Source: an uncultured bacterium
Lineage (GTDB): Bacteria; Desulfobacterota_D; UBA1144; Nemesobacterales; UBA2774
Direction of reading: 5' to 3'
Length of the DNA: 64,000 bases
NCBI GenBank assembly: GCA_963705505.1
Contig: CAVPJU010000010.1
Span: 416,001-480,000 of the forward strand
Numbering within the stretch: the stretch's first letter is position 1; each line of letters begins with the position of its first letter. This document shows, one piece after another, positions 1 through 64,000 of the stretch. The notes below the pieces were generated by a model. The model saw nothing but the letters and a program-made list of their open reading frames with translations, searched no databases and was not told the DNA's origin. The position numbers and the translations under genes were made by a program.

Positions 1-424
1 ATCACAACCCGCTCATGCAGTGATTATTCAGGCTTCGCTACTCATAATTTCCCCCAGATCTCTCCCGATAAATAATCAATGGATTCTTGACGCTAAGTTA
101 TACTCGTGTATCTTAATTATGCCGACTTTGACATTCATTATCATATCGAGTCTTTTGAAACAATGTATCCAGCTCATCGAAATATCAGGCCCGAAGATTC
201 CGGTTCAGTCATCATAGATAATGCTGCGCGGCGGAAGATTTCAACTCCAACATTTTACGAGCATCTCACGGATCGAAAACCGATTCGTAGGAATTAATTT
301 TTTCACGCATACTTTTATCAGCGATTGAGGAAAGGATTGTTTAGGATATGATTATGATAGAACCGTTATACTTTCAAACTAAAGCTGCTAACTTAAAGTG
401 ACCGGACTTACGAGGTGACCGAAT

Positions 425-1078
425 ATGGAGAGTTTAAATTTACTGGAGCTGGTTAAACAGGGCTGGATCGCCACCTACCCTCTTATTCTATGCTCCGTTG
501 TTATGGTAGCTATCCTGGGGGAAAGAATATTCGCTTTCAGCGGAATAGCTTCTTCCACACGAAAGCTCACGAGCCTAATAGTCCCCCCACTGACGAGAGG
601 CGACTTCAATACCGCGCTCTCGGTATGCAATAAACACAGGAAAAGTTTACAGGCAAGACTTTATCATTCCATCCTCGCGGAAGAGACCAGAATAAATCCC
701 ATCGATGTGACAGAGCGTTTGGAAGACAACAGGTACGAGGAGGTCCAGGACCTAAAGCAAAATATCTGGGTACTCGGAACTATAGCCAGCAGCGCCCCGT
801 TTATCGGCCTTTTCGGGACTGTCATGGGTATCATCAAATCCTTCCATAGTATGTCCATAGCCGGAACGGGCGGATTCTCCGTTGTAGCGGGCGGGATTTC
901 GGAAGCGCTCGTCGCAACCGCCGCGGGACTCATCGTGGCTATCATCGCTGTCGTTGCGTACAATTATCTGCAAATTAAAATCGCGGGTATTAACGCAGAG
1001 CTGAAAATCAACCATTCCAAATTCATCCAGGCTTATAAACAGGGGAGTATGAACTACCATGGCGATCGGGAAATTTGA
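425..1078 (+). CDS. exbB: MotA/TolQ/ExbB proton channel protein
   Basis: Family motifs LGTIASSAPFIGLFGTVMGI and GISEALVATAAGLIVAI; three TM segments; first gene of an exbB-exbD-tonB run. Confidence 0.92.
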   Translation: MESLNLLELVKQGWIATYPLILCSVVMVAILGERIFAFSGIASSTRKLTSLIVPPLTRGDFNTALSVCNKHRKSLQARLYHSILAEETRINPIDVTERLEDNRYEEVQDLKQNIWVLGTIASSAPFIGLFGTVMGIIKSFHSMSIAGTGGFSVVAGGISEALVATAAGLIVAIIAVVAYNYLQIKIAGINAELKINHSKFIQAYKQGSMNYHGDREI

Positions 1079-1478
1079 GGAAAAGACGGACGAGGATATC
1101 GTAGCGGAAATTAATATTACGCCGCTCACGGACATATTCCTCGTACTGCTGATTATTTTCATGATCACGAGCTCGGCGCTTATCGAATCCGGCGCGAACA
1201 TAAAACTCCCCGAAGTCTCGAAAACCGAGACGGTATCGAGAAACGTCGTGGTAACCCTCACCACGTCCGGGCAAATATTCATCAACCAGAAAGAGATCAA
1301 CAAGAATGCGTTCGAAGAGGAATTAAAAAAAGCCCTATCCGAAAGCAACACCAAAGTCGTCATACTCGAAGGAGACAAGGACGCGCTTCTCGGCGACGCG
1401 GTCAAACTGATTAGCCAGGCAAAGGATGCCGGAGCCAAAGAGATAGCTATCGCCGCAGAAAAATCGCAGACACCCTGA
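1059..1478 (+). CDS. exbD: Biopolymer transport protein ExbD/TolR
   Basis: EINITPLTDIFLVLLIIFMIT motif, one TM segment, periplasmic domain with GDK..A..G; overlaps exbB. Confidence 0.93.
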   Translation: MAIGKFEEKTDEDIVAEINITPLTDIFLVLLIIFMITSSALIESGANIKLPEVSKTETVSRNVVVTLTTSGQIFINQKEINKNAFEEELKKALSESNTKVVILEGDKDALLGDAVKLISQAKDAGAKEIAIAAEKSQTP

Positions 1479-1494
1479 ACCCGGAGAAAATCGC

Positions 1495-2238
1495 ATGCTC
1501 TCCTCGCGGCTAAAAGCATTCATAATACTGTCACTGATACTACACGCCGCGGGCTTCGGTCTGGTCGCTTTCCTCACACCCGGAGAAGTGGACGAAAAAG
1601 CTCAGCCGCTCACGGTCGGCGTCACCACACAGTATGCCGATCCCGGGAAAGGAAAAGGGAACTCGCTCGCCCCCGCACCAATGAATCAACCCGAGCCTGA
1701 AAAAAAAGAAGTGAAGCCCCCCGAGAAGAAGGCTTTTAAGAGAGTCGTCAGGAAAACGCCGGCTAAGGAACCCGAAAAGAAAGAGATAATAAGCCGGGAT
1801 AATAACCCTGTTAACGAGCAAACGGCAGTGACGAGCGCGATCTCGTCCTCCGCAAACACCGGAGAGACGGACAACGTTTCGCCCGGGGGCACTCAGAAAG
1901 GGAGCGGAATCGGAGACAGGGGTACGGGGCTCGATACAAAGGGTTCCGGCAACGGCACTGAAATCGGCTATCCGAATTATGGACTTAACCCCAAACCTAC
2001 TTATCCCACGATAGCGAAGCGGCACGGGTATGAGGGACTCGTCGTCCTTAACGTTTTCGTCCTTGAGAGCGGAAACGTGGGAAAGATAGAAATACGGAAA
2101 TCTTCCGGATATGACGTGCTCGACAATTCCGCGCTCGATGCAGTAAGGAACTGGGTATTCATTCCGGGAAAGAGGAACGGTCAGGCGATGTCGAGCTGGG
2201 TAGTAGTACCGATAAGGTTCGACCTCACTAACGGTTAA
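1495..2238 (+). CDS. tonB: Energy transducer TonB
   Basis: N-terminal SLILH anchor, Pro/Lys/Glu linker, C-terminal P.YP..A...G.EG.V / SSG...LD..A..AV..W.F.P domain. Confidence 0.93.
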   Translation: MLSSRLKAFIILSLILHAAGFGLVAFLTPGEVDEKAQPLTVGVTTQYADPGKGKGNSLAPAPMNQPEPEKKEVKPPEKKAFKRVVRKTPAKEPEKKEIISRDNNPVNEQTAVTSAISSSANTGETDNVSPGGTQKGSGIGDRGTGLDTKGSGNGTEIGYPNYGLNPKPTYPTIAKRHGYEGLVVLNVFVLESGNVGKIEIRKSSGYDVLDNSALDAVRNWVFIPGKRNGQAMSSWVVVPIRFDLTNG

Positions 2239-2246
2239 GTTCGATA

Positions 2247-2269
2247 TTAGTCCCGAAGGCGGGATTAAC
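2247..2269 (+). terminator. Hairpin after tonB, probable terminator
   Basis: ttagtcccg-aagg-cgggattaa stem-loop just after the stop codon; weak U-tail. Confidence 0.45.
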
Positions 2270-2429
2270 ATGACGAATTAACAGCCGCCGATAAATCTTT
2301 ACTACACCTTACCGAACCAAGCATGCCGCACTCATAATAATTGAGCCGGGATAGTATGACAAATAAATTCCGCTTGATATCGCGAAAACATAACTTACAC
2401 TATTGTTACTAGAGCGTCTGAGCCAATCG

Positions 2430-2828
2430 ATGAAAAGATTTTGCGCTTTAGAAAATCCGCGGGAATTCAGTATTAAACAACCAATAATACTTTTGTTATA
2501 TATCAGCCTTATCGGCGTTATTTCACATTACGCCTTACCCCCCGCGTCCATGGGGGAAATACGGCATCCGAGACCTATACACCTTCATGACAACATCAAT
2601 TACCCGAATTATATGGTAGAGGGAGACAATTTTATCCTCGACGACGAAACCACCAATGACTCCGATACTAAAAAAACGTTTATTCTGTTTCTTACCTTAG
2701 TTGCCAGTCTCATGACATCTTCCGAGCCCGGGTCGAAACGCGGCGCATTAAAAAGCTCGGTAAATTCGTTACATTACGATTCGACATTCGGGTATTCCCA
2801 CTTAAGATCACCTCCGTTGATCAAATAA
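2430..2828 (+). CDS. Candidate RAPP-like (RSPP) arrest/leader peptide with an N-terminal hydrophobic segment
   Basis: ATG at 2430; hydrophobic IILLLYISLIGVISHYAL; His-rich RHPRPIHLHD; C-terminal HLRSPPLIK. Confidence 0.55.
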   Translation: MKRFCALENPREFSIKQPIILLLYISLIGVISHYALPPASMGEIRHPRPIHLHDNINYPNYMVEGDNFILDDETTNDSDTKKTFILFLTLVASLMTSSEPGSKRGALKSSVNSLHYDSTFGYSHLRSPPLIK

Positions 2829-2923
2829 AATTAATCTGGATTCAAACTTCAAACGAGATTGTCTGCGGAGGCTTTATGAGCCTATTTAAGGGTTTTATAC
2901 AAAAAACGGAGGTTTTAACAATC

Positions 2924-3253
2924 ATGAATAGAATAATCACATGTATGTTAGTAGCAGCGATGCTTTCAGTAGGAGCGCTTAATTCATTTGCCGTACAGCA
3001 CCAGCAGGGGCAGCAAGTCGCGGCCGCTGCGGCGACTACGATCACGGGTCAAATTACCAAAATAAGGAGCCATAACTTGACCGTCAAGGACCAGGCGGGG
3101 AAATTCCATGTAATAAATTACAGCAGTTCCTCGATGGTTCAGGGACTTAAGAGCGGCGACGAAGTGACCGTGGCATTCGAGAACGGAAAAGCGACTTCAA
3201 TTAAAAAGGTTGAAGGATACACTCCGGCTGCAAGCAGCAACAAACCCATGTAA
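2924..3253 (+). CDS. Small exported beta-rich protein, probably OB-fold-like (alternative in-frame start at 2876)
   Basis: GGAGG SD at 2908-2912; Sec signal ending SFA; pattern ITGQITKI...LTVK...GLKSGDEVTVAFE. Confidence 0.7.
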   Translation: MNRIITCMLVAAMLSVGALNSFAVQHQQGQQVAAAAATTITGQITKIRSHNLTVKDQAGKFHVINYSSSSMVQGLKSGDEVTVAFENGKATSIKKVEGYTPAASSNKPM

Positions 3254-3264
3254 GTAAACTTTCC

Positions 3265-3296
3265 GGGAGGGGCGGGATTTAAACACCGCCCCTCCC
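3265..3296 (+). terminator. GC-rich hairpin, probable intrinsic terminator
   Basis: gggaggggcgg...ccgcccctccc inverted repeat just after the stop at 3253. Confidence 0.7.
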
Positions 3297-3405
3297 CCCT
3301 CGATTTTCGCATATAAATCCGTAATCACTCGATACATCCAAATGTAATACACTTAAAAACGGTATAATTTCCCGGAGAGACTAAACCAAATAAAGGAGGC
3401 CCGCA

Positions 3406-3736
3406 ATGGCATTCGACGAAAAACTCGCAGGTCGTATAAGGGGGATATTTACGGGAAGGAAAGACGCGAGGGAAAAGAAGATGTTCGGGGGTATCGCTTT
3501 CATGCTGAACGGCAACATGTGCTGCGGTGTCATCAACGACCTGCTGATGGCGAGGGTGGGAGCCGACCGGTACGAAGCCGCCCTGTCTCTAGCCACATAC
3601 GAAACCCATGGACTTCACGGGCAAGCCGATGAAAGGGTATGTCTATGTCGAGCCCGAAGGCTATAAATCAGACGAAGAATTAAAAAGATGGGTCGAAAGA
3701 TGTATGGAGTTTGTCTCGACGCTGCCGGAGAAGTAA
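3406..3736 (+). CDS. TfoX N-terminal-domain family protein (+1 frameshift near 3590, likely sequencing error)
   Basis: EKKMFGG.AFM.NG.M motif; the shifted frame continues KPMDFTGKPMKGYVYV...LPEK to TAA at 3734-3736; AGGAGG SD. Confidence 0.85.
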
Positions 3737-3804
3737 CTGACAAATACCCTATCGATCATACCTATCTATAAAATGATTTTTGAACGGACTCTTGAATTTT
3801 TTCA

Positions 3805-4062
3805 TCACCATACCCTGTATGGCTTACATATACAGACAACATTTAGATCCGGGGTATTTTCGGGCCAGTCCTCTCCCGAGAGCTCGGTGACATCGAGCAC
3901 CTCGTCTCCGTTTCCATACGCTGCGATCCAGATTATTCTATACACACCGTCAACAACGATGTGACGGTCGCAACCCGAGCAACGGAAAACAATAATCTCG
4001 GCTTTCGTTATCCTTCCAAGCGATACTTCATACCAATCAGAGTCAGAGAGAACTGAATCCAC
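3805..4062 (-). CDS. Hypothetical protein or degraded fragment with a CxxC motif
   Basis: 85-aa ORF containing CSGC; start uncertain; no recognised family. Confidence 0.25.
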   Translation of the reverse strand: MDSVLSDSDWYEVSLGRITKAEIIVFRCSGCDRHIVVDGVYRIIWIAAYGNGDEVLDVTELSGEDWPENTPDLNVVCICKPYRVW

Positions 4063-4246
4063 GAATCCTGGATACTTTACAAACTCGCAAACGGCAATCG
4101 GGGCTGCCTTGGGTCATAATAGTCGAGGATTCTGCTGCGCATTTTATCTTTTACCCTTTCTAAAAACTCCGGTTCGGTTATTTCTATCTTTTTTATCGGA
4201 TTCATAGAATTATCGAACCGCAATCGATACAATAAAACCCGTATGA

Positions 4247-4741
4247 TTAAAGGGCTTTCTTAATCAACACCACAACCGGAATTTTTCTTCCCCCTGCCCT
4301 TTTGCGGTATTTTTCATAACCCGAATAAAGCCCGACGGCTTTATTCCAGAGCCTTTCGCGCTCCTGCCCTTCCGCATCCCCCGCAATATACCGTGCGGAT
4401 TTCCCGTCTACGAAGACCTCGACCTCCGGATCGGCGCGGAGGTTCAGATACCACGACGGATGGCTGGGGTTTCCGCCCTTGGACGCTATGAGGACGAGGT
4501 TTTCCCCGTCCCGCACAAAAACGAGAGGGATCGTCCTCGGCTTCCCCGTCTTCGCCCCCTTTGTCGTCAGGAGGAGGCATGGCCATGCAAACGTCGTGTT
4601 GTACTTCCCGCCAGTCGCCCGGATAAGCCGGTTATCGACATGCGAGCCCAGGTTGATAATCGCCCAGGCCCCCGCCCTCGTGGAGCCGAACCATGCCAGG
4701 AATCTCTTGAACGAGCTGTTTTTATCAGACGAGTTTGTCAT
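4247..4741 (-). CDS. Deazaflavin (F420)-dependent nitroreductase family protein (Ddn-like)
   Basis: LLLTTKGAKTGKPRTIPL, LIASKGG....P.WYLNL.A.P.V and R.IPVVVL motifs. Confidence 0.9.
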   Translation of the reverse strand: MTNSSDKNSSFKRFLAWFGSTRAGAWAIINLGSHVDNRLIRATGGKYNTTFAWPCLLLTTKGAKTGKPRTIPLVFVRDGENLVLIASKGGNPSHPSWYLNLRADPEVEVFVDGKSARYIAGDAEGQERERLWNKAVGLYSGYEKYRKRAGGRKIPVVVLIKKAL

Positions 4742-4866
4742 TTGTGCCGGGTATTTAATTTATACTACACTGAACATTTAATAAACAGGAAGACCCGGAC
4801 ACTTAAGCCGAATTTACGGGCGTGAACCGTCTTTAATCCGGGTAGGTTATATTTTTTATTCAAGTT

Positions 4867-5364
4867 ATGAGAATCGGGATCCCGGCTCTTGTTCTCCTTC
4901 TTTTTACAGTCACAGCATGCGCCAATATGGGGCGCTTCAGTCAGGTAATGCACCCGGAAGAGCTGAGTAAGGACGATTTAAAGAAAATGCCTTATGAAAC
5001 AACCCCGAAATACGGGTTCAAGGTAAGCGTGGGAAGAAATCTCCCGGGGCAGGAGGATTTAATACTCCGGAATGTGGACGAACAGTTCTCCGAGTTCAGC
5101 GCGTGTTTCGATATCAGGGACCGCGGAAAGGAAGCGAGGGAATACCTGATAGCCGTCGTAAACGGGACATTCGAATGTGAATACCACAACGGCAGATGCA
5201 ATGGGGAATACGATCCGGAATACCCTCTATTAATAGTAACCTATAAGGCGTTTAACAGGAGAGGTATAATGCCGCTCCTTAAACACGAATGGGCGCATAT
5301 ATACGGTATCTTAAGGAACGACCACCGGAACCTGAAGGAAGTGCAGGAATGCACGAAATACTGA
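4867..5364 (+). CDS. Lipoprotein with a HExxH zincin-like motif
   Basis: Lipobox VTAC; LKHEWAH near the C-terminus. Confidence 0.65.
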   Translation: MRIGIPALVLLLFTVTACANMGRFSQVMHPEELSKDDLKKMPYETTPKYGFKVSVGRNLPGQEDLILRNVDEQFSEFSACFDIRDRGKEAREYLIAVVNGTFECEYHNGRCNGEYDPEYPLLIVTYKAFNRRGIMPLLKHEWAHIYGILRNDHRNLKEVQECTKY

Positions 5365-5411
5365 TTTATATCCCTGCCGGTATGTACCGAATTACAGGTT
5401 AAACAAGATTA

Positions 5412-6047
5412 CTAGTGCGACTCATCGTAACCGGTCGGCTTGCTGTAATCCCCCTTCTCGAACATCTGCGTCGCGGGATCGGTCCTTTCGATGCCCCGTG
5501 CCTTATCGAGCTCGTCATCGACCTTCGCCTGGTTTACGGGCTCATAGGTATATTGGACCTTAACGACGTTATCCTTCTGGTTCGTATGGAAAACCAGCTT
5601 CACATCGGGCATATGCCATGTCCAGCTCTTAAAATAGAGCATGCTGTCCGAGCTGGCCGGTTCGCCGTATTTCCCCGTAAGGTATTTCATTATCTCATTC
5701 TGAAGCTGGGACTCTTCGACAGGGTCTTTGGCGGTCAGGATTAGCGAAGACGAAAGCAGCTTCTTATCATAGAATTCGAGGCCGGTGCTCACGTCCCTGC
5801 CGTCGAGATCGAGGGGGAGCGCAACAATCAGCCCCTGCATCAATATGAATCTTATCTTTTTGGAATCGACATTATTCTCTATTATCCTCTTGCCGTTCGT
5901 GTCGATGATATTCCTGGCGTCTTTGTCCGATATACCGAACGTGAAACCGAGAGGCGCCATGTCCGTGTTCTGTTGGGCGCCCGCATAGACCGGTGTGACA
6001 AAGGCCATGAGCGCCATCAAGACGTATGCTTTCCTTAATATTTTCAT
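5412..6047 (-). CDS. Exported hypothetical protein
   Basis: Sec signal MKILRK...PVYA; long ORF with protein-like composition. Confidence 0.75.
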   Translation of the reverse strand: MKILRKAYVLMALMAFVTPVYAGAQQNTDMAPLGFTFGISDKDARNIIDTNGKRIIENNVDSKKIRFILMQGLIVALPLDLDGRDVSTGLEFYDKKLLSSSLILTAKDPVEESQLQNEIMKYLTGKYGEPASSDSMLYFKSWTWHMPDVKLVFHTNQKDNVVKVQYTYEPVNQAKVDDELDKARGIERTDPATQMFEKGDYSKPTGYDESH

Positions 6048-6331
6048 TACTCGCCCCCCTTTTTGCATTTACCGGCAACCGTAAGTTTCATTATAAAAGT
6101 TATAAGATGACGGGGTTGAAATCAAGTCCTAATTATACCCTGCCCGGATGCTCCGCCCAAACGGAGACCCCGTGCGGGAGACATATTTACCGGCAGCTGC
6201 CCCTTCCCGTCAACACCGATAACGAAGGAGTGCATACAATTTAGCGCGTCGACGGCCGTTTATAAGCCCGGACCGCGGGGACGCTGCATGGTTTGAGTCT
6301 CCCAGAGAAAAGACATATAATCTTGCCGGAT

Positions 6332-6808
6332 ATGGAGACCGTAATAGGAGTCATAGGGGCGGGTGAAGCCACGGAAGAGGAATACCTGACGGCGCTTGAG
6401 GTCGGGAGGGAGATCGCGCGGAGAAAATGCACGCTCTTATGCGGGGGCCTTGGCGGGGTCATGGAGGCCTCTTGTAAGGGCGCGAAATCGGAAGGGGGGC
6501 TGACTGTGGGAATAATCCCTGGGGATCTAAAAGAAGATGCCAATCCCTACGTCGATATCCCGATCGTCACCGGAATGGGACACGGCAGGAACATAATCGT
6601 CGTCCGGTCGAGCGATGCCGTCATTGCAATAGGCGGGAGCTTCGGTACATTATCTGAAATTGCCTTCGCTCTCAGATTGGAAATTCCGGTCATAGGGATA
6701 AAAACTTGGGATGTATCACCCGAAATTAAACAGGCAGCGGATCCCAGAGAGGCAGTGGAAATGGCTATCGGGCTTGCTGTTCCTGGCGCTGCTCGGGGCC
6801 TGCGCTAA
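6332..6808 (+). CDS. TIGR00725-type LOG-family nucleotide-binding protein
   Basis: IGVIG, CGGLGGVMEA..KGA, GMG.GRN and GG.FGTLSE motifs. Confidence 0.9.
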   Translation: METVIGVIGAGEATEEEYLTALEVGREIARRKCTLLCGGLGGVMEASCKGAKSEGGLTVGIIPGDLKEDANPYVDIPIVTGMGHGRNIIVVRSSDAVIAIGGSFGTLSEIAFALRLEIPVIGIKTWDVSPEIKQAADPREAVEMAIGLAVPGAARGLR

Positions 6809-7427
6809 AACTACGCCGCCCCCCCCCGCTCCGAGAGTGAGTGAAAAAGACATCGAAAGGTGCCTGACGGGGAAATTAACTGTCAAAGAAGGCTACAGGT
6901 ACCACATGATGGAAGAGGGAGAGACTTTATACCGGGTATCAAAAATGTACGGTACGACGGTCGAGGAGCTGATCGAGGTAAATAACATCACCGACTACAC
7001 GGATATCCCCGCAGGGACAATGCTCAAAATCCCGGGCGCCGTAGTTTCCTCAGGGCTCATTTGGCCCCTTCCGGGCAAGATATCCTCTGGCTTCGGAAAG
7101 CGGGGCAGAGGATTCCACTGGGGGATAGACATACCGGCGCCCAAAGGCACACCGATAAGAGCGGCAGCCGACGGGCTTGTTCTCGTAAGCGCAGACAGCT
7201 TCAGGGGATTTTCCGGATACGGAAGGATAGTTATAATAGAGCACGGCGGGGGGATAAGCACCCTCTATGCACACAACAGCAAGAACGACGTACAAGCCGG
7301 CACCTGTATCAGATCCGGCGAGGTGATAGGAGAGGTCGGAGCCACCGGAAACGCCACGGGCAGCCATCTCCACTTCGAAATAAGAAAGAACGGCAAGCCT
7401 GTAAACCCGATCAATTACCTGCCGTAA
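6711..7427 (+). CDS. LysM + M23 metallopeptidase lipoprotein (NlpD-like)
   Basis: Lipobox LGAC; LysM (GETLYRVS..YG); M23 motifs HWGID, YAHN, HLHFE. Confidence 0.9.
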   Translation: MYHPKLNRQRIPERQWKWLSGLLFLALLGACAKTTPPPPAPRVSEKDIERCLTGKLTVKEGYRYHMMEEGETLYRVSKMYGTTVEELIEVNNITDYTDIPAGTMLKIPGAVVSSGLIWPLPGKISSGFGKRGRGFHWGIDIPAPKGTPIRAAADGLVLVSADSFRGFSGYGRIVIIEHGGGISTLYAHNSKNDVQAGTCIRSGEVIGEVGATGNATGSHLHFEIRKNGKPVNPINYLP

Positions 7428-7446
7428 GACGAAAGGAGAACAGTAA

Positions 7447-7968
7447 ATGATGGATTTCAAGCACTACATACGGGACATACCGGATTTCCCGAAAGATGGG
7501 ATTATATTCCACGACATCACGCCCCTGCTTCAGAACGCGAAGGCATTCGAGAACGCAATCGAAAGTATGGCGGATATGCTCGGCGGTAAGAAAATCGACT
7601 ACCTAGTGGGCATAGAATCGCGGGGGTTCATATTCGCATCGGCCCTCGCTATTAAGCTCCGTACGGGGCTCGTCATCGTCAGGAAACCCGGGAAGCTCCC
7701 ATACGTAACGATAAACGCCTCCTACGACCTCGAATACGGGTCGGACTCGCTCGAGGTTCACAGGGACGCCATACACGACAAGAGCAGGGTCGTATTGATA
7801 GACGACCTCCTGGCGACAGGCGGAACGGCCAAAGCGGCGGGCGATCTCGTGGAGAGGCTGGGAGGTGAGATCGCGGGGTACTGTTTTCTCGTCGAGCTTA
7901 CGGAGCTCCACGGCGTGAAAAAACTTTCACCCCATCCCGTGTGGTCGCTGATCAAATATCCGGTATGA
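7447..7968 (+). CDS. apt: Adenine phosphoribosyltransferase
   Basis: IPDFPK.GI.F.DIT, GIESRGF, RKPGKLP, LEYG and VVLIDDLLATGGT. Confidence 0.96.
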   Translation: MMDFKHYIRDIPDFPKDGIIFHDITPLLQNAKAFENAIESMADMLGGKKIDYLVGIESRGFIFASALAIKLRTGLVIVRKPGKLPYVTINASYDLEYGSDSLEVHRDAIHDKSRVVLIDDLLATGGTAKAAGDLVERLGGEIAGYCFLVELTELHGVKKLSPHPVWSLIKYPV

Positions 7969-8939
7969 AACAAATAGGGATCATTCTAAACCCGTCGGCC
8001 AAGATAAACAGCAGGAAGACAGCCGCCGTCATAAAGAAATTGGACGAAATATTCGGCGGAAGGGCACTTCTCCGCGCAACCAGGAACAAGCAGGAGATCC
8101 CGGGAGTGATGAACGAATTCGAGAAAGCAGGCGTGAAGCTCCTCCTCATAAGCGGAGGGGACGGGACTATATGCAACGTACTGAGCACGTATATAAAACT
8201 CTTCGGAGAGGAGAAGCTCCCCGTGATTCTGCCCCTCATGGGCGGTACGATCAATATGATCGGCTCGGACGCCGGACTCAGAAACAACCAGTTCGCAATT
8301 TGCCGGAGATTGAGTGATATCGTAAAGAGGGGGGGACCGGTAAGCGTTATAGAGAGGGGACTGCTTCGGATATACGATTCAAGATCCGAGGGGCCTTATT
8401 ACGGCTTTTCGTGGATAGACGGCTTCCTCCACAGGTTCCTCATCGACTACTACAGACAGGGCGCCGGAATTCAGGTCGCATCCGTCATGACAATCAAAAC
8501 GATATTGACGCTCCTTTCGAACGGGGAGCGTAACCTCTTCAATGATATAGATTCGACCGTTTACGCGGACGGGGAGAAACTCCCCTTCGACGGTCACGTT
8601 TTCATAATCGCATCCAGTCTTAAAAAATTCGTCTTCGGTTTCGATATATTCGCCGAAGAATCGGTACCGGGTGAATCGTTTAATATGGTTTATGTCAGGG
8701 AAAGCTACATAAAGAAGGAGCGCCACAAGCTGCCTCTGGGTCTCTACATGAGCCTCAAATCGGATAAATCCGGAAACTTCGTAAATAAGTCGGTCAGGAC
8801 CCTCAGGGTCGAAAGGAACAGGGGGTATATAATTGACGGAGAAATATTTACAGGCGACGAGCCCGGCGACATAATCATCGAGGCGGGGCCTAAAGTAAGG
8901 ATATTCTCGTTCAGGGGCGAAAAAGAGCTGGAGATATAA
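7965..8939 (+). CDS. Diacylglycerol kinase catalytic-domain family lipid kinase
   Basis: NP.S, SGGDGT, GGT.N and IDGE motifs; ATGA overlap with the apt stop. Confidence 0.82.
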   Translation: MKQIGIILNPSAKINSRKTAAVIKKLDEIFGGRALLRATRNKQEIPGVMNEFEKAGVKLLLISGGDGTICNVLSTYIKLFGEEKLPVILPLMGGTINMIGSDAGLRNNQFAICRRLSDIVKRGGPVSVIERGLLRIYDSRSEGPYYGFSWIDGFLHRFLIDYYRQGAGIQVASVMTIKTILTLLSNGERNLFNDIDSTVYADGEKLPFDGHVFIIASSLKKFVFGFDIFAEESVPGESFNMVYVRESYIKKERHKLPLGLYMSLKSDKSGNFVNKSVRTLRVERNRGYIIDGEIFTGDEPGDIIIEAGPKVRIFSFRGEKELEI

Positions 8940-8943
8940 TATT

Positions 8944-10056
8944 ATGAAGGCGGCGGCTGACATGGAAAGGATCAGAGTAAACCTCAAGATAAGCGTGGAC
9001 AAATCATACGACATAGTTATCGGCGAGGGCCTCTTAAACCGTATCCCCGGAGAAATAAAGGATGCGGGGCTCGCCTATAAATTCGCGATCGTTACAGATT
9101 CCACCGTCGATGCGCTCTACGGGAAGATGCTCCATAAGGAATTCGAGCGGGCGGGGCTCAATACGCACATCATCGCCTTCCCCGCGGGCGAAAAGCATAA
9201 AAACAGAGAGACGAAAGCCCGGATAGAAGACCGCATGCTCGAGGAAAAATTCGGACGGGACTCGGCCGTGGTAGCGCTCGGGGGGGGAGTCGTCGGGGAT
9301 ATAGCCGGATACGTGGCAGCCACATACACGCGCGGCCTCCCGTACGTACAGGTGCCGACCACACTGGTCGCATGTGTTGACAGCTCTATAGGGGGTAAGA
9401 CGGCCGTGGACACACCGCACGGGAAAAACCTGATCGGGGCGTTCCATCAGCCCTGGAGGGTGTACATAGACGTGAATACGCTCCTGACCCTCCACGAAAA
9501 GGAGATAAGGGAAGGGCTCGCCGAGGTGATAAAGTACGGCGTGATCAGAGACGATAAACTCTTTTCCTATCTGGAAGAGAATATGGACCGCATATTCTCC
9601 TACGATAAGGAGACGCTAACTCATATAATTAAAAGAGGGTGCGAAATCAAGGGAGAGGTCGTCGAGCTTGACGAAAGGGAATCTAACTTAAGGAAGATAT
9701 TGAACTTCGGCCACACCATAGGACACGCGGTCGAGAACCTCTCCGACTATAAGATCACGCACGGGGAAGCGATTTCAATCGGTATGGCGGCTGAGGGGAA
9801 GCTCGCCGCCAGGATGGGTTTGTGGAAGGAAAGCGAGCTCAAGAGGCTCACCGCGCTGATATCGAAAGCGGGGCTCCCGACACGGATGCCGGAATATATG
9901 AAAGTGCAGGATATAACCGATACCATGAAGCTCGACAAAAAATCAAGGGGCGGGAAAATCGAGATGGTCCTTCCCCGGACTATGGGCGAGATGGCGGAGA
10001 TCGACGGAAGCTACGGAATAAAAATTGAAGACCGACTCATTGCCGATGCCATATAG
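8944..10056 (+). CDS. aroB: 3-dehydroquinate synthase
   Basis: ALGGGVVGD, VPTTL...DSSIGGKT, GAFHQP, LNFGHT.GHA.E, HGEA. Confidence 0.96.
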   Translation: MKAAADMERIRVNLKISVDKSYDIVIGEGLLNRIPGEIKDAGLAYKFAIVTDSTVDALYGKMLHKEFERAGLNTHIIAFPAGEKHKNRETKARIEDRMLEEKFGRDSAVVALGGGVVGDIAGYVAATYTRGLPYVQVPTTLVACVDSSIGGKTAVDTPHGKNLIGAFHQPWRVYIDVNTLLTLHEKEIREGLAEVIKYGVIRDDKLFSYLEENMDRIFSYDKETLTHIIKRGCEIKGEVVELDERESNLRKILNFGHTIGHAVENLSDYKITHGEAISIGMAAEGKLAARMGLWKESELKRLTALISKAGLPTRMPEYMKVQDITDTMKLDKKSRGGKIEMVLPRTMGEMAEIDGSYGIKIEDRLIADAI

Positions 10057-10718
10057 CAACACCCCCCCGTTAATCGAGACTTCTAAAATCAGCGCGGGCA
10101 CGGGCGATCCCGCGACTGTGAAGTCCGGGGCTCGATATATCCATACACCTCTTACCGCTCGATCTCGAGGGAGTGTTCGGGAACGGGAACGACTGCCTGC
10201 TCGAGATCGGATTCGGGGACGGGGATTTTCTTATAGAAAACGCCCTGAAGAACCCGGGAAGAAATTACCTGGGAATAGAAATAAAGAAGAAAAGATTTAA
10301 CAAGGCGGTCAGGAAATCAAACCGGGCGAAGGCGGGGAACGTTAAGTTTATTCACATGGACGCGGAAATCGCCGCAGAGGATATTTTCCACCAGGGTTCC
10401 TTCGCCACGGTATATATCAATTTCCCCGACCCCTGGCCGAAGGACAGGCACCGGAAGCACAGGGTAATCAACCGCGGTTTCCTGAAGAAGCTTTCACGGA
10501 TTATGAAAAGCGGAGCGAGCCTCGAGATAGCGAGCGACCACAGGGAATATGTTTTAACCGCGCTCGAAACAATGAAAAAAATTGACGCGTTCGAATGCGT
10601 ATACCCCGCCCCCGGCTACGTGCTTCACGTTCCAGGCAGAGCCGAAACACGCTACGAAAGGGAGTTCAGGGCCGAGGGAAAAGAAATCTATTACCTGAGG
10701 TATAAAAACATTAAATGA
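10046..10718 (+). CDS. trmB: tRNA (guanine-N7) methyltransferase (probable +1 frameshift near 10125-10130; catalytic part intact from 10173)
   Basis: LEIGFGDG, INFPDPWPK.RH and T.YE..F motifs. Confidence 0.9.
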
Positions 10719-10801
10719 CACCTGATAACACACGTTCGCACCCCCGGTTGATTACTCAGGTAAAATATGGGTGAGATTAAATACCAAGGAGGAATAGAGT
10801 A

Positions 10802-11077
10802 ATGAGGAGGGTCATATTTTTATCCGCAATAATATATACGGGCTTATTCCTGAGCGGCTGCTCGGAAAACGGACCCGGATACCTTTTTCAGCTTATATTC
10901 ATCGTCGCTCCGCTCGTCGGGCTCGGGGTTATGCTGCTCAAGCGGACGGACAGCACAAATGACTCACTTTACATTCTGGAAGGACAAATTAAGAGACTCT
11001 CCGCGAAATTGGAAAACCTGGAAGAAAAGGTTTCGGAGCTGACGGAAAAAGATAATAAAACCAGAAATAAGAAATAG
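10802..11077 (+). CDS. Small membrane lipoprotein-like protein with a coiled-coil tail
   Basis: AGGAGG SD; LSGC lipobox; one TM segment; heptad-like C-terminus. Confidence 0.65.
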   Translation: MRRVIFLSAIIYTGLFLSGCSENGPGYLFQLIFIVAPLVGLGVMLLKRTDSTNDSLYILEGQIKRLSAKLENLEEKVSELTEKDNKTRNKK

Positions 11078-11123
11078 CGGATCCGAATTAGACAGAATCG
11101 ACCCCGCATAAAGCGGACAGCTT

Positions 11124-11768
11124 TTAGTTGGTGTTTCTTTTCTTAGTATTATTGTTATTCAAGTCGACGCTCTTTGAGCTCTCGATCGCCTTGATTTGAT
11201 ATTCGATCGGGACCTTTCCGATGTCGTTTGTGGCGTGGAGCACACCCTTCTCGTCCGTCCATGTGAATAGCCCGCCCCTAACTCCGGGAGTTTCCAGGCT
11301 CTTTGCGGAATCCCCGAGCTGGGGCTCCTGAGCCGGCGTTATTTCTTCTCCGGGCGGAATTTGCTCTCCCTCTTCTTCGCCGGGTTTCACAGCTGACTTC
11401 GCTTGAGCCTCCTGAGCGGCTTTCTGTCTTTCTTCTCTTTTCTTCTGGAGCGCTTGATTAACCTCTATGTTGCTTGAACGCTCCACGGTCGTACCGAGCG
11501 TGCCCGTCCCGGTCCTGTAATTCGTTTCTGTGCTCTTCTGCATTGTTGATAGGTCATACGGGTTCAAATCTTCACTGGGGGTAACGATATATGACGGGAA
11601 GTCGGCCGGAGCAGGTGCAGGTGCAGGAGCAGGTGCCGGAGGTGCAACAGGGGCCGTCGATTGTGAAAACGCAAATAAAGGGGATAAAAATAAGATTCCT
11701 ACCGTTGCGTATAACAACCCTGATATCAAGCGCCGCATTCCCTGCCTCCTCAATAGCTCCTTGCTCAA
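11124..11768 (-). CDS. Exported protein with a Pro/Ala linker and C-terminal DUF4124-like motif
   Basis: Signal peptide ending AFS; PAPAPA repeat; FTWTDEKGVLH.TN....P. Confidence 0.75.
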   Translation of the reverse strand: MSKELLRRQGMRRLISGLLYATVGILFLSPLFAFSQSTAPVAPPAPAPAPAPAPADFPSYIVTPSEDLNPYDLSTMQKSTETNYRTGTGTLGTTVERSSNIEVNQALQKKREERQKAAQEAQAKSAVKPGEEEGEQIPPGEEITPAQEPQLGDSAKSLETPGVRGGLFTWTDEKGVLHATNDIGKVPIEYQIKAIESSKSVDLNNNNTKKRNTN

Positions 11769-11900
11769 TATCTATAAATATACACCCGCCTGAGTGAATG
11801 CACAACCTCGAAATATAATGTATAAAGTGAGCCTCAGCAAAAACTTAAAGCTGCTTCTTAAAGGTATTAATAACATATTTATGAGTCCCGGAGCCGGAAA

Positions 11901-12443
11901 TCAGTAGGAATTATAAAGACAAAACCAGTAAAATGCCGCGACGACGAGTGAATGTGTAATCTTCCTCTCCGCAACCATCTTCGGAATCTCAGAAACAGGC
12001 GCGGTGTATGTCACTATATACTCCGTGGAATCGAAGAGTGGATCCCCCGCCTTCCGTGAATTTCGGGCAAGGAAAGTATGACATTTATTGTTCTGTATGG
12101 CAGGATTGGGTATCACTTCGCCTATCAATGTCCAGTTATCGGAAACATAACCCGTTTCTTCGAGGAGCTCCCTCTTCGCGGTCTCAAGCGGGGTCTCCCC
12201 CGGATCGATGACACCGCCCGGAATCTCTATGGTCTCCGATCTTATCCCGTGCCTGTACTGTTTAATCAACAGCACCTCTTCGTTCTCCGTGACCGCTACT
12301 ACATTTATCCAGTCGGGGGCTTCTATCACGAAAAAATCGTGCTCTTTCCCCGTGACGGGGGATATGCTCGTATCCACCCTCGTCGAGAAAACCCTGTTTG
12401 AGGAGAGGTGTTCTGACTTTATGACTTCCCACTTTTTTATCAT
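11901..12443 (-). CDS. NUDIX hydrolase (ADP-ribose pyrophosphatase-like)
   Basis: Nudix box GGVIDPGETPLETAKRELLEETGY; QYRH. Confidence 0.92.
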   Translation of the reverse strand: MIKKWEVIKSEHLSSNRVFSTRVDTSISPVTGKEHDFFVIEAPDWINVVAVTENEEVLLIKQYRHGIRSETIEIPGGVIDPGETPLETAKRELLEETGYVSDNWTLIGEVIPNPAIQNNKCHTFLARNSRKAGDPLFDSTEYIVTYTAPVSEIPKMVAERKITHSLVVAAFYWFCLYNSY

Positions 12444-12484
12444 AGCCGTCTAATTTGCCCCGGAGATTATATACAGCTCGGAGA

Positions 12485-13237
12485 TCAACTTCGGATTTCG
12501 ATCTTTTTCAACTTCTCCCATGTATTTTGAGAGTACCAAATATCGACGAAATCCGAAACGGAGCCTTTTTCATCCCTCTCGATCCTATCGAGGGCGTCCT
12601 TCCTGAGAAGCCTTTTAATGCTCCCGAACGCCTCTCCATCCCTCTCGGCAAGATCACGCGCACAACGGAGCACCGCGTCATCGAGCCCTTCCCCGGTATG
12701 CGCTTCGTCCACGAGGCCCAGGGCCAAAGCCTCTTCCGCTGAATTCATTTTCCCCGAGTAGAGGAGGTGCTGAGCGCTCCTCGAGCCGACTGTGAATCTC
12801 AGAATCTCCGCAATGCTCGTAAATACCGAAGCGCCGAGTGTGATCTCGTTTAAGGCGATCTTCGCCTTCCCGGCAGCCATAACCCTCCGGTCGCAGGCAA
12901 TGGCCAGGATGCACCCACCGGCAACGGTATGCCCGTTCAAAGCGGCGATTACAGGCTTCGGAAAGACGAAAATACGCCGGACGAGGTCAGAAAAGCTCAA
13001 GACAAACCTGTGAAACGCCTCCTTCGGATAATCCATGAACCCGGGAATATCGAACCCGAACGAAAAAAAGCTTCCCCGCCCGGTCAATATCACCGCTCTT
13101 ACCCGCGTATCCGACGCCAATTCCCTAAAGACATCCCTCAATTCCGATACGACCTGCTCGTTTATCGCATTCACTTTAGGCCTGGCTAGAGTGACGGTAG
13201 CAATGCCGTCTTTAAGTGATAATTCGATAAAATCCAT
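12485..13237 (-). CDS. Enoyl-CoA hydratase/isomerase family protein
   Basis: FS.GFD, PKPVIAALNGH..AGG, E..LG, AEEAL..GLVDE. Confidence 0.92.
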   Translation of the reverse strand: MDFIELSLKDGIATVTLARPKVNAINEQVVSELRDVFRELASDTRVRAVILTGRGSFFSFGFDIPGFMDYPKEAFHRFVLSFSDLVRRIFVFPKPVIAALNGHTVAGGCILAIACDRRVMAAGKAKIALNEITLGASVFTSIAEILRFTVGSRSAQHLLYSGKMNSAEEALALGLVDEAHTGEGLDDAVLRCARDLAERDGEAFGSIKRLLRKDALDRIERDEKGSVSDFVDIWYSQNTWEKLKKIEIRS

Positions 13238-13382
13238 CCGGGTCCTCCTACCGAATTTTTGTCCTGATTGATTATCGCATTTAGAATGAAAACCTGCAAC
13301 ATTTTCCTCTATACAAAAGGCTCAATACAGTTAAAATTAAGACTGCAAAAAATCTCGTCTGCAGAATTCGGGAGGTTCTGAA

Positions 13383-13769
13383 ATGAGAAAGCTTATTTTA
13401 ACGATGCTTTTTTTAGTAGCCTGTACCGCGGTATCGCTGACGTTAGGCTCGGCGGCTGAAAAAGGGGATGCAGCTAAAGGAAAGGAAACTTTTCAAAATA
13501 CATGCTCTCCGTGTCACGGACCGGGGGGTAAAGGCGACGGAGCAGCCGCAGCCGCTCTTAACCCTAAGCCGAGGAACCTGACCGACGCCGCATATATGTC
13601 GACAAAAAGCAACGATCATTTGCACAAGGTCATCAGTGAAGGCGGAGCGTCGGTAGGGCTCTCGCCAATGATGGCCGCATGGGGGGGCGTACTTTCCGAG
13701 CAGGACATATGGAACGTCATAGCCTATATAAGGCAGGATCTCTGCAAGTGTCAGTATAACGGGAAATAA
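13383..13769 (+). CDS. Monohaem c-type cytochrome
   Basis: Signal peptide; CSPCH haem motif; G.GDG, PRNLT and distal Met in SPMM.AW. Confidence 0.92.
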   Translation: MRKLILTMLFLVACTAVSLTLGSAAEKGDAAKGKETFQNTCSPCHGPGGKGDGAAAAALNPKPRNLTDAAYMSTKSNDHLHKVISEGGASVGLSPMMAAWGGVLSEQDIWNVIAYIRQDLCKCQYNGK

Positions 13770-13781
13770 ATTTCAAGATCC

Positions 13782-13812
13782 GGGGCGGAAGCCTTAGCTT
13801 CCGCCCTTTTTC
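13782..13812 (+). terminator. Intrinsic terminator
   Basis: gggcggaagc-ctta-gcttccgccc stem followed by TTTTT. Confidence 0.85.
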
Positions 13813-13915
13813 ATATAAATTCAAAGAAATTTATCCCTGACACCTCATCACTCCCCGTAATTGGTATATATTTATATGCGACACAATCTCAGAAATGAGA
13901 CTCGAGGGAAACAAT

Positions 13916-14125
13916 ATGAAGAAGATATTAGCAGACATGATGAAGCTTTACGGACTAGTCGTCATCCTGACGATGCCGATCTTTACCGCGTGCTCCTGGG
14001 TCGAGCCCGGCTCTGAAAATGACCCCGGTCAGGCAGTCGGGGCTCCTACCGATACTCAAGCCGAAGACCTTACATATCAAGAGGGACTGCAAAACCCCGA
14101 GGAACAGGACAATCAGAACGAGTAA
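13916..14125 (+). CDS. Small acidic lipoprotein
   Basis: GAGGG SD; FTAC lipobox; short acidic mature region. Confidence 0.6.
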   Translation: MKKILADMMKLYGLVVILTMPIFTACSWVEPGSENDPGQAVGAPTDTQAEDLTYQEGLQNPEEQDNQNE

Positions 14126-14222
14126 TCCCCAAGGGAATGTTATCCGTATTGAGTCGGAATTCCTTTCTTTTTGAAGAATTTTCAGCAGATGTTAAAATCT
14201 TGTCCAATTCCACAATACAACC

Positions 14223-14314
14223 GGAGAGGTGACCGAGCGGCCGAAGGTGCACGCCTGGAAAGTGTGTAGGGGGTTAACGCTCCCTCGTGGGTTCAAATCC
14301 CACCCTCTCCGCCA
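14223..14314 (+). tRNA. tRNA-Ser(GGA)
   Basis: GGAGAGG/CCTCTCC acceptor stem with GCCA; anticodon arm cacgc-ctGGAaa-gtgtg; long variable arm; GGTTCAAATCC T-loop. Confidence 0.96.
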
Positions 14315-14451
14315 GTTTTTAGCTGATTTTACGGGTATAAGTATTGGTGCAACCGGCGGTGGAAGGATTATTTCGGGAATAGCTATTAATTTTCGGGTAT
14401 TTTATAATATAGGCTGAAGCTCATTTAGAACTATTAGGTTTCAATAAATTC

Positions 14452-14559
<108 letters not shown>

Positions 14560-14572
14560 TCTAAGGTGATAG

Positions 14573-16231
14573 ATGTCCTACCTGGTACTCGCGAGAAAAT
14601 GGAGACCTCAAACCTTTGACGATATCATAAGCCAGGAATACGTAACCCTGAGCCTCAGGAACGCGGTATCCACGGGGAAGATCGCCCACGCGTTCATATT
14701 TTCGGGACCGAGAGGAGTAGGCAAGACCTCGACCGCGAGGATCCTGGCAAAAGCGCTCAACTGTCAGAAAGGTCCGACCCCGGAGCCCTGCTCGGAATGT
14801 GTTTTCTGCAGGGAGATAGCCGAGGGCAAATCACTCGACGTGATCGAAATTGACGCCGCTTCGCACACGGGCGTAAATGACATCCGGGAAATTATCGAGA
14901 ATATCAAATACCTCCCCGCATCCGGAAAATATAAAATTTACATAATAGACGAAGCGCACATGCTTTCCCAATCGGCGTTCAACGCGCTGCTCAAGACCCT
15001 CGAGGAGCCCCCGCCCCGTGTGCTCTTCATACTCGCTACGACAGAAGTTCACAAGATCCCGGTGACGATCCTCTCAAGGTGCCAGAGGTATGATTTCAAG
15101 AAGGTGCCTGTCGAGAAGATCAAGGAGAAGCTCGCCTCGATAACGGCGCGGGAGAATATAAGCGTGGAAGAGGAAACTCTCTATACCGTCGCCCAGGAGT
15201 CGGACGGAAGCATGAGGGACGCACTCAGCCTGATGGACCAGCTGCTCGCGACATTCGGGAGCGAGATCGTGCACGACGACGCGGTAAGGATTCTCGGCAT
15301 CCTGGACAGGACGCTGCTCAAATCCGCCGTCGGGGGGATACTAAATAAAAGCCCTAAATCCTGCATCGAAACACTGAACACGGCACTAGAGAAGGGAATA
15401 AACCCCAAACGCTTCGCCGAGGACCTGCTCAGGACACTGAGATACGCCCTTCTGATCAAAACCTGCGGAAAAGAAGCGGTGACGGAGCTCTCGGAGGAAG
15501 ACAAGGACGAGATCGCAAGACTCACGGGGACCGAGAGCGTAGAGACTCTGGAGTCCCTTTTCAACCTGATGCTCGAAGGGGCCGAAAGCGTGCAGAGGTC
15601 GTTCTATCCGCAGATGGCCCTCGAATTCATACTGATAAAGCTTTCAACCCTCGAAAGGACAGTGCCGATAGAAGACATAATAAAGAGATTAGAGACCCTG
15701 TCGGGATCCGTCAAAGCGGGAAGGGAGCCGGGGGGGGGACGTCTCGACGAGCCGCGCGGGGATTATCAGAAAAGACCGGCTGCCTCCGAAGAGAACACCG
15801 TTTCGAAGTCTTCAGACGGGGAGAGCGATCCGCCGGTAAAAAAGCCCCGGACGGACACCGGAAATTTGAGCGACCTCGTTAAATTCATAAAATCCAGGAA
15901 CGCCATCATGGGAACGAGGCTCGAGCAGGCGAAGAAAATTACGGTAGAGAACGATACGCTCAGGATATTATTCAACAATCCGCTCCACTCGGTCCATTTC
16001 AAGAAGAAAGAAACCCAGAATTCACTCGGGGACTATTTGAATGAATTCTATTCCCGGAGCCTGAATATAGAAATCGCAGATGACGAGTCCGCGCAAGCCG
16101 GTGAAACAGGCGGTGGAAAACCGGATAGGAACGAAAACAAGAAGAAAATCCAGAACGACCCCACGCTTAAGGACGCGATAGAAATCTTCGGGGGCAGGGT
16201 CGTAAGCGTGAAACCCAAACAAAAGGAGTAA
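14573..16231 (+). CDS. dnaX: DNA polymerase III subunit gamma/tau
   Basis: LARKWRPQTF; Walker A GPRGVGKTS; Zn-binding Cys residues; IIDEAHML; SRC motif. Confidence 0.97.
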   Translation: MSYLVLARKWRPQTFDDIISQEYVTLSLRNAVSTGKIAHAFIFSGPRGVGKTSTARILAKALNCQKGPTPEPCSECVFCREIAEGKSLDVIEIDAASHTGVNDIREIIENIKYLPASGKYKIYIIDEAHMLSQSAFNALLKTLEEPPPRVLFILATTEVHKIPVTILSRCQRYDFKKVPVEKIKEKLASITARENISVEEETLYTVAQESDGSMRDALSLMDQLLATFGSEIVHDDAVRILGILDRTLLKSAVGGILNKSPKSCIETLNTALEKGINPKRFAEDLLRTLRYALLIKTCGKEAVTELSEEDKDEIARLTGTESVETLESLFNLMLEGAESVQRSFYPQMALEFILIKLSTLERTVPIEDIIKRLETLSGSVKAGREPGGGRLDEPRGDYQKRPAASEENTVSKSSDGESDPPVKKPRTDTGNLSDLVKFIKSRNAIMGTRLEQAKKITVENDTLRILFNNPLHSVHFKKKETQNSLGDYLNEFYSRSLNIEIADDESAQAGETGGGKPDRNENKKKIQNDPTLKDAIEIFGGRVVSVKPKQKE

Positions 16232-16235
16232 ACCC

Positions 16236-16562
16236 ATGAAATTCGGGGGCGGAAACATAAAGAACCTGCTGAAACAAGCGGGCAAAATGAAAGAGCAAAT
16301 GGAAAAGCTGCAGGCCGAAGCCGGTGAGAAGACAGTAGAAGCCTCCTCGGGCGGGGGAATGGTCACGGTTGTCGCAAAGGCGAAGGGTGAGGTCGTTTCC
16401 ATTAAGATCGAGCCGGAAATAGTCAGGGACGACGACATAGAGATGCTCCAGGACCTTATAACGGCGGCGGTAAATGAAGCACTCACGCGGGGACAGGATC
16501 TGATGAGGGACGAGGTAGCAAAACTAGCAGGGGGTTTGGGTCTTCCCCCCGGACTTATTTAA
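16236..16562 (+). CDS. ybaB: YbaB/EbfC nucleoid-associated protein
   Basis: SGGGMV.V and D.EMLQDLI.AAVN.A motifs; dnaX-ybaB-recR synteny. Confidence 0.94.
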   Translation: MKFGGGNIKNLLKQAGKMKEQMEKLQAEAGEKTVEASSGGGMVTVVAKAKGEVVSIKIEPEIVRDDDIEMLQDLITAAVNEALTRGQDLMRDEVAKLAGGLGLPPGLI

Positions 16563-16565
16563 CGA

Positions 16566-17171
16566 ATGCTGCAAAAAGGTATACCGGAATCGATAGCGAG
16601 ACTGATAAACGAACTCTCCAAGCTCCCCGGAATCGGGGAAAAGAATGCAACGAGGCTGGCTTTCCACATATTCAGGTCCCCGAAGGAAAATGCGGAAAAC
16701 CTCTCCAGAGCGATAATCGATACGAAGTCAAAGGTAGTTCTATGCGATACCTGTTTCAATTTCGCAAACGAATCACCCTGTGAATTGTGCAGGGATAAAG
16801 AGAGAGACCAATCCATAATTTGTGTCGTGGAGGAGCCCCTGGACCAGCTCGCCATAGAAAGGAGCAGGGAGTTCAACGGCGTATATCACATACTCCACGG
16901 CGTAATATCCCCGATCGAGGGCATAGGGCCAGAGGACCTCAAGATAAAGGAGCTCATCAGGAGGTTGGAAGGGAATGATGTGAAAGAGGTAATAATCGCG
17001 ACCAATCCCAGTGTCGAGGGCGAGGCCACGGCCCTTTACCTCTCGAAGCTCATAAAGCCGATGGGCGTGGGGGTGAGCAGGATCGCCCACGGGATACCCA
17101 TGGGAGGGGATATTGAATATATCGACGAGATAACATTACGCAAAGCAATACGGGATAGAAAGTATATTTAG
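16566..17171 (+). CDS. recR: Recombination mediator RecR
   Basis: HhH motif LPGIG.K.A.R; C4 zinc finger; TOPRIM ATNP.VEGEATA. Confidence 0.97.
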   Translation: MLQKGIPESIARLINELSKLPGIGEKNATRLAFHIFRSPKENAENLSRAIIDTKSKVVLCDTCFNFANESPCELCRDKERDQSIICVVEEPLDQLAIERSREFNGVYHILHGVISPIEGIGPEDLKIKELIRRLEGNDVKEVIIATNPSVEGEATALYLSKLIKPMGVGVSRIAHGIPMGGDIEYIDEITLRKAIRDRKYI

Positions 17172-17259
17172 TTATAATAGAATAATATAGACATCTTAAT
17201 AATATAGAATATATAGCCTATGTCTATAATCCCGGAGACAGGTTTTCAAGGAGGACGTA

Positions 17260-17706
17260 ATGCCGAGGATCGGAAGAGCGTTTAACGAGCTCAAGATCGG
17301 GGACAAGCTCTCCGAGAGAATCACCGTTACGGAAACACATGTGGTGAAGGCGGCGGGTCTTTTCAACGATTACAACGCGCTCCACACGAACGAGCCCGAC
17401 ATGAAAAATTCGAGGTTCGGCACGAGGATAGTCCACGGGGCGCTTACGTTCAGCCTCGCGGTCGGGGTTTACAGCAAGGCCTTCCACGATACCGACATTT
17501 CCACGGTCGAGGCTTCGATAAAGTTCACCGCGCCCGTATTCATGAACGACACCATAACGATGGAGTGGACAGTGAAAGAGCTCGACGAAAAACCAAAACT
17601 GAACGGCGGACTGGTGGCGCTTTCGGGAGAGGTAAGGAATATGGAGGACAAAACCCTCGCGACTCTGGAAGCCAAGATCCTCGTGGGCAACGAGACGATC
17701 TATTAA
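17260..17706 (+). CDS. MaoC-like hot-dog dehydratase
   Basis: DYNALH, I.HG and F.APV...DT motifs. Confidence 0.87.
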   Translation: MPRIGRAFNELKIGDKLSERITVTETHVVKAAGLFNDYNALHTNEPDMKNSRFGTRIVHGALTFSLAVGVYSKAFHDTDISTVEASIKFTAPVFMNDTITMEWTVKELDEKPKLNGGLVALSGEVRNMEDKTLATLEAKILVGNETIY

Positions 17707-17727
17707 TCGGGTTTTCCGACGAAGGGA

Positions 17728-18771
17728 ATGGACAAGAAGCTTAAATTCAGCAGGTCACGCTTATCCAAACTATTCCTCGCGCTGATTACCGTCTTAATAA
17801 CCATAGGCGCAATAGAGCTTGGAATCAGGTTAACATCCGACAGCGACAAGTACTCTCTAATTGATAACATCCGCAGCCTCCAAACACTCAAGAACCCCGT
17901 CGGATATAAGCTCAGGGAAAAGGCCTGGAAATCGAGCTTTTCCGAAAGGGGCCTCGGGATACCGCCCGGCGGACCGAGGGAGGGATTACGGGGCGAGGGA
18001 ATAACCCCGGTCAACTGCGCCGTCTCGGATTGTAATTTCAAAAAAAACATACCGGGCCTGATAGAAGTTGACGCGAACGGATTTCAGAGGCTCGGTAAAT
18101 TAGAAAAGCCCTACCCTAGCATACTCATCATCGGAGGAAGCGTCGCATGGGGAGCCGGGGCTTCGGATATAGCGAATACATACTTCTCAAGACTATACGA
18201 TATGCTCAAAGACGAATATCCCGATACCGGTATATCCGTCCTGGCCGCTTATGCTTCGACAAGCGGCACGGATTTAAGCTACTTCGTTAATAAAGGGTTG
18301 GACACAAAGCCGGACATAGTCGTATTTTTAAACGGCCTCAACGACATTACGGTCAAAGGGAGCTTAAGGCAGTCCGACGCCTCCGATTACATACTTAACA
18401 TGAAGATTGCAGAGCGTCTGGCGGAGCGTAACGGCATCACGACCGTTATTGTCAGACAGCCCTTCCCCGGCGGGAAAAAACACAAGACCGAGCTCGAAGA
18501 GAGGATACTGGGTTTGAGCCGCGATGATTACGATAAAACAATCGTGCCGCTCTACAATTACATCGGGCATGCACTGGAAAAGATGGCGGAAACGGAGGGG
18601 ATTTATTATATAGACGCCGCCGATTGTTTTGAAAACGAAACGGCCACGACTTTTAACGACCAGTGGCATTTCTCGGACCCGGGTCACCGACTCCTCGCTG
18701 AGAAGATCTACTCAGGGCTTAATCCGGTTCTACAAAAACTTCGCGACAAGAAAGAGCTTCAACCGAAATGA
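17728..18771 (+). CDS. Membrane-anchored SGNH/GDSL hydrolase
   Basis: N-terminal TM segment; GGSVAWG (block I), G.ND (block III), DQWH (block V). Confidence 0.82.
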   Translation: MDKKLKFSRSRLSKLFLALITVLITIGAIELGIRLTSDSDKYSLIDNIRSLQTLKNPVGYKLREKAWKSSFSERGLGIPPGGPREGLRGEGITPVNCAVSDCNFKKNIPGLIEVDANGFQRLGKLEKPYPSILIIGGSVAWGAGASDIANTYFSRLYDMLKDEYPDTGISVLAAYASTSGTDLSYFVNKGLDTKPDIVVFLNGLNDITVKGSLRQSDASDYILNMKIAERLAERNGITTVIVRQPFPGGKKHKTELEERILGLSRDDYDKTIVPLYNYIGHALEKMAETEGIYYIDAADCFENETATTFNDQWHFSDPGHRLLAEKIYSGLNPVLQKLRDKKELQPK

Positions 18772-18850
18772 TTTCAGGGCTCGTGTGCCGGCCGCTGACA
18801 GACCTGTCCGAATCGATGTGAACCGGCGTGTTGGTATTAAATTCTAATCC

Positions 18851-19792
18851 TTAAACCGTCGTAACCCTTCTGCGGCGTATCAAAACAAAGAGACTTCCCG
18901 AAAGCAGAACTAAACCCATCACGACCATGCCGACCTCGGAGAGTGTCGGGATTGCGGACACAAACGGAGGGTTCAAAAACGCGATCGCCTCCAGTCCGTC
19001 TACGGTTTCACCGATATTTGTAACTTCGCCGGTCGTAGTATTTATTGTTACGAGATAATTTTCATACGAAAAGGCCTGGTTATCAAGTGAACCGAACATC
19101 ACACCGGTCTCCGGGTTTAAATCCAACGAATTGATTAGCGGCACGCCCTCGTCGAGCGGAGGAAGCGTGAGGTCTGTAATCAGGCTGGCAACCCCTGTAG
19201 ACTGGTTTAATAAGTAAAGCGACGGAATGGAGGGCACAAAATCCGTATCCGCGAGGAACAGGTCGTTAGATTGACCGAACCCGATCCCGTTACCGCCGCC
19301 GAAAAGACCCGAATATCCTACAAAATGAACCGCTCCCGTATCAATATCGATGGTTGTGAGAAAATTACCGGGCTTGCTGATATAGTATGCGAACAATGTC
19401 CCGTCCCCCCTGAACGAAATGTCCTGGATCGGACCTTCTACGGATAACATGGCAACTTCGGTCCCCGCTCCGGTAAGCGGATCGATGGTTATCAGCACCT
19501 GGTTATCGCCGGCATCGAAACACACGGCATAGAGCACATTAGTTATGGGGTGAAAATCGAGGCCCGTGCAGAAGGCGAAGCCCGTGGGACCTATAGGCGT
19601 CGCGGCTCCGGAATCAGGATCTATTGAATACAGGGTGCTTTCTCCAATAAGGACAACCACCTTCGTATTCGTATCAGCTGATTTAAGATCTTCTTCAGTG
19701 GCGACTCCGTAGAGCTGCGCCCGTGCTGCTCCGGCAAAGAATAGTAAAATTGTCAAAGCATAGAAAAAGTGTTTTGCCCTAGCCATTTCCAC
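18851..19792 (-). CDS. IPTL-CTERM-sorted surface protein with beta-propeller-like repeats
   Basis: Signal peptide; repeated L.TID..TG....IG; C-terminal IPTLSEVG + TM + RRRR. Confidence 0.85.
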   Translation of the reverse strand: MEMARAKHFFYALTILLFFAGAARAQLYGVATEEDLKSADTNTKVVVLIGESTLYSIDPDSGAATPIGPTGFAFCTGLDFHPITNVLYAVCFDAGDNQVLITIDPLTGAGTEVAMLSVEGPIQDISFRGDGTLFAYYISKPGNFLTTIDIDTGAVHFVGYSGLFGGGNGIGFGQSNDLFLADTDFVPSIPSLYLLNQSTGVASLITDLTLPPLDEGVPLINSLDLNPETGVMFGSLDNQAFSYENYLVTINTTTGEVTNIGETVDGLEAIAFLNPPFVSAIPTLSEVGMVVMGLVLLSGSLFVLIRRRRVTTV

Positions 19793-19901
19793 ATCCTCCT
19801 CAAAAATGACTCAATTGTTACAAAATATTAACATAGCCGACAAACGATTATCAAGCGGTATTGGCTATTAAGATTCACAAACAAAGCAAACACTTTCCAT
19901 T

Positions 19902-19930
19902 TTGACATCACTCCTAGCCTGTGCTAATTT
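19902..19930 (+). promoter_or_regulatory. Probable sigma70 promoter of gloA
   Basis: TTGACA, 17-nt spacer, TAATTT with an extended -10 TG. Confidence 0.55.
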
Positions 19931-19970
19931 CTGTTTTGTAAGTGGAAGCACGAACTAGCCGGAGGTAAAA

Positions 19971-20354
19971 ATGCGCTTTCTACACACGATGATAAGAGTA
20001 GGCGATCTGGAAAAATCGAAAAAGTTTTATACCGAAGTCCTCGGACTTAAATTCAACAGACAGAAAGATTATCCTGAGGGTGAATTCACGCTCGCATTCC
20101 TCGGGACTGAAGACCAGCCCGAGACACTGGAGCTGACACACAACTGGGGGACAGATAAATACGACCTCGGGAACGCTTACGGCCACATGGCCTTCGGGGT
20201 GGACGACATATACGCCACATGCGAGAAGATAAAGGCCGCCGGGGGAAAAGTAGTCCGCCCGCCCGGGCCGATGAAGCACGGGACGACGGTGATAGCGTTC
20301 GTCGAGGACCCGGACTCTTACAAGATCGAGCTTATAGAAAGGCGGGGGGCATAA
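19971..20354 (+). CDS. gloA: Lactoylglutathione lyase (glyoxalase I)
   Basis: LHTMIRVGDL, LELTHNW, YGH.A, PGPMKHG, DPD.YKIELI. Confidence 0.95.
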   Translation: MRFLHTMIRVGDLEKSKKFYTEVLGLKFNRQKDYPEGEFTLAFLGTEDQPETLELTHNWGTDKYDLGNAYGHMAFGVDDIYATCEKIKAAGGKVVRPPGPMKHGTTVIAFVEDPDSYKIELIERRGA

Positions 20355-20358
20355 AGCA

Positions 20359-21696
20359 TCATGTTTCTTTCTTTCTGCGCTTTTTCCATTTCTCCGTCAG
20401 GTACTTCCTGAGCCCGGCTTCTCTCCCGATTTCAGTGGGCTCGTAATAAATCATTTCCTTCAGCTCTTCCGGCAGAAAGTTCTGCTCGATGAAATGGTCT
20501 TCGGAGTCATGGGAGTATTTGTAGTCCTTCCCGTAGCCGATCTCCTTCATGAGCTTCGTAGGGGCGTTACGGAGGTGCATCGGGATAGCGATACCGGGTC
20601 TCTTCCTGACCTCCGACAGAGCGGCGCTTATAGCCGTGTATGACGCGTTGCTCTTGGGACAGCTCGACAGATAAGTAGCTGCCTGCGCCAGAATGAGGCT
20701 CGCCTCGGGCATGCCGACATAATCTACCGCAGTGAACGCCGCGGTCGCGAGAGTGAGCGCGTAAGGCTCGGCATTGCCGATATCTTCCGAGGCAAGGATT
20801 ATGAGCCTCCTCGCTATGAACTTCGGGTCTTCTCCGGCCTCGAGCATCCTCGCAAGATAATAAACCGCCGCATCGGGGTCGCTCCCCCTCACGCTCTTAA
20901 TGAATGCAGAAATCGTATTGTAATGCTCCTCCCCTCCCCTGTCGTACCTGTAATGATGAGTCTGATAGGCCTCGCGTACCAACTCCCTCGTTATTTCAAC
21001 CGGACCGTCGGAGGAGGTGATATCGACCGCTATTTCAAGCGCGTTCAGCATTATACGGGCATCGCCTCCGCTCTGGGCTATAAGCTCTTCTTTCGCTTCG
21101 GGGGTGAGGGTAGTGCCTTTTATTACCTCGTCGTCGAGGAGCGCTCTTTCGAGAAGGGTCTCGAGGTCTTCCTTGGATAATGATTCCAGGACATAGACGC
21201 TCGAGCGGGAAAGGAGAGGCGATATAACTTCAAACGATGGGTTTTCGGTCGTAGCGCCTATGAGGACGAGCGTCCCGTTCTCGACACTTTTAAGCAACGC
21301 CGCCTGCTGGGACTTATTGAACCTGTGTATCTCGTCGATGAAGAGGACCGTCCTCCTCCCCGTATCGAGGGACTTTTCCGCCTGCGTGATAATATCCCGG
21401 AGCTCCTTTACCCCGGAGGATATGGCGTTAATCTGGACGAAATCCGCATTCAGCTTCGTAGCGAGGAGCCTGGCAAGCGTAGTCTTTCCGCTTCCCGGGG
21501 GTCCCCAGAATATCATTGACCTGATATTTTTCCCCCGGAGCATCTTCCGGATCACGCCGTCGGGACCGATAAGGTGTGCCTGACCAGCAAACTCTTCGAA
21601 GCTCTGCGGCCGCATCCTCTCCGCGAGGGGAGCCGCCTCTTTCGGGGGCTTGAACAGCGAAGGCTCGCCGCCCTCTTTATATATCTTATTCGCCAT
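20359..21696 (-). CDS. rarA: Replication-associated recombination protein A (MgsA/RarA)
   Basis: PLAERMRP, GPPGSGKTT, FIDEIHRFNK.QQ, GATTENP, SAFIKS.RGSD, ASEDIG. Confidence 0.96.
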   Translation of the reverse strand: MANKIYKEGGEPSLFKPPKEAAPLAERMRPQSFEEFAGQAHLIGPDGVIRKMLRGKNIRSMIFWGPPGSGKTTLARLLATKLNADFVQINAISSGVKELRDIITQAEKSLDTGRRTVLFIDEIHRFNKSQQAALLKSVENGTLVLIGATTENPSFEVISPLLSRSSVYVLESLSKEDLETLLERALLDDEVIKGTTLTPEAKEELIAQSGGDARIMLNALEIAVDITSSDGPVEITRELVREAYQTHHYRYDRGGEEHYNTISAFIKSVRGSDPDAAVYYLARMLEAGEDPKFIARRLIILASEDIGNAEPYALTLATAAFTAVDYVGMPEASLILAQAATYLSSCPKSNASYTAISAALSEVRKRPGIAIPMHLRNAPTKLMKEIGYGKDYKYSHDSEDHFIEQNFLPEELKEMIYYEPTEIGREAGLRKYLTEKWKKRRKKET

Positions 21697-21792
21697 GAAA
21701 AAAGGGTAGTGGGTGCGGGATAAGAAATCAATAGCAAAGATATTCGGAATTACATAAGATATATCTATTAAACCCGAGGGGAGCCGAACAGG

Positions 21793-23430
21793 ATGACCAG
21801 ACCTAAAAGCAGCAAGTATGAATTGGGACTCGATAAGAACCCCGCTAACTATACGCAGCTCTCGCCCCTCACGTTCATAGAACGGGCTGCGTCAGTCTTT
21901 CCCCGGCGCACATCCTTAATCCACGGGAAAGTCCGCTACACATGGGAAGAGACATACGAGCGCTCGCGCCTTCTCGCCTCCGCTCTCGGAAAGATAGGAA
22001 TAGAAAAGGGAGACACCGTGGCCGTAATGGCGCCCAACATACCGCCGCACTTCGAGGCGCACTTCGGCGTGCCCGCGACGGGCGGAGTGCTCAACTCCCT
22101 CAATATCCGGCAGGACGCCGACAACATCGCGTTCATACTCGAGCACGGAGAGGCAAAGGCGCTGATCACGGACAGGGAATACTCGGACGTGATACGGAAG
22201 GCGCTAAATATGCTCGACCGCAAACCCGTCGTTATAGATATCGACGACCCTGAGGCGCGGCACGGAGAGCCCGTCGGAGATATGGCATACGAGGAGTTTT
22301 TAAAAACAGGGGACGCCGGTCCTAAATGGGATGGGCCTGAAGACGAGTGGGATGCCATTTCTCTCAACTACACGTCCGGCACCACGGGGAACCCCAAGGG
22401 TGTGGTCTATCACCATAGGGGGGCATACCTGAACGCGCTCGGGAATATCATCGCCTGGGGCATGACCGGGCACCCCGTATATCTCTGGACGCTGCCCATG
22501 TTCCACTGCAACGGATGGTGCTTTACCTGGTCTATCGCCGCGCTCGCCGGAACGTCCGTTTGCCTGAGGCACTTCGACGCCCGAAAAATTTTTAGCTCAA
22601 TCGCTGAGCACGGGGTTACGCATCTCTGCGGCGCACCCGTCGTAATGAACATGATAATAAACTCGAAAGAAGAAGAGCGGCGTAAATTCGGGCACCGGGT
22701 CAATTTCATGACCGCGGCGGCGGCGCCTCCGGCGGCAGTCCTGGAGAGAATAGAGAAGATGGGCTTCGCGGTCACGCACGTCTACGGCCTCACGGAGACA
22801 TACGGGCCTGCGGCCATATGCGAATGGCATAGCGAATGGGACGAGCTGCCGTCACAGGAGAGGTCTCTCATGAAGGCGCGGCAGGGAGTGAGGTACACAC
22901 TGCAGGAGGGTCTTACGATAGGGAATCCTGAAACATCGGAGCCGGTCCCCGCCGATTCGAAAACTATAGGCGAAGCGCTCTTTCGCGGAAATATAGTGAT
23001 GAAGGGTTATCTCAAGAACCCGACAGCAACCGATAAGGCGTTTGCGGGCGGGTGGTTCCACACGGGCGACCTGGGTGTGATGCACCCGGACCGATATATA
23101 GAGCTCAAGGACCGCTCGAAGGATATAATAATTTCGGGGGGCGAGAACATTTCGACGCTCGAAGTGGAGTCAGTCCTTTATCAGCACCCCGGGGTTCTCG
23201 AAGCGGCTGTTGTGGCGCGCCCGGACGAGAAGTGGGGAGAGATACCCTGCGCGTTCGTAACACTCAAGCCCGAATCGCAGGAGATAAACGAGCAGGAAAT
23301 AATCGAATTCTGCCGGAGCCGCCTCGCTCATTTCAAATGCCCGAAGACGGTAGTCTTCATGGAGCTGCCCAAGACCTCGACGGGGAAGATCCAGAAATAC
23401 GTGCTCAGGGATATTGTAAAGAAACTATGA
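21793..23430 (+). CDS. Acyl-CoA synthetase (AMP-binding)
   Basis: YTSGTTGNPKG, YGLTE, WFHTGD, IISGGENIS, PKTSTGKIQK. Confidence 0.93.
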   Translation: MTRPKSSKYELGLDKNPANYTQLSPLTFIERAASVFPRRTSLIHGKVRYTWEETYERSRLLASALGKIGIEKGDTVAVMAPNIPPHFEAHFGVPATGGVLNSLNIRQDADNIAFILEHGEAKALITDREYSDVIRKALNMLDRKPVVIDIDDPEARHGEPVGDMAYEEFLKTGDAGPKWDGPEDEWDAISLNYTSGTTGNPKGVVYHHRGAYLNALGNIIAWGMTGHPVYLWTLPMFHCNGWCFTWSIAALAGTSVCLRHFDARKIFSSIAEHGVTHLCGAPVVMNMIINSKEEERRKFGHRVNFMTAAAAPPAAVLERIEKMGFAVTHVYGLTETYGPAAICEWHSEWDELPSQERSLMKARQGVRYTLQEGLTIGNPETSEPVPADSKTIGEALFRGNIVMKGYLKNPTATDKAFAGGWFHTGDLGVMHPDRYIELKDRSKDIIISGGENISTLEVESVLYQHPGVLEAAVVARPDEKWGEIPCAFVTLKPESQEINEQEIIEFCRSRLAHFKCPKTVVFMELPKTSTGKIQKYVLRDIVKKL

Positions 23431-23540
23431 TTGAGTCCGGGTGAATGAAGGGGAATTAAGCCTGGTAAAGGATAAACACGGCGATAAGATCGAAAGCGCC
23501 TGTATCATAAGTGAGCAGGTGAAAGTTACGGAGAGATTAT

Positions 23541-24773
23541 TTACCTACCTCCGCCAACGTGGAAAATTGCTCCCTTGCCGTAATCCAGTATATAAATCTC
23601 TCCGTCCTCGTCCTCTCCGAAGCTGCTGACCGAAAGACCCGTATCGAGAAATTTCGCCCATTCCCATGAGCCGCCCGGCTTTCTCCTGAGTCCCCAAAGC
23701 TTTCCCGAGCAGAAGTCGGCGAAAAAGTATGTGCCGTTTATTCCGGGATATTTTTTTCCCCTGTACACATAACCTCCGGTTACGGAGCATCCCTGGTCAT
23801 GATTATATTCGACTACGGGGAATGTAAGGCTCCCCGTATCGTAGCCTTCGGGGAGTTTATATCCATAAGAACCCTCAAGCAGGCTCCAGCCGTAATTCTC
23901 CCCACCCTTGCTGTTCGCCGGCTGGAAATCGACCTCCTCCCACTTGCCCTCCCCGACGTCCGCTATATACATATCCCGCGTCTCGGGGTCGAATGAAAAT
24001 CGCCAGGGGTTTCTCAGACCATAGGCCCAAACCTCGGGGCGCGTGCCGGGCACTCCCTTGAACGGATTATCTTCGGGAATTCCATACGGCTCTCCGTCGT
24101 CCACATCGATCCTCAGCATTTTTGCGAGGAGCACGTTTTTATTCTGTCCGTTCCCGGAGGGGTCGCCCGAGAAGCCTCCGTCCCCCATGCCGATATAGAG
24201 ATAGCCGTCCGGGCCGAACTGAAGCTGCCCCCCGTTATGATTCCATGCAGGCTGTTTTATATTAAGCAGTACCCTCTCGCTATTCCCGTCGCTCCGGTCA
24301 GGGTCTTTGCCGGCTTTAAATTCCGAGATGACCGTATTGCCGTCGAGGTCGGTGTAGTCGACGAAAAATCTGCCGTTTTCCCTGTACCGGGGATGGAAAG
24401 CCACGCTCAGGAGACCGCGCTCGCTCTCCTTCGATCTCACTTTTGCAACGATATCCAAAAAGGGCTCGCCCAGGACTTTACCGTCCTTAATAACCTTTAT
24501 GCGTCCCGCCTTTTCCACGACGAAGGTTCTTCCCGAGCCGTCATGGGCGCTCGTGAGATAAACCGGGAGCTCGAAGCCTGACTCGAAAGGTATAAGCTGC
24601 ACGCGTGCCCACGGATCGACAAAGCTCGCGTTCTCGGAACCTTTGACAGGCCTCTCGGGAAAAAGTCTCGCCCTCGCATACTCGAATCCGCCTCTGAGCT
24701 CGCGGCGATAATAATAAGTCAGAACCAGCATCAAGATTATTAAAAGAAATAATATCCTGGCTATTTTATACAT
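23541..24773 (-). CDS. PQQ-dependent glucose/sorbosone dehydrogenase family protein
   Basis: ERGLL..AFHP, NHNGG.L.FGPDG.LY...GDGG, AYGLRNPWR, SSFGED; N-terminal TM segment; start uncertain. Confidence 0.9.
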   Translation of the reverse strand: MYKIARILFLLIILMLVLTYYYRRELRGGFEYARARLFPERPVKGSENASFVDPWARVQLIPFESGFELPVYLTSAHDGSGRTFVVEKAGRIKVIKDGKVLGEPFLDIVAKVRSKESERGLLSVAFHPRYRENGRFFVDYTDLDGNTVISEFKAGKDPDRSDGNSERVLLNIKQPAWNHNGGQLQFGPDGYLYIGMGDGGFSGDPSGNGQNKNVLLAKMLRIDVDDGEPYGIPEDNPFKGVPGTRPEVWAYGLRNPWRFSFDPETRDMYIADVGEGKWEEVDFQPANSKGGENYGWSLLEGSYGYKLPEGYDTGSLTFPVVEYNHDQGCSVTGGYVYRGKKYPGINGTYFFADFCSGKLWGLRRKPGGSWEWAKFLDTGLSVSSFGEDEDGEIYILDYGKGAIFHVGGGR

Positions 24774-24926
24774 ATGAACCTCTATAACGGATGCGCCCGA
24801 ACACTGCATAAACGGATAATATTTTACTTGATATAAAAACATTCAAGCTCTATCATTTACCTGAAATCCGGAAAATTAATAAAGTATCCGCTTTCGCAGA
24901 ATAAACAACTTATCCTGTGCCCCGTC

Positions 24927-26429
24927 ATGGAAAAAACACACGATAACCTGAAGGACCTCGAGCTGCTGATACGCTCCCATTACAGCCTCATTTTCATCGA
25001 AACGGCTGAGGAGGAACGGGCAGACTCGCTCCTGAAACTACTGGCCGGCCGTCTGCATATCCCTTACTTCTATTGGACGCGGACGAAGGGGCTTAACCGC
25101 GGGGACATAGAATCAAAGGGGCCCGTTTACGGATCGACTGATATAGCGCAGGCGCTGAGACACATCGAGGCGTCCGGGTTTCGGGCAATCTATCATTTAA
25201 AAGACGCGGGGGACCTGTTCGAGGATAAGACAGCCGCGGAAATGCTCAAGGACTCATCGGCCCCGTATTCCAAAAATTCCGGGGCTATCATAATCACGGG
25301 ACAAAACCTAAAAGTCCCCGACAGCATTAAGCCGGTAACAGCGTATTTCAAGCTGACAGGACCCGGTCAGGACGAATACAGAGACCTTCTCGGACGCATA
25401 GTCAGGGACCTCTACCCCAAGATGAGCGTGGATGTGAAGCTCTCCGAGGAGGACACGAACCGGCTCTTAAACAATATCAGGGGGCTCACGCTGACCGAAG
25501 CCGAGAAAATTATTACAAGGATCATAGTCGAAGACGGTACGCTCAGCTCCGAAGACATCAGAAAGGTGATTGAAGCGAAGAAAGAGATTATAGAGCGCGA
25601 GGGCGTGCTCGAGTATTATCCCGTCGAAGAGGGCCTGTCCGATATCGCAGACCTGAGGACGCTGAAATCTTGGCTCTCAAAAAGAAAAGAGATAATTGAC
25701 AACCCCGAGAAAGCGGCGGGGTTCGGACTTTCATTCCCCAAAGGAGTCCTGCTCCTCGGGGTGCCGGGATGCGGGAAGAGCCTTTCGGCAAAGGCTGTCG
25801 CGGCGGAATGGGGGCTCCCGCTCCTCAAGATGGACCCTTCTCACCTCTACAACAAATACATCGGGGAAAGCGAGAAGAATTTCAAGAGGGCGATGGACAC
25901 AGCCGAAAAGATGTCCCCGGTCGTGCTATGGATAGACGAGATTGAAAAGGCCTTTTCCGCGGGCGGAGAATCGGAGGACGGAGGTGTTTCGATGAGGATA
26001 TTCGGGACGTTCCTCTCGTGGCTCCAGGACAGGAACGGGGACGTCTTCATCGTCGCGACTGCGAACGACGTTGAAAAGCTGCCCCCCGAGTTTCTTAGGA
26101 AAGGGCGTTTCGACGAAATATTTTTTGTCGATCTGCCGGACGAGGAAACACGCAAATCGATATTTGAGATTCATCTCAAGAAAAGGGGCAAGGACCCCTC
26201 CGGTTTCGACCTCACTTCGCTCGTGAGGATGACGGAAGGATTCAGCGGTTCCGAGATCGAGCAGGTGATCGTATCGGGGCTTTACACCGCTTACTCAGCA
26301 AAAAAGGAACTGGATACCCAGACGCTCTCGGGTGAGATATCCGCTACATGCCCGCTATCGCAGACAATGGCCGAAAAAATAGCCCGTTTGAGGGAATGGG
26401 CCTCCGGCAGGACCGTGAGCGCCCACTGA
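24927..26429 (+). CDS. Ycf46-like AAA ATPase
   Basis: PKGVLL.GVPGCGKS, LWIDEIEK, ATAN....LPPE..RKGRFDEIFFVDLP, LREWA; degenerate N-terminal module. Confidence 0.9.
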   Translation: MEKTHDNLKDLELLIRSHYSLIFIETAEEERADSLLKLLAGRLHIPYFYWTRTKGLNRGDIESKGPVYGSTDIAQALRHIEASGFRAIYHLKDAGDLFEDKTAAEMLKDSSAPYSKNSGAIIITGQNLKVPDSIKPVTAYFKLTGPGQDEYRDLLGRIVRDLYPKMSVDVKLSEEDTNRLLNNIRGLTLTEAEKIITRIIVEDGTLSSEDIRKVIEAKKEIIEREGVLEYYPVEEGLSDIADLRTLKSWLSKRKEIIDNPEKAAGFGLSFPKGVLLLGVPGCGKSLSAKAVAAEWGLPLLKMDPSHLYNKYIGESEKNFKRAMDTAEKMSPVVLWIDEIEKAFSAGGESEDGGVSMRIFGTFLSWLQDRNGDVFIVATANDVEKLPPEFLRKGRFDEIFFVDLPDEETRKSIFEIHLKKRGKDPSGFDLTSLVRMTEGFSGSEIEQVIVSGLYTAYSAKKELDTQTLSGEISATCPLSQTMAEKIARLREWASGRTVSAH

Positions 26430-26459
26430 GTTTTAAACCCTGACCGCGTCTCTCCGGCC

Positions 26460-27003
26460 CTATTTGCTTTTAATCGCAAAAGAAAACATAACCATGGTTA
26501 TGCCGTTAATGAGGAAGTAAATCCCTACGAGGAGTCCTATGATAAACGAGCTGCTCTGCGGAAACCCTCCCCATACCATGACTCCCAGTATGACGGATGC
26601 GGCACCGCTCACGAGCAGCCATACCCAGTTGGGAGCCGGTTTCATCTGGAACGCGTGAATGATCTTGAAAAAACCCTCTACGAGTAAAAACGCCGCCAGC
26701 AGGATAGTCAGCGTAAGCACCCCTTGCATCGGATTTTTCAGCAGAAGCACGCCCACGACAAGGTAGAGAATACCGCTTAAAAGTATCAGTAACAGTCTTT
26801 GCCAGTTCCCCGAAAAAAACGCGCCGATTATGGAGATAATGCCGCCGACTATCAATACAAAACCGATGAGTATCTCAACGGCGATCGTGGCAGCCATCGG
26901 GGAGCCCGTTATTACCAAACCCATGATTATATATGCGATCCCCAGGGCAAGAAGCCATCCCCAGTTTTCTCTGATACTTTCTAGCTACTGATGTACCGTT
27001 CAT
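26460..27003 (-). CDS. HdeD/DUF308 family membrane protein (+1 frameshift near 26983)
   Basis: GGAGG SD and ATG at 27003; shifted frame reads ESIRENWGWLLALGI; six TM segments; P.SS...IGLLVGI. Confidence 0.85.
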
Positions 27004-27307
27004 AATTTCCACCTCCTCTAGGAATTTAGCGGATCATTCCCGATTGGTAAATTATAAGCCTGTTTTCGGGACAGATACAAATTGTACCGCACCGGAAAAG
27101 ATAATGTCATAATCATATAATTACAATCCGCCGGATCTGACTTGCGCCGTGCATGCATGATCAATAACATGCGGACGATATAGTGACGATATAGTTAAGG
27201 CTATTCATGTCTTCTATTTTTATTGATTATCTGTTAGCATCTCTACCGGGAGTGAATGGTAGAGCTTAATTATCTTCGATTCTAATTTGGAATACGGAGC
27301 TTACACA

Positions 27308-28929
27308 TTGAAAAACGGATCAATTATCTTTTCCGTGCTGGCCCTTCTGATTCTCGCATGTCTCTCGTCGGGCGGCTGCAACGATTCTCGATAATCAGGG
27401 AAGACCTATACCCGATGCGATACTCGAAGTAATGGCAAAGACCACGATACACGGACGCCATCTGGAGCCTGAGTGTGGTTGACCTGGATACCGGGGAAGT
27501 AATCTATGATCTTAAACCGAACATTCTCGCCTTTACAGGTTCGGTGAGGAAGCTTTATTCAGTCGGACTTGCGTTAAATGAATTAGGGCCTGAACACAGA
27601 TTTAAAACCCCTGTCTATCGGCGAGGGGATGTTAGCCAAGACGGTACTCTGACCGGGGATTTAATTCTTGTGGCGAAAGGCGACCTCACAATGGGCGGGC
27701 GGAACACGCCGCAGGGCACAGTGGCGTTTACGAGCTTCGATCACACCGAGGCGAACTCGCTCGGCAGCGCAATTCTCACGGAGCCCGACCCGCTGGCCGG
27801 TATCGATGAGCTGGCCGAGCAGGTGGCGGCAGCCGGTATAAAGACGGTCGAAGGGGACGTCATAATCGATGACAGGCTCTTTGATCACTTCAGGGTTCCG
27901 AATGGTAACGTATTAATAACGCCTATTATCATCAATGATAATCTCATAGACGTGACAATAATACCCACAGAGCCCGGTAAGCCTGCGATCGTTGACTGGC
28001 GCCCCAAATCCGTTGCTTTCGATGTTGAAGCCGACGTTACCACTGTTCCCGCAGGGGAGAAGGAGGATATAACGCTTTTCTCTTTCAATCCGAGCTGCAT
28101 AGGTTTTGAGGGCTGCACGGGCAAAGTGCAGGGACAAATACCCGTTGATTTTAAACCCGGGTTACCCGGGGTGGATACTTTAGTCCAGACTTTTAGAGTT
28201 GAAGACCCCTCATCCTATGCCCGGATAGTGTTCATCGAAGCATTGGAGAGGGCCGGGGTCGAGGTTACAGCAAATACCATAGCGCAGAACCCATCTGATA
28301 ATCTGCCCCCTCAGAATTCATACACAGAAGACACCAAGGTTGCCGAGCTCGTATCGCTTCCCTATTCGGAATATTCGAAGCTGATATTGAAAGTGAGCCA
28401 TAATCTCGGCGCGAACATGAGTCTCATGCTGTTCGGTCTCGCCAAGGGTGTGAGAACTATAGACGACGCCCTGGCCGTGGAAAGAGAGACCTTGATAAAT
28501 GATTTCGGTCTTAAAGGCTCGGAGTTCAATTTCCCCACGAACGGGAGCGGGAGCCCTGACAGCCAGGCGGCTCCGAGCGCGACGGTAAAACTTTTGATAG
28601 AGATGAGCAATCGGGGGGTTTTCATCCCTTATTTCGATTCGTTTCCGATACTGGGCGTCGACGGCTCTCTCGCCGCAGTGGGTGTTGACCCGCCCAACCC
28701 TGTTATTGAGCCCGCGATAGGGAGCGTTTTTGCCAAGACGGGAACAACGGTACTCGACGGGTTTTTCAAGGCGCAGGTCTTTGCCGGTTATATCGACGCG
28801 AAGAGCGGCAGGCGTCTCGCTTACGGACTATACGTGAACGATATAGGCCAGCTGCAGAACATAGCCGAGGCAATTGCGGTTTTTAACGACGAGGGAGAAA
28901 TATCGGCTATTATCTACGACCTGAATTAA
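27308..28929 (+). CDS. Peptidase S13 (DacB/PBP4-like) D-Ala-D-Ala carboxy/endopeptidase lipoprotein (two +1 frameshifts near 27389 and 27441)
   Basis: SVRK (SxxK), SHN (SxN) and KTG motifs; NGSG, GVDGSL; upstream TTG start encoding a signal ending SGGC. Confidence 0.88.
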
Positions 28930-29033
28930 AAGGCAGGCGCCGGTTTCATGCGAATAACAGCTATCCGGTGGTCCCTGCTTTGAGCGGAAGTCATTCCCCG
29001 GGACCCGTTTCATTCGAACTTTATTGAAGTGAA

Positions 29034-30275
29034 TCACTCGCCCGTTTCGGGGAATACGACCACGCTCTGGTCGAGCGGCAGCTCGTTACTGTGTATTCCC
29101 GGCTTATCCACCGGCACCACTTCGAGCGGCGTCCCTTCAAGCTCGGCTTTGTTGAACGCATCCGTCGAGGGTGCTTTCTCAATGAGACCGAAGCTGTCTA
29201 TCACATACGGGAGCCCGTTCGAGCCCATGGCCGAGGGACCTTCCGTCACGTGAAAATGGAGATGCGGAGCCGATGAGTTCCCGGTATTACCGACGATCCC
29301 CATAATCTGCCCGAGTTTTACGGTATCGCCTGTTTTAACTTTCACGCTCCCCGGTTTCAAGTGGGCGTACAGGGCATATTCCCCGCCACCGAGATCGAGC
29401 ACGATATGGTTGCCGTCGGCTTCTTCGAGCGTCATGCCGGGGGGCAGCTCCCCGGGTATCTGATCTTTGTACTTGTCCACCGCAGCTATGACTTTCGCGT
29501 CCGCCACCGCGAGCACGTTCTTTCCATAGGCGAAATAACTCTTTACGTCCTTCGGGTCTCCTACGTATATCTTTCTTTCTCCGTTTATCATCTCCCAGTC
29601 TATGGCAAAACGCTGTGCGATGCGGAGCTTGTCGCTGATCGGCATAATGGCGCGCACGTGCCTCGTCGAATCGCAGCACCCGTCCGCCGCCACCCAGCCC
29701 TTCCCTTCGAGGGGGGGCCCGATAACTATCGCGTCAGCCGGACCGACATTTACCGCGTCCGACGTGTAAGAGTATGTTTCCTCACCTTCGGGCAGGCCGG
29801 CGAATTTTAAAAACCCTGCCGGTATGCCGCCCGGAACAGTTATAGCTATTCTATGACCGATGCTGGCCGGGATTCCGCTTTCATCTTCGACCGGAAAATG
29901 AATAAAAATGACTGCCGTCTCTCCGGGAGGGAGGGCGCTGGTCTTCGATTTATCCTTTATGAGCTCGGTCCTGTCCCCAAGCTCTTTCCCTTTCAATGAA
30001 TTGAGAACATGCCCGCTTTCGTCCGTTACGTCGAGGGAGCTTATCTCCCACGTTAGGCCGGTGGCGTTTACCGCCGTGAGCTCATAGACAAGGTGATATT
30101 TGCCGTCCGAGCCCCTCACGGGATTGGGGGCGTCGAGCACGGATAGGAGAATAGGGGTGAACAAGGGACTTTGCCCTGCAGGAGTCTCGGCTAACGCCCG
30201 TATGCCGGCGCCGAGAGCAAGAGCGCCTATGATCATTACAGATATGAAAAAACGAGCATGGTGTGAATTAATCAT
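29034..30275 (-). CDS. Exported M23-family metallopeptidase
   Basis: Signal peptide; RFAIDW, YAHL, GNTGNS.APHLHF; start uncertain. Confidence 0.88.
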   Translation of the reverse strand: MINSHHARFFISVMIIGALALGAGIRALAETPAGQSPLFTPILLSVLDAPNPVRGSDGKYHLVYELTAVNATGLTWEISSLDVTDESGHVLNSLKGKELGDRTELIKDKSKTSALPPGETAVIFIHFPVEDESGIPASIGHRIAITVPGGIPAGFLKFAGLPEGEETYSYTSDAVNVGPADAIVIGPPLEGKGWVAADGCCDSTRHVRAIMPISDKLRIAQRFAIDWEMINGERKIYVGDPKDVKSYFAYGKNVLAVADAKVIAAVDKYKDQIPGELPPGMTLEEADGNHIVLDLGGGEYALYAHLKPGSVKVKTGDTVKLGQIMGIVGNTGNSSAPHLHFHVTEGPSAMGSNGLPYVIDSFGLIEKAPSTDAFNKAELEGTPLEVVPVDKPGIHSNELPLDQSVVVFPETGE

Positions 30276-30464
30276 TTGATATAGCCCTCCGGGAAGCTTA
30301 TTCAGAAATATGAAATACATAGTATCATCATTATTACTTTTGTAATAGTTGATTTCTTACGTTGATTCGGTCTGATGTGTACTAGAAGCGTCCGCCCAGA
30401 CCATTTTTTTAGAGTGAAATAAACTTTAACGAATTATGTATAACGGACATCATGCTGAGAACTT

Positions 30465-30507
30465 AAAAAAGCGGGAATATTCCATTGAGTTATGGATATA
30501 TTCCCGC
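30465..30507 (-). terminator. Intrinsic terminator
   Basis: gcgggaatat...atattcccgc stem with A6 on the + strand (U-tail on the - strand). Confidence 0.75.
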
Positions 30508-30590
30508 AATCTCAAGGGCATCTTGAGTCCAATTCCTGAACAGAAGCAACGATTTGAGGCTAAGTTATTTACATAGCTAGCGACAAATAT

Positions 30591-31142
30591 TCACTGCTGC
30601 GCGCGCGTAAAGGTGAAAGTGCTGACTTCCTTTTCCTTTCCGTTCTGAAAAGAAGTCCACTCCTGAACCATATTGTTATTGTCCTTGAACTCGAAGCTCA
30701 CGTCGTGCATGTACGCGTCTTTCGTCGGGTTCATGTTCGTGCCGTTCGTAAAGACGAGGTCAATTTCATTTCCGGTCGAGTCTTCGAGGGTGAGGTGAGG
30801 CTGGTTGTCCATGGCACAGTAATGCGTCATGCCCAATTTCCCGTTTTCATCGTAATATACGGACACCATTTCGTGAGGAGTACCGGGGAAAAGTGTCTCC
30901 ACCACGATGCTGCCGTTTGAAGACGTTTTGTAAATAACAGTGACGGGCATCTCTTTGCCTTCCATCACGGTCGTACCCTGCCAAGTGCCGGCAAGAGTCT
31001 TTAGCTTCTCTAGCTCCTTTGAACCTGTAACGGGACTCATGTGATGCTCGCCCTGCCCGCCCGTTTGGTCAGCATACGTCCACCCCGAAAAGGACAAGAG
31101 CGTTAATGCGGTTAAAACCGCCAGAGTTGATAAATATCTCAT
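30591..31142 (-). CDS. Exported hypothetical beta-barrel-like protein
   Basis: GGAGG SD; signal peptide ending TYA; GTW.G, M.SVY and THYC...NQP. Confidence 0.8.
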   Translation of the reverse strand: MRYLSTLAVLTALTLLSFSGWTYADQTGGQGEHHMSPVTGSKELEKLKTLAGTWQGTTVMEGKEMPVTVIYKTSSNGSIVVETLFPGTPHEMVSVYYDENGKLGMTHYCAMDNQPHLTLEDSTGNEIDLVFTNGTNMNPTKDAYMHDVSFEFKDNNNMVQEWTSFQNGKEKEVSTFTFTRAQQ

Positions 31143-31207
31143 TTCAAGCCTCCCATGAAATAATTAATGTATGTACATGCATATATATTAACAGATACCA
31201 ACCGCAT

Positions 31208-31273
31208 TCATGCAAACAATTTCTCAAGATTGTTAAGACAGACCGTCCATCCCTTCCTGTGGTCCTCGCCCGC
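31208..31273 (-). repeat. Duplicated 3' end of the SRPBCC gene (remnant copy)
   Basis: 43 identical nt at 31220-31262 and 32482-32524; both encode HRKGWTVCLNNLEK and end .FA-stop. Confidence 0.9.
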
Positions 31274-31287
31274 TTTCACTGTGCCGT

Positions 31288-31623
31288 CTATTTCATTCTG
31301 GATCTCAGCGTGATGAAGCAGCGCGCATGTCTCGATGCAAGGAATAATAGCGACGACGCACACAGGATCACGACCACCATCCGCAGCGACGACGCGGTCG
31401 ATACCGAAATCCCGACTCCGGTTCCCAACGCAACGTAAGCCGCAAGACAGATTGGACATTTTGGCAGGAGCGCAAGCACTGCGCCCGGAACGACCCATCC
31501 GGCTATGCCCAGAAAACGCTGAAAGAACGCCGGCGGGCGCGTGCCGCCGCTCGCGGTCTGCGTCGCAGTCGTCTCGCGGTGCGAGCTGCTCAATGGGACT
31601 CCGCAACAATGACGAGAGCTCAC
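31288..31623 (-). CDS. Small membrane protein accompanying DUF899
   Basis: GTGA overlap with the DUF899 stop; [18 protein letters not shown] motif. Confidence 0.7.
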
Positions 31624-32414
31624 GAGTGTCCCTCTTCCGAATGGCATGATGATTCCGAACCCTTAGGAGGCTGCTCCTTCGGGTCGACGATGTAGTCGTT
31701 ACCGTACCTATCGTGGTGGCGAACCCACGCCATCGTAAATGCCAGGGCGTCTTCGTCGCGGCCCTTCGGCACAAGGTCGAGATAGTTGTAGGTACCCATC
31801 AGCATGTCGAGCCCTCTCGTGTAAGTGGAGTACGTATGGAAGACTTCGCCATTCTCATTCCTGCAGAAAACGCTGATACCGGGGGCTTCCTCGCTCGGGA
31901 ATTCCTGCAATTCGTAGTTGTAGTACACCTTACCATTCTTCAATTCATTTTTGGCGAACGACACGTGATAGTCGTAATTGAAGTCGTTCCCGTATGACGA
32001 CACCCATTTGAAGCGCCAGCCCATGCGCTTCTTGAACGCCTGCAGCTCCGTGAGCGGCGCTCTCGATACGACGACCATGGAGACATCACGTGCGTTCAGA
32101 TGCACGGTCATTCCGTCGAAGTGGTCGGCCACGAACGAGCAGCTTTTGCAACCCTCTTCCCATCCTGGGCCGAACATGAAGTGGTACACGATCAGCTGAC
32201 GCTTGCCCTCGAATAGATCGGCGAGGGTCTCTTTTCCCTCGGGTCCGTCGAAGATATACGGCTTTTCGACCTTGACCCAGGGCAGCTCACGGCGTTGGGC
32301 GCTCAACTTGTCGCGCAGCCGCGTGAACTGTTTCTCCTTCTTCAGGAGCTCCTTACGAGCCGCTAGCCATTCTTCCGAGGAAACGATTATATGCTCCGGT
32401 GTACGGTTTTTCAT
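31620..32414 (-). CDS. DUF899 thioredoxin-like protein
   Basis: EWL.AR..LL.KEK, RRELPW, YHFMF, C.SCS, HTYS...RG, PKGRDE. Confidence 0.93.
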
Positions 32415-32469
32415 TGTTTATTACCTCCTCATCACTATGATTTTATTTCGTTTTATTAATACAATCTCT

Positions 32470-32889
32470 TCACGCAAATATTTTCTCAAGATTGTTAAGA
32501 CAGACCGTCCATCCCTTCCTGTGGCTCTTGCGCGCCTCGTCTGTCGGTAAAAATTCATGCTCGAGCGTTATTTCGGTCCCGTCCGCAATTTTACGGAAAT
32601 GAATTGTGACGACCGTATCCTGCACGAAAGCCGAGTTCCAGGTAAAGACAAGTTTTTCGGGCGGCGCAATAATCTTATATTCACCCGTGTGCTTATATTC
32701 TTTACCATCAGTCGCAATCATATTTAAGAAATATTTACCTCCGATCTCCAATGTATTGGATACTTCGACAGACCAGTCCTCTACCCCGAAGAACCATTCC
32801 GCCATGATCTCAGGATTAGTAAACGCCTCGAACACCTCTTCGGGAGCCGCTTTTATAACCTTCGTAACTACTACCTTGCTTTCGCTCAT
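32470..32889 (-). CDS. SRPBCC/AHSA1 domain protein
   Basis: A..E.VF.A.T.P....W, G.Y....PP.KLVFTW, H..GW...L..L. Confidence 0.9.
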   Translation of the reverse strand: MSESKVVVTKVIKAAPEEVFEAFTNPEIMAEWFFGVEDWSVEVSNTLEIGGKYFLNMIATDGKEYKHTGEYKIIAPPEKLVFTWNSAFVQDTVVTIHFRKIADGTEITLEHEFLPTDEARKSHRKGWTVCLNNLEKIFA

Positions 32890-33236
32890 TTCACACGCTC
32901 CTTTGTTTTTTTCCGTCCTTCGAAATATTTATCCAGAGCATCGAGCCTCTCTCCCCAAAAACGGCCGTATTCCTTTATCAAGTCCGAGACACGATCGAGC
33001 GGTTCTATATTGGCGCGGCAGTGTTTTATACGGCCCTCTTTTTCCTGAACGACGAGTCCCGATCTGACAAGCACCTGAATGTGCTTGGATACGGCCTGAA
33101 GAGACATGTCGTATTTTGCCGCAAGCTCGTTCACGGTCAGGTCTTTTTTGGCGAGCTGCATTACGATGCCCCTCCGCGTGGAGTTCGCAAGAGCATGAAG
33201 GATCGAATCCAAATTGTCACTCTGATATTCAACCAT
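32886..33236 (-). CDS. ArsR/SmtB family transcriptional regulator
   Basis: ALA..TRR.I, V.ELA....S..AVSKH..VL...GLV...K.GR, W..RLD.L. Confidence 0.92.
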   Translation of the reverse strand: MVEYQSDNLDSILHALANSTRRGIVMQLAKKDLTVNELAAKYDMSLQAVSKHIQVLVRSGLVVQEKEGRIKHCRANIEPLDRVSDLIKEYGRFWGERLDALDKYFEGRKKTKERVK

Positions 33237-33283
33237 ATAGTTGATTATAACAAATAACCACAAATTGTCAACTGGTCGGTTGA
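33229..33283. promoter_or_regulatory. Two TCAAC-N6-GTTGA palindromes, putative ArsR operator sites
   Basis: TCAACCATATAGTTGA at 33229-33244 (over the ATG) and TCAACTGGTCGGTTGA at 33268-33283. Confidence 0.7.
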
Positions 33284-33484
33284 ATATAAGCACATTAAGG
33301 GGAATTTTTGATATTCCGATAATTGGCGATTCCTGCTCTTTATGAGGCTGTTAACTTATGTATAATTCCTCAAGAATATCCGCGCGGGACGCACCGGATA
33401 TAAATCGTGGATTATAGCGGGATTCCTTCAGCAATTATGACTGTCGGGAAAGCCAAGCCCTCAGAGCGCCTGTAATCGGATATA

Positions 33485-34339
33485 ATGAATCTTTTAAGAG
33501 ACCGCAAATCGAGACTCCTGATTTTGACCCTGGCCCTATTTACCGCGCTCCACACAGGCAGCGGGCGGGCCGCAGAATCGGCAGAATCCGCTGCGATCAC
33601 CGAATCTATCGGGACATACACGGCAGGATGTATCAGGAACTCAGCGGCGATCCCGCTTAACGGCGAGGGTTTTCAGGTCATAAGGCTCTGGAGGGAAAGA
33701 TACTACGCTAACCCGGAGATGATTAACTATATCATTTGGCTCGGAAAGATGGTGAAGGAACAGCTGAATGCGATAGTTCTGATAGGGGACGTCGCACAAA
33801 GGACCGGCGGGCCGATGTATGACGAGCATGGCAGTCACCAGATCGGACTCGACGCCGATATACTTTACTGGCAGCACCCGATAGCGATAAAGAGAGAGCT
33901 TACGACTATAGAGAGGGCGCATATCTTCCCGCAGTCCGTTCTGAACGAGGATGAAACCGGCATAGACGAGTTCAAATGGAACGTCAAGATCGGGGAAATA
34001 ATAAAAATCGCTGCTTCTGATAAAATGGTGGACCGGATATTCGTAAATCCATTCATCAAGAAGAGACTCTGCAAAACTTATCCCGACGAGACCTGGCTTG
34101 CTAAAGTACGCCCCTGGTACGGCCATGACGGGCATTTCCATGTCCGCCTGAAATGCCCTCCCGAAAGCCTCTTATGCCAACCCCAGGAGCCGATAAACAT
34201 GTTCGACGACGGATGCGGGAGTGAGCTTGACGGCTGGTTCAGGGCCGACGGGAGGATAAAATCACAGCCGAGCACAGGGAAAACTCCTCATCCGAAGCTT
34301 CCGGACGAATGCATCCCCATACTCAACGGGCTCTATTAA
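33485..34339 (+). CDS. mepA: Penicillin-insensitive murein endopeptidase
   Basis: SIG.Y..GC, GD.....GG, H.SHQ.GLDADI, RIFVNP.IK..LC, K.RPWYGHD.HFHVRL.CP. Confidence 0.92.
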   Translation: MNLLRDRKSRLLILTLALFTALHTGSGRAAESAESAAITESIGTYTAGCIRNSAAIPLNGEGFQVIRLWRERYYANPEMINYIIWLGKMVKEQLNAIVLIGDVAQRTGGPMYDEHGSHQIGLDADILYWQHPIAIKRELTTIERAHIFPQSVLNEDETGIDEFKWNVKIGEIIKIAASDKMVDRIFVNPFIKKRLCKTYPDETWLAKVRPWYGHDGHFHVRLKCPPESLLCQPQEPINMFDDGCGSELDGWFRADGRIKSQPSTGKTPHPKLPDECIPILNGLY

Positions 34340-34431
34340 CCATGACTATAAGGATTTAATAAAGTCGGTTAAGACTCCGGCAATACGCTCTGTAATACAC
34401 TGCTGCTCGGGTTTATAAACCCGGGACGATT

Positions 34432-34779
34432 TTACTCGCGGGCGGCGAGCCCCTTAAAAAATAACGGAAACGACCAGCACAGGAGAAAGCTCAGCGCGAG
34501 TCCCGCCGTGTTAGCCATGGCGTCATAAACCGATGAATCTCTTCCGGGTATGTATAGCTGGAAAAACTCTAGTGCTATTCCCAGGAGGAACATAAATATA
34601 AAAAGGATAACTCTTTTATTCAGGGTCTCTACAGATATGTACGCCAGAACCCCCATAACGCAGTATGCGGCTGTGTGGGCAACCTTGTCCAGATAGCTCA
34701 CTCCCCCCGCGGCGGATACGGGGATCACACTGAGAAATATCACCATCAGCATATAAGATATGTATATGACCTGGAGCAT
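34432..34779 (-). CDS. VanZ-like family membrane protein
   Basis: DKVAH...Y and E..Q..IPGR.....D..AN..G motifs. Confidence 0.87.
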   Translation of the reverse strand: MLQVIYISYMLMVIFLSVIPVSAAGGVSYLDKVAHTAAYCVMGVLAYISVETLNKRVILFIFMFLLGIALEFFQLYIPGRDSSVYDAMANTAGLALSFLLCWSFPLFFKGLAARE

Positions 34780-35540
34780 GGATAGCCGATTAACCTAACT
34801 GAGAGGCCGTTATTATACACGACGTATTTCGTGGGCTCGTCATCTTCTCCGGATATTACCTTAGTTCTTCGAGTTTAACCCGACCGAGTCTTTCCCGCGG
34901 CAATTAACGACGGCCCGGCATTCCTTCCCCTCCGATTAAATACCGCCGTCCGGGAATCGAGAGAAACATTTTTATGAGTATGCTGCAGTTCGATCATTTT
35001 TATCAAGTGTCCTCAGCGTGCTTCGGCAGATTTTTATCAACATACCTGATAAGATTGCCATTTTCCTCAAACATGACATCAGATTAATGAACGCAAGTTC
35101 AAAAACTGCTTTAGGAATCAACGGGGCCAGTTCACTTACGGAATTCCCAAGCCAGGACTCGCAGGTGAAATATAATAAAACGCTCTAGCGAGGAAGGCCG
35201 AAAAGATATTTTGCCTTCGTAACCCTCAGTAAAAATACAAGTTTCTCCATTTATTTAAAGGAATACTTGAAGAATAACAAATAACTTGCTATAATGAAAG
35301 CGAAACCAGATGAGGCTTGGTTTGAACACCCTCTTCCAATCCCACCAAAATTCAAACCAAGCCTTTCTTTTGTCCGTTCAAAAAAAATTGAGCAATCGGT
35401 CAATTGCCCCCTCTTTACTCTTAGCTTTACCGGACGTAATTCTATAGGCGGCAGAAGCGGATGAGCAAAAACCTTTTCTTTTTCTATCACAATTAAAGTA
35501 TCGATGCCGAGGGACGACTGAGCTGAATTAACAATATTTA

Positions 35541-36494
35541 TTAAAAAAGATGAAGGAGCGAATACGCGCGGTTCTTTACCGATCTTATCAATTCAGATCT
35601 CGAAAGGGCATAGAACCGGGACTCCACGAATATATCCGCAAGGGCAGACCAGGATATCTCCGGCATTGCGCATAGGTAAACAGGCGTCCAATCGGGACGA
35701 AACTTATTTTTGAATCTAAAAAGATTCTTATAATTGTATGCATACTTAAGAATATGCCCGGTACCGAAAAGCAATTTTTCTTTCATGCGCTGTTCGGAAG
35801 AGCAAGAGACGGATGCCGCACCGGCGCCGGATACGAACGGCACCTCGCCCATACTGAATTTTTTGAAACCCTCTTCCCTGAGAATATCCATTATCCCGAC
35901 GAATAGCGCCTCCATGACCCCGGACGGAGCTTCTTTGTCCCTCAATATCATCTCGGTATGGGCGCTGAAATCAGAAGATGTCGAGACAGTGACTACCCCG
36001 AGCCATCTGTCCTCCCGCGTACGGTACACGAAGCACCTCGTCAGAGGATCGAATCCTGTATAAAAGAGGTAACGCAATTGAGGCTTCGAGCCGTGGGCGG
36101 AAAAGGACTTAAAACGAGAGACCCTTTTTTCGTACGATTCGGAAAACGGTATTTCCTCCACCCTGCCCCACCTCATGCCCCTCTTCGCAAGCCCTCTTAC
36201 CGAAGAAAGCGTTTCCCGAAGATTCGTTAAATTTATCAGAGCATCGGCTCCGGTCCTGACCGCTACGAACCCCTTGCGCACGAGGAACTCCGCAATTTCA
36301 CTGCTGCATCCCCGAATAATTATATCCATGCCGAACCTCTCCGTCAGCTCGGCATGGACATCTTCGAACGCGAAATTATTCGGTATCTCGGCTGAATGGA
36401 CCCACCTGAGTCCTGAAAGTGGGAGTCTTACAGTCTCGAATCTGGGGTGTGTAATATCGCTCCTGAGCCAGCTGAGTGGTATCGTCTCTATCAA
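35541..36494 (-). CDS. Aminoacyl-phosphatidylglycerol synthase C-terminal-like (DUF2156) domain protein
   Basis: R...AP.G.ME.L, S.G.VP and YNY..L..FK.KF.P.W.P.YL; no flippase domain. Confidence 0.8.
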   Translation of the reverse strand: MIETIPLSWLRSDITHPRFETVRLPLSGLRWVHSAEIPNNFAFEDVHAELTERFGMDIIIRGCSSEIAEFLVRKGFVAVRTGADALINLTNLRETLSSVRGLAKRGMRWGRVEEIPFSESYEKRVSRFKSFSAHGSKPQLRYLFYTGFDPLTRCFVYRTREDRWLGVVTVSTSSDFSAHTEMILRDKEAPSGVMEALFVGIMDILREEGFKKFSMGEVPFVSGAGAASVSCSSEQRMKEKLLFGTGHILKYAYNYKNLFRFKNKFRPDWTPVYLCAMPEISWSALADIFVESRFYALSRSELIRSVKNRAYSLLHLF

Positions 36495-36703
36495 TGTATC
36501 GCCGCCGCAAAAAATATATAAAATCTTACATTATAAGATTAAGCATATAAACCCTGAATCGAAGCATATCATCATATATCGGACATACGCACTAGTAGTA
36601 TAGGGTCCCGGAATTTCGTCATTGGATTATTAAATCGATGCTATATAATTGATATATCGGCCATGAGAATAAGCCGTGGATTGATAACACTGGAGGAATC
36701 AGG

Positions 36704-37249
36704 ATGATAAATAAGTCTATAACATTTTCACTTGCCGTGCCGGCACTAATCGTATTGACCATGCTCGTAAGCAGTCTCGAGAGCGACACATCTCTTGCTG
36801 GAGATACTTATGACAACCCCTACGCATACTGCAAATCAGTGGGGACCATAGATTCACCCGGGGCTGCATATACGGGGCCCGCAGTCCCCGAATCTATCGC
36901 AAAGGCGCTCAAAAAGGCGTGGGGCTCGCCCGAATCAGCACCGCTCGACACATTCATAAGGGGAACATACTGGCGCTGTATGGACGGTAAAGTCTATGCC
37001 TGCAACGTAGGGGCGAACATACCGTGCGAGGAAAAGGCGGACGTGAGCAAGGAACCGACACAAGGAATGAAAGATTACTGCAAGGAGAATCCCGGCTCCG
37101 ATTTTATACCCATGTATGTAACCGGCCACTCCACCATTTATGAATGGATGTGCGACGGCACCACTCCCGTTGCTGGAAAACAGTTCGGAGAAGTCGATAA
37201 GCAGGGGTATCAGAAGGGAATGTGGTACGAGATCAGCCCGGCTGAATAA
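36704..37249 (+). CDS. Exported Cys-containing hypothetical protein
   Basis: GGAGG SD; signal peptide; six Cys including WRCMDG and VGANIPC. Confidence 0.75.
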   Translation: MINKSITFSLAVPALIVLTMLVSSLESDTSLAGDTYDNPYAYCKSVGTIDSPGAAYTGPAVPESIAKALKKAWGSPESAPLDTFIRGTYWRCMDGKVYACNVGANIPCEEKADVSKEPTQGMKDYCKENPGSDFIPMYVTGHSTIYEWMCDGTTPVAGKQFGEVDKQGYQKGMWYEISPAE

Positions 37250-37307
37250 GTCCGGAAATATTACACTTCGGATAACTCCCGATTATCGGGGGCTCAGGCC
37301 CGAAGCC

Positions 37308-38402
37308 TCAGCGCCTGCCGCCCGATATGAATACTTCTTCTTTCGGGAATTGCTTAATGACTTTCTCCGGCACCCCAAAAACGATCGAAGCGACATCGGG
37401 GGGCGTATCGGCTATCCACTCCGATATGCTTATCTCCTGATAGACACCGTTATCGAATACGAGTAAAATCTCGGCCTCGTCCGCACCCGTGTTCTCGATA
37501 TAATGTCCGCACCCCATGGGAATATAAAATACCTGACCGGGTCCGATCACCTTAGTGAGCGAGCCCGCGTCCGCTGCGAACAGCGTGACCCTTATCTTGC
37601 CATTTAATAAATATCCCCATTCGTTTGAATTCGGATGCCAGTGCATTTCCCTGAGCGCGCCCGGCTTGAGACTCATCAACGCCCCCGCCATCTTATCCGA
37701 GACCGGGAAGTTGTCCACGGTGGCCATCTTGACCGTCCCGCCCGGATAAGCCTTCCCTTCCTGCGCCTTGAGAGGGAACTTGTGGCTTAGCCTGGCTGTA
37801 TTCTGCGCCCCCGTGCGCCCCAGGGACTTTTGCGACGGTGGTTTTCCGAAAGCCATGTACACCTCTTTCTTCGGGAACCTGCCGAAGGTCTTTTTCGGAA
37901 GGCCGAAATTTTTAGCCAGCACGTCTTTGGGAGTCTGCGCGATCCACTCGGTAACGCTGAACGTACTGAACTCGTTGAAAGCGCCGTTATTGAAAGTAAG
38001 GATGAAATGGCATTCGCCCTTTCCGATGCTTTCAATATAATGAGCGTGCCCCTGCGGCACAAAGAATATATCTCCGGGACCGTATTCCTCAGTGTCCCAC
38101 TGTCCCTCGGGATTGACGACCGTCACCCTCGCATTACCCGCAACGAAATAACCCCACTCTGCCGCTATCGCGTGCCAGTGAAGCTCTCTGATGCCGCCCG
38201 GTTTCAGGCGCATGGAAACGCCCGCAATTCCCTTCGATATGGGGAGCTCCCTAACGGAGACCTCTTTCGAGCTTCCGCCCTTCCAGACCGCGGGCTTTTG
38301 TCCCTCGAGGTCGTATTTGAACTGCAGCTGATTTTCTTTAGAGGATTTCTTATCCGGGTTACCGTTAATCTTCTTAGACTTTGCCTTTGCCGACTTTGCC
38401 AT
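37308..38402 (-). CDS. Oxalate decarboxylase-family Mn bicupin
   Basis: Two cupin motifs, RELHWH..AAEW and REMHWHP...EW, each with a downstream HYIE. Confidence 0.9.
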   Translation of the reverse strand: MAKSAKAKSKKINGNPDKKSSKENQLQFKYDLEGQKPAVWKGGSSKEVSVRELPISKGIAGVSMRLKPGGIRELHWHAIAAEWGYFVAGNARVTVVNPEGQWDTEEYGPGDIFFVPQGHAHYIESIGKGECHFILTFNNGAFNEFSTFSVTEWIAQTPKDVLAKNFGLPKKTFGRFPKKEVYMAFGKPPSQKSLGRTGAQNTARLSHKFPLKAQEGKAYPGGTVKMATVDNFPVSDKMAGALMSLKPGALREMHWHPNSNEWGYLLNGKIRVTLFAADAGSLTKVIGPGQVFYIPMGCGHYIENTGADEAEILLVFDNGVYQEISISEWIADTPPDVASIVFGVPEKVIKQFPKEEVFISGGRR

Positions 38403-38594
38403 TATTTACGACCTCCGGGTTTGAGAATAGCTTTATACCGCAAATTATATTATCAATTGAGAGAATTGGACATGAGGTTTGAACAATTGCCTGCCGGACT
38501 GAGCTCCCGAATGGGAAGAATCGCACTGAAGCAGAATACGGTATAATACGGCCGTATCCGGCTGCATAACGTAATACGAGATTTCTAAGCGATC

Positions 38595-39438
38595 ATGGAT
38601 GAGAAAATCACGGAACAATCTATAATTGCGCATTTGCCTCAGGCATGGAAGCCTCGCCACCGTGACGACCTGGTAAGGCTCGGATCGAGGGCTGACGGCG
38701 GATACGTCGTAACGGAAAGCGCCATTCGGAATACCGATCTACTCATCGGCCTTGGTGTCGCGGACAATTGGACTTTCGAAAAGGACTTTCACCAAAGGTC
38801 GGGGGGCGAAGTACATTGCTACGATCATACAGTGGGTATCCGCTCACTTCCTGAAATCGGCTGTTCAACATTTAAAAACCGTTTTCCGGAAACCGGGCGC
38901 GATAAGCATTCATCAATTAATCTTACCGCTGAAATATAAAAGATTTTTTTCCGGCAAAAAGAAGCATTTCATGGAAAAAGTCGGAAATGACCCCGAGAAC
39001 AGCTCGGATTTCAGGAAAATATTCTCGAGGGTGCCGGAGGGAGTCCGGGTATATATAAAAATGGATATCGAAGGCGGGGAATACAGGGTACTTTCCGGAC
39101 TTAAAGAGTACTACGGGAGAATAACCGGGCTTGTAATAGAATTCCATTTTATGATTTTTATGTACGATGTCATCTATAACCGTATAAGCGAACTCAAACG
39201 ATACTTTAATATCGTGCACATACATGCTAACAACCTCGGCGGGATCGACAGGCGCGGAATGCCTATGACTATCGAGGTGACCTTCGAAAATAAGCGTCTC
39301 TTCTCAGGCCGAAATATGGAATCGGAGAGGGAATACCCGGTAGAGAGTCTCGATTACGCAAACTATATAGGCTTTAGGGATTACAAGCTTGAATTCGGGG
39401 ACTCAACCTTTCAGGCCGTCTTCAATATCTCGGGCTAA
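38595..39438 (+). CDS. FkbM/Methyltransf_22-like SAM methyltransferase (+1 frameshift near 38835)
   Basis: L.RLG...DGGYV, G....WTFE, KMDIEG.EY, IEFH, H.H.NN split across two frames. Confidence 0.8.
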
Positions 39439-39534
39439 TGAACGGCGATACGATAAGGCGCTCTTACTTCCCGGCTCACTCGTCGATATCGCATGCGTCG
39501 ATCAGAGCACAGGTGTTTTTGATTAGACGCCCGT

Positions 39535-39948
39535 TTATATATGCTTTCTCATAATCAGACAATTTTTTCCGCCGGCCCTCTTATATTCAAGCTCGTTCAT
39601 ATAGGTCTTGACCAGATAGATGCCGAGCCCGCCTATGGGTCTTTCGTCTATCGGGCATTTGAGATCGGGAGTCTTGAATTCGAGCGGATTAAACGGTTTC
39701 CCGTCGTCCTCGACCACCACTTCGATGACTCCCGTTCCCGACCTTACTTTGACCACTATGAGATGCTCGTTCTGGTCGTCGTAGCCGTATGTAATTACGT
39801 TGGTTACGATCTCGTCGAGAGAGAGGGTAAGCGCGAAAACCACATTCGAGGGCAATTCCCTGAATTCACAGTATTGCCTGAGTGTGTTTTTAAGGTGGGA
39901 TAATTCGCTGTACCGGTTTCTGAGCTGAATCGAGAGATCGGAATTCAT
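39535..39948 (-). CDS. Anti-sigma factor Ser kinase (RsbW-like)
   Basis: LDE...N...YGY, D.G.PFNP, GGLGI.LV. Confidence 0.9.
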   Translation of the reverse strand: MNSDLSIQLRNRYSELSHLKNTLRQYCEFRELPSNVVFALTLSLDEIVTNVITYGYDDQNEHLIVVKVRSGTGVIEVVVEDDGKPFNPLEFKTPDLKCPIDERPIGGLGIYLVKTYMNELEYKRAGGKNCLIMRKHI

Positions 39949-41153
39949 GACTTATTATATCTGATCGCGAGAACCGCCATGTCGTCGGCCAAATGGACCC
40001 CGCGCGAGAACTCCTGGACATCCCTTAACACCTTACCGACCGTGTCCCTCGGATTTTCGAAGCCGTCCGCGGTAAGCAAATCCCTGAGCCTCTTGTCCGT
40101 AAAAAGACTTTTATCCCCGTTAACCGCTTCCGTCAGGCCGTCGCTGTATAAGAATATACCGTCCCCCGGCTCGAGTCTCACGCTCTTTAGTCCGTAGAGC
40201 GAATCGCCTTCTATAACCCCGAGCGCTATGCCTTCGGTGTTTTCGAGCAGTTCCGCTCCGCTTCCGTGACGTATGATAAAAGGGAGATTGTGCCCCCCGT
40301 TGCTATATACTATCTCACCCGTCCTCGTATCCAGGACACCCGTGAAGACGGTGATAAACATCGAGAATTCGTTCTCCATGCAGAGTATCTTGTTCGCTTC
40401 CGCAAGGCACCTGTCGGGGGGGAGACCCTTCACCGCGTCCGCCTTGATCATAGTCCTCGTGACCGCCATGAATAGCGCTCCAGGCACACCTTTTCCGGAA
40501 GCGTCCCCTATAGCGAAATAGAGCCTGTCGTCGTCGATCATGCAGAAGTCGTAGAAGTCGCCGCCCACTTCGCGCGCCGTGATTATTTCACCGAAAATCT
40601 CGAATTCGCCCCTTTCGGGGAACGCGGGGAAGATACCGGGGATCATAGAGAGCTGAATCCTCCGGGCGACTTCGAGCTCCTGACGTATCTCGGTGAGGCG
40701 CTCCCTGTCCTTCATCGCCTGTTTAAGAGCGAGGGCCTCTTCTATAGTTTTTGTTATCGTTATGCCCAGATCGTCGAAATCTATCGGCTTCGTGAGGAAG
40801 TCGAAAGCCCCCAGGTTAAGCGCCCGTCTGATTGTCCTCATATCCCCGTATGAGGAGATGATCACGGACCGGATGAAGGGGTATTCGGTCTTCAACCTCG
40901 AGATGAGCGAAAGCCCGTCCATCCCCGGGAGCTTTATGTCCGTGAGAATGACATCGATCTCGTTCTCTTTCAGCTTATCGAGCGCCTCTTCTCCGCTGTG
41001 CGCGAATACGAAGCGGAATTCGTCGTTCCTTATCTGCCGCCTGAATTTCTGGGTTACGAGGAGCTCGAGGTCGGGCTCGTTGTCCACCACGAGAATAGTC
41101 GCCGGCTTCGTATCCGTTTCGGGTATCGGGTCCTCTAATATTTTATTTTCCAT
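39945..41153 (-). CDS. Response regulator receiver fused to a PP2C/SpoIIE phosphatase (RsbU-like)
   Basis: Receiver motifs LTDI..PGMDG and KP; phosphatase motifs EVGGDFYD, GD.SGKG, N.GH, SDGL.E, DD. Confidence 0.92.
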   Translation of the reverse strand: MENKILEDPIPETDTKPATILVVDNEPDLELLVTQKFRRQIRNDEFRFVFAHSGEEALDKLKENEIDVILTDIKLPGMDGLSLISRLKTEYPFIRSVIISSYGDMRTIRRALNLGAFDFLTKPIDFDDLGITITKTIEEALALKQAMKDRERLTEIRQELEVARRIQLSMIPGIFPAFPERGEFEIFGEIITAREVGGDFYDFCMIDDDRLYFAIGDASGKGVPGALFMAVTRTMIKADAVKGLPPDRCLAEANKILCMENEFSMFITVFTGVLDTRTGEIVYSNGGHNLPFIIRHGSGAELLENTEGIALGVIEGDSLYGLKSVRLEPGDGIFLYSDGLTEAVNGDKSLFTDKRLRDLLTADGFENPRDTVGKVLRDVQEFSRGVHLADDMAVLAIRYNKS

Positions 41154-41272
41154 AATTCAACACCGGGTCCCAAATGTAAAAAAAACTGCTATATGCCCTT
41201 CTCATATTTCAAATGCTGTAAAGACTCTCTGTTTATTGATCCGGGGAACGGTTCTTCCGAGTATGTAAAAGC

Positions 41273-41620
41273 TCATGCGGCTGTCTTCAGGGTTTCAAGC
41301 GCCCTTTCGTAATCGTGCTCGATCGGCATAACTTTATCGAAACCTGCCGTCCTGAGGACGTCCTCGACGTCGGGATGAGGGTTGAGGAGCACCATCCGGG
41401 CACCGAATTTATTGAGAGCCTTGGCTGCTGTAACGAGCATCCTGAGACCGATAGAGGCGATGTAATCGACGTCCGATATATCCACGAGGGCAGGTTTTCT
41501 GCGGGTGACGATATGCCTCGTAAACTCGAGGTCGAGGTCCCCTATCCCTTCCAGATCGACCCTCCCCGAGAGCCTTACGTGCGTTAATTCCTCGTCTTCC
41601 CTTATAACCTTCATCTCCAT
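41273..41620 (-). CDS. STAS anti-sigma factor antagonist (RsbV-like)
   Basis: L.GR.D; D.S.V.YI.S.GLR phospho-Ser motif; GF. Confidence 0.9.
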   Translation of the reverse strand: MEMKVIREDEELTHVRLSGRVDLEGIGDLDLEFTRHIVTRRKPALVDISDVDYIASIGLRMLVTAAKALNKFGARMVLLNPHPDVEDVLRTAGFDKVMPIEHDYERALETLKTAA

Positions 41621-41794
41621 GGAGCTATACCTCCGGATATATGAGAAAATTCATTGGGATTTATTTCATTGAAGTTTATAAACGGAAAGTATTTTCAAGT
41701 CAAAAAAGTTAACAGAAGCTTAACAATTTGCCGGATAGACGGCCGGAACGTTAATTAAAACCGGAAATTCGGACGTGTTTATGCGGGATACGTA

Positions 41795-42121
41795 CTACTC
41801 GGACTCGCTCGCACAGCTTACACAACGGTCTGTGTACGGGAGCGCTTCGAGACGTCCGACTGGGATCGGATCGTCACAAACCGCACATATGCCGTACACG
41901 TTCTTATCCACACGGGCAAGCGCGGAGTTTATCTGGTTCAATTCCGTACGGATGCTCTCGTCGAGAGCCTCTACGACCTCATCGCCCTCACGCTCGATCG
42001 ACTGCTCTTGCCAGTCCTTGGCATAGGTCTTTCTAAGAGACGTTTCGACCCTGTTGAGCCTGTCCTCGAGCTCCCCCTTCTTTTTCCTCAGTCTTTCGAT
42101 TATTGCGTCATACTCACTCAT
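41795..42121 (-). CDS. TraR/DksA C4 zinc-finger protein
   Basis: Coiled coil followed by YGICAVC...IP..RLEALP....CVSC. Confidence 0.9.
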   Translation of the reverse strand: MSEYDAIIERLRKKKGELEDRLNRVETSLRKTYAKDWQEQSIEREGDEVVEALDESIRTELNQINSALARVDKNVYGICAVCDDPIPVGRLEALPYTDRCVSCASESE

Positions 42122-42309
42122 GCATTGCTCCGGTTCTGAACCGAGATAAGTTATTCAACATATTAACACTATTTCAAGATTTAGAATAGCAAAAACAGGG
42201 GACAAAGTAAAATTATTTTAATTCAAATTTAGTCAGCAAGTGAAAGCCGCGCCTGCCGCCGGCACGTCAGCTTATCCATTATGATTTTTTGTTTCGGAGA
42301 TTTATTCTA

Positions 42310-42651
42310 TCAGAAAACCTGGAGTATCGTCTTTTTGAAGAGGGGATTCAGATCGTCCATCGAAGTGTCCCTTATCATCCAGCAGTCTATCTGGTCGCTG
42401 TCGCGGGTGAGGACGAGGTTATAACCGTTGTCCTTGCCCCATTTCATCTGCTCGGAGAGGCACGTGTACTGCTGCTGCTCCTTTTCGTTCAGGTCGTCCA
42501 CAGGCTTGTTCAGTGTGGCCCTTTTTATATTGCCCAGGTAAAAACTCCGGGAGAACTTTGTGCCCGTGTGATTTAAATTGTCCGTATTTATCATTATTTT
42601 CACCCCATTCCTGAAAAATTTATTAGATATATAATAAGTACTAATTCTCAC
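42310..42651 (-). CDS. Hypothetical protein
   Basis: 113-aa ORF, start possibly 42594; no recognised motif. Confidence 0.45.
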   Translation of the reverse strand: MRISTYYISNKFFRNGVKIMINTDNLNHTGTKFSRSFYLGNIKRATLNKPVDDLNEKEQQQYTCLSEQMKWGKDNGYNLVLTRDSDQIDCWMIRDTSMDDLNPLFKKTILQVF

Positions 42652-42805
42652 ATTTCAAGGGGGAATTTTGGATTTGGAGAAAATTAACAGAACCTTAAGA
42701 GTCCCTTATGATTCTCATGTACTAAGATATCTTAAAACTGTTTTATTTAACACGGCCCGCTTTTTTTTGCGGGATCCAACGCATTTGCCCCCTTCAACTG
42801 TTGGT

Positions 42806-43693
42806 CTATCCGCCCAGGTACGTTTCCAGCCGGGACGCGTATCTCGCCACTTCATTGACGAACCCTTTAAGAGTTATGGGATAAATCGTTTCAGGCTGCC
42901 CGAGTACTTCGTCACCCTTTAAATCGAGGTCCGGGTCGAGGGGCGAGTAAATGAATCCCAGGTTGTTCCGCTCGACAAACGCACCTGTAACTGCAAGGCT
43001 GCGCTCGTTAGGAGAAACCAAACTGAACGTATAGCATCCCGAGCCGGGTTTTTCGTACATCCATTGAGCGGTGTAATCGAATGTAATATCGAGCGCCATA
43101 GTATCCCCCGTATGCACCATGGCGTGATTATTGTATCGATAGCCCCTGGGCGACCCTATACAATCAAAAATGAGGCCCCCCGCCTGCGGTATGTCCTGTT
43201 CAAAGACCGCATTTTTAAAAGCCTCCCTGAACTTGTACTCCCCCTGCGTCATGTGATTCGGCAGCCCGTCGATTACCCGGTCATCTCTCTCAATTTCCCC
43301 GAGGACGCGCCCCGCGGCTTCGGCGTTCCCGATCCAATACATGTCAAGCCCGTAGTGTATCTGCCCGTCCGCTATTTTATACAGCTTCGGTATGCCCACA
43401 TGCGAAGACACAATGAAATCGACGTCTCCTTTCTCATCCCCGGTGAACTCGGTAAGAGATTCCAGGATTTCTTCGAAATATATCCTCTTCCTTAAATCCT
43501 TCCGAATCTCACGTATCTTGTATATCGCCTTATTAGCCGAACCGGAATAGGAGATGGAAACCTCCTTATTGAGGACTATCGTTTTGAGCTGCCCGGGAAT
43601 GACATTGTGACCGGTTGTATCAGAATCGGAAATCATGGAATCCGAAAGGATACAAACGCGATCTCCGAACTGCATAGCCATTACTAACGACAT
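42806..43693 (-). CDS. Hypothetical protein with a proteasome-beta/Ntn-hydrolase-like N-terminus
   Basis: After Met removal: Ser1, D17, K36, G50 with a matching beta-strand pattern; AGGA SD. Confidence 0.6.
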   Translation of the reverse strand: MSLVMAMQFGDRVCILSDSMISDSDTTGHNVIPGQLKTIVLNKEVSISYSGSANKAIYKIREIRKDLRKRIYFEEILESLTEFTGDEKGDVDFIVSSHVGIPKLYKIADGQIHYGLDMYWIGNAEAAGRVLGEIERDDRVIDGLPNHMTQGEYKFREAFKNAVFEQDIPQAGGLIFDCIGSPRGYRYNNHAMVHTGDTMALDITFDYTAQWMYEKPGSGCYTFSLVSPNERSLAVTGAFVERNNLGFIYSPLDPDLDLKGDEVLGQPETIYPITLKGFVNEVARYASRLETYLGG

Positions 43694-43763
43694 GGTTTTA
43701 TCCTGTTAATTAGTGCTGACGCTGATTTAAAACGATTGATTAAGTTCCGCTTTACTTCTCAGG

Positions 43764-44090
43764 TTAACAAGGGTTGCTGCGTTTGCAGGACTCGACACAA
43801 TTGCCGCCCTGATTAGGCCTGCAGCACTGCGCGCCGGTGTCGGTATTGAGACAGCAGCACTGCTGCGCAGAGCAGGTCTCGTTCCCGCAGTTCGCCATGG
43901 CGACAATGATTCCGGACGCGGGCGTCAAATCCTCAAACGAATATAGATCAGATGTGATGCCCGGATTCACAAAGCTCACGTCCTGAGGCTGCTGTGATTC
44001 GGCTGGCTGATTGCTTATATAGAATATTCCGCAGGCAAGGAGTATTAATAGTAAGATTGCGAGTGAAAATGATGTTGCGCTATTTCTCAT
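43764..44090 (-). CDS. Exported Cys-rich prepropeptide-like protein
   Basis: Hydrophobic signal; acidic spacer; C-terminal 42 aa contain 10 Cys. Confidence 0.7.
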   Translation of the reverse strand: MRNSATSFSLAILLLILLACGIFYISNQPAESQQPQDVSFVNPGITSDLYSFEDLTPASGIIVAMANCGNETCSAQQCCCLNTDTGAQCCRPNQGGNCVESCKRSNPC

Positions 44091-44210
44091 TTTTTATTCC
44101 CCCTGATACTAAGTAAAAGGATTAATTAAAATGAGGGCGATTGCAAGAGAAAATTTTATTTCATGGATGGAGAGGTAGTTAGAGGAATAGATTTCAGGAG
44201 GACGGACAGG

Positions 44211-44290
44211 CAGATTTCTCACACGTTGGTTCGAAATGACGTCCTTCGACCCTTCGATAGTTCGACAGGCTCACTACTCAGGGCGAACGG
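44211..44290. repeat. REP-like palindrome cluster
   Basis: cagatttc...gaaatgac and a nested ccttcgac...ttcgacaggctca...tcagggcgaacgg unit; relatives at 54025, 56501, 56545, 61058. Confidence 0.7.
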
Positions 44291-44303
44291 GTTGCAGGAA
44301 TCT

Positions 44304-45413
44304 CTAATTGTAAACTCTGACTTCGTTGTAGAGGGCGTCGCGTTCGACGGGGATGAAGCCCGCGTTCTTAATCATGTTGACCATGAAGTCTCGCGTGTGT
44401 CCGAGCTCGGACGGCGCGCCCGCGTCGTGGATTATCTTCTCACGCATGATCGTGCCGTCGGCGTCGCTGCACCCGTAGTGGAGCGCGACCTGAGCCATCT
44501 TCTCGCCGAGCGTGATCCAGTAGGACTTGATGTGGGGGAAGTTGTCGAGGTAGAGCCTCGCAAGGGCGTGAATCTTGAGGTCGTATGAAGCGGGAACGAA
44601 TTTCACCTGCTTCTTAAGCCCCGTGTTCTCGGGCTGGAAAAGCACCGGAATAAAAGCGAAGAACCCGGGAGATCTGTCTTCGATATTTCTCAACCTGTCG
44701 TAATGGTCCACAACGTGAAATGGCTCTTCGATGTGTCCGTAGAGTATCGTCGCGTTCGTCGGTATCCCCATCCTGTGCGCGAGGCTGTGAATCTCCTCCC
44801 ACCTCGTGGCTACAGTCTTGGGGGCGCATATCCTCTTGCGAACGTCGGGGTGCAGAATCTCGGCCCCTCCGCCCGTGAGCGCATCGACGCCGGCTTCCCT
44901 GAGTGTCTCCAGAACCTCTTCGAGACCCATGCCGCTTATCTCCGTAAACCAGTCTATCTCTACCGCGGTGAAGGCCTTGACGTGAGTCTTCGGGAAGTTG
45001 TCCTTGACGAGCTTTACGATGTCGAGGTAGTGCTGGAATTTCCAATCGGGGTGAAGGCCGCCCACTATATGGACCTCGCGTATTTCTTCGCTCAGGAGTG
45101 ACAGTATCTGCTCGTGCGAGAGCTCGTAGGCGTTGGCCGATTTCTTGGTAGTGCCGAAGGCGCAGAACTTGCACGATATCGCGCAAATGTTTGTAGGGTT
45201 CACGTGCCTGTTGACGACGAAATATACCTTGTCCCCCGCCCTCTTCCTCTTGACGTAATCGGCGAGCATGCCGACGGTGTTGAGGTCGGCGGTGTTCATT
45301 ACCGTGAGGCCGTCCTCGAAAGTGAGGCGCTCTCCGTTTGCGACCTTGCCGATTATCGGGAACAGCGCCTTGTCGAAACAGAGCTTCTCTACTTCATCCA
45401 GTATTCTTTCCAT
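44304..45413 (-). CDS. mqnE: Aminofutalosine synthase (radical SAM)
   Basis: NPTN.CAISCKFCAF, E.HIVGG.HP, GGGAEI, NAT.LYGH.E, H.K.YW. Confidence 0.9.
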   Translation of the reverse strand: MERILDEVEKLCFDKALFPIIGKVANGERLTFEDGLTVMNTADLNTVGMLADYVKRKRAGDKVYFVVNRHVNPTNICAISCKFCAFGTTKKSANAYELSHEQILSLLSEEIREVHIVGGLHPDWKFQHYLDIVKLVKDNFPKTHVKAFTAVEIDWFTEISGMGLEEVLETLREAGVDALTGGGAEILHPDVRKRICAPKTVATRWEEIHSLAHRMGIPTNATILYGHIEEPFHVVDHYDRLRNIEDRSPGFFAFIPVLFQPENTGLKKQVKFVPASYDLKIHALARLYLDNFPHIKSYWITLGEKMAQVALHYGCSDADGTIMREKIIHDAGAPSELGHTRDFMVNMIKNAGFIPVERDALYNEVRVYN

Positions 45414-47164
45414 CTTTCGGTTACCGTCTCCTTCACGTCATCGGACATCTCGATTACTACAGGATACCAGCTTTTTATGGTGGCATCTATTCCCATCCTG
45501 CCGCCGTAGAGGACAGCAGAGCCTCTCAACTCGGTCCTCTCGAATATCACGTCGAGATAGGGGTCGAATCTGGTGAATATACCCCATATGAGCTCGGTGT
45601 TGTCGTGAACGTCGATATCGGGGCTGACTATGGCAATTATTCTCACGTCTTCATAGCCCGGCGTCTCGAACAATTTCTTTATCATTTCCTTGGGGTTCTT
45701 ATCGAGCTTGATTGCGAGGATACCACCCTTGAGGAGCCTCCAGTCGAGTATCCCCTTATGCTTCTCCCTCGGGTCGGGCACGCGCCCCGGAGCCTTCCGC
45801 TTATTTTTTCCGCCGTCCTTCTTTCGCACCGCGTTTATGCCCATTTTGCTCCCGACATTCAGCTTCCCGCTCGTGAAGTCAAGCGTGTCGAGGGGAGCCC
45901 AGGGGATCATTAAAAAGTCTTCACTCGGGTCGAAATTCTCCCCTATCTCCGTAAGGACCGCGTCCCAGTCGCGGGGATTGACGTCGCTCGATACCGTAAT
46001 CATGACTTTCGTAAGGAGGAGCTGTCCCGTCCCCCAGAGGGCGAGCATCGCCTTCACGCCGTTACGCGGGTAGCGCTCATCGACCGAGACGACGAGGAGA
46101 TTGTGGAACCCGGCCTCCGGATATGCCCACATGTCCTTTACCTCCGGGTGTATGATCCTCGCGAGCGGGGAGAACATGTCCGCAGCAGCCATTCCCAGGA
46201 ATATGTCCTCCTTCGGGGGCTTGCCCACGACTGTAGCGGGAAAGACCGGATTAATCCTGTGCGTGATCTCGCGGAGATGAAATACCGGGAACTCGGCTTC
46301 CATCGAATAGTGGCCGAAGTGGTCGCCGAACGGGCCTTCGACGCGGAGCTCGTTTTGCGGAACTATGCCTTCGATGACGAATTCGGCGTTGGCGGGGACG
46401 GAAAGCGATATGCTTTTCCCCTTCACCATCGGTATGGGCTTTCCCCTGAGATAGCTCGCGAACGCAAGCTCGTCCATGCCCTCGGGGAGAGGGGCTATAG
46501 CTGTGAATATCATCTTCGGGTCCCCCCCGAGGACGACCGCCGCCTCGAGGTCTTTGCCGAGCTTCGCGGCTTCATGGTAATGTGCGGCTCCGCCCTTGTG
46601 GGGGTGCCAGTGCATGCCCGTTGTTTTCTCGTCGTAAACCTGGAGCCTGTAAATCCCGAGATTCCTCCTGTTCGTCACGGGGTCCTGGGTTAGGACGAGG
46701 CCGAGTGTGATGAACCTCCCCCCGTCGAGGGGCCAGCACTTGATGATCGGCAGCTTCCCGAGATCGGGGCGCTCCCCGATCTCCTGGGATACGCCGGATT
46801 TAACGCTCTTTGTCCTCATGGACAAAAGCTCGTAGATTTTGGGGAGTACGGAGAAAAAGGATTTGAGTGAAGGGGGATTGACCTTGTGGAATAGCTCGAC
46901 GAGCTCTTCGCCGACGTCCCTCGGCTTTCTCCCGAGGGCAAGCTCGACCCTCCCTTCCGTCCCGAAGAGGTTTATCGCTAGGGGGTATGCCGCGCCCTTT
47001 ACGTTCTCGAAAATGAGAGCGGGCCCCCGCTCCTTGATTACGCGAGAGGAAATCTCCGTGATTTCGAGGATGGGGTCGACCTCGGCCTTAACACGTACGA
47101 GGTCGCCTATCGCTTCGAGATAGCCTATATATTGCTTCAGATCGTAGAACTGTTTTTTGCTCAT
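45389..47164 (-). CDS. UbiD-family prFMN decarboxylase (menaquinone futalosine pathway)
   Basis: WP.DGGRFIT, NLG.YR.Q, EGPFGDH.G.YS, GKPP.ED, FHN. Confidence 0.92.
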   Translation of the reverse strand: MSKKQFYDLKQYIGYLEAIGDLVRVKAEVDPILEITEISSRVIKERGPALIFENVKGAAYPLAINLFGTEGRVELALGRKPRDVGEELVELFHKVNPPSLKSFFSVLPKIYELLSMRTKSVKSGVSQEIGERPDLGKLPIIKCWPLDGGRFITLGLVLTQDPVTNRRNLGIYRLQVYDEKTTGMHWHPHKGGAAHYHEAAKLGKDLEAAVVLGGDPKMIFTAIAPLPEGMDELAFASYLRGKPIPMVKGKSISLSVPANAEFVIEGIVPQNELRVEGPFGDHFGHYSMEAEFPVFHLREITHRINPVFPATVVGKPPKEDIFLGMAAADMFSPLARIIHPEVKDMWAYPEAGFHNLLVVSVDERYPRNGVKAMLALWGTGQLLLTKVMITVSSDVNPRDWDAVLTEIGENFDPSEDFLMIPWAPLDTLDFTSGKLNVGSKMGINAVRKKDGGKNKRKAPGRVPDPREKHKGILDWRLLKGGILAIKLDKNPKEMIKKLFETPGYEDVRIIAIVSPDIDVHDNTELIWGIFTRFDPYLDVIFERTELRGSAVLYGGRMGIDATIKSWYPVVIEMSDDVKETVTERWKEYWMK

Positions 47165-47287
47165 TATGTGAACCCGTTTGAAAAAAGATAATTTATCGGA
47201 AGATTATTCGCGGTCAAACTTAATGTTGTTTATGAAGATTCATTTCCGGATTAATTTTTGCGAAAATAGACGGAGCGGAACGGGAAT

Positions 47288-47840
47288 CTAGTCCAGCTCC
47301 TCGTGCTTCCAGCCGTTCCCAGTGCCTACTCCCATAATATTGAGCACTTTGTCGACATAACCCTCTATGAGGTCCTTTAACGGAGTCGGCTTTGATGTAA
47401 TGGGGAGGGCTTATGGGCATTATAATGGCCCCTTCCCTCGAGAGCTTGAGCGCGTTCTCGAGAGCAATCGAGCTCAACGGGGTCTCCCTCAGAGCGATCA
47501 CGATCCTCCTTCTCTCCTTGAGCGCCACCTGGGCTATCCTCGTAATAAGGGTATCGGCTATGCCGTTCGCTATCTTTGCCAGTGTGGATATCGAGCAGGG
47601 AATAATGACCAGGGAATCGAAGTGGTTGCTTCCCGATGAAAACGGGGCCGCAAGGTCTGAATCGCTGTAAATATCCCTGACCCAGGGCCTTAATTCCTCC
47701 ACCTTGAGCCCGAGCTCTTCATGGAGCACCCTCTTCCCCCATTTGCTCGCTATAAGGTATTTTTCCTCAGGGCACCTCCTGAGGAAGTCAACGCCGTAAG
47801 CTACCCCGGACGCTCCTGTAAATCCGACTATCGTTCGCAT
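47288..47840 (-). CDS. ubiX: Flavin prenyltransferase (+1 frameshift near 47378)
   Basis: TGASG..YG, SSGS, PCS..TL..IA.G, ALKERR, RETP; the shifted frame ends DLIEGYVDKVL...HEELD-stop at 47288. Confidence 0.9.
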
Positions 47841-47842
47841 TT

Positions 47843-48685
47843 CTAGGGTAAGTATATCCCAGAGAGGACAAAAAGGAAGACGGCTAAACCCACGAGGATA
47901 TTGATCTTGAAGAACGCGAGGTCGACGTTTTCCGACTTTTTATGCTCCAGGTAGAGGAGAAAACCGATGACCCCGAGAAATACTCCGGCCACTATCGTCT
48001 TGAACATAAAGAAATATATGAACGCGATGCAGAAGAAGGCCGCATAGTGGAGTATGCCGGCAATATAGAGTCCCGTATCTCTCCCGTAAACGACGACAAT
48101 GGAGTATATGCCGGTACTCCTATCGGACTCCTCGTCGAGAGTCGCGTATATAATGTCGAATCCCGATACCCAGAAGAACGTGAATAACGAGAGCATGACC
48201 GCCGGGAGTATGCCCGACAGCGAGCACGTAACCGCAACCCACCCCCCGAGCGGGGCGAGGGCGAGGCCGAGTCCCACTCCGAAATGGCAGAGCGGGGTGA
48301 AGCGTTTCATCAGGGGATAAACGATAAACACGGCTATCGGGACCGGAGAGAGGTAAAGAACCAGATCGCATAGCAAATAAGCGGAGACGAAGTATAGTAC
48401 CAATCCCGCGGCGGTGATTCCGAGCGCGTTTATAAGGCTAATCCTGCCTGAAGGGAGCTCCCTCCCTTTCGTCCTCGGATTGAGACTGTCTATTCTCCTG
48501 TCGATTATCCTGTTAAGCGCAAGCGCGGCAGTCCTCGCGCCCGTTCCCGCGAGTATTATCAAAAGCAGGAGTTTAGTCTCGGGGAGTCCTCCCCACGCGA
48601 GAAAAGCACCCGCAAAAATCAGCGGGAGCGAAAAGAGAGTGTGCTCGAACTTAATAAAACTTGCGAAGTTCCTTATCTTTTCCAT
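47843..48685 (-). CDS. UbiA-family polyprenyltransferase (MqnP-like)
   Basis: KFEHTLF.LP, NR..D..ID..NPRT..R.LP.G, Y...KRFT, GFDIIYA..D...D. Confidence 0.92.
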   Translation of the reverse strand: MEKIRNFASFIKFEHTLFSLPLIFAGAFLAWGGLPETKLLLLIILAGTGARTAALALNRIIDRRIDSLNPRTKGRELPSGRISLINALGITAAGLVLYFVSAYLLCDLVLYLSPVPIAVFIVYPLMKRFTPLCHFGVGLGLALAPLGGWVAVTCSLSGILPAVMLSLFTFFWVSGFDIIYATLDEESDRSTGIYSIVVVYGRDTGLYIAGILHYAAFFCIAFIYFFMFKTIVAGVFLGVIGFLLYLEHKKSENVDLAFFKINILVGLAVFLFVLSGIYLP

Positions 48686-48785
48686 GAGAAAATCTAACGT
48701 TTCTCCGAATAAGGCTTTCAGTCTACTTTACTTTTACTCCCTCTTCTATACAATAACCCTCTATTCCAACGGGGCGGAGAAAATC

Positions 48786-50138
48786 ATGCCGAGACCCGAA
48801 CTCGCCGAACAAATATCTGCTGACCTGAATCAGGGAAAAATCCAAGAGATTAAAGACCTCCTGTCGGAGATCCACCCTTCGGAGATAGCGGACATTCTCC
48901 ATTCTCTAGACCCCGAAGAATACCAGAAAGTCCTCGAAGTGCTCGGCTCCGACACCGCTTCCGAAGTCATGCTGGAGCTCGAACCGGAGCAGAGGGAAGA
49001 AATCCTGGGCGAGCTCGACGCCGAAACAATCGCGGAAATCGTCGAAGAGATGGAATCCGACGACGCGGCCGACCTGATAGGAGAGCTGTCGGAGCAAACC
49101 GCAAGCGACGTGATGGCCAAAATGGACCCGGAGGATTTGAGGGACGTGGAACCGCTCCTCAAATACCCCGAGGACTCCGCAGGCGGCATAATGCAGACCG
49201 AGCTCGTGAAGGTCTCCGAAAAATTCACGGTTCGGGACACTATCAACTGGATAAGGCTCATCGCGGACGAGATACACGACTTTTACCTTATATATGTTAC
49301 CGACGAGAACGACAAGCTCCTCGGACAGATTTCCCTGAGCAAGCTCGTCCTCGCCACTCCGAGCTCGAGGGTTACGAATATCATGGAGCCGGTCGAACAT
49401 CAGGCGACACCCTACATGGACCAGGAGGAAGTCGCCAAAATTTTCCAGAAATACGGCATCCTGTCGCTACCCGTTATCGACGGGAAAGGCGTGCTCCTGG
49501 GCAGGATAACGGCTGACGACATCATGGACGTCGTAACCGAGGAAGCGTCCGAAGACATTCTTCAGATGGCAGGTCTGGGCGAAACCCTGCACCCGCTATT
49601 TACGCCGACCCGGAGCCAGATCAGACTCAGAATGCCCTGGCTTCTTCTGACTCTCTGCGGAGAGCTTTTTATAGCGTTTATAATAGTGTCCTCATTGAGA
49701 CCCGCGCTTGAAAAACTAGCCATACTCGCAGCTTTCATGCCCGCCATCATGGCGGTGGGCGGGAATGTGGGACTCCAGACAACCACCATCATCGTAAGAA
49801 GCCTTGGCATGGGGACTATCAGCGTGAAACAGATATTCAAAATAATTATTTCAGAGGTAAAGGTCGGGCTTTTTTTGGGTACGATTTGCGGACTAATAGC
49901 CGCCGTTATAGGAGGGCTGATAAGCCATACTCAGCCCGAGGCATTCAGGCTCGCGATCATCATCTTTATATCGATGGTTTCAGCCACTTTTGCGACCTCG
50001 ATCATCGGCGTAACGGAGCCTCTCATACTCTACAAGCTGAATTTCGATCCCGCGGGCGCGTCAGGGCCTTTCCTGACCATGTTTAACGACATTTTCGGCT
50101 CGACTTTTTACCTTCTAATCGCAATGCTCATTCTTTAG
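48786..50138 (+). CDS. mgtE: Magnesium transporter MgtE
   Basis: Acidic N-domain; CBS pair (SAGGIM..E, GRIT.DD); R.PWL, GGN.G.Q, DPA..S.PF....ND; ATG at 48786. Confidence 0.93.
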   Translation: MPRPELAEQISADLNQGKIQEIKDLLSEIHPSEIADILHSLDPEEYQKVLEVLGSDTASEVMLELEPEQREEILGELDAETIAEIVEEMESDDAADLIGELSEQTASDVMAKMDPEDLRDVEPLLKYPEDSAGGIMQTELVKVSEKFTVRDTINWIRLIADEIHDFYLIYVTDENDKLLGQISLSKLVLATPSSRVTNIMEPVEHQATPYMDQEEVAKIFQKYGILSLPVIDGKGVLLGRITADDIMDVVTEEASEDILQMAGLGETLHPLFTPTRSQIRLRMPWLLLTLCGELFIAFIIVSSLRPALEKLAILAAFMPAIMAVGGNVGLQTTTIIVRSLGMGTISVKQIFKIIISEVKVGLFLGTICGLIAAVIGGLISHTQPEAFRLAIIIFISMVSATFATSIIGVTEPLILYKLNFDPAGASGPFLTMFNDIFGSTFYLLIAMLIL

Positions 50139-50198
50139 GTAAATCCTCATACCGATTCACGCTCGTCCTGATCGATGAGACGGCAAACGATGTGCCGT

Positions 50199-51758
50199 CT
50201 ACTTGCTCAGATCCTTACATTTCTCGATCCCGCCCTGTGTGCAGAAAAACTGCGTGCATGAAATTACCATTTCGTAGTTATACGTATTCCCTTCCTTCCA
50301 GTCAGACATGCATTTATCGAGGACTCCCTTTTCCTTTGTCCCTTCGGAGTAGGCATTGGCCAGCTTATCGGTCTTATCCTTAGCGACCGCCCTGCTCTTC
50401 ATACATTTCTCCCGCTCGGGCTCAGTTTGATAATTTTCCTGACACCATGACTTTATATCGTCAACATGCACTTCCTCTTCCTTTAGCTCTTCCGGCACAC
50501 CGCCCGGAGGCGCGACCGCTACCTCCTGGTTCTCCGGTTCAGGCGCATTCCCGGCTGTGTTATCACCGGACGGCGTGACCTCCGCCGACTCATCCGTCTT
50601 TTGCCCGCCGGCCGCGGCTTCGGATGCGGGAGTTTCGGATTTCTCATTTCCTGCCGTCTGAGAATCCTGCGCTCCCGTATTGGCACTTGCCTGCTCCATT
50701 ATCTTTTGATTGAGCTTCTCGACCCTCTCCTTATCGGACATTTCTTCCGCAGGCTGAGGGGTCGGCTCTATCCCTTTTTCTTCCGTTTCGGCCACGGCTT
50801 TTTGCTCCGCAATTTCAGGGTTTTCCACGGCTTTCACTTCCTCGTTCTTCACGTCGGCGGGCTCGGATTTCAAAGCCTGACTTTCGGTCGCCGGCGGCTC
50901 GGTCGGCTGCAACGTTTCTTCCTTAACTTCTTCCTTAACGGTCGGAGACTCAGGGGCCTTCGGTTTAGACTCCGCATTTTCGGGCGCCTTTTCAACTTTA
51001 TTATCGGGAATTGCGACCGCGGATTTCTTCACGACCTGAGTTTCCTTCTCCGTTTTCACGTTTTTGGATATTTCCTTGATTACCTGCTCTTTCGTCTTTA
51101 CTTTGTGGGGCGGAGGTTCCGCATTAGCTCCCGTGACTTCGGCGCCGGTCTCCTCGGCAGCGCTTTCTCCATTCACCCCCGCTTCCGTTAAATCACCCTC
51201 TGTAATCTCTTCAGCCCTTTCCTGCCTGGCGGCAACAGCCACGGCAGACTTCAGGTTTTCGATCTCGTCATACGCCTTATTGAGGCTTACGACAGATTTG
51301 TTTAAATACACTCCGCCCTGACTCACGAGACTCTCCTTAACGCCGTAATCCTTATCCGTGCAAGCCTTATAGTAAAGCTCGAGCCCGGATAAATAGCCGC
51401 TCAGGGCCTGCATCGAATTCTCATGCACCGCTTCGAGCCGCGGCGGAGGGGTGAGCGAGCCGATCTCCTTCGCGAGTGAGTCGACTATTCCCCTGTAATC
51501 CGCAAATTTCGCCGCGCATTCTTCAGGAGGGGCCGACTGGAGCGGCAGCACAGAGGCGCTCACTTCGGAAGCCGTCTGCGAAAATTCGTAAAGTATAGGC
51601 GTGATATTTTTGAGATAAATCTGCTCCGCGGCGCTGTAAGCGCCCTGAGCAAGCGATTTGTCAGGGAACCCCGAGACTGTAAAAAACCAGATCAGAAAGA
51701 AAAGAGAGAATATAGAGATCCCGCTTTTCCATATTTTGCGAAAACGAAGCTTATACAT
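50199..51758 (-). CDS. Exported hypothetical protein: helical domain, long acidic linker, Cys-rich domain (paralog of 58454-59257)
   Basis: Signal peptide; IYL..ITPILYE, PPPR, LY.KACT and C...WK.GNTY.Y.MV..C shared with the 58454 gene. Confidence 0.8.
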   Translation of the reverse strand: MYKLRFRKIWKSGISIFSLFFLIWFFTVSGFPDKSLAQGAYSAAEQIYLKNITPILYEFSQTASEVSASVLPLQSAPPEECAAKFADYRGIVDSLAKEIGSLTPPPRLEAVHENSMQALSGYLSGLELYYKACTDKDYGVKESLVSQGGVYLNKSVVSLNKAYDEIENLKSAVAVAARQERAEEITEGDLTEAGVNGESAAEETGAEVTGANAEPPPHKVKTKEQVIKEISKNVKTEKETQVVKKSAVAIPDNKVEKAPENAESKPKAPESPTVKEEVKEETLQPTEPPATESQALKSEPADVKNEEVKAVENPEIAEQKAVAETEEKGIEPTPQPAEEMSDKERVEKLNQKIMEQASANTGAQDSQTAGNEKSETPASEAAAGGQKTDESAEVTPSGDNTAGNAPEPENQEVAVAPPGGVPEELKEEEVHVDDIKSWCQENYQTEPEREKCMKSRAVAKDKTDKLANAYSEGTKEKGVLDKCMSDWKEGNTYNYEMVISCTQFFCTQGGIEKCKDLSK

Positions 51759-52037
51759 AACATACTCCCAAAAGATCGAATTCCGTTATCCCCGTGCTCT
51801 TCGATGGCTCCTCAAAGAGCAGCGGATAATATTATAAAAGAACTGTAAACATTACTCTAGTAACTTTTGCCAATCGATAGACGGGCAGAACAAATGAACC
51901 CTGCAGATAAATGGTTTCGGCGGATTCCGGGAGATTGCCGGTATTCGAGCACTGCGTGTGTTTTTTAATTAAAACCAGCCGGAATTTTCACTAATCCGAT
52001 AGCCAAGCACCCGGTTTTTGGTAATAATATCAGTTTA

Positions 52038-52745
52038 ATGAAAAGCTCAGACGCCCTTTTACTGCGGAAGAGACCCTACGGCGACGCCGACTACATTCTC
52101 ACGCTCTTTACGCGGGAATTCGGCAAGATCAGCGGGCTTGCGAAGAACGCAAAGACGAGCAGGAAGCGTTTCGGCGGCAGGCTCGAACCGTTCGTCCTTT
52201 TCCGCGTGAGGTTCCGTGATAAACCCGGGGATATGAAATTCATAGAAGACGCGGAAACCGTCGAGGTGTTTCACCGGCTTATGGAAGACGTCGAGCTCTT
52301 TATGTGGGGGAGTTTTATAACCGAATCGGCGGACATACTGCTCCCGAAGGAATCCCCGAACGAGGATATGTTTAACCTCTTCGTCGATACGTTAAGGGAG
52401 CTCAACTCAGGGAAGAGCGCGCTGCCCGCCGTCCTCGGGTTTCAGCTCGGAGCGCTCGCGCTTTCGGGTTACACGCCCAGCCTGGATGTGTGTGCGGACT
52501 GCGGGAAGGCGCTTCAGGGAAAAGCTCACTTCAGCATCATGAAAGGAGGTACGGTCTGCGCTGACTGCGCCGGCGGCGCGCAGAACGGCGTAATCGTTTC
52601 AAGCAAATTTCTCCGCGATAAAGAATTAATGGAAATACATCTCGGGAAGGTGCTAAAATACATAAAACTCTTTCTGAGATTCACCGAATACCATACTGAA
52701 AAAAAATTGAATTCATCGAAGTTCATAGAGGAGCTAAAGATATGA
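52038..52745 (+). CDS. recO: DNA repair protein RecO
   Basis: D.I.TLFT...GKI...AK.A..S..RF.G.LEPF; C4 motif CADC...C..C. Confidence 0.92.
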   Translation: MKSSDALLLRKRPYGDADYILTLFTREFGKISGLAKNAKTSRKRFGGRLEPFVLFRVRFRDKPGDMKFIEDAETVEVFHRLMEDVELFMWGSFITESADILLPKESPNEDMFNLFVDTLRELNSGKSALPAVLGFQLGALALSGYTPSLDVCADCGKALQGKAHFSIMKGGTVCADCAGGAQNGVIVSSKFLRDKELMEIHLGKVLKYIKLFLRFTEYHTEKKLNSSKFIEELKI

Positions 52746-53920
52746 TAAGGGTTCCCGGATTCGCCGGAAGCGGCATATCGTGCGGAATAAAAAAGAGAGG
52801 AAAGAAAGACCTTGCCCTGATCTTCTCGGAAAAACCGGCAAGAGCGGCAGGGGTGTTTACACTGAATATTGTAAAAGCGCCTCCGGTGATCCTGGGAATG
52901 GAGCGAATAAAAAGCGGATACTGCCAGGCGGTATTGATAAACAGCGGAGTCGCGAACGCATTCACCGGTAAAGCAGGGTTGAAAGCCGCGGTACTGACGA
53001 CTCAGTACGTCGCAAAAGAGCTCGGAATCGACGAGTCTCTTGTCATCCCTTCCTCAACGGGGGTCATAGGAGGACAGCTCCCGACGGATAAAATAGAGAA
53101 AGCCGCCCCTCGTCTCGTCTCGGAACTGAGAGAGGACGGGCTCTCGGACGCGGCGGAGGCGATAATGACTACGGATGCGTTCCCCAAGTACGCACTCACC
53201 AAGGTCGGCATAGGCGGAAGGACGGGAACCGTATGCGTCATCGGAAAGGGAGCGGGGATGATAATGCCCAACATGGCTACGATGCTCGCATACATCCTCA
53301 CCGACATCAACGTGGACAAGCGGACGATATCAAAAGCGCTCAGGAACTCGGTCTATAACTCCTTCAACAAGATTATAGTGGACGGGGATACCTCCACGAA
53401 CGATACGGTGCTCATGCTTGCGAACGGGAAGCTCGGAAACACCGCAATAGGTGTGACAGGAACGTTATACAGGAAATTCGAGCAGGCGGTGACGGAAACA
53501 GCAACGGAAGTTGCCGAGCTGATAGTGAAGGACGGAGAGGGCGCGACGAAGACAGTAAGGATAATCGTGAAGGGAGCGAAGTCGGAGAAGGACGCTGAGA
53601 ATATCGCGCGGACGATAGGCACGTCGCTGCTTGTAAAGAGCGCTCTCTACGGAGAGGACCCGAACTGGGGAAGGATAGTGGCCGCTGCCGGGAGAGCTGG
53701 AGTGGATTTCAACCCCGACAGGCTCGACCTCTATTTCGGAGAGCACAAGGTTTTGAGCAATTCGAGAGAGGTGATGGATGAGGGCAAAGCCCTTGAAATC
53801 ATGAAGACTCCTAAATTCTCGATCACGCTTGACCTCAAGACCGGAAAGAAGGCTTCGTTCGTAATCACGAGCGATATCACGTACGACTATCTAAAGATAA
53901 ACGCGCATTATAGGACATAG
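52742..53920 (+). CDS. argJ: Ornithine acetyltransferase / N-acetylglutamate synthase
   Basis: NSG.ANA.TG, STGVIG, IMTTD, KGAGMI.PNMATML, DGDTSTND, DGEGATK, DPNWGR. Confidence 0.96.
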   Translation: MIRVPGFAGSGISCGIKKRGKKDLALIFSEKPARAAGVFTLNIVKAPPVILGMERIKSGYCQAVLINSGVANAFTGKAGLKAAVLTTQYVAKELGIDESLVIPSSTGVIGGQLPTDKIEKAAPRLVSELREDGLSDAAEAIMTTDAFPKYALTKVGIGGRTGTVCVIGKGAGMIMPNMATMLAYILTDINVDKRTISKALRNSVYNSFNKIIVDGDTSTNDTVLMLANGKLGNTAIGVTGTLYRKFEQAVTETATEVAELIVKDGEGATKTVRIIVKGAKSEKDAENIARTIGTSLLVKSALYGEDPNWGRIVAAAGRAGVDFNPDRLDLYFGEHKVLSNSREVMDEGKALEIMKTPKFSITLDLKTGKKASFVITSDITYDYLKINAHYRT

Positions 53921-53994
53921 GTATTCTTTGCATATTCCCATCCGAAAAAAACGACGAGATAACAGGATAAAAATGAGAACCTGAATCGGGCCTG

Positions 53995-54140
53995 CCCTGA
54001 AGTTGATTCAGGGTTCGGATGGCGCCCTTCGACAGGCTCAGGACAGGCGGGCTCGACTTCATTTGTTGCCATCAGCATATGAGCAACGAAGAACCCTTAT
54101 ATGATATGTGCGCAGATTCTGCGCCTCACGGCAAACGGGC
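53995..54140. repeat. REP-like palindrome cluster between convergent argJ and pyrD
   Basis: ccctga..tcaggg hairpin and cccttcgacaggctcaggacagg at 54025-54047. Confidence 0.7.
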
Positions 54141-54179
54141 TAAGGGTAGAATCGTCTTAAACTAGAATTTCTGCGACCC

Positions 54180-55284
54180 CTACTTCCCCGCGGCGATGCC
54201 GACTAATTCATCGAGCGACTTTACACCTTCCCTCTCCATAAAGTCCACGATCCCCCTGTTGATCCTCCCCGCTACTGTCGTCCCCTCACCCCGGATAGCG
54301 GTCACGATTTGAAGCGCCCTGGCGCCCGCCCTAATCTTCTCGAGCGCGGTTTCGGCGTCTTTAATCCCGCCGACCCCGATTATCTCGAGCTTATCCCCCG
54401 CCTGCCTGTATATGTGAGCGACCTTTTCAGTAGTCATTTTTCTGTAATCCTCATCGTCACCGCTGAGCCCGCCCGGCTGGCCCCTCCACTTCTCCCCGTA
54501 TTTCGCCTTCATTTCGGGAATGTCAGCGGTATTGGCAGCGATTATACCGGTGATCGAGTGTTCGACCGCAACTTCCAGTATGTCGTCTACTTCCTTCGAA
54601 GCTGAGCTCAGGCGCGATCTTCACGAATAGCGGCTTCCTACCGCCCTCCCCTTCCATTGCATCGTTGACGGCCTGAATGATATCCCTCTTCCTCCCCTTC
54701 TCATGGAGCATCCGGAGACCCGGCGTATTGGGGGAGCTTACGTTTATAGCGAAGTAATCGGCGTAGCCGTAGAGCCTTCTTGCGACCGCGGCGTGAGCTT
54801 CGGGGGAATCGTCGTGTGGTACGTCCCTGTTCATGCCTATGCTTATACCGATCCTCACTGGCGCGCCTTCATATCTGCTCAGGTTCTTCGCCACTACGTC
54901 CATGCCCGGGCTATTGAACCCGAGCCAGTTTATAGCGACCCCGGGAGATACCATGAACTGCCTCGGCCTGGGGTTCCCGGGCTGCCTGTATTCCAGCACC
55001 GAGCCCACTTCGACGCCCGCGAACCCGAGATGCCATAAGCCCATCAGGGCACGCCCCGATTTGTCCCAACCGGCACCCACGATCAGCGGATTGTCGAATT
55101 CGACGCCTCCCAAGGTCGTACGGAGCCTTTTGTCGGTAAACCTCTCGTGTCCGTCCGCGAAAAGCTCGACGAGCTTTAGAGTGATAGGAGTTAATTCGGC
55201 AAAATGAAGGGATTCCCTTGCGATATTGTGGAAGGTTTCGGAATCGAGCCTGTCGAGGACAGGCCTTATTATTTCTTTATACAT
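54180..55284 (-). CDS. pyrD: Quinone-dependent dihydroorotate dehydrogenase (+1 frameshift near 54595)
   Basis: [34 protein letters not shown]; shifted frame continues ..ANT..GGLSG..IIGVGGI..GA. Confidence 0.92.
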
Positions 55285-56376
55285 TGAACCTGAAAAGGAG
55301 TATGTCTCCGTCTTTTACCACATATTCCTTTCCCTCAGACCTCATCTTTCCTGCTTCCTTCAGCGCTGCCTCGGAGCCCGCAGCAATGAAATCTTCGTAG
55401 CTGCCGTCTCGGCCCTTATAAAACCCCTCTCGAAGTCAGAGTGTATGACTCCGGCCGCCTGAGGCGCCTTCGCTCCGGACTTTACTGTCCATGCCCTAAC
55501 TTCCTTGGGCCCCTGCGTGAAATATGTGATTATTCCAAGTTTATGATAAGCGACCTTGGCCAGCCTGTCGAGACCGGAGCTCTCGAGCCCGAGATCTTTA
55601 AGGAACATCTTCTTCTCCTCGTACGGCAGCTCGGCTATTTCAGCCTCGATCTTCGCCGAAAGCACGATAACCTCTGACTCGTCCTTCTCGGCATATTCCC
55701 TCACCTTCCGCACCTCTTCGTTCCCCGTGGCGTCCGGTATATCCCCTTCCCCGACGTTGCACACGTAGAGGACCGGTATCCTCGTCAGGAGGTACATCTC
55801 CCTCACGACCTTAGCGGATTCCTCGTCGAGGGGGAAGCTCCTGACCTTGTTCCCGTTCTCGACATGCTCTCTCAGCCGCGTCACTACATCGAGCATCTCT
55901 TTCATCTTCTTATCCCCGCTCTTGGCCTGCGACTGGAGCCTCTCCTCGCGCTTCTCTATCGTCTCAAGGTCTTTTAAGATGAGCTCGTCCTCTATTATAT
56001 GAATATCCCGCAAGGCGTCCGTAGAGCCCTCGACGTGCATGACGTTATCGTCCTCGAAGCAGCGCACGGTATGGAGTATGAGGTCCACTTCCCTGATACT
56101 GGCGAGGAACGCGTTCCCCTTGCCCTTGCCTTCGGATGCGCCCTTCACGAGACCGGCGATGTCCACGACTTCCAGGTAGCTGGGCGTAATTTTCTGGGGT
56201 TTTACCAGAGCTGCCAGCTTGTAGAGCCTCTCGTCAGCTACCGGTATTACACCCACGTTGTCTTCTATCGTGGTGAAGGGAAAGTTCCCGACCTCGGCTC
56301 CCGCGTTCGTGAGCGCATTAAAAAGTGTGGACTTCCCGACATTGGGAAGGCCTACGATTCCGCATTTTAGTCCCAT
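55277..56376 (-). CDS. ychF: Redox-regulated ATPase YchF (-1 frameshift near 55405)
   Basis: [43 protein letters not shown]; shifted frame ends [11 protein letters not shown]...FRFNV-stop. Confidence 0.95.
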
Positions 56377-56500
56377 AATTTTAATTTATACCTTTATTTG
56401 AGATATTGTACAGGTAAGGAAAAACTGCTGATAAGCTACCTCAACGAAAAGCGCAGTCAAGGAAAGGAGGTTTGTTTACATAGATGAATCGCCTGAAGAA

Positions 56501-56706
56501 GAGATTGCTTCGCTCGCAGCTCGCAATGACAAAAAAATGAGTACATCCTTCGACGGGGCTCAGGATGAACGGATTAAAAAATTAAATCCACCTATTTTGG
56601 TTTCGGGGATGCACTGCCTGAAGTTAAGGGACGTTGGTGCTATTTACGTAATGGCGTCCAGTTCTTGCGCTTGCTCAGAACCGTACCCTCCTTTACGAAA
56701 GGAGGG
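56501..56706. repeat. REP-like palindrome cluster (three element types)
   Basis: gagattgcttcg..ctcgcaatgaca 56501-56531; atccttcgacggggctcaggatgaacgg 56545-56572; ccctccttt-acg-aaaggaggg 56686-56706. Confidence 0.75.
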
Positions 56707-56775
56707 AATCAAAGACAAAAAGACCGGACCGAATTACACATTGAGGGTATGAGGATATATAGTACGCGATCCCCC

Positions 56776-57243
56776 CTATTGAGCAGTCTCCGGGCACGGG
56801 CTTTCATCGAGGTTGAACCAGATGGTCTTGTGGCCGCCGTCGCTATTCCCCGTTTCGTAAAATAAAATATAATGGATTTCCTCATGCCTTAGGGCCCTGA
56901 TGAACGTCTCTTTGTCCAAACCGTCCAGGATCGCTATCTCGTCCTTAGTCTGGCACGCGACCAGGTGATCGGGCGGTATGTCGCCGCACGTGAGGTCTTT
57001 CCTTATAGTTATTTCCTTAACTATGGCCACGTCCGTCGCATCGAGGTCCTCTATATCGTCCCTGGCCTTACTCTCCGTCTCCATGCAATCAGCCTGGTCG
57101 TTCCAAATGGCGATCTCTTCATCCGTGAGAGCCCTCCTCTCCACTACCTCTCCGTGGATCGGGTTTGATCCCGAATCGCCCGTGTCGATGCACCCGGCTA
57201 AAATTACAGTAAAGAAGACCGATGTAAGTGCAATGTATTTCAT
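56776..57243 (-). CDS. Lipoprotein with a HExxH zincin-like motif
   Basis: LAGC lipobox; LRHEEIH followed by a downstream His; GAGGTG SD. Confidence 0.65.
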   Translation of the reverse strand: MKYIALTSVFFTVILAGCIDTGDSGSNPIHGEVVERRALTDEEIAIWNDQADCMETESKARDDIEDLDATDVAIVKEITIRKDLTCGDIPPDHLVACQTKDEIAILDGLDKETFIRALRHEEIHYILFYETGNSDGGHKTIWFNLDESPCPETAQ

Positions 57244-57437
57244 AATCCCCACCTCGTCCAATCAATATATCCCAACAGCCTTTAATTTCCAGTAGCTAAA
57301 AATCATCATATCGCTATCTCCGAAGGGGGGTCGGATTTCCATGTCTTAACCGCACACGATCGCCCCGCTTTATTTTTCTTCCGTTGATTTTATGAACACG
57401 TCCCTATGCCGGCGTCCTCGAATATTTCCAAAACCCA

Positions 57438-57466
57438 TTGACGCGGTGAAGCACCTGAAGCATAAT
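57438..57466 (+). promoter_or_regulatory. Probable sigma70 promoter
   Basis: TTGACG, 17-nt spacer, CATAAT. Confidence 0.55.
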
Positions 57467-57592
57467 CTCGGAAATAGGGACACGGCGCGCAGTATTCCCG
57501 TTCGCAACGGAACCGATACAGGGCGAAAGATAGTTAAAGAGGGGAAATGGAGCGCCTGTATCGTCCTGATTTCGAGCAAAAGGAGATGTGAA

Positions 57593-58127
57593 ATGAGTCC
57601 TAGAGTCAGAAAATCTCTAAACCAGCTCTCCCGTGTATTCCTCCTGACCCTCGTTCTCGGGGTCGGAGGGCTTGCCGTATCCCCGCCGCACGCGTCGGCT
57701 GCCGGCGGGACGGCAAAGGGGACAATAAAGATTAAAGGACAAGACGGTTGAGCTTAAATACGCGTACCTCGTCAAGGGACCCGACAGTTTCGATCCGAGT
57801 AAGACCATAAGCACGATCATCATTACACCGAACGACATCAGCCAGAAAATCTCCGAATGCCAGAGCGCCTCATGCGCCGGAGGTATCACCGAGGGCATGA
57901 CCCTCGGGAAAGAGGATTTCGGGAGCACGACGAGGGTAGTTTACTGGGTCGTCACGAAAGACGGGATGATGCAGTATTCGGGGAATACAAACGTTTCGGC
58001 GCTCGTTCTCAGCACCGACAAGCCGGACAGGATGGCGGGCAAGTTCAGCGTCGATGATTCGCCGGCGGACGGGCCCAAGATAGACGCCGAGTTCGACGCG
58101 CCGCTCGCGAAGGAGTTCAAGGAATAG
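57593..58127 (+). CDS. Exported hypothetical protein (+1 frameshift near 57742)
   Basis: AGGAG SD; signal ending HASA; shifted frame TVELKYAYLVKGPD... runs into the 57897 ORF. Confidence 0.7.
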
Positions 58128-58453
58128 CACGATGTGCCGGAAGGGAGGAAAGTTGAATACCGCTCCGGCAGTTAATGGATTGCGGGGGAAATCACATCGG
58201 ACTGCACGATAAAGGCGGTTCTTCCGGACGGATATTCCGGAATATGACGCCGGCTACGCCCGATTAACGAACAAATCGCGCAGGAAACACGCTCCTGACT
58301 GTTAATTTTCCAGGGTGCTGTTCATGGGCAGTAATTCTTAATTAATAAAATTAAGCTTAGAAGTTGCCTCATAATCATGTAATTTATTTCTAACGAAAAT
58401 TCCGGCGAGCCTTGCGGCCCAGTCCGGAAAATCGACAGGAGGTATTAAACGCG

Positions 58454-59257
58454 ATGAATATTTCGACCCGACCAATTAATAAATTTATTCTTTCAATCTT
58501 CGTTTTCTCCGTAATTGCTGCTTTCTCATTCGATCCGTTCACCGCCGGTGTAGCTCAAGCCGTCGTCTATAATAATGTTGTCTATAATAATAAGGAGAAG
58601 ATATACCTTAGAGACATCACCCCGATACTCTACGAGCTCTCGGAGGTGGGCAAAACGGTGAGCGCGAAGGCCGTAAGTCTTCAGAATTCAACCCCGGAGG
58701 TGTGTTCTCACGAGTTCGGCTACTACCAGGGGATAGTGGAATCAATGAGGGTGCGGCTGAACAGCATACCCCCTCCCCCCAGAATGGTGAACGTCCAGTC
58801 AACGGCGCTGCTCGCTATAGGGGACTACATAAGCGGACTCGACCTCTACGAAAAAGCGTGTACTGAAGATGACTACAGCCTGAAATCCAAGATGGGCTAC
58901 GACGGAAGGCAGAGGATAATAAACGCTGATGTAAAGATCAGGCAGGTTAACAGCTTGATCATGAACCCCGTGCCGAAGCCTCCGGTAGCGGCAGCTGCCG
59001 CCGCCGAGAACAAGATCCAGCAGATGTGCGCGTCCACCTGGCCCGCAGACCAGAGAATGCAGGACTACTGTATAAAAAACCAGACCGAAGCCCTAAGCAA
59101 GCTGAGTAAAATGGCGAGTATGTACGCTCAGGGCTCGAGAGAAAGGCAGGTGATGCAAAGCTGCAGCTCCACCTGGAAAAAGGGGAACACCTACGATTAC
59201 CGGATGGTCGTTTTCTGCATCGAGAATGTGCTGGGGAAACAGGCCATACCTCAATAG
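58454..59257 (+). CDS. Exported hypothetical protein (short-linker paralog of 50199-51758)
   Basis: AGGAGG SD; signal ending AQA; same two domains as the 50199 gene. Confidence 0.8.
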   Translation: MNISTRPINKFILSIFVFSVIAAFSFDPFTAGVAQAVVYNNVVYNNKEKIYLRDITPILYELSEVGKTVSAKAVSLQNSTPEVCSHEFGYYQGIVESMRVRLNSIPPPPRMVNVQSTALLAIGDYISGLDLYEKACTEDDYSLKSKMGYDGRQRIINADVKIRQVNSLIMNPVPKPPVAAAAAAENKIQQMCASTWPADQRMQDYCIKNQTEALSKLSKMASMYAQGSRERQVMQSCSSTWKKGNTYDYRMVVFCIENVLGKQAIPQ

Positions 59258-59289
59258 AATGAAACCCCCTCAGTGTTAAGGAGGAATCC

Positions 59290-59649
59290 ATGCTCGAAGT
59301 AATCCCGTTCGGGGAGGGGAACATAATCGGGTTCCGCCTCAAGGGAAAGATAGAGGACAATGAATTCGACGAAATCGTGAGGACCATGGAGGAGAGGCTC
59401 AAGGAGCATAAGAAGCTCAGGATTTACGCCGAGATAGAGGAGTTCAAGGGCATGTCCGTCAACACCTTCATGAAGGACATCCATTACAGCCTCAAACACT
59501 GGAGGGACTTTGACAAGGAAGCCGTCGTCTCCGACAAGGGCTGGCTCAAGACCTGGGTCGAGATCGCGGGGAGCTTATTCCCCGGCATCGAGGTAAAGCA
59601 CTTCTCGTTCGAGGAGAAGGAAAAGGCGAAGGAATGGGTGAGGGGGTGA
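59290..59649 (+). CDS. SpoIIAA-like (STAS/SEC14) domain protein
   Basis: G.I...........E, AVV.D..W and F...E...A..W pattern. Confidence 0.85.
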   Translation: MLEVIPFGEGNIIGFRLKGKIEDNEFDEIVRTMEERLKEHKKLRIYAEIEEFKGMSVNTFMKDIHYSLKHWRDFDKEAVVSDKGWLKTWVEIAGSLFPGIEVKHFSFEEKEKAKEWVRG

Positions 59650-59715
59650 GTATTAAATAGCTAAATTACAGTCCGAATAAATACTGATGTAAACATTACC
59701 GAAATTTTTACTCCC

Positions 59716-60225
59716 ATGAATAACCTGCCAATCTTAAGACCTATGAACCCCGGAGAGGAGATCGAGGTCTGTAACCTCGTCGCGAGGTCGTTCAACGAGT
59801 TCGTAGCCCCGGATTTCCCCGATGAAGGGATAGAGGAGTTCTTCAACTACGCAAACCCGCGCTCTCTCATAAAGCGCTCGGAGGGCAATCACTTTGTCGT
59901 TGTCGCCGAGACGGAGGGCTTTATCGCAGGGATGATAGAGATAAGGGAAATGAGGCACGTCTCGATGCTCTTCGTGGATAAGGCTTTTCACAGGAGAGGA
60001 ATCGGAAAGGAGCTTTTGAGAGTCGCGCTCGAAAAGATAAAATCCAATGGCCGCCCGCTCAAAAAAGTTACTGTACATTCCTCACGCTTCGCAGTGCCCT
60101 TTTATGAGAGCCTCGGCTTCATCCGGACAGAAGAGGAAAAAATCATCCACGGCGTAATCCATATTCCCATGGCGCTCAGTCTATCGGAAGGTAGAATAAT
60201 AAGCCATGAAAACACCATTCGATAA
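59716..60225 (+). CDS. GNAT N-acetyltransferase
   Basis: H.SMLFV....HRRGIG..L, V.SS..AV.FY..LGF. Confidence 0.9.
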   Translation: MNNLPILRPMNPGEEIEVCNLVARSFNEFVAPDFPDEGIEEFFNYANPRSLIKRSEGNHFVVVAETEGFIAGMIEIREMRHVSMLFVDKAFHRRGIGKELLRVALEKIKSNGRPLKKVTVHSSRFAVPFYESLGFIRTEEEKIIHGVIHIPMALSLSEGRIISHENTIR

Positions 60226-60928
60226 AAAATCCTCGGTCAGGGAAATAAAAGAACGGTTCGATGCGGACGTTGACCGTTTCTCGAACCTCGAAACCGGCCA
60301 GCAGGCCGTGATCGACGCCCCGGTGATGCTGGAGCTGATATCGGAGCTTGCGGTGAAGATTAAGCCGGATGCCGAGAATCTGCTCGACATAGGGTGCGGC
60401 GCGGGGAACAACACAATCGCAATTCTGAGGCGCAAAGGTGGAATAAACTGCGACCTCGCCGATATCAGCCTTTCCATGCTCGAGCGCGCGAGGGAACGAC
60501 TATCGAACGAAAACGCGGGAGAAGTCAGAATTTTCCACGGTGATTTCAGGGAGTTAGACCTCCCCATTTCACATTACGATATAATTGTCGCAGCAGCGGT
60601 GCTCCACCACCTCCGGGACGATGAAGACTGGGAAAAATGCTTCAGAAAGATTTACGGCCTCCTCAAGCCGGGCGGGGCGTTTTTCGTAAGCGACCTGGTA
60701 TTCCACGAGAACGACAGGGTGCACGAAGAAATGTGGAGGAGGTACGGCGAGTATCTGGAGCAGACAGGGGGACCCGGTTACAGCGGCAAGGTGTTCGATT
60801 ATATAGATAAAGAAGACACGCCCCGGAGCCTCACGTATCAGATCGATCTGATGAGGAAAGTCGGGTTCCGGAATGCCGATGTCCTCCACAAGAACTCGTG
60901 CTTCGCCGCCTTTGTGGGGATTAAATAG
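60206..60928 (+). CDS. Class I SAM-dependent methyltransferase
   Basis: LLDIGCGAG, D.S..ML, VLHHL, LKPGG.F...D. Confidence 0.9.
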   Translation: MKTPFDKKSSVREIKERFDADVDRFSNLETGQQAVIDAPVMLELISELAVKIKPDAENLLDIGCGAGNNTIAILRRKGGINCDLADISLSMLERARERLSNENAGEVRIFHGDFRELDLPISHYDIIVAAAVLHHLRDDEDWEKCFRKIYGLLKPGGAFFVSDLVFHENDRVHEEMWRRYGEYLEQTGGPGYSGKVFDYIDKEDTPRSLTYQIDLMRKVGFRNADVLHKNSCFAAFVGIK

Positions 60929-61020
60929 GCTATTATTCTTTTGAGAGCGGTCTCCAGCCACACCCCTTCATCATGGAAGGGATAAGAGTATAAGAACGGC
61001 ACAATTAAAATCCACCCTGA

Positions 61021-61086
61021 CCCTCCTTTACAAAAGGAGGGAATTAATGATAAAGGCGAGATTGCTTCGCGGCGCTCGCAATGACA
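61021..61086. repeat. REP-like palindrome cluster
   Basis: ccctccttt-aca-aaaggaggg 61021-61041; gagattgcttcgcggcgctcgcaatgaca 61058-61086. Confidence 0.75.
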
Positions 61087-61179
61087 GAATTAAGTTCGCC
61101 TATTCTCACTGGACAATAAATACCCGCTGATGTAGATTGGAATTTATTAAAGCGCCTGATTACCTGAGCCGAGGACGAT

Positions 61180-62320
61180 ATGCCGGGAAAGAATCAGCTG
61201 AGCCGAAGAGAAGTGATAAAGTTGGCGGGCATGGGTTTGCTCACTGCAGCATTCTCCGAGGCATGCGCTCCCAAAAAAGTAACTAAACCCCCGGTCCGTC
61301 CTTACAGAGACTTCCCGATGGTAGAGGTATCCGAGGACAGGGTAATAAGACAGGCTGTAGGTCTCAGGCCTTTTCGTCCTTCGGGATTCGTCGTACGACA
61401 TGACAGGGTCGGAGATAAAGACATCATACATAACTACGGGCACGGCGGAGGCGGGCTTTCTCTCTCATGGGGCACGTCCCATCTGGCGGTGGAGAAGGCG
61501 CTGCCCCTGGGACACAGCAGCTGCGCTGTGATAGGGTGCGGAGCCGTGGGTCTTGCCACGGCAAGGCTCATGCAGTTCAAGGGGTATGAAGTCACGATAT
61601 ACGCGAAAGACCTCCCGCCGTACACGACATCGAACGTAGCCGCCGGGCAGTGGTCCCCATTCACGGTTTACGATGAGAATAGAATTACTCCCCAGTTCTA
61701 TAACGAATTCCTGCGCGCTTCGAGGCTTATCGTTCGGCTATTTCCGGAAGCTGATAGGGAGCTATTACGGCGTGAGAGTCGCCGACAACTTCTATTTCGG
61801 GGACTACCCGGTCGAGCTTCCCGATGCCATACACGAGCTCCCGGATATTTACGGCGAGCTCAAGACTCTCGTCCCCGGACAGTACCCGTTCGACGAGCCC
61901 TCGTGCGTCACATTAAAAACCATGCTCATAGATTCTCCGACCTATTTAAACGCCGTGATGAACGATTTCAGGAAGGACGGCGGAAATATTTACGTCAGGA
62001 ATTTCAGCGGGACCGGAGAGCTCCTTACTCTCACCGAGCCGCTCATAATGAACTGCACCGGACTCGGCTCCTACTTCCTCTTCAAAGACTACGAGCTCGA
62101 GCCCGTAAAAGGTCAGCTCATCGTGCTCCTCCCGCAGCCGGAGGTGGATTACATTACGCTCGAAAAAAGGGCAGGCATATACATGATACCGCGCTCGGAC
62201 GGCATAATGCTCGGCGGTTCCAGGGACTACGGCAACTGGAGCATGGCGCCCGACCCCGAAGTGACCGAGCGTATATACGAGGGACAGTCCCGGTTCTGGA
62301 AAGGCTTGCCCGCGGTTTGA
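61180..62320 (+). CDS. Tat-exported D-amino-acid-oxidase-like FAD oxidoreductase, circularly permuted (+1 frameshift near 61728)
   Basis: SRREVIK; VGLRP.R and HNYGHGG.G.SLSWG; AVIGCGAVG; TTS.VA.G.W; NCTGLG, P.KGQ, Y.IPR, LGG. Confidence 0.87.
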
Positions 62321-62334
62321 GGTAAAATATCGGA

Positions 62335-62961
62335 ATGACCGACTTCACGCAGATACTCCTGGGGACTATTATCTCGCTCCTCCCCATCGTAAACCCGTTT
62401 TCGGTAGCGGTCACATTCATATCGCTTTCAAAGGACATGGACGACGGGAAAAGGAACAGACAGGCGCTCCTCGCCTCCGTTTACATGGCCTTCATCCTTA
62501 TCGTATTCCTCGTTGCCGGGGTACTGATAATGAAGTTCTTCGGCATCTCACTGCCGGGAATACGTATAGCGGGCGGGATTATTATATTGTACATAGGGTT
62601 CAGGATGCTGAATCCCCAGCCGCAGGATCCTCAGCTGCAGGCAGCAGGGCGAAGCCCGGCGGATGACGACGATATCGCATTCACTCCGGTTGCGATGCCC
62701 ATGCTGAGCGGACCGGGGGCCATAGCCGTCACGATAGGTATGGCAGCGAATGCGGATTCGAGGTTAGAATATATAGGGGAGACACTCGGGATTATCGTAG
62801 TCGCCCTCATTACCTATATACTTTTAAGGATCTCGGGGAGTGTCAAGAGATTACTCGGAAATTACGGTGTCATTATCCTGACACGCATAATGGGGTTCCT
62901 CCTCATCTGCATAGGCGTTCAGTTCGTCATGCTGGGTATCCTCGACTTCATTCACAAATAG
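62335..62961 (+). CDS. MarC family membrane protein
   Basis: I.NP, FGIS....RIAGG, P.A.P...GPG, R.MG.LL..IG.Q. Confidence 0.92.
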   Translation: MTDFTQILLGTIISLLPIVNPFSVAVTFISLSKDMDDGKRNRQALLASVYMAFILIVFLVAGVLIMKFFGISLPGIRIAGGIIILYIGFRMLNPQPQDPQLQAAGRSPADDDDIAFTPVAMPMLSGPGAIAVTIGMAANADSRLEYIGETLGIIVVALITYILLRISGSVKRLLGNYGVIILTRIMGFLLICIGVQFVMLGILDFIHK

Positions 62962-63015
62962 ATTATCTCCAGTCAGTGCTCAAGATGATCGAAGAGATGT
63001 GGAGGCGTTAATTTA

Positions 63016-63489
63016 ATGCATAATCTCAACATACGCAGGTATAAGCCCGATGACGCCGAGGAGATTGCGGAGCTGTATGAGAAGTCAGTCAGGGAGATAG
63101 CGATAGAGAAGTATTCCCCTGAAGAGGTCGAGGCATGGGCATCTTACGCAGATGAAATCGAGGAGATCAGACACAGGCTGGCAGAGGGGCTCACTCTGGT
63201 CGCCGAGGCGGGGAATAAGCTCGCAGCTTTCGGTCAGCTGAAGCCCGTAGACCACATAGCTTTTCTCTACACGATCAAAGACTATTCACGGATAGGGATA
63301 GCCACGTCGATCTACAATCGGCTTGAGGATCATGCCAGAGCGAAGGGGGCCGAATTCCTCACCACCGACGCCAGCAGGATATCGAAAAGCCTCTTTGAAA
63401 GGCTTGGTTTTTACCTCGTGTGTCCGGTCGTGGAAAAGAGGAAGGGCATCGAGCTCGAGTGCTTTAAAATGAAGAAGGAGCTGGGTTGA
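63016..63489 (+). CDS. GNAT N-acetyltransferase (YafP-like)
   Basis: YS.E...AWA, I..LY.......GIA, AS..S...FE..GF. Confidence 0.87.
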   Translation: MHNLNIRRYKPDDAEEIAELYEKSVREIAIEKYSPEEVEAWASYADEIEEIRHRLAEGLTLVAEAGNKLAAFGQLKPVDHIAFLYTIKDYSRIGIATSIYNRLEDHARAKGAEFLTTDASRISKSLFERLGFYLVCPVVEKRKGIELECFKMKKELG

Positions 63490-63569
63490 ATACTGCAGTG
63501 TAAGCGGAGAAGACGTGCATCTATATTTAATCAAAGCGTTTATCTTGGACTCCGGCCTGAAAAAACCTG

Positions 63570-63599
63570 TTGATTCCGGCCACCGAAAGCCTATATAAT
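63570..63599 (+). promoter_or_regulatory. Probable sigma70 promoter of a small ORF
   Basis: TTGATT, 18-nt spacer, TATAAT. Confidence 0.5.
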
Positions 63600-63627
63600 C
63601 GGACTAGAAACATGTAGGGAGGTCGTT

Positions 63628-63723
63628 ATGAAAGATTCTTCCGGTCAAAATCTGGGCGCTTTTCTGTTCCTTGCCGCAATGTGCATTTTCTTTGCTCTCT
63701 GGTTTTATCTATGGTTCAGTTAA
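63628..63723 (+). CDS. 31-aa single-TM small protein
   Basis: GGGAGG SD; MKDSSGQNLGAFLFLAAMCIFFALWFYLWFS. Confidence 0.6.
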   Translation: MKDSSGQNLGAFLFLAAMCIFFALWFYLWFS

Positions 63724-63913
63724 GCCGGCGATGAAACGCGCCCTCAGCTTTCTGTCCTGATTAAAGACTTTTGAGGGATTATTGAGGGTAAAGCGCCGGT
63801 GCTTTAATTACTTTAGTCCGCGTAATTGCAGTTATAATTGCGTTCTGTCTGAATATCTGACATTCGACACCGCTTACATGCTGGAAATGCTATATTTATT
63901 TTAGTTTTCGCAG

Positions 63914-63929
63914 TGGCATAGTTATTGCT
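63914..63929 (+). promoter_or_regulatory. Putative sigma54 -24/-12 promoter
   Basis: TGGCATAGTTATTGCT has exact GG-N10-GC spacing; AT-rich upstream. Confidence 0.6.
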
Positions 63930-64000
63930 CATACAATGGGCATCAAGAGTAAAAATACTGCAATGCCAAATACGACAGCTACGACAGATGCCGCTCCTGG

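Follow-up and report, generated by a model that had tools for sequence, protein, structure and literature searches.

A candidate RSPP arrest leader whose Pro-Pro codons can pair with the Shine-Dalgarno sequence of a small exported protein gene in Candidatus Dadabacteria

The open reading frame (ORF) at 2430-2828 is probably, if only just, a RAPP-like arrest leader that governs how the gene starting at 2924, for a small exported protein, is translated. Two sets of observations carry this reading: the leader belongs to a family in which a short C-terminal segment ending in Arg-Ser-Pro-Pro (RSPP) is kept while most of the protein drifts, and the codons of this segment are predicted to sequester the Shine-Dalgarno (SD) sequence of the following gene. 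All positions are those of the window, that is, the whole stretch of 64,000 nucleotides that was analysed; the features are collected in Table 1.

Table 1. Coordinates of the leader, its candidate regulatory elements and the downstream gene
Feature	Position	Strand	Basis
Sigma-70-like promoter candidate, TTGATA-16-TACACT	2374..2401	+	Consensus scan, 9/12 matches; pattern match only
Leader ORF, 132 aa and stop	2430..2828	+	'LRSPP-tail' family, Dadabacteria-restricted
N-terminal hydrophobic anchor, residues ~17-36, after a net-positive N-terminus	2478..2537	+	Predicted helix, family hydropathy
Conserved C-terminal segment Y116...F120...(P/H)124-L125-R126-S127-P128-P129, candidate arrest sequence	2775..2816	+	Information content
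5' arm (anti-SD) with core ACCTCCGTT (2810-2818) over the S/P/P/L codons; arm runs through the stop codon	2810..2830	+	
Pro128 CCT (2811-2813) and Pro129 CCG (2814-2816), putative P- and A-site codons	2811..2816	+	Analogy with RAPP peptides (PMC12992588)
Second CGGAGG, alternative or decoy anti-SD partner	2866..2871	+	Sequence
3' arm with the downstream gene's SD GGAGG (2908-2912)	2893..2913	+	Complementarity, folding
Gene for small exported 109-aa five-stranded beta-barrel (OB-like) protein	2924..3253	+	Signal-peptide-like N-terminus, AlphaFold2
GC-rich hairpin 3' of the small gene, possible terminator	3265..3297	+	Sequence reading; terminator scan negative (no clean T-run)

The leader ORF, its neighbours and the question of metal sensing

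The leader lies downstream of tonB (1495-2238; Pfam TonB_C, E 6.5e-23), with exbD and exbB likewise upstream. It runs from ATG 2430 to TAA 2826-2828 and ends in HLRSPPLIK; an alternative in-frame TTG at 2403 would give a leader of 141 aa. The promoter candidate sits in the 191-nt gap 3' of the tonB stop (2238), and 95 nt separate the leader stop from the start of the next gene on the same strand. A terminator scan found no intrinsic terminator between leader and small gene. The Rfam scan of 2200-3420 returned chance-level matches alone (E about 10), which leaves the intergenic region without an explanation by a known RNA family. Two contigs, X19 from an RNA library, which covers 2736-2886, and X18 with a cDNA label, which bridges 2668-2975, give a weak hint at transcription and co-transcription; these sequencing runs were kept as contigs, which do not show RNA ends, strand or level, and whose uncovered parts prove nothing.

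The sequence features on which the initial annotation built its proposal are all in place: the 132-aa ORF, the RSPP tail, the 9-nt complement, the second CGGAGG, the in-frame ATG at 2876, the inner hairpin (aatct at 2833-2837 and agatt at 2856-2860, both between leader and small gene), and the His-rich patch RHPRPIHLHD at leader residues 45-54. The leader protein itself matches no Pfam or NCBIfam family at E<=1. AlphaFold2 predicts no folded domain (pLDDT 59, pTM 0.26), with helices at residues 16-35 and 76-97, and the only Cys of the protein is C5.

The barrel of the downstream gene product comprises residues 38-95, predicted by AlphaFold2 with pLDDT about 90. In Foldseek, CusF, SilF, YgiW and further OB-fold proteins came up as weakly similar (best E 3.8e-3), with no match against the PDB at E<=0.001; the NCBIfam ExtJ model scored 27.4 bits, under its 52.5 cut-off, and the Pfam matches (KfrB, CusF_Ec) were all sub-threshold. 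The protein occurs in 23 of the 61 related genomes. ATG 2876 was rejected as its true start: the extension is not kept in the relatives G007 and G006, the gene is called in its 109-aa form in the database, and relatives start the protein at the methionine of MNR....

Metal binding at RHPRPIHLHD could in principle modulate a stall, as copper does at the Cys motif of CutF and CruR, and this would tie the switch to the TonB system. The surroundings lend such a reading some colour, for the locus adjoins exbB-exbD-tonB, the leader locus of the sister genus is divergent from an ORF read from its sequence as TonB-dependent-receptor-like, RAPP/RGPP leaders are known before TonB and copper genes (PMC12992588), the small protein is faintly CusF-like, and one leader His column is semi-conserved (51%). 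We nevertheless hold metal sensing, which the initial annotation had raised as a possibility, to be very unlikely. The His patch is limited to the genus; the leader has no CxxC or CxxxC, no conserved Cys column and no DUF2946 match; no column of the small-protein alignment is conserved as His, Met or Cys, and conserved metal-ligand columns were found neither in the leader nor in the small protein; and other copies of the leader precede sulfotransferase and ketoacyl synthase genes.

Conservation and spread of the leader family

The leader family is confined to Candidatus Dadabacteria-type genomes, where it was found at 21 places in 12 of the 61 related genomes, with four copies in one of them (G056). 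Its spread is patchy, and it was not found in seven of the nine other genomes of the same genus. Conservation of the ORF and of an R[AGS]PP motif in homologues had been set as a check on the proposal, and both were borne out: [L/F]RSPP stands 2-9 residues ahead of the stop in 63 of 65 retrieved homologues (the remaining two look C-terminally truncated), and RSPP is present in all 24 proteins of a smaller homologue set. In the alignment of 63 sequences every row has RSPP at a mean column identity of only 22%, and information content peaks at residues 116-129, with L125 at 98%, Y116 at 84%, P124 at 83% and F120 at 81%. The second position of the core is Ser in 63/63; A or G variants are absent from the family. 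At the window's locus Arg126 is read from AGA (2805-2807) and Ser127 from TCA (2808-2810). Across the family synonymous codons vary in the tail (five for Leu, AGA/AGG for Arg, four for Ser, three for the second Pro), so that it is the peptide on which the constraint acts. CCT serves as first Pro codon at 16 of 20 loci, against 31% for the first codons of Pro-Pro pairs genome-wide.

The N-terminal anchor is the other conserved part. The hydrophobic segment at residues ~17-36 is kept family-wide (L22 in 92% of sequences), while a second hydrophobic stretch is, like the His patch, kept only within the genus. A 19-aa window with hydropathy of at least 1.6 occurs in 60 of 63 homologues and a net-positive N-terminus in 55 of 63. 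The spacer between anchor and P-site Pro measures 83-105 residues (median 91), and the tail after Pro-Pro is three residues long in 45 of the 63 sequences. This architecture, namely an N-in anchor, a spacer of ~90 residues, a conserved tail of ~14 residues and a stop 2-9 residues past Pro-Pro, fits the search criteria for arrest peptides in PMC10987492.

Such conservation might also be expected of a stable small bitopic membrane protein. Its C-terminal Y..F...PLRSPP-hydrophobic-hydrophobic-Ser would then be a motif acting at the protein level, for instance in docking or protease recognition; no arrest would be programmed, and the complementarity to the SD would be a by-product of CCU-CCN codons beside a strong SD. 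The constant length and spacer agree with this, as does the second predicted helix. Moderate conservation (46-65%) is found mid-protein at Y67, D71/D77, K81 and F87, and the hydrophobic-hydrophobic-Ser tail behind Pro-Pro is moderately conserved as well; the function of a finished protein could be the cause. Further points in its favour are the HtrA-like ORF downstream in one lineage (below), the nine of 20 loci at which pairing is not predicted, and the absence of clear RSPP depletion in this genome (ORFs of at least 200 aa contain it 6 times, where 8.1 would be expected). We have dropped depletion as evidence, the counts being too few and the ORFs crude and partly false. RxPP is described as one of the most avoided tetrapeptides, for the reason that it impedes translation (PMC12992588), and this speaks against a purely protein-level motif. 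So do the lack of a predicted fold and the position of the conservation peak, which falls exactly on the residues that the exit tunnel of the ribosome would hold.

In some loci the leader precedes the gene of the small OB-like protein. In a second family-level lineage (f7) it is followed by a protein of ~200 aa without Pfam match, then by small OB-like proteins, and then by an ORF whose N-terminus is HtrA-like by a reading of the sequence, without a Pfam match. Further copies head sulfotransferase and beta-ketoacyl synthase genes, so that paralogues stand before unrelated operons, cytoplasmic enzymes included. That the same module occurs in several copies per genome before unrelated operons argues for a portable cis-regulatory device rather than the partner of one protein.

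A second family of leaders with an R[S/A]PP tail has the same architecture, and one of its eight members carries the canonical RAPP. The two families are treated as separate, hhalign giving a homology probability of 2.8% with only an 18-residue tail aligned. All that they share is their architecture, their R[S/A]PP tail and the predicted pairing with the SD, and this too counts against a protein-level motif. Taken together, we consider a stable protein without arrest unlikely, and return to the arrest leader as the preferred reading.

Predicted pairing between the putative stall-site codons and the Shine-Dalgarno sequence

The core of the 5' arm, ACCTCCGTT, is the exact reverse complement of AACGGAGGT (2905-2913), whose GGAGG stands 11 nt 5' of ATG 2924. 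Complementarity extends over the 21 nt of both arms at 76%. Positions 2806-2815 (GATCACCTCC) repeat, without a mismatch, 10 nt from the 3' end of this genome's own 16S rRNA. The 9-mer occurs at two places only within the window, a count that is not significant (shuffle mean 0.81; two or more matches in 17 of 100 shuffles); the above-chance aspects of the 9-mer are its placement and its folding. The minimum-free-energy fold of 2790-2935 holds the helix at -33.1 kcal/mol (z -2.45; 4 of 200 shuffles equal), and the partition function places the SD on the Ser-Pro-Pro codons with a probability of 0.91-0.95. Near-identical strains keep both arms unchanged, which is uninformative at 3-7 differences per contig.

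In folding with and without a ribosome footprint, as proposed in the initial annotation, forcing a 30-nt stalled-ribosome footprint single-stranded at this locus lowers the probability that the SD is paired from 0.96 to 0.49; among the leader-family loci the drop reaches at least 0.2 at just six of 20, and in the closest relative (G007) the SD remains paired despite the forced-open footprint. The RNA analysis covered 20 loci of the leader family and eight of the second family, out of 61 related genomes. The SD is predicted to pair chiefly with the stall-site segment in 11 of the 20 and in seven of the eight, respectively. Pairing is not predicted at nine of the 20, among them four of the five sister-genus loci. 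It is broken without compensation in G020 (by a CCC codon) and in G006 (by an SD AAGGAGA); in the latter genome the predicted partner of the Pro-Pro codons is an equivalent upstream ACGGAGGT, not the true SD. The covariation between anti-SD and SD that had been looked for did not materialise. One candidate, CCG:CGGAGG in two genera against CCT:AGGAGG in another family-level lineage, amounts to a single event, and CGGAGG makes up 26% of the GGAGG contexts in this genome; it was rejected.

Since CCU-CCN codons are inherently anti-SD-like, the pairing may be a by-product of the motif. As a control we took the 93 same-strand pairs in this genome of an ORF followed by a gene with GGAGG, scoring those in which the main predicted partner of the SD (P>0.3) is the end of the preceding ORF, on its 3' side. 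Five of the 93 were positive, two of them RSPP leaders, leaving three of the 91 other pairs. CCTCC occurs in the segment under comparison of five control pairs, and the three non-RSPP ones among these show no pairing.

A genuine RSPP stall could have another output: it might block Rho-dependent termination, as in CruR, or protect the mRNA, so that control would be exerted on the transcript. CruR blocks Rho by a RAPP stall (PMC9426467). Its long intergenic region has a counterpart in the leader-family loci, where 34-149 nt (mostly 90-150) lie between leader and downstream gene, and the leader is conserved in the sister genus although SD pairing is mostly not predicted there. These intergenic regions are, however, poor rut candidates, being neither C-rich nor G-poor (C 11-25%, with G at least equal to C in most). 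The scan already mentioned offers no intrinsic terminator between the two genes, and in the genome control the helix is specific to RSPP loci, P>=0.9 being reached by two pairs only, this locus and the second RSPP leader. We regard control at the transcript level as quite unlikely, and translational control of the small gene by the arrest leader remains the reading that we prefer.

Comparison with known arrest leaders, proposed mechanism and meaning

Small secreted or membrane proteins with C-terminal RAPP or RGPP are described before TonB, copper and other genes (PMC12992588), and a 2025 survey extended the RAPP-like class to further downstream genes (PMC12992588). RSPP emerged in arrest screens in E. 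coli, is in part tolerated by ApdA/ApdP, and occurs in proteomes less often than expected (PMC12992588, PMC7897499); it also served as a query motif in PMC10987492 (including supplement file 4). By itself a RAPP-like motif does not suffice, and the majority do not stall (PMC7897499, PMC10987492). Set against the criteria by which Fujiwara et al. 2024 (PMC10987492) looked for arrest leaders, the leader is a small upstream ORF with an N-terminal hydrophobic segment, a conserved C-terminal R-x-P-P-like core and a spacer of more than 30 residues; the SecA, SecDF or YidC gene that would follow a leader of the monitoring-substrate subclass is absent from the family's loci.

With ApdA/ApdP and the RAPP-like 'RQH' peptides (Sakiyama 2021; Fujiwara 2024, 2025) the leader shares the N-terminal signal, the spacer exceeding 30 residues, and an R-x-P-P near the stop that comes right after a conserved stretch peculiar to each family. 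Unlike ApdA/ApdP it has an invariant Ser, no sec or yidC gene downstream, several copies per genome and a range of one uncultured class, and Pfam and NCBIfam revealed no homology to peptides of this type. SecM, upstream of secA in Escherichia coli, likewise has an export signal and a C-terminal arrest sequence ending with a Pro in the A site, and its stalled ribosome opens a stem-loop in which the downstream SD is otherwise hidden (PMC7897499). The leader differs from SecM (core RAGP; Sec feedback via secA) in that the two have no sequence similarity and the genes following the leader are not translocon components: FxxxxWIxxxxGIRAGP is absent, the tail reads ...STFGYSHLRSPPLIK, and the gene downstream is not secA.

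CutF of Rhodobacter capsulatus (cutFOG; DUF2946) is, like the leader, small, exported and encoded directly upstream of its target, and has beside a basic residue a Pro-rich C-terminal motif, which stalls ribosomes in CutF and is a candidate for doing so in the leader (PMC9973294). There an SD-shielding stem-loop is melted by the stalled ribosome (PMC9973294), the corresponding helix of the leader being an in silico one, and CutF was not detectable as a stable protein in the accounts given in PMC9973294 and bioRxiv 10.1101/2025.02.05.636593. Unlike CutF, the leader has no DUF2946 match, no CxxxC, and an uncleaved-looking anchor rather than a cleavable Sec signal; its anti-SD consists of the Pro-Pro codons themselves, an OB-like protein rather than a multicopper oxidase follows, and a metal signal is unsupported. 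CruR of Bordetella pertussis (DUF2946) resembles the leader as an upstream ORF with a C-terminal RxPP, a long intergenic region and a TonB neighbourhood, and it too is predicted to be poorly structured (PMC9426467). The leader has RSPP and not RAPP, in the position and context of the RAPP or Pro-rich stalling motif of CutF and CruR. The initial annotation had grouped SecM, CutF and CruR as Sec-targeted leaders acting through SD occlusion. This describes SecM (PMC7897499) and CutF (PMC9973294) well, but not CruR, which is reported to act by Rho-dependent termination, to respond to copper via CXXC and to be independent of its signal peptide (PMC9426467), features not seen in the leader.

An ordinary Pro-Pro pause resolved by EF-P would make the locus a reporter of EF-P activity or prolyl-tRNA supply instead of a secretion or envelope signal. 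The genome does encode EF-P, RSPP is described as a weaker arrest core than the EF-P-resistant RAPP and RGPP (PMC12992588), and regulation by CutF is EF-P-dependent (bioRxiv 10.1101/2025.02.05.636593). A simple pause leaves unexplained the conserved anchor, the narrow range of spacer lengths and the 14 conserved residues before Pro-Pro, and we think it highly improbable.

For the preferred reading, an arrest leader acting on translation of the small gene, every step but the sequence features is one that we infer. The N-terminal anchor would leave the ribosome and be targeted to the membrane. With Y116...F-x3-x-L-R-S-P in the exit tunnel, Pro128 (CCT) would occupy the P site and Pro129 (CCG) the A site, and peptide-bond formation between the two would stall, as it does in RAPP and RGPP peptides. 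The stalled ribosome would cover 2810-2818, the partner of 2905-2913, and SD 2908-2912 would therefore be free and the small protein made. As the ~90-residue spacer is inserted into the membrane or translocated, the chain would be pulled and the stall freed; some other event on the exported spacer could equally do so. After release, translation would terminate three codons on, the helix would re-form, and the downstream gene would be off. By analogy, the regulatory logic is that of SecM-secA and CutF-cutO.

A broader proposal, which we put forward tentatively and regard as rather doubtful, is that Dadabacteria possess a lineage-specific, multi-copy set of RSPP arrest leaders, targeted to the membrane, in which the codons at the stall site mimic the 3' end of the cell's own 16S rRNA (GAUCACCUCC). 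Every such leader would act as sensor and anti-SD in one, and together they would form a translational regulon, free of transcription factors, that reports membrane-insertion or envelope status. If this is true, the module would stand before periplasmic OB-fold proteins, the HtrA-like ORF, the sulfotransferase and lipid-synthesis genes, with a convergent second family before copper genes; arrest competence and 16S mimicry would jointly explain why Ser is invariant at a position that may be A or G in RAPP families.

Should the stall itself prove real, the leader would represent a family of arrest peptides, occurring in nature, whose core is an unvarying RSPP. So far this motif is known only from random-library screens, from partially arresting ApdA/ApdP mutants and from uORF clusters of mostly RAPP type, where it is in the minority. 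It would also be an unusually clear case of a portable leader module duplicated before unrelated operons. The system is compact (~500 nt), its Pro-Pro codons being stall site and anti-SD at once, and it could serve to separate the peptide share of regulation from the RNA share. RAPP-like control beyond Sec and YidC would then reach the uncultured class Candidatus Dadabacteria, and a widespread small periplasmic beta-barrel protein would gain its first regulatory context.

The leader ORF and its conserved RSPP tail

The leader ORF of the window carries RSPP near its C-terminus, lies downstream of tonB and directly precedes the gene of a small exported protein (table below). The sequence features that the initial annotation had read in this region are borne out, namely a second CGGAGG (2866-2871), an in-frame ATG (2876), a small inner hairpin, and the His patch of the leader.

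Features of the leader locus and its neighbours, in window coordinates
Feature	Position	Remarks
exbB	425-1078	Pfam MotA_ExbB, 9e-32
exbD	1059-1478	Pfam ExbD, 6.9e-27
tonB	1495-2238	Pfam TonB_C, 6.5e-23
Promoter-like site	2374-2401	inside the 191-nt gap between tonB and the leader ORF
Leader ORF	2430-2828	ATG 2430 to TAA 2826-2828; 132 aa; C-terminus ...STFGYSHLRSPPLIK
Leader R126	2805-2807	AGA
Leader S127	2808-2810	TCA
Leader P128	2811-2813	CCT
Leader P129	2814-2816	CCG
Small-protein gene	ATG 2924	109 aa; signal-peptide-like N-terminus
TfoX_N gene, first part	3406-3666	86 aa; matches PF04993
TfoX_N gene, second part	3608-3736	42 aa; matches PF04993
F420H2-dependent quinone reductase family gene	4247-4741 (minus strand)	PF04075, 4.2e-37

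When the leader sequence alone was searched against 61 related genomes, open-frame orthologues (54% and 50% identity) turned up in two genomes of the window's genus, and there were weak matches directly 5' of small-protein orthologues in another genus. Only M1, L22, Y116, F120 and L125-R126-S127-P128-P129 are invariant in a 12-sequence alignment. Against 5.8 billion clustered proteins, a profile search gave 24 hits, each with LRSPP near the C-terminus; exhaustive HMMER searching of 1.84 billion cluster representatives gave 47 (E<=0.001). Conservation of the tail had been proposed initially as a check on the arrest leader, and the tail proved to be kept in 63 of the 65 retrieved homologues (LRSPP in 62, FRSPP in one, each within the last 18 residues); the remaining two, P0052 and P0064, diverge abruptly just before the motif position and look truncated or frameshifted. 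The final alignment of 63 rows includes six sequences translated from loci and leaves out near-duplicates (P0002, P0008, P0011, P0012, P0016), fragments (P0051, P0062) and both proteins that lack the motif. Its mean column identity is 22%, while R126, S127, P128 and P129 are invariant and L125 reaches 98%. Information content is highest across residues 116-129 (Y116 84%, F120 81%, P124 83%), with a secondary peak in the N-terminal hydrophobic segment (L22 92%). Synonymous codons at the tail vary among 20 loci (five codons for Leu, AGA/AGG for Arg, four for Ser, and CCG/CCT/CCC for the second Pro), which places the constraint on the peptide and not on the RNA alone. Neither Pfam nor NCBIfam holds a model for the family, and the only source names in the profile search were hypothetical proteins of 'Candidatus Dadabacteria bacterium' and 'Thermodesulfobacteriota bacterium'; NCBI taxonomy places Dadabacteria as a class within Thermodesulfobacteriota.

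Of the 63 aligned members, 60 have a 19-residue stretch of strong hydrophobicity close to the N-terminus, and 55 have a net-positive segment before it, which suggests, from sequence, an N-in orientation. From the end of this stretch to the first Pro of RSPP there are 83-105 residues (median 91), and three residues follow the Pro-Pro pair in 45 members (range 2-9). AlphaFold2, run on the 63-row alignment, predicted helices at 16-35 and 76-97 and no globular fold (pLDDT 59, pTM 0.26). The main competing explanation, a stable small membrane protein whose C-terminal motif acts at the protein level, we regard as unlikely. The leader displays all four bioinformatic features that PMC10987492 lists for candidate arrest peptides, namely a short upstream ORF lacking annotation, a localisation signal at the N-terminus, conservation of the C-terminus and more than 30 spacer residues; the sec or yidC gene that the same screen further required downstream is absent here.

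According to PMC12992588 and PMC7897499, RSPP turned up in random-library arrest screens in E. coli, keeps partial arrest in ApdA/ApdP, and is one of the under-represented tetrapeptides; its mean frequency bias is 0.31-0.38 in two proteobacterial classes (PMC12992588, as excerpted from supplement file 1). RSPP was among the query motifs of a 2024 screen limited to ORFs upstream of sec/yidC genes (PMC10987492, from supplement file 4), and a 2025 survey of other downstream genes queried RAPP and RGPP only (PMC12992588). In the searched supplements of these two papers, the names Dadabacteria, Desulfobacterota_D and UBA1144 appear nowhere but in a list of genomes. Full-text literature on RSPP and ribosome arrest contained no description of the leader family; subscription journals and some supplements may differ. 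A plain EF-P-dependent pause would have the necessary factor at hand, EF-P being present in the genome; we consider this explanation highly improbable.

Leader copies and the genes they precede

A profile search of the 61 genomes yielded 21 leader copies in 12 of them: four in G056, three each in G048 and G052 (all three belonging to a second family-level lineage), and two each in G000 and G006. None was found in the other 49, including seven of the nine other genomes of the same genus. The gene downstream differs. It encodes the small exported protein in two genera and in genome G059. The second family-level lineage has in this place a ca. 200-aa protein without Pfam match, followed by one or two small-protein paralogues and a further ORF, also without Pfam match, whose N-terminus we read as HtrA-like. 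The ca. 200-aa protein (L036, L048, L051, L041, L045 and L044) has no NCBIfam match either and carries the motif ...REWENIR.SLE.CGDIGEFDS...; the cluster of leader, ca. 200-aa protein, small OB-like proteins and HtrA-like ORF could be an envelope-quality-control operon. Elsewhere the leader precedes a sulfotransferase (PF13469, 4.2e-18), where the motif reads HHRSPP, or a beta-ketoacyl synthase (PF00109, 1.5e-58). The latter applies to another copy from the genome of the window (C10:396999-397409, minus strand, locus L046, ca. 19 kb before the window; 136 aa, ...FLTSLPLRSPPYFTL), which lies 73 nt 5' of the Pfam-checked synthase. Read by eye, the synthase is followed by what we take to be HAD-like (250 aa) and aminotransferase-like (455 aa) ORFs, and upstream lie ORFs that resemble those of an acyl-carrier protein and a TauD-type enzyme. 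Such portability across operons is expected of a regulatory leader and not of a dedicated partner protein.

In L010 of the sister genus (G020) and in relatives from that genus, the leader is divergent from an ORF that by eye we take to be a TonB-dependent receptor; in the window's genome, by contrast, it comes after exbB-exbD-tonB. Two genera thus share a TonB-system neighbourhood with different gene orders. The PF04075 gene stays beside the leader/small-protein/TfoX cluster in both. The TfoX_N gene of the window is split across two frames, by either a frameshift or an assembly error; its sister-genus orthologue is unbroken (109 aa, L011:2143-2469).

Homologues of the small protein occur in 23 of the 61 genomes. 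Its predicted structure is a five-stranded beta-barrel (residues 38-95; pLDDT ca. 90 there, 70.5 overall). Foldseek gave no match in the PDB at E<=0.001, the best sub-threshold rows being generic OB folds including periplasmic CusF (1zeq), SilF (8bxj) and YgiW (1nnx), and the NCBIfam ExtJ match is likewise sub-threshold (27.4 bits; cut-off 52.5). Gly, Val, Lys and one signal-peptide Ala occupy the invariant columns, and Asp, Val and Ile the near-invariant ones; none of them is His, Met or Cys, and a metal-chaperone role is therefore unsupported. Metal sensing by the leader through its His patch we judge very unlikely.

Predicted pairing of the tail codons with the downstream SD

As first annotated, positions 2810-2818 (ACCTCCGTT) are the perfect reverse complement of 2905-2913 (AACGGAGGT), within which GGAGG (2908-2912) sits 11 nt 5' of the small-protein ATG; imperfect complementarity reaches 2810-2830/2893-2913 (21 nt, 76%). 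Moreover, 2806-2815 (GATCACCTCC) is identical to 10 nt of the genome's own 16S rRNA 3' end (...GGATCACCTCCTTT; 16S on contig C3), so the AGA-TCA-CCT-CC codons are a literal copy of the anti-SD. Counted in the window, the 9-mer shows no significant excess (two occurrences against a shuffle mean of 0.81; 17 of 100 shuffles reach two); folding and placement set the helix apart from chance. It is present in the minimum-free-energy structure of 2790-2935 (-33.1 kcal/mol, z -2.45, equalled by 4 of 200 shuffles), and the ensemble probability that the SD pairs with the Ser-Pro-Pro codons is 0.91, or 0.95 with 150 nt of upstream context. A ribosome covers about 30 nt; forcing such a footprint around the Pro128 codon single-stranded lowers the probability of a paired SD from 0.96 to 0.49. 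As a control, every pair of same-strand genes in the window's genome was taken in which the upstream ORF has 80 aa or more, the gap measures 60-160 nt and GGAGG-N4-11-ATG opens at least 100 codons; this gave 93 pairs, built on crude ORF calls. The 3'-end window of the upstream ORF is the main partner of the SD (P>0.3) in only five, and P>=0.9 is reached at two places only, the leader locus and another ORF of the genome that has an RSPP tail. CCTCC occurs in the 3'-end window of five pairs, the three non-RSPP ones of which do not pair.

Across the first family, the stall-site window (the 3' end of the leader ORF) is the top partner of the SD (P>0.3; 6-9 windows compared) in 11 of 20 loci: two of three in the window's genus, one of five in the sister genus, none of one in G059, five of six before the ca. 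200-aa protein, the one related G056 locus, and one of two each before the sulfotransferase and the ketoacyl synthase. The Ser-Pro-Pro codons themselves pair with the SD at 0.5 or more in six loci, and a simulated stall cuts the probability of a paired SD by at least 0.2 in six; in G007, the nearest relative, the SD finds another partner under the simulated stall. In G006 (L003) the Pro-Pro codons are predicted to favour an upstream ACGGAGGT, the equivalent of 2866-2871 with no start codon behind it, which may be a decoy or part of a three-state arrangement; the true SD there is weaker (AAGGAGA). Of the 20 loci, 16 have CCT as their first Pro codon; genome-wide, CCT accounts for 21% of all Pro codons and for 31% of those that come first in a Pro-Pro pair. 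The preference is suggestive, but the loci are related to each other. In G020 the first Pro codon is CCC, without compensating change. An apparent covariation, CCG:CGGAGG versus CCT:AGGAGG, was rejected as a single event, CGGAGG being common (26%), and no compensatory change backing the helix was found among the first-family loci. As a prediction, then, the helix makes physical sense, recurs and is specific to these leaders; it is not universal, and compensatory change lends it no support.

All sequencing runs were available as contigs. Metatranscriptome contig X19 (151 nt, one difference) spans 2736-2886, and X18 (309 nt, labelled cDNA and flagged 'probably DNA') bridges 2668-2975, from the leader 3' end into the small gene; together they are at most a weak hint of leader transcription and co-transcription.

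A second family with an R[S/A]PP tail and the proposed mode of regulation

The same genome encodes another leader-like ORF (C6:316974-317360, minus strand; L052:3504-3887 (-)) of 128 aa with an N-terminal anchor and the tail ...LSNTNRSPPFLIS, ending NRSPPFLIS. No homology to the first family was detectable (hhalign probability 2.8%; only an 18-residue tail aligns), and we treat this family B as separate from, and convergent with, the first. Of 41 related genomes, 13 keep it. The eight recovered tails fit R-[S/A]-P-P (canonical RAPP in one), all with CCT-CCT as Pro-Pro codons. Family B sits 5' of an exported protein of 254-290 aa (254 aa in the window's genome) and, in one or another locus, of PCu(A)C (2.4e-38), CopC (7.5e-20) and CopD (6.2e-19) genes. 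Folding predicts the stall-site window as the chief partner of the downstream SD in seven of eight loci (P 0.88-1.00). It looks like a copper-operon leader, fitting the 'Cu-related' class among RAPP/RGPP upstream ORFs described in section 13 of PMC12992588.

For the first family, we infer an arrest leader of the RAPP-like type, built around an invariant RSPP, a reading we hold at somewhat better than even chances. In the window's genome, the next gene's SD would be exposed while a ribosome is stalled at the Pro-Pro codons, and membrane insertion or translocation of the ca. 90-residue spacer would release the stall. What sequence and computation establish is the conservation, the architecture, the portability of a leader with several copies, and a predicted helix specific to these leaders; the stall with its site, the releasing signal and the output belong to the proposed model. 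An output at the level of Rho or of the mRNA has a precedent in CruR, where a RAPP stall blocks Rho-dependent termination and the signal peptide is dispensable (PMC9426467); for our leader we find it decidedly unlikely. CutF combines SRP-dependent export and a Cu-binding CxxxC with stalling at a Pro-rich stretch, which opens a stem-loop that hides the SD of cutO (PMC9973294; bioRxiv 10.1101/2025.02.05.636593). The leader would work like CutF and SecM, yet belongs neither to DUF2946 nor to any described arrest-peptide family, and would thus be a newly recognised member of the arrest-leader class.
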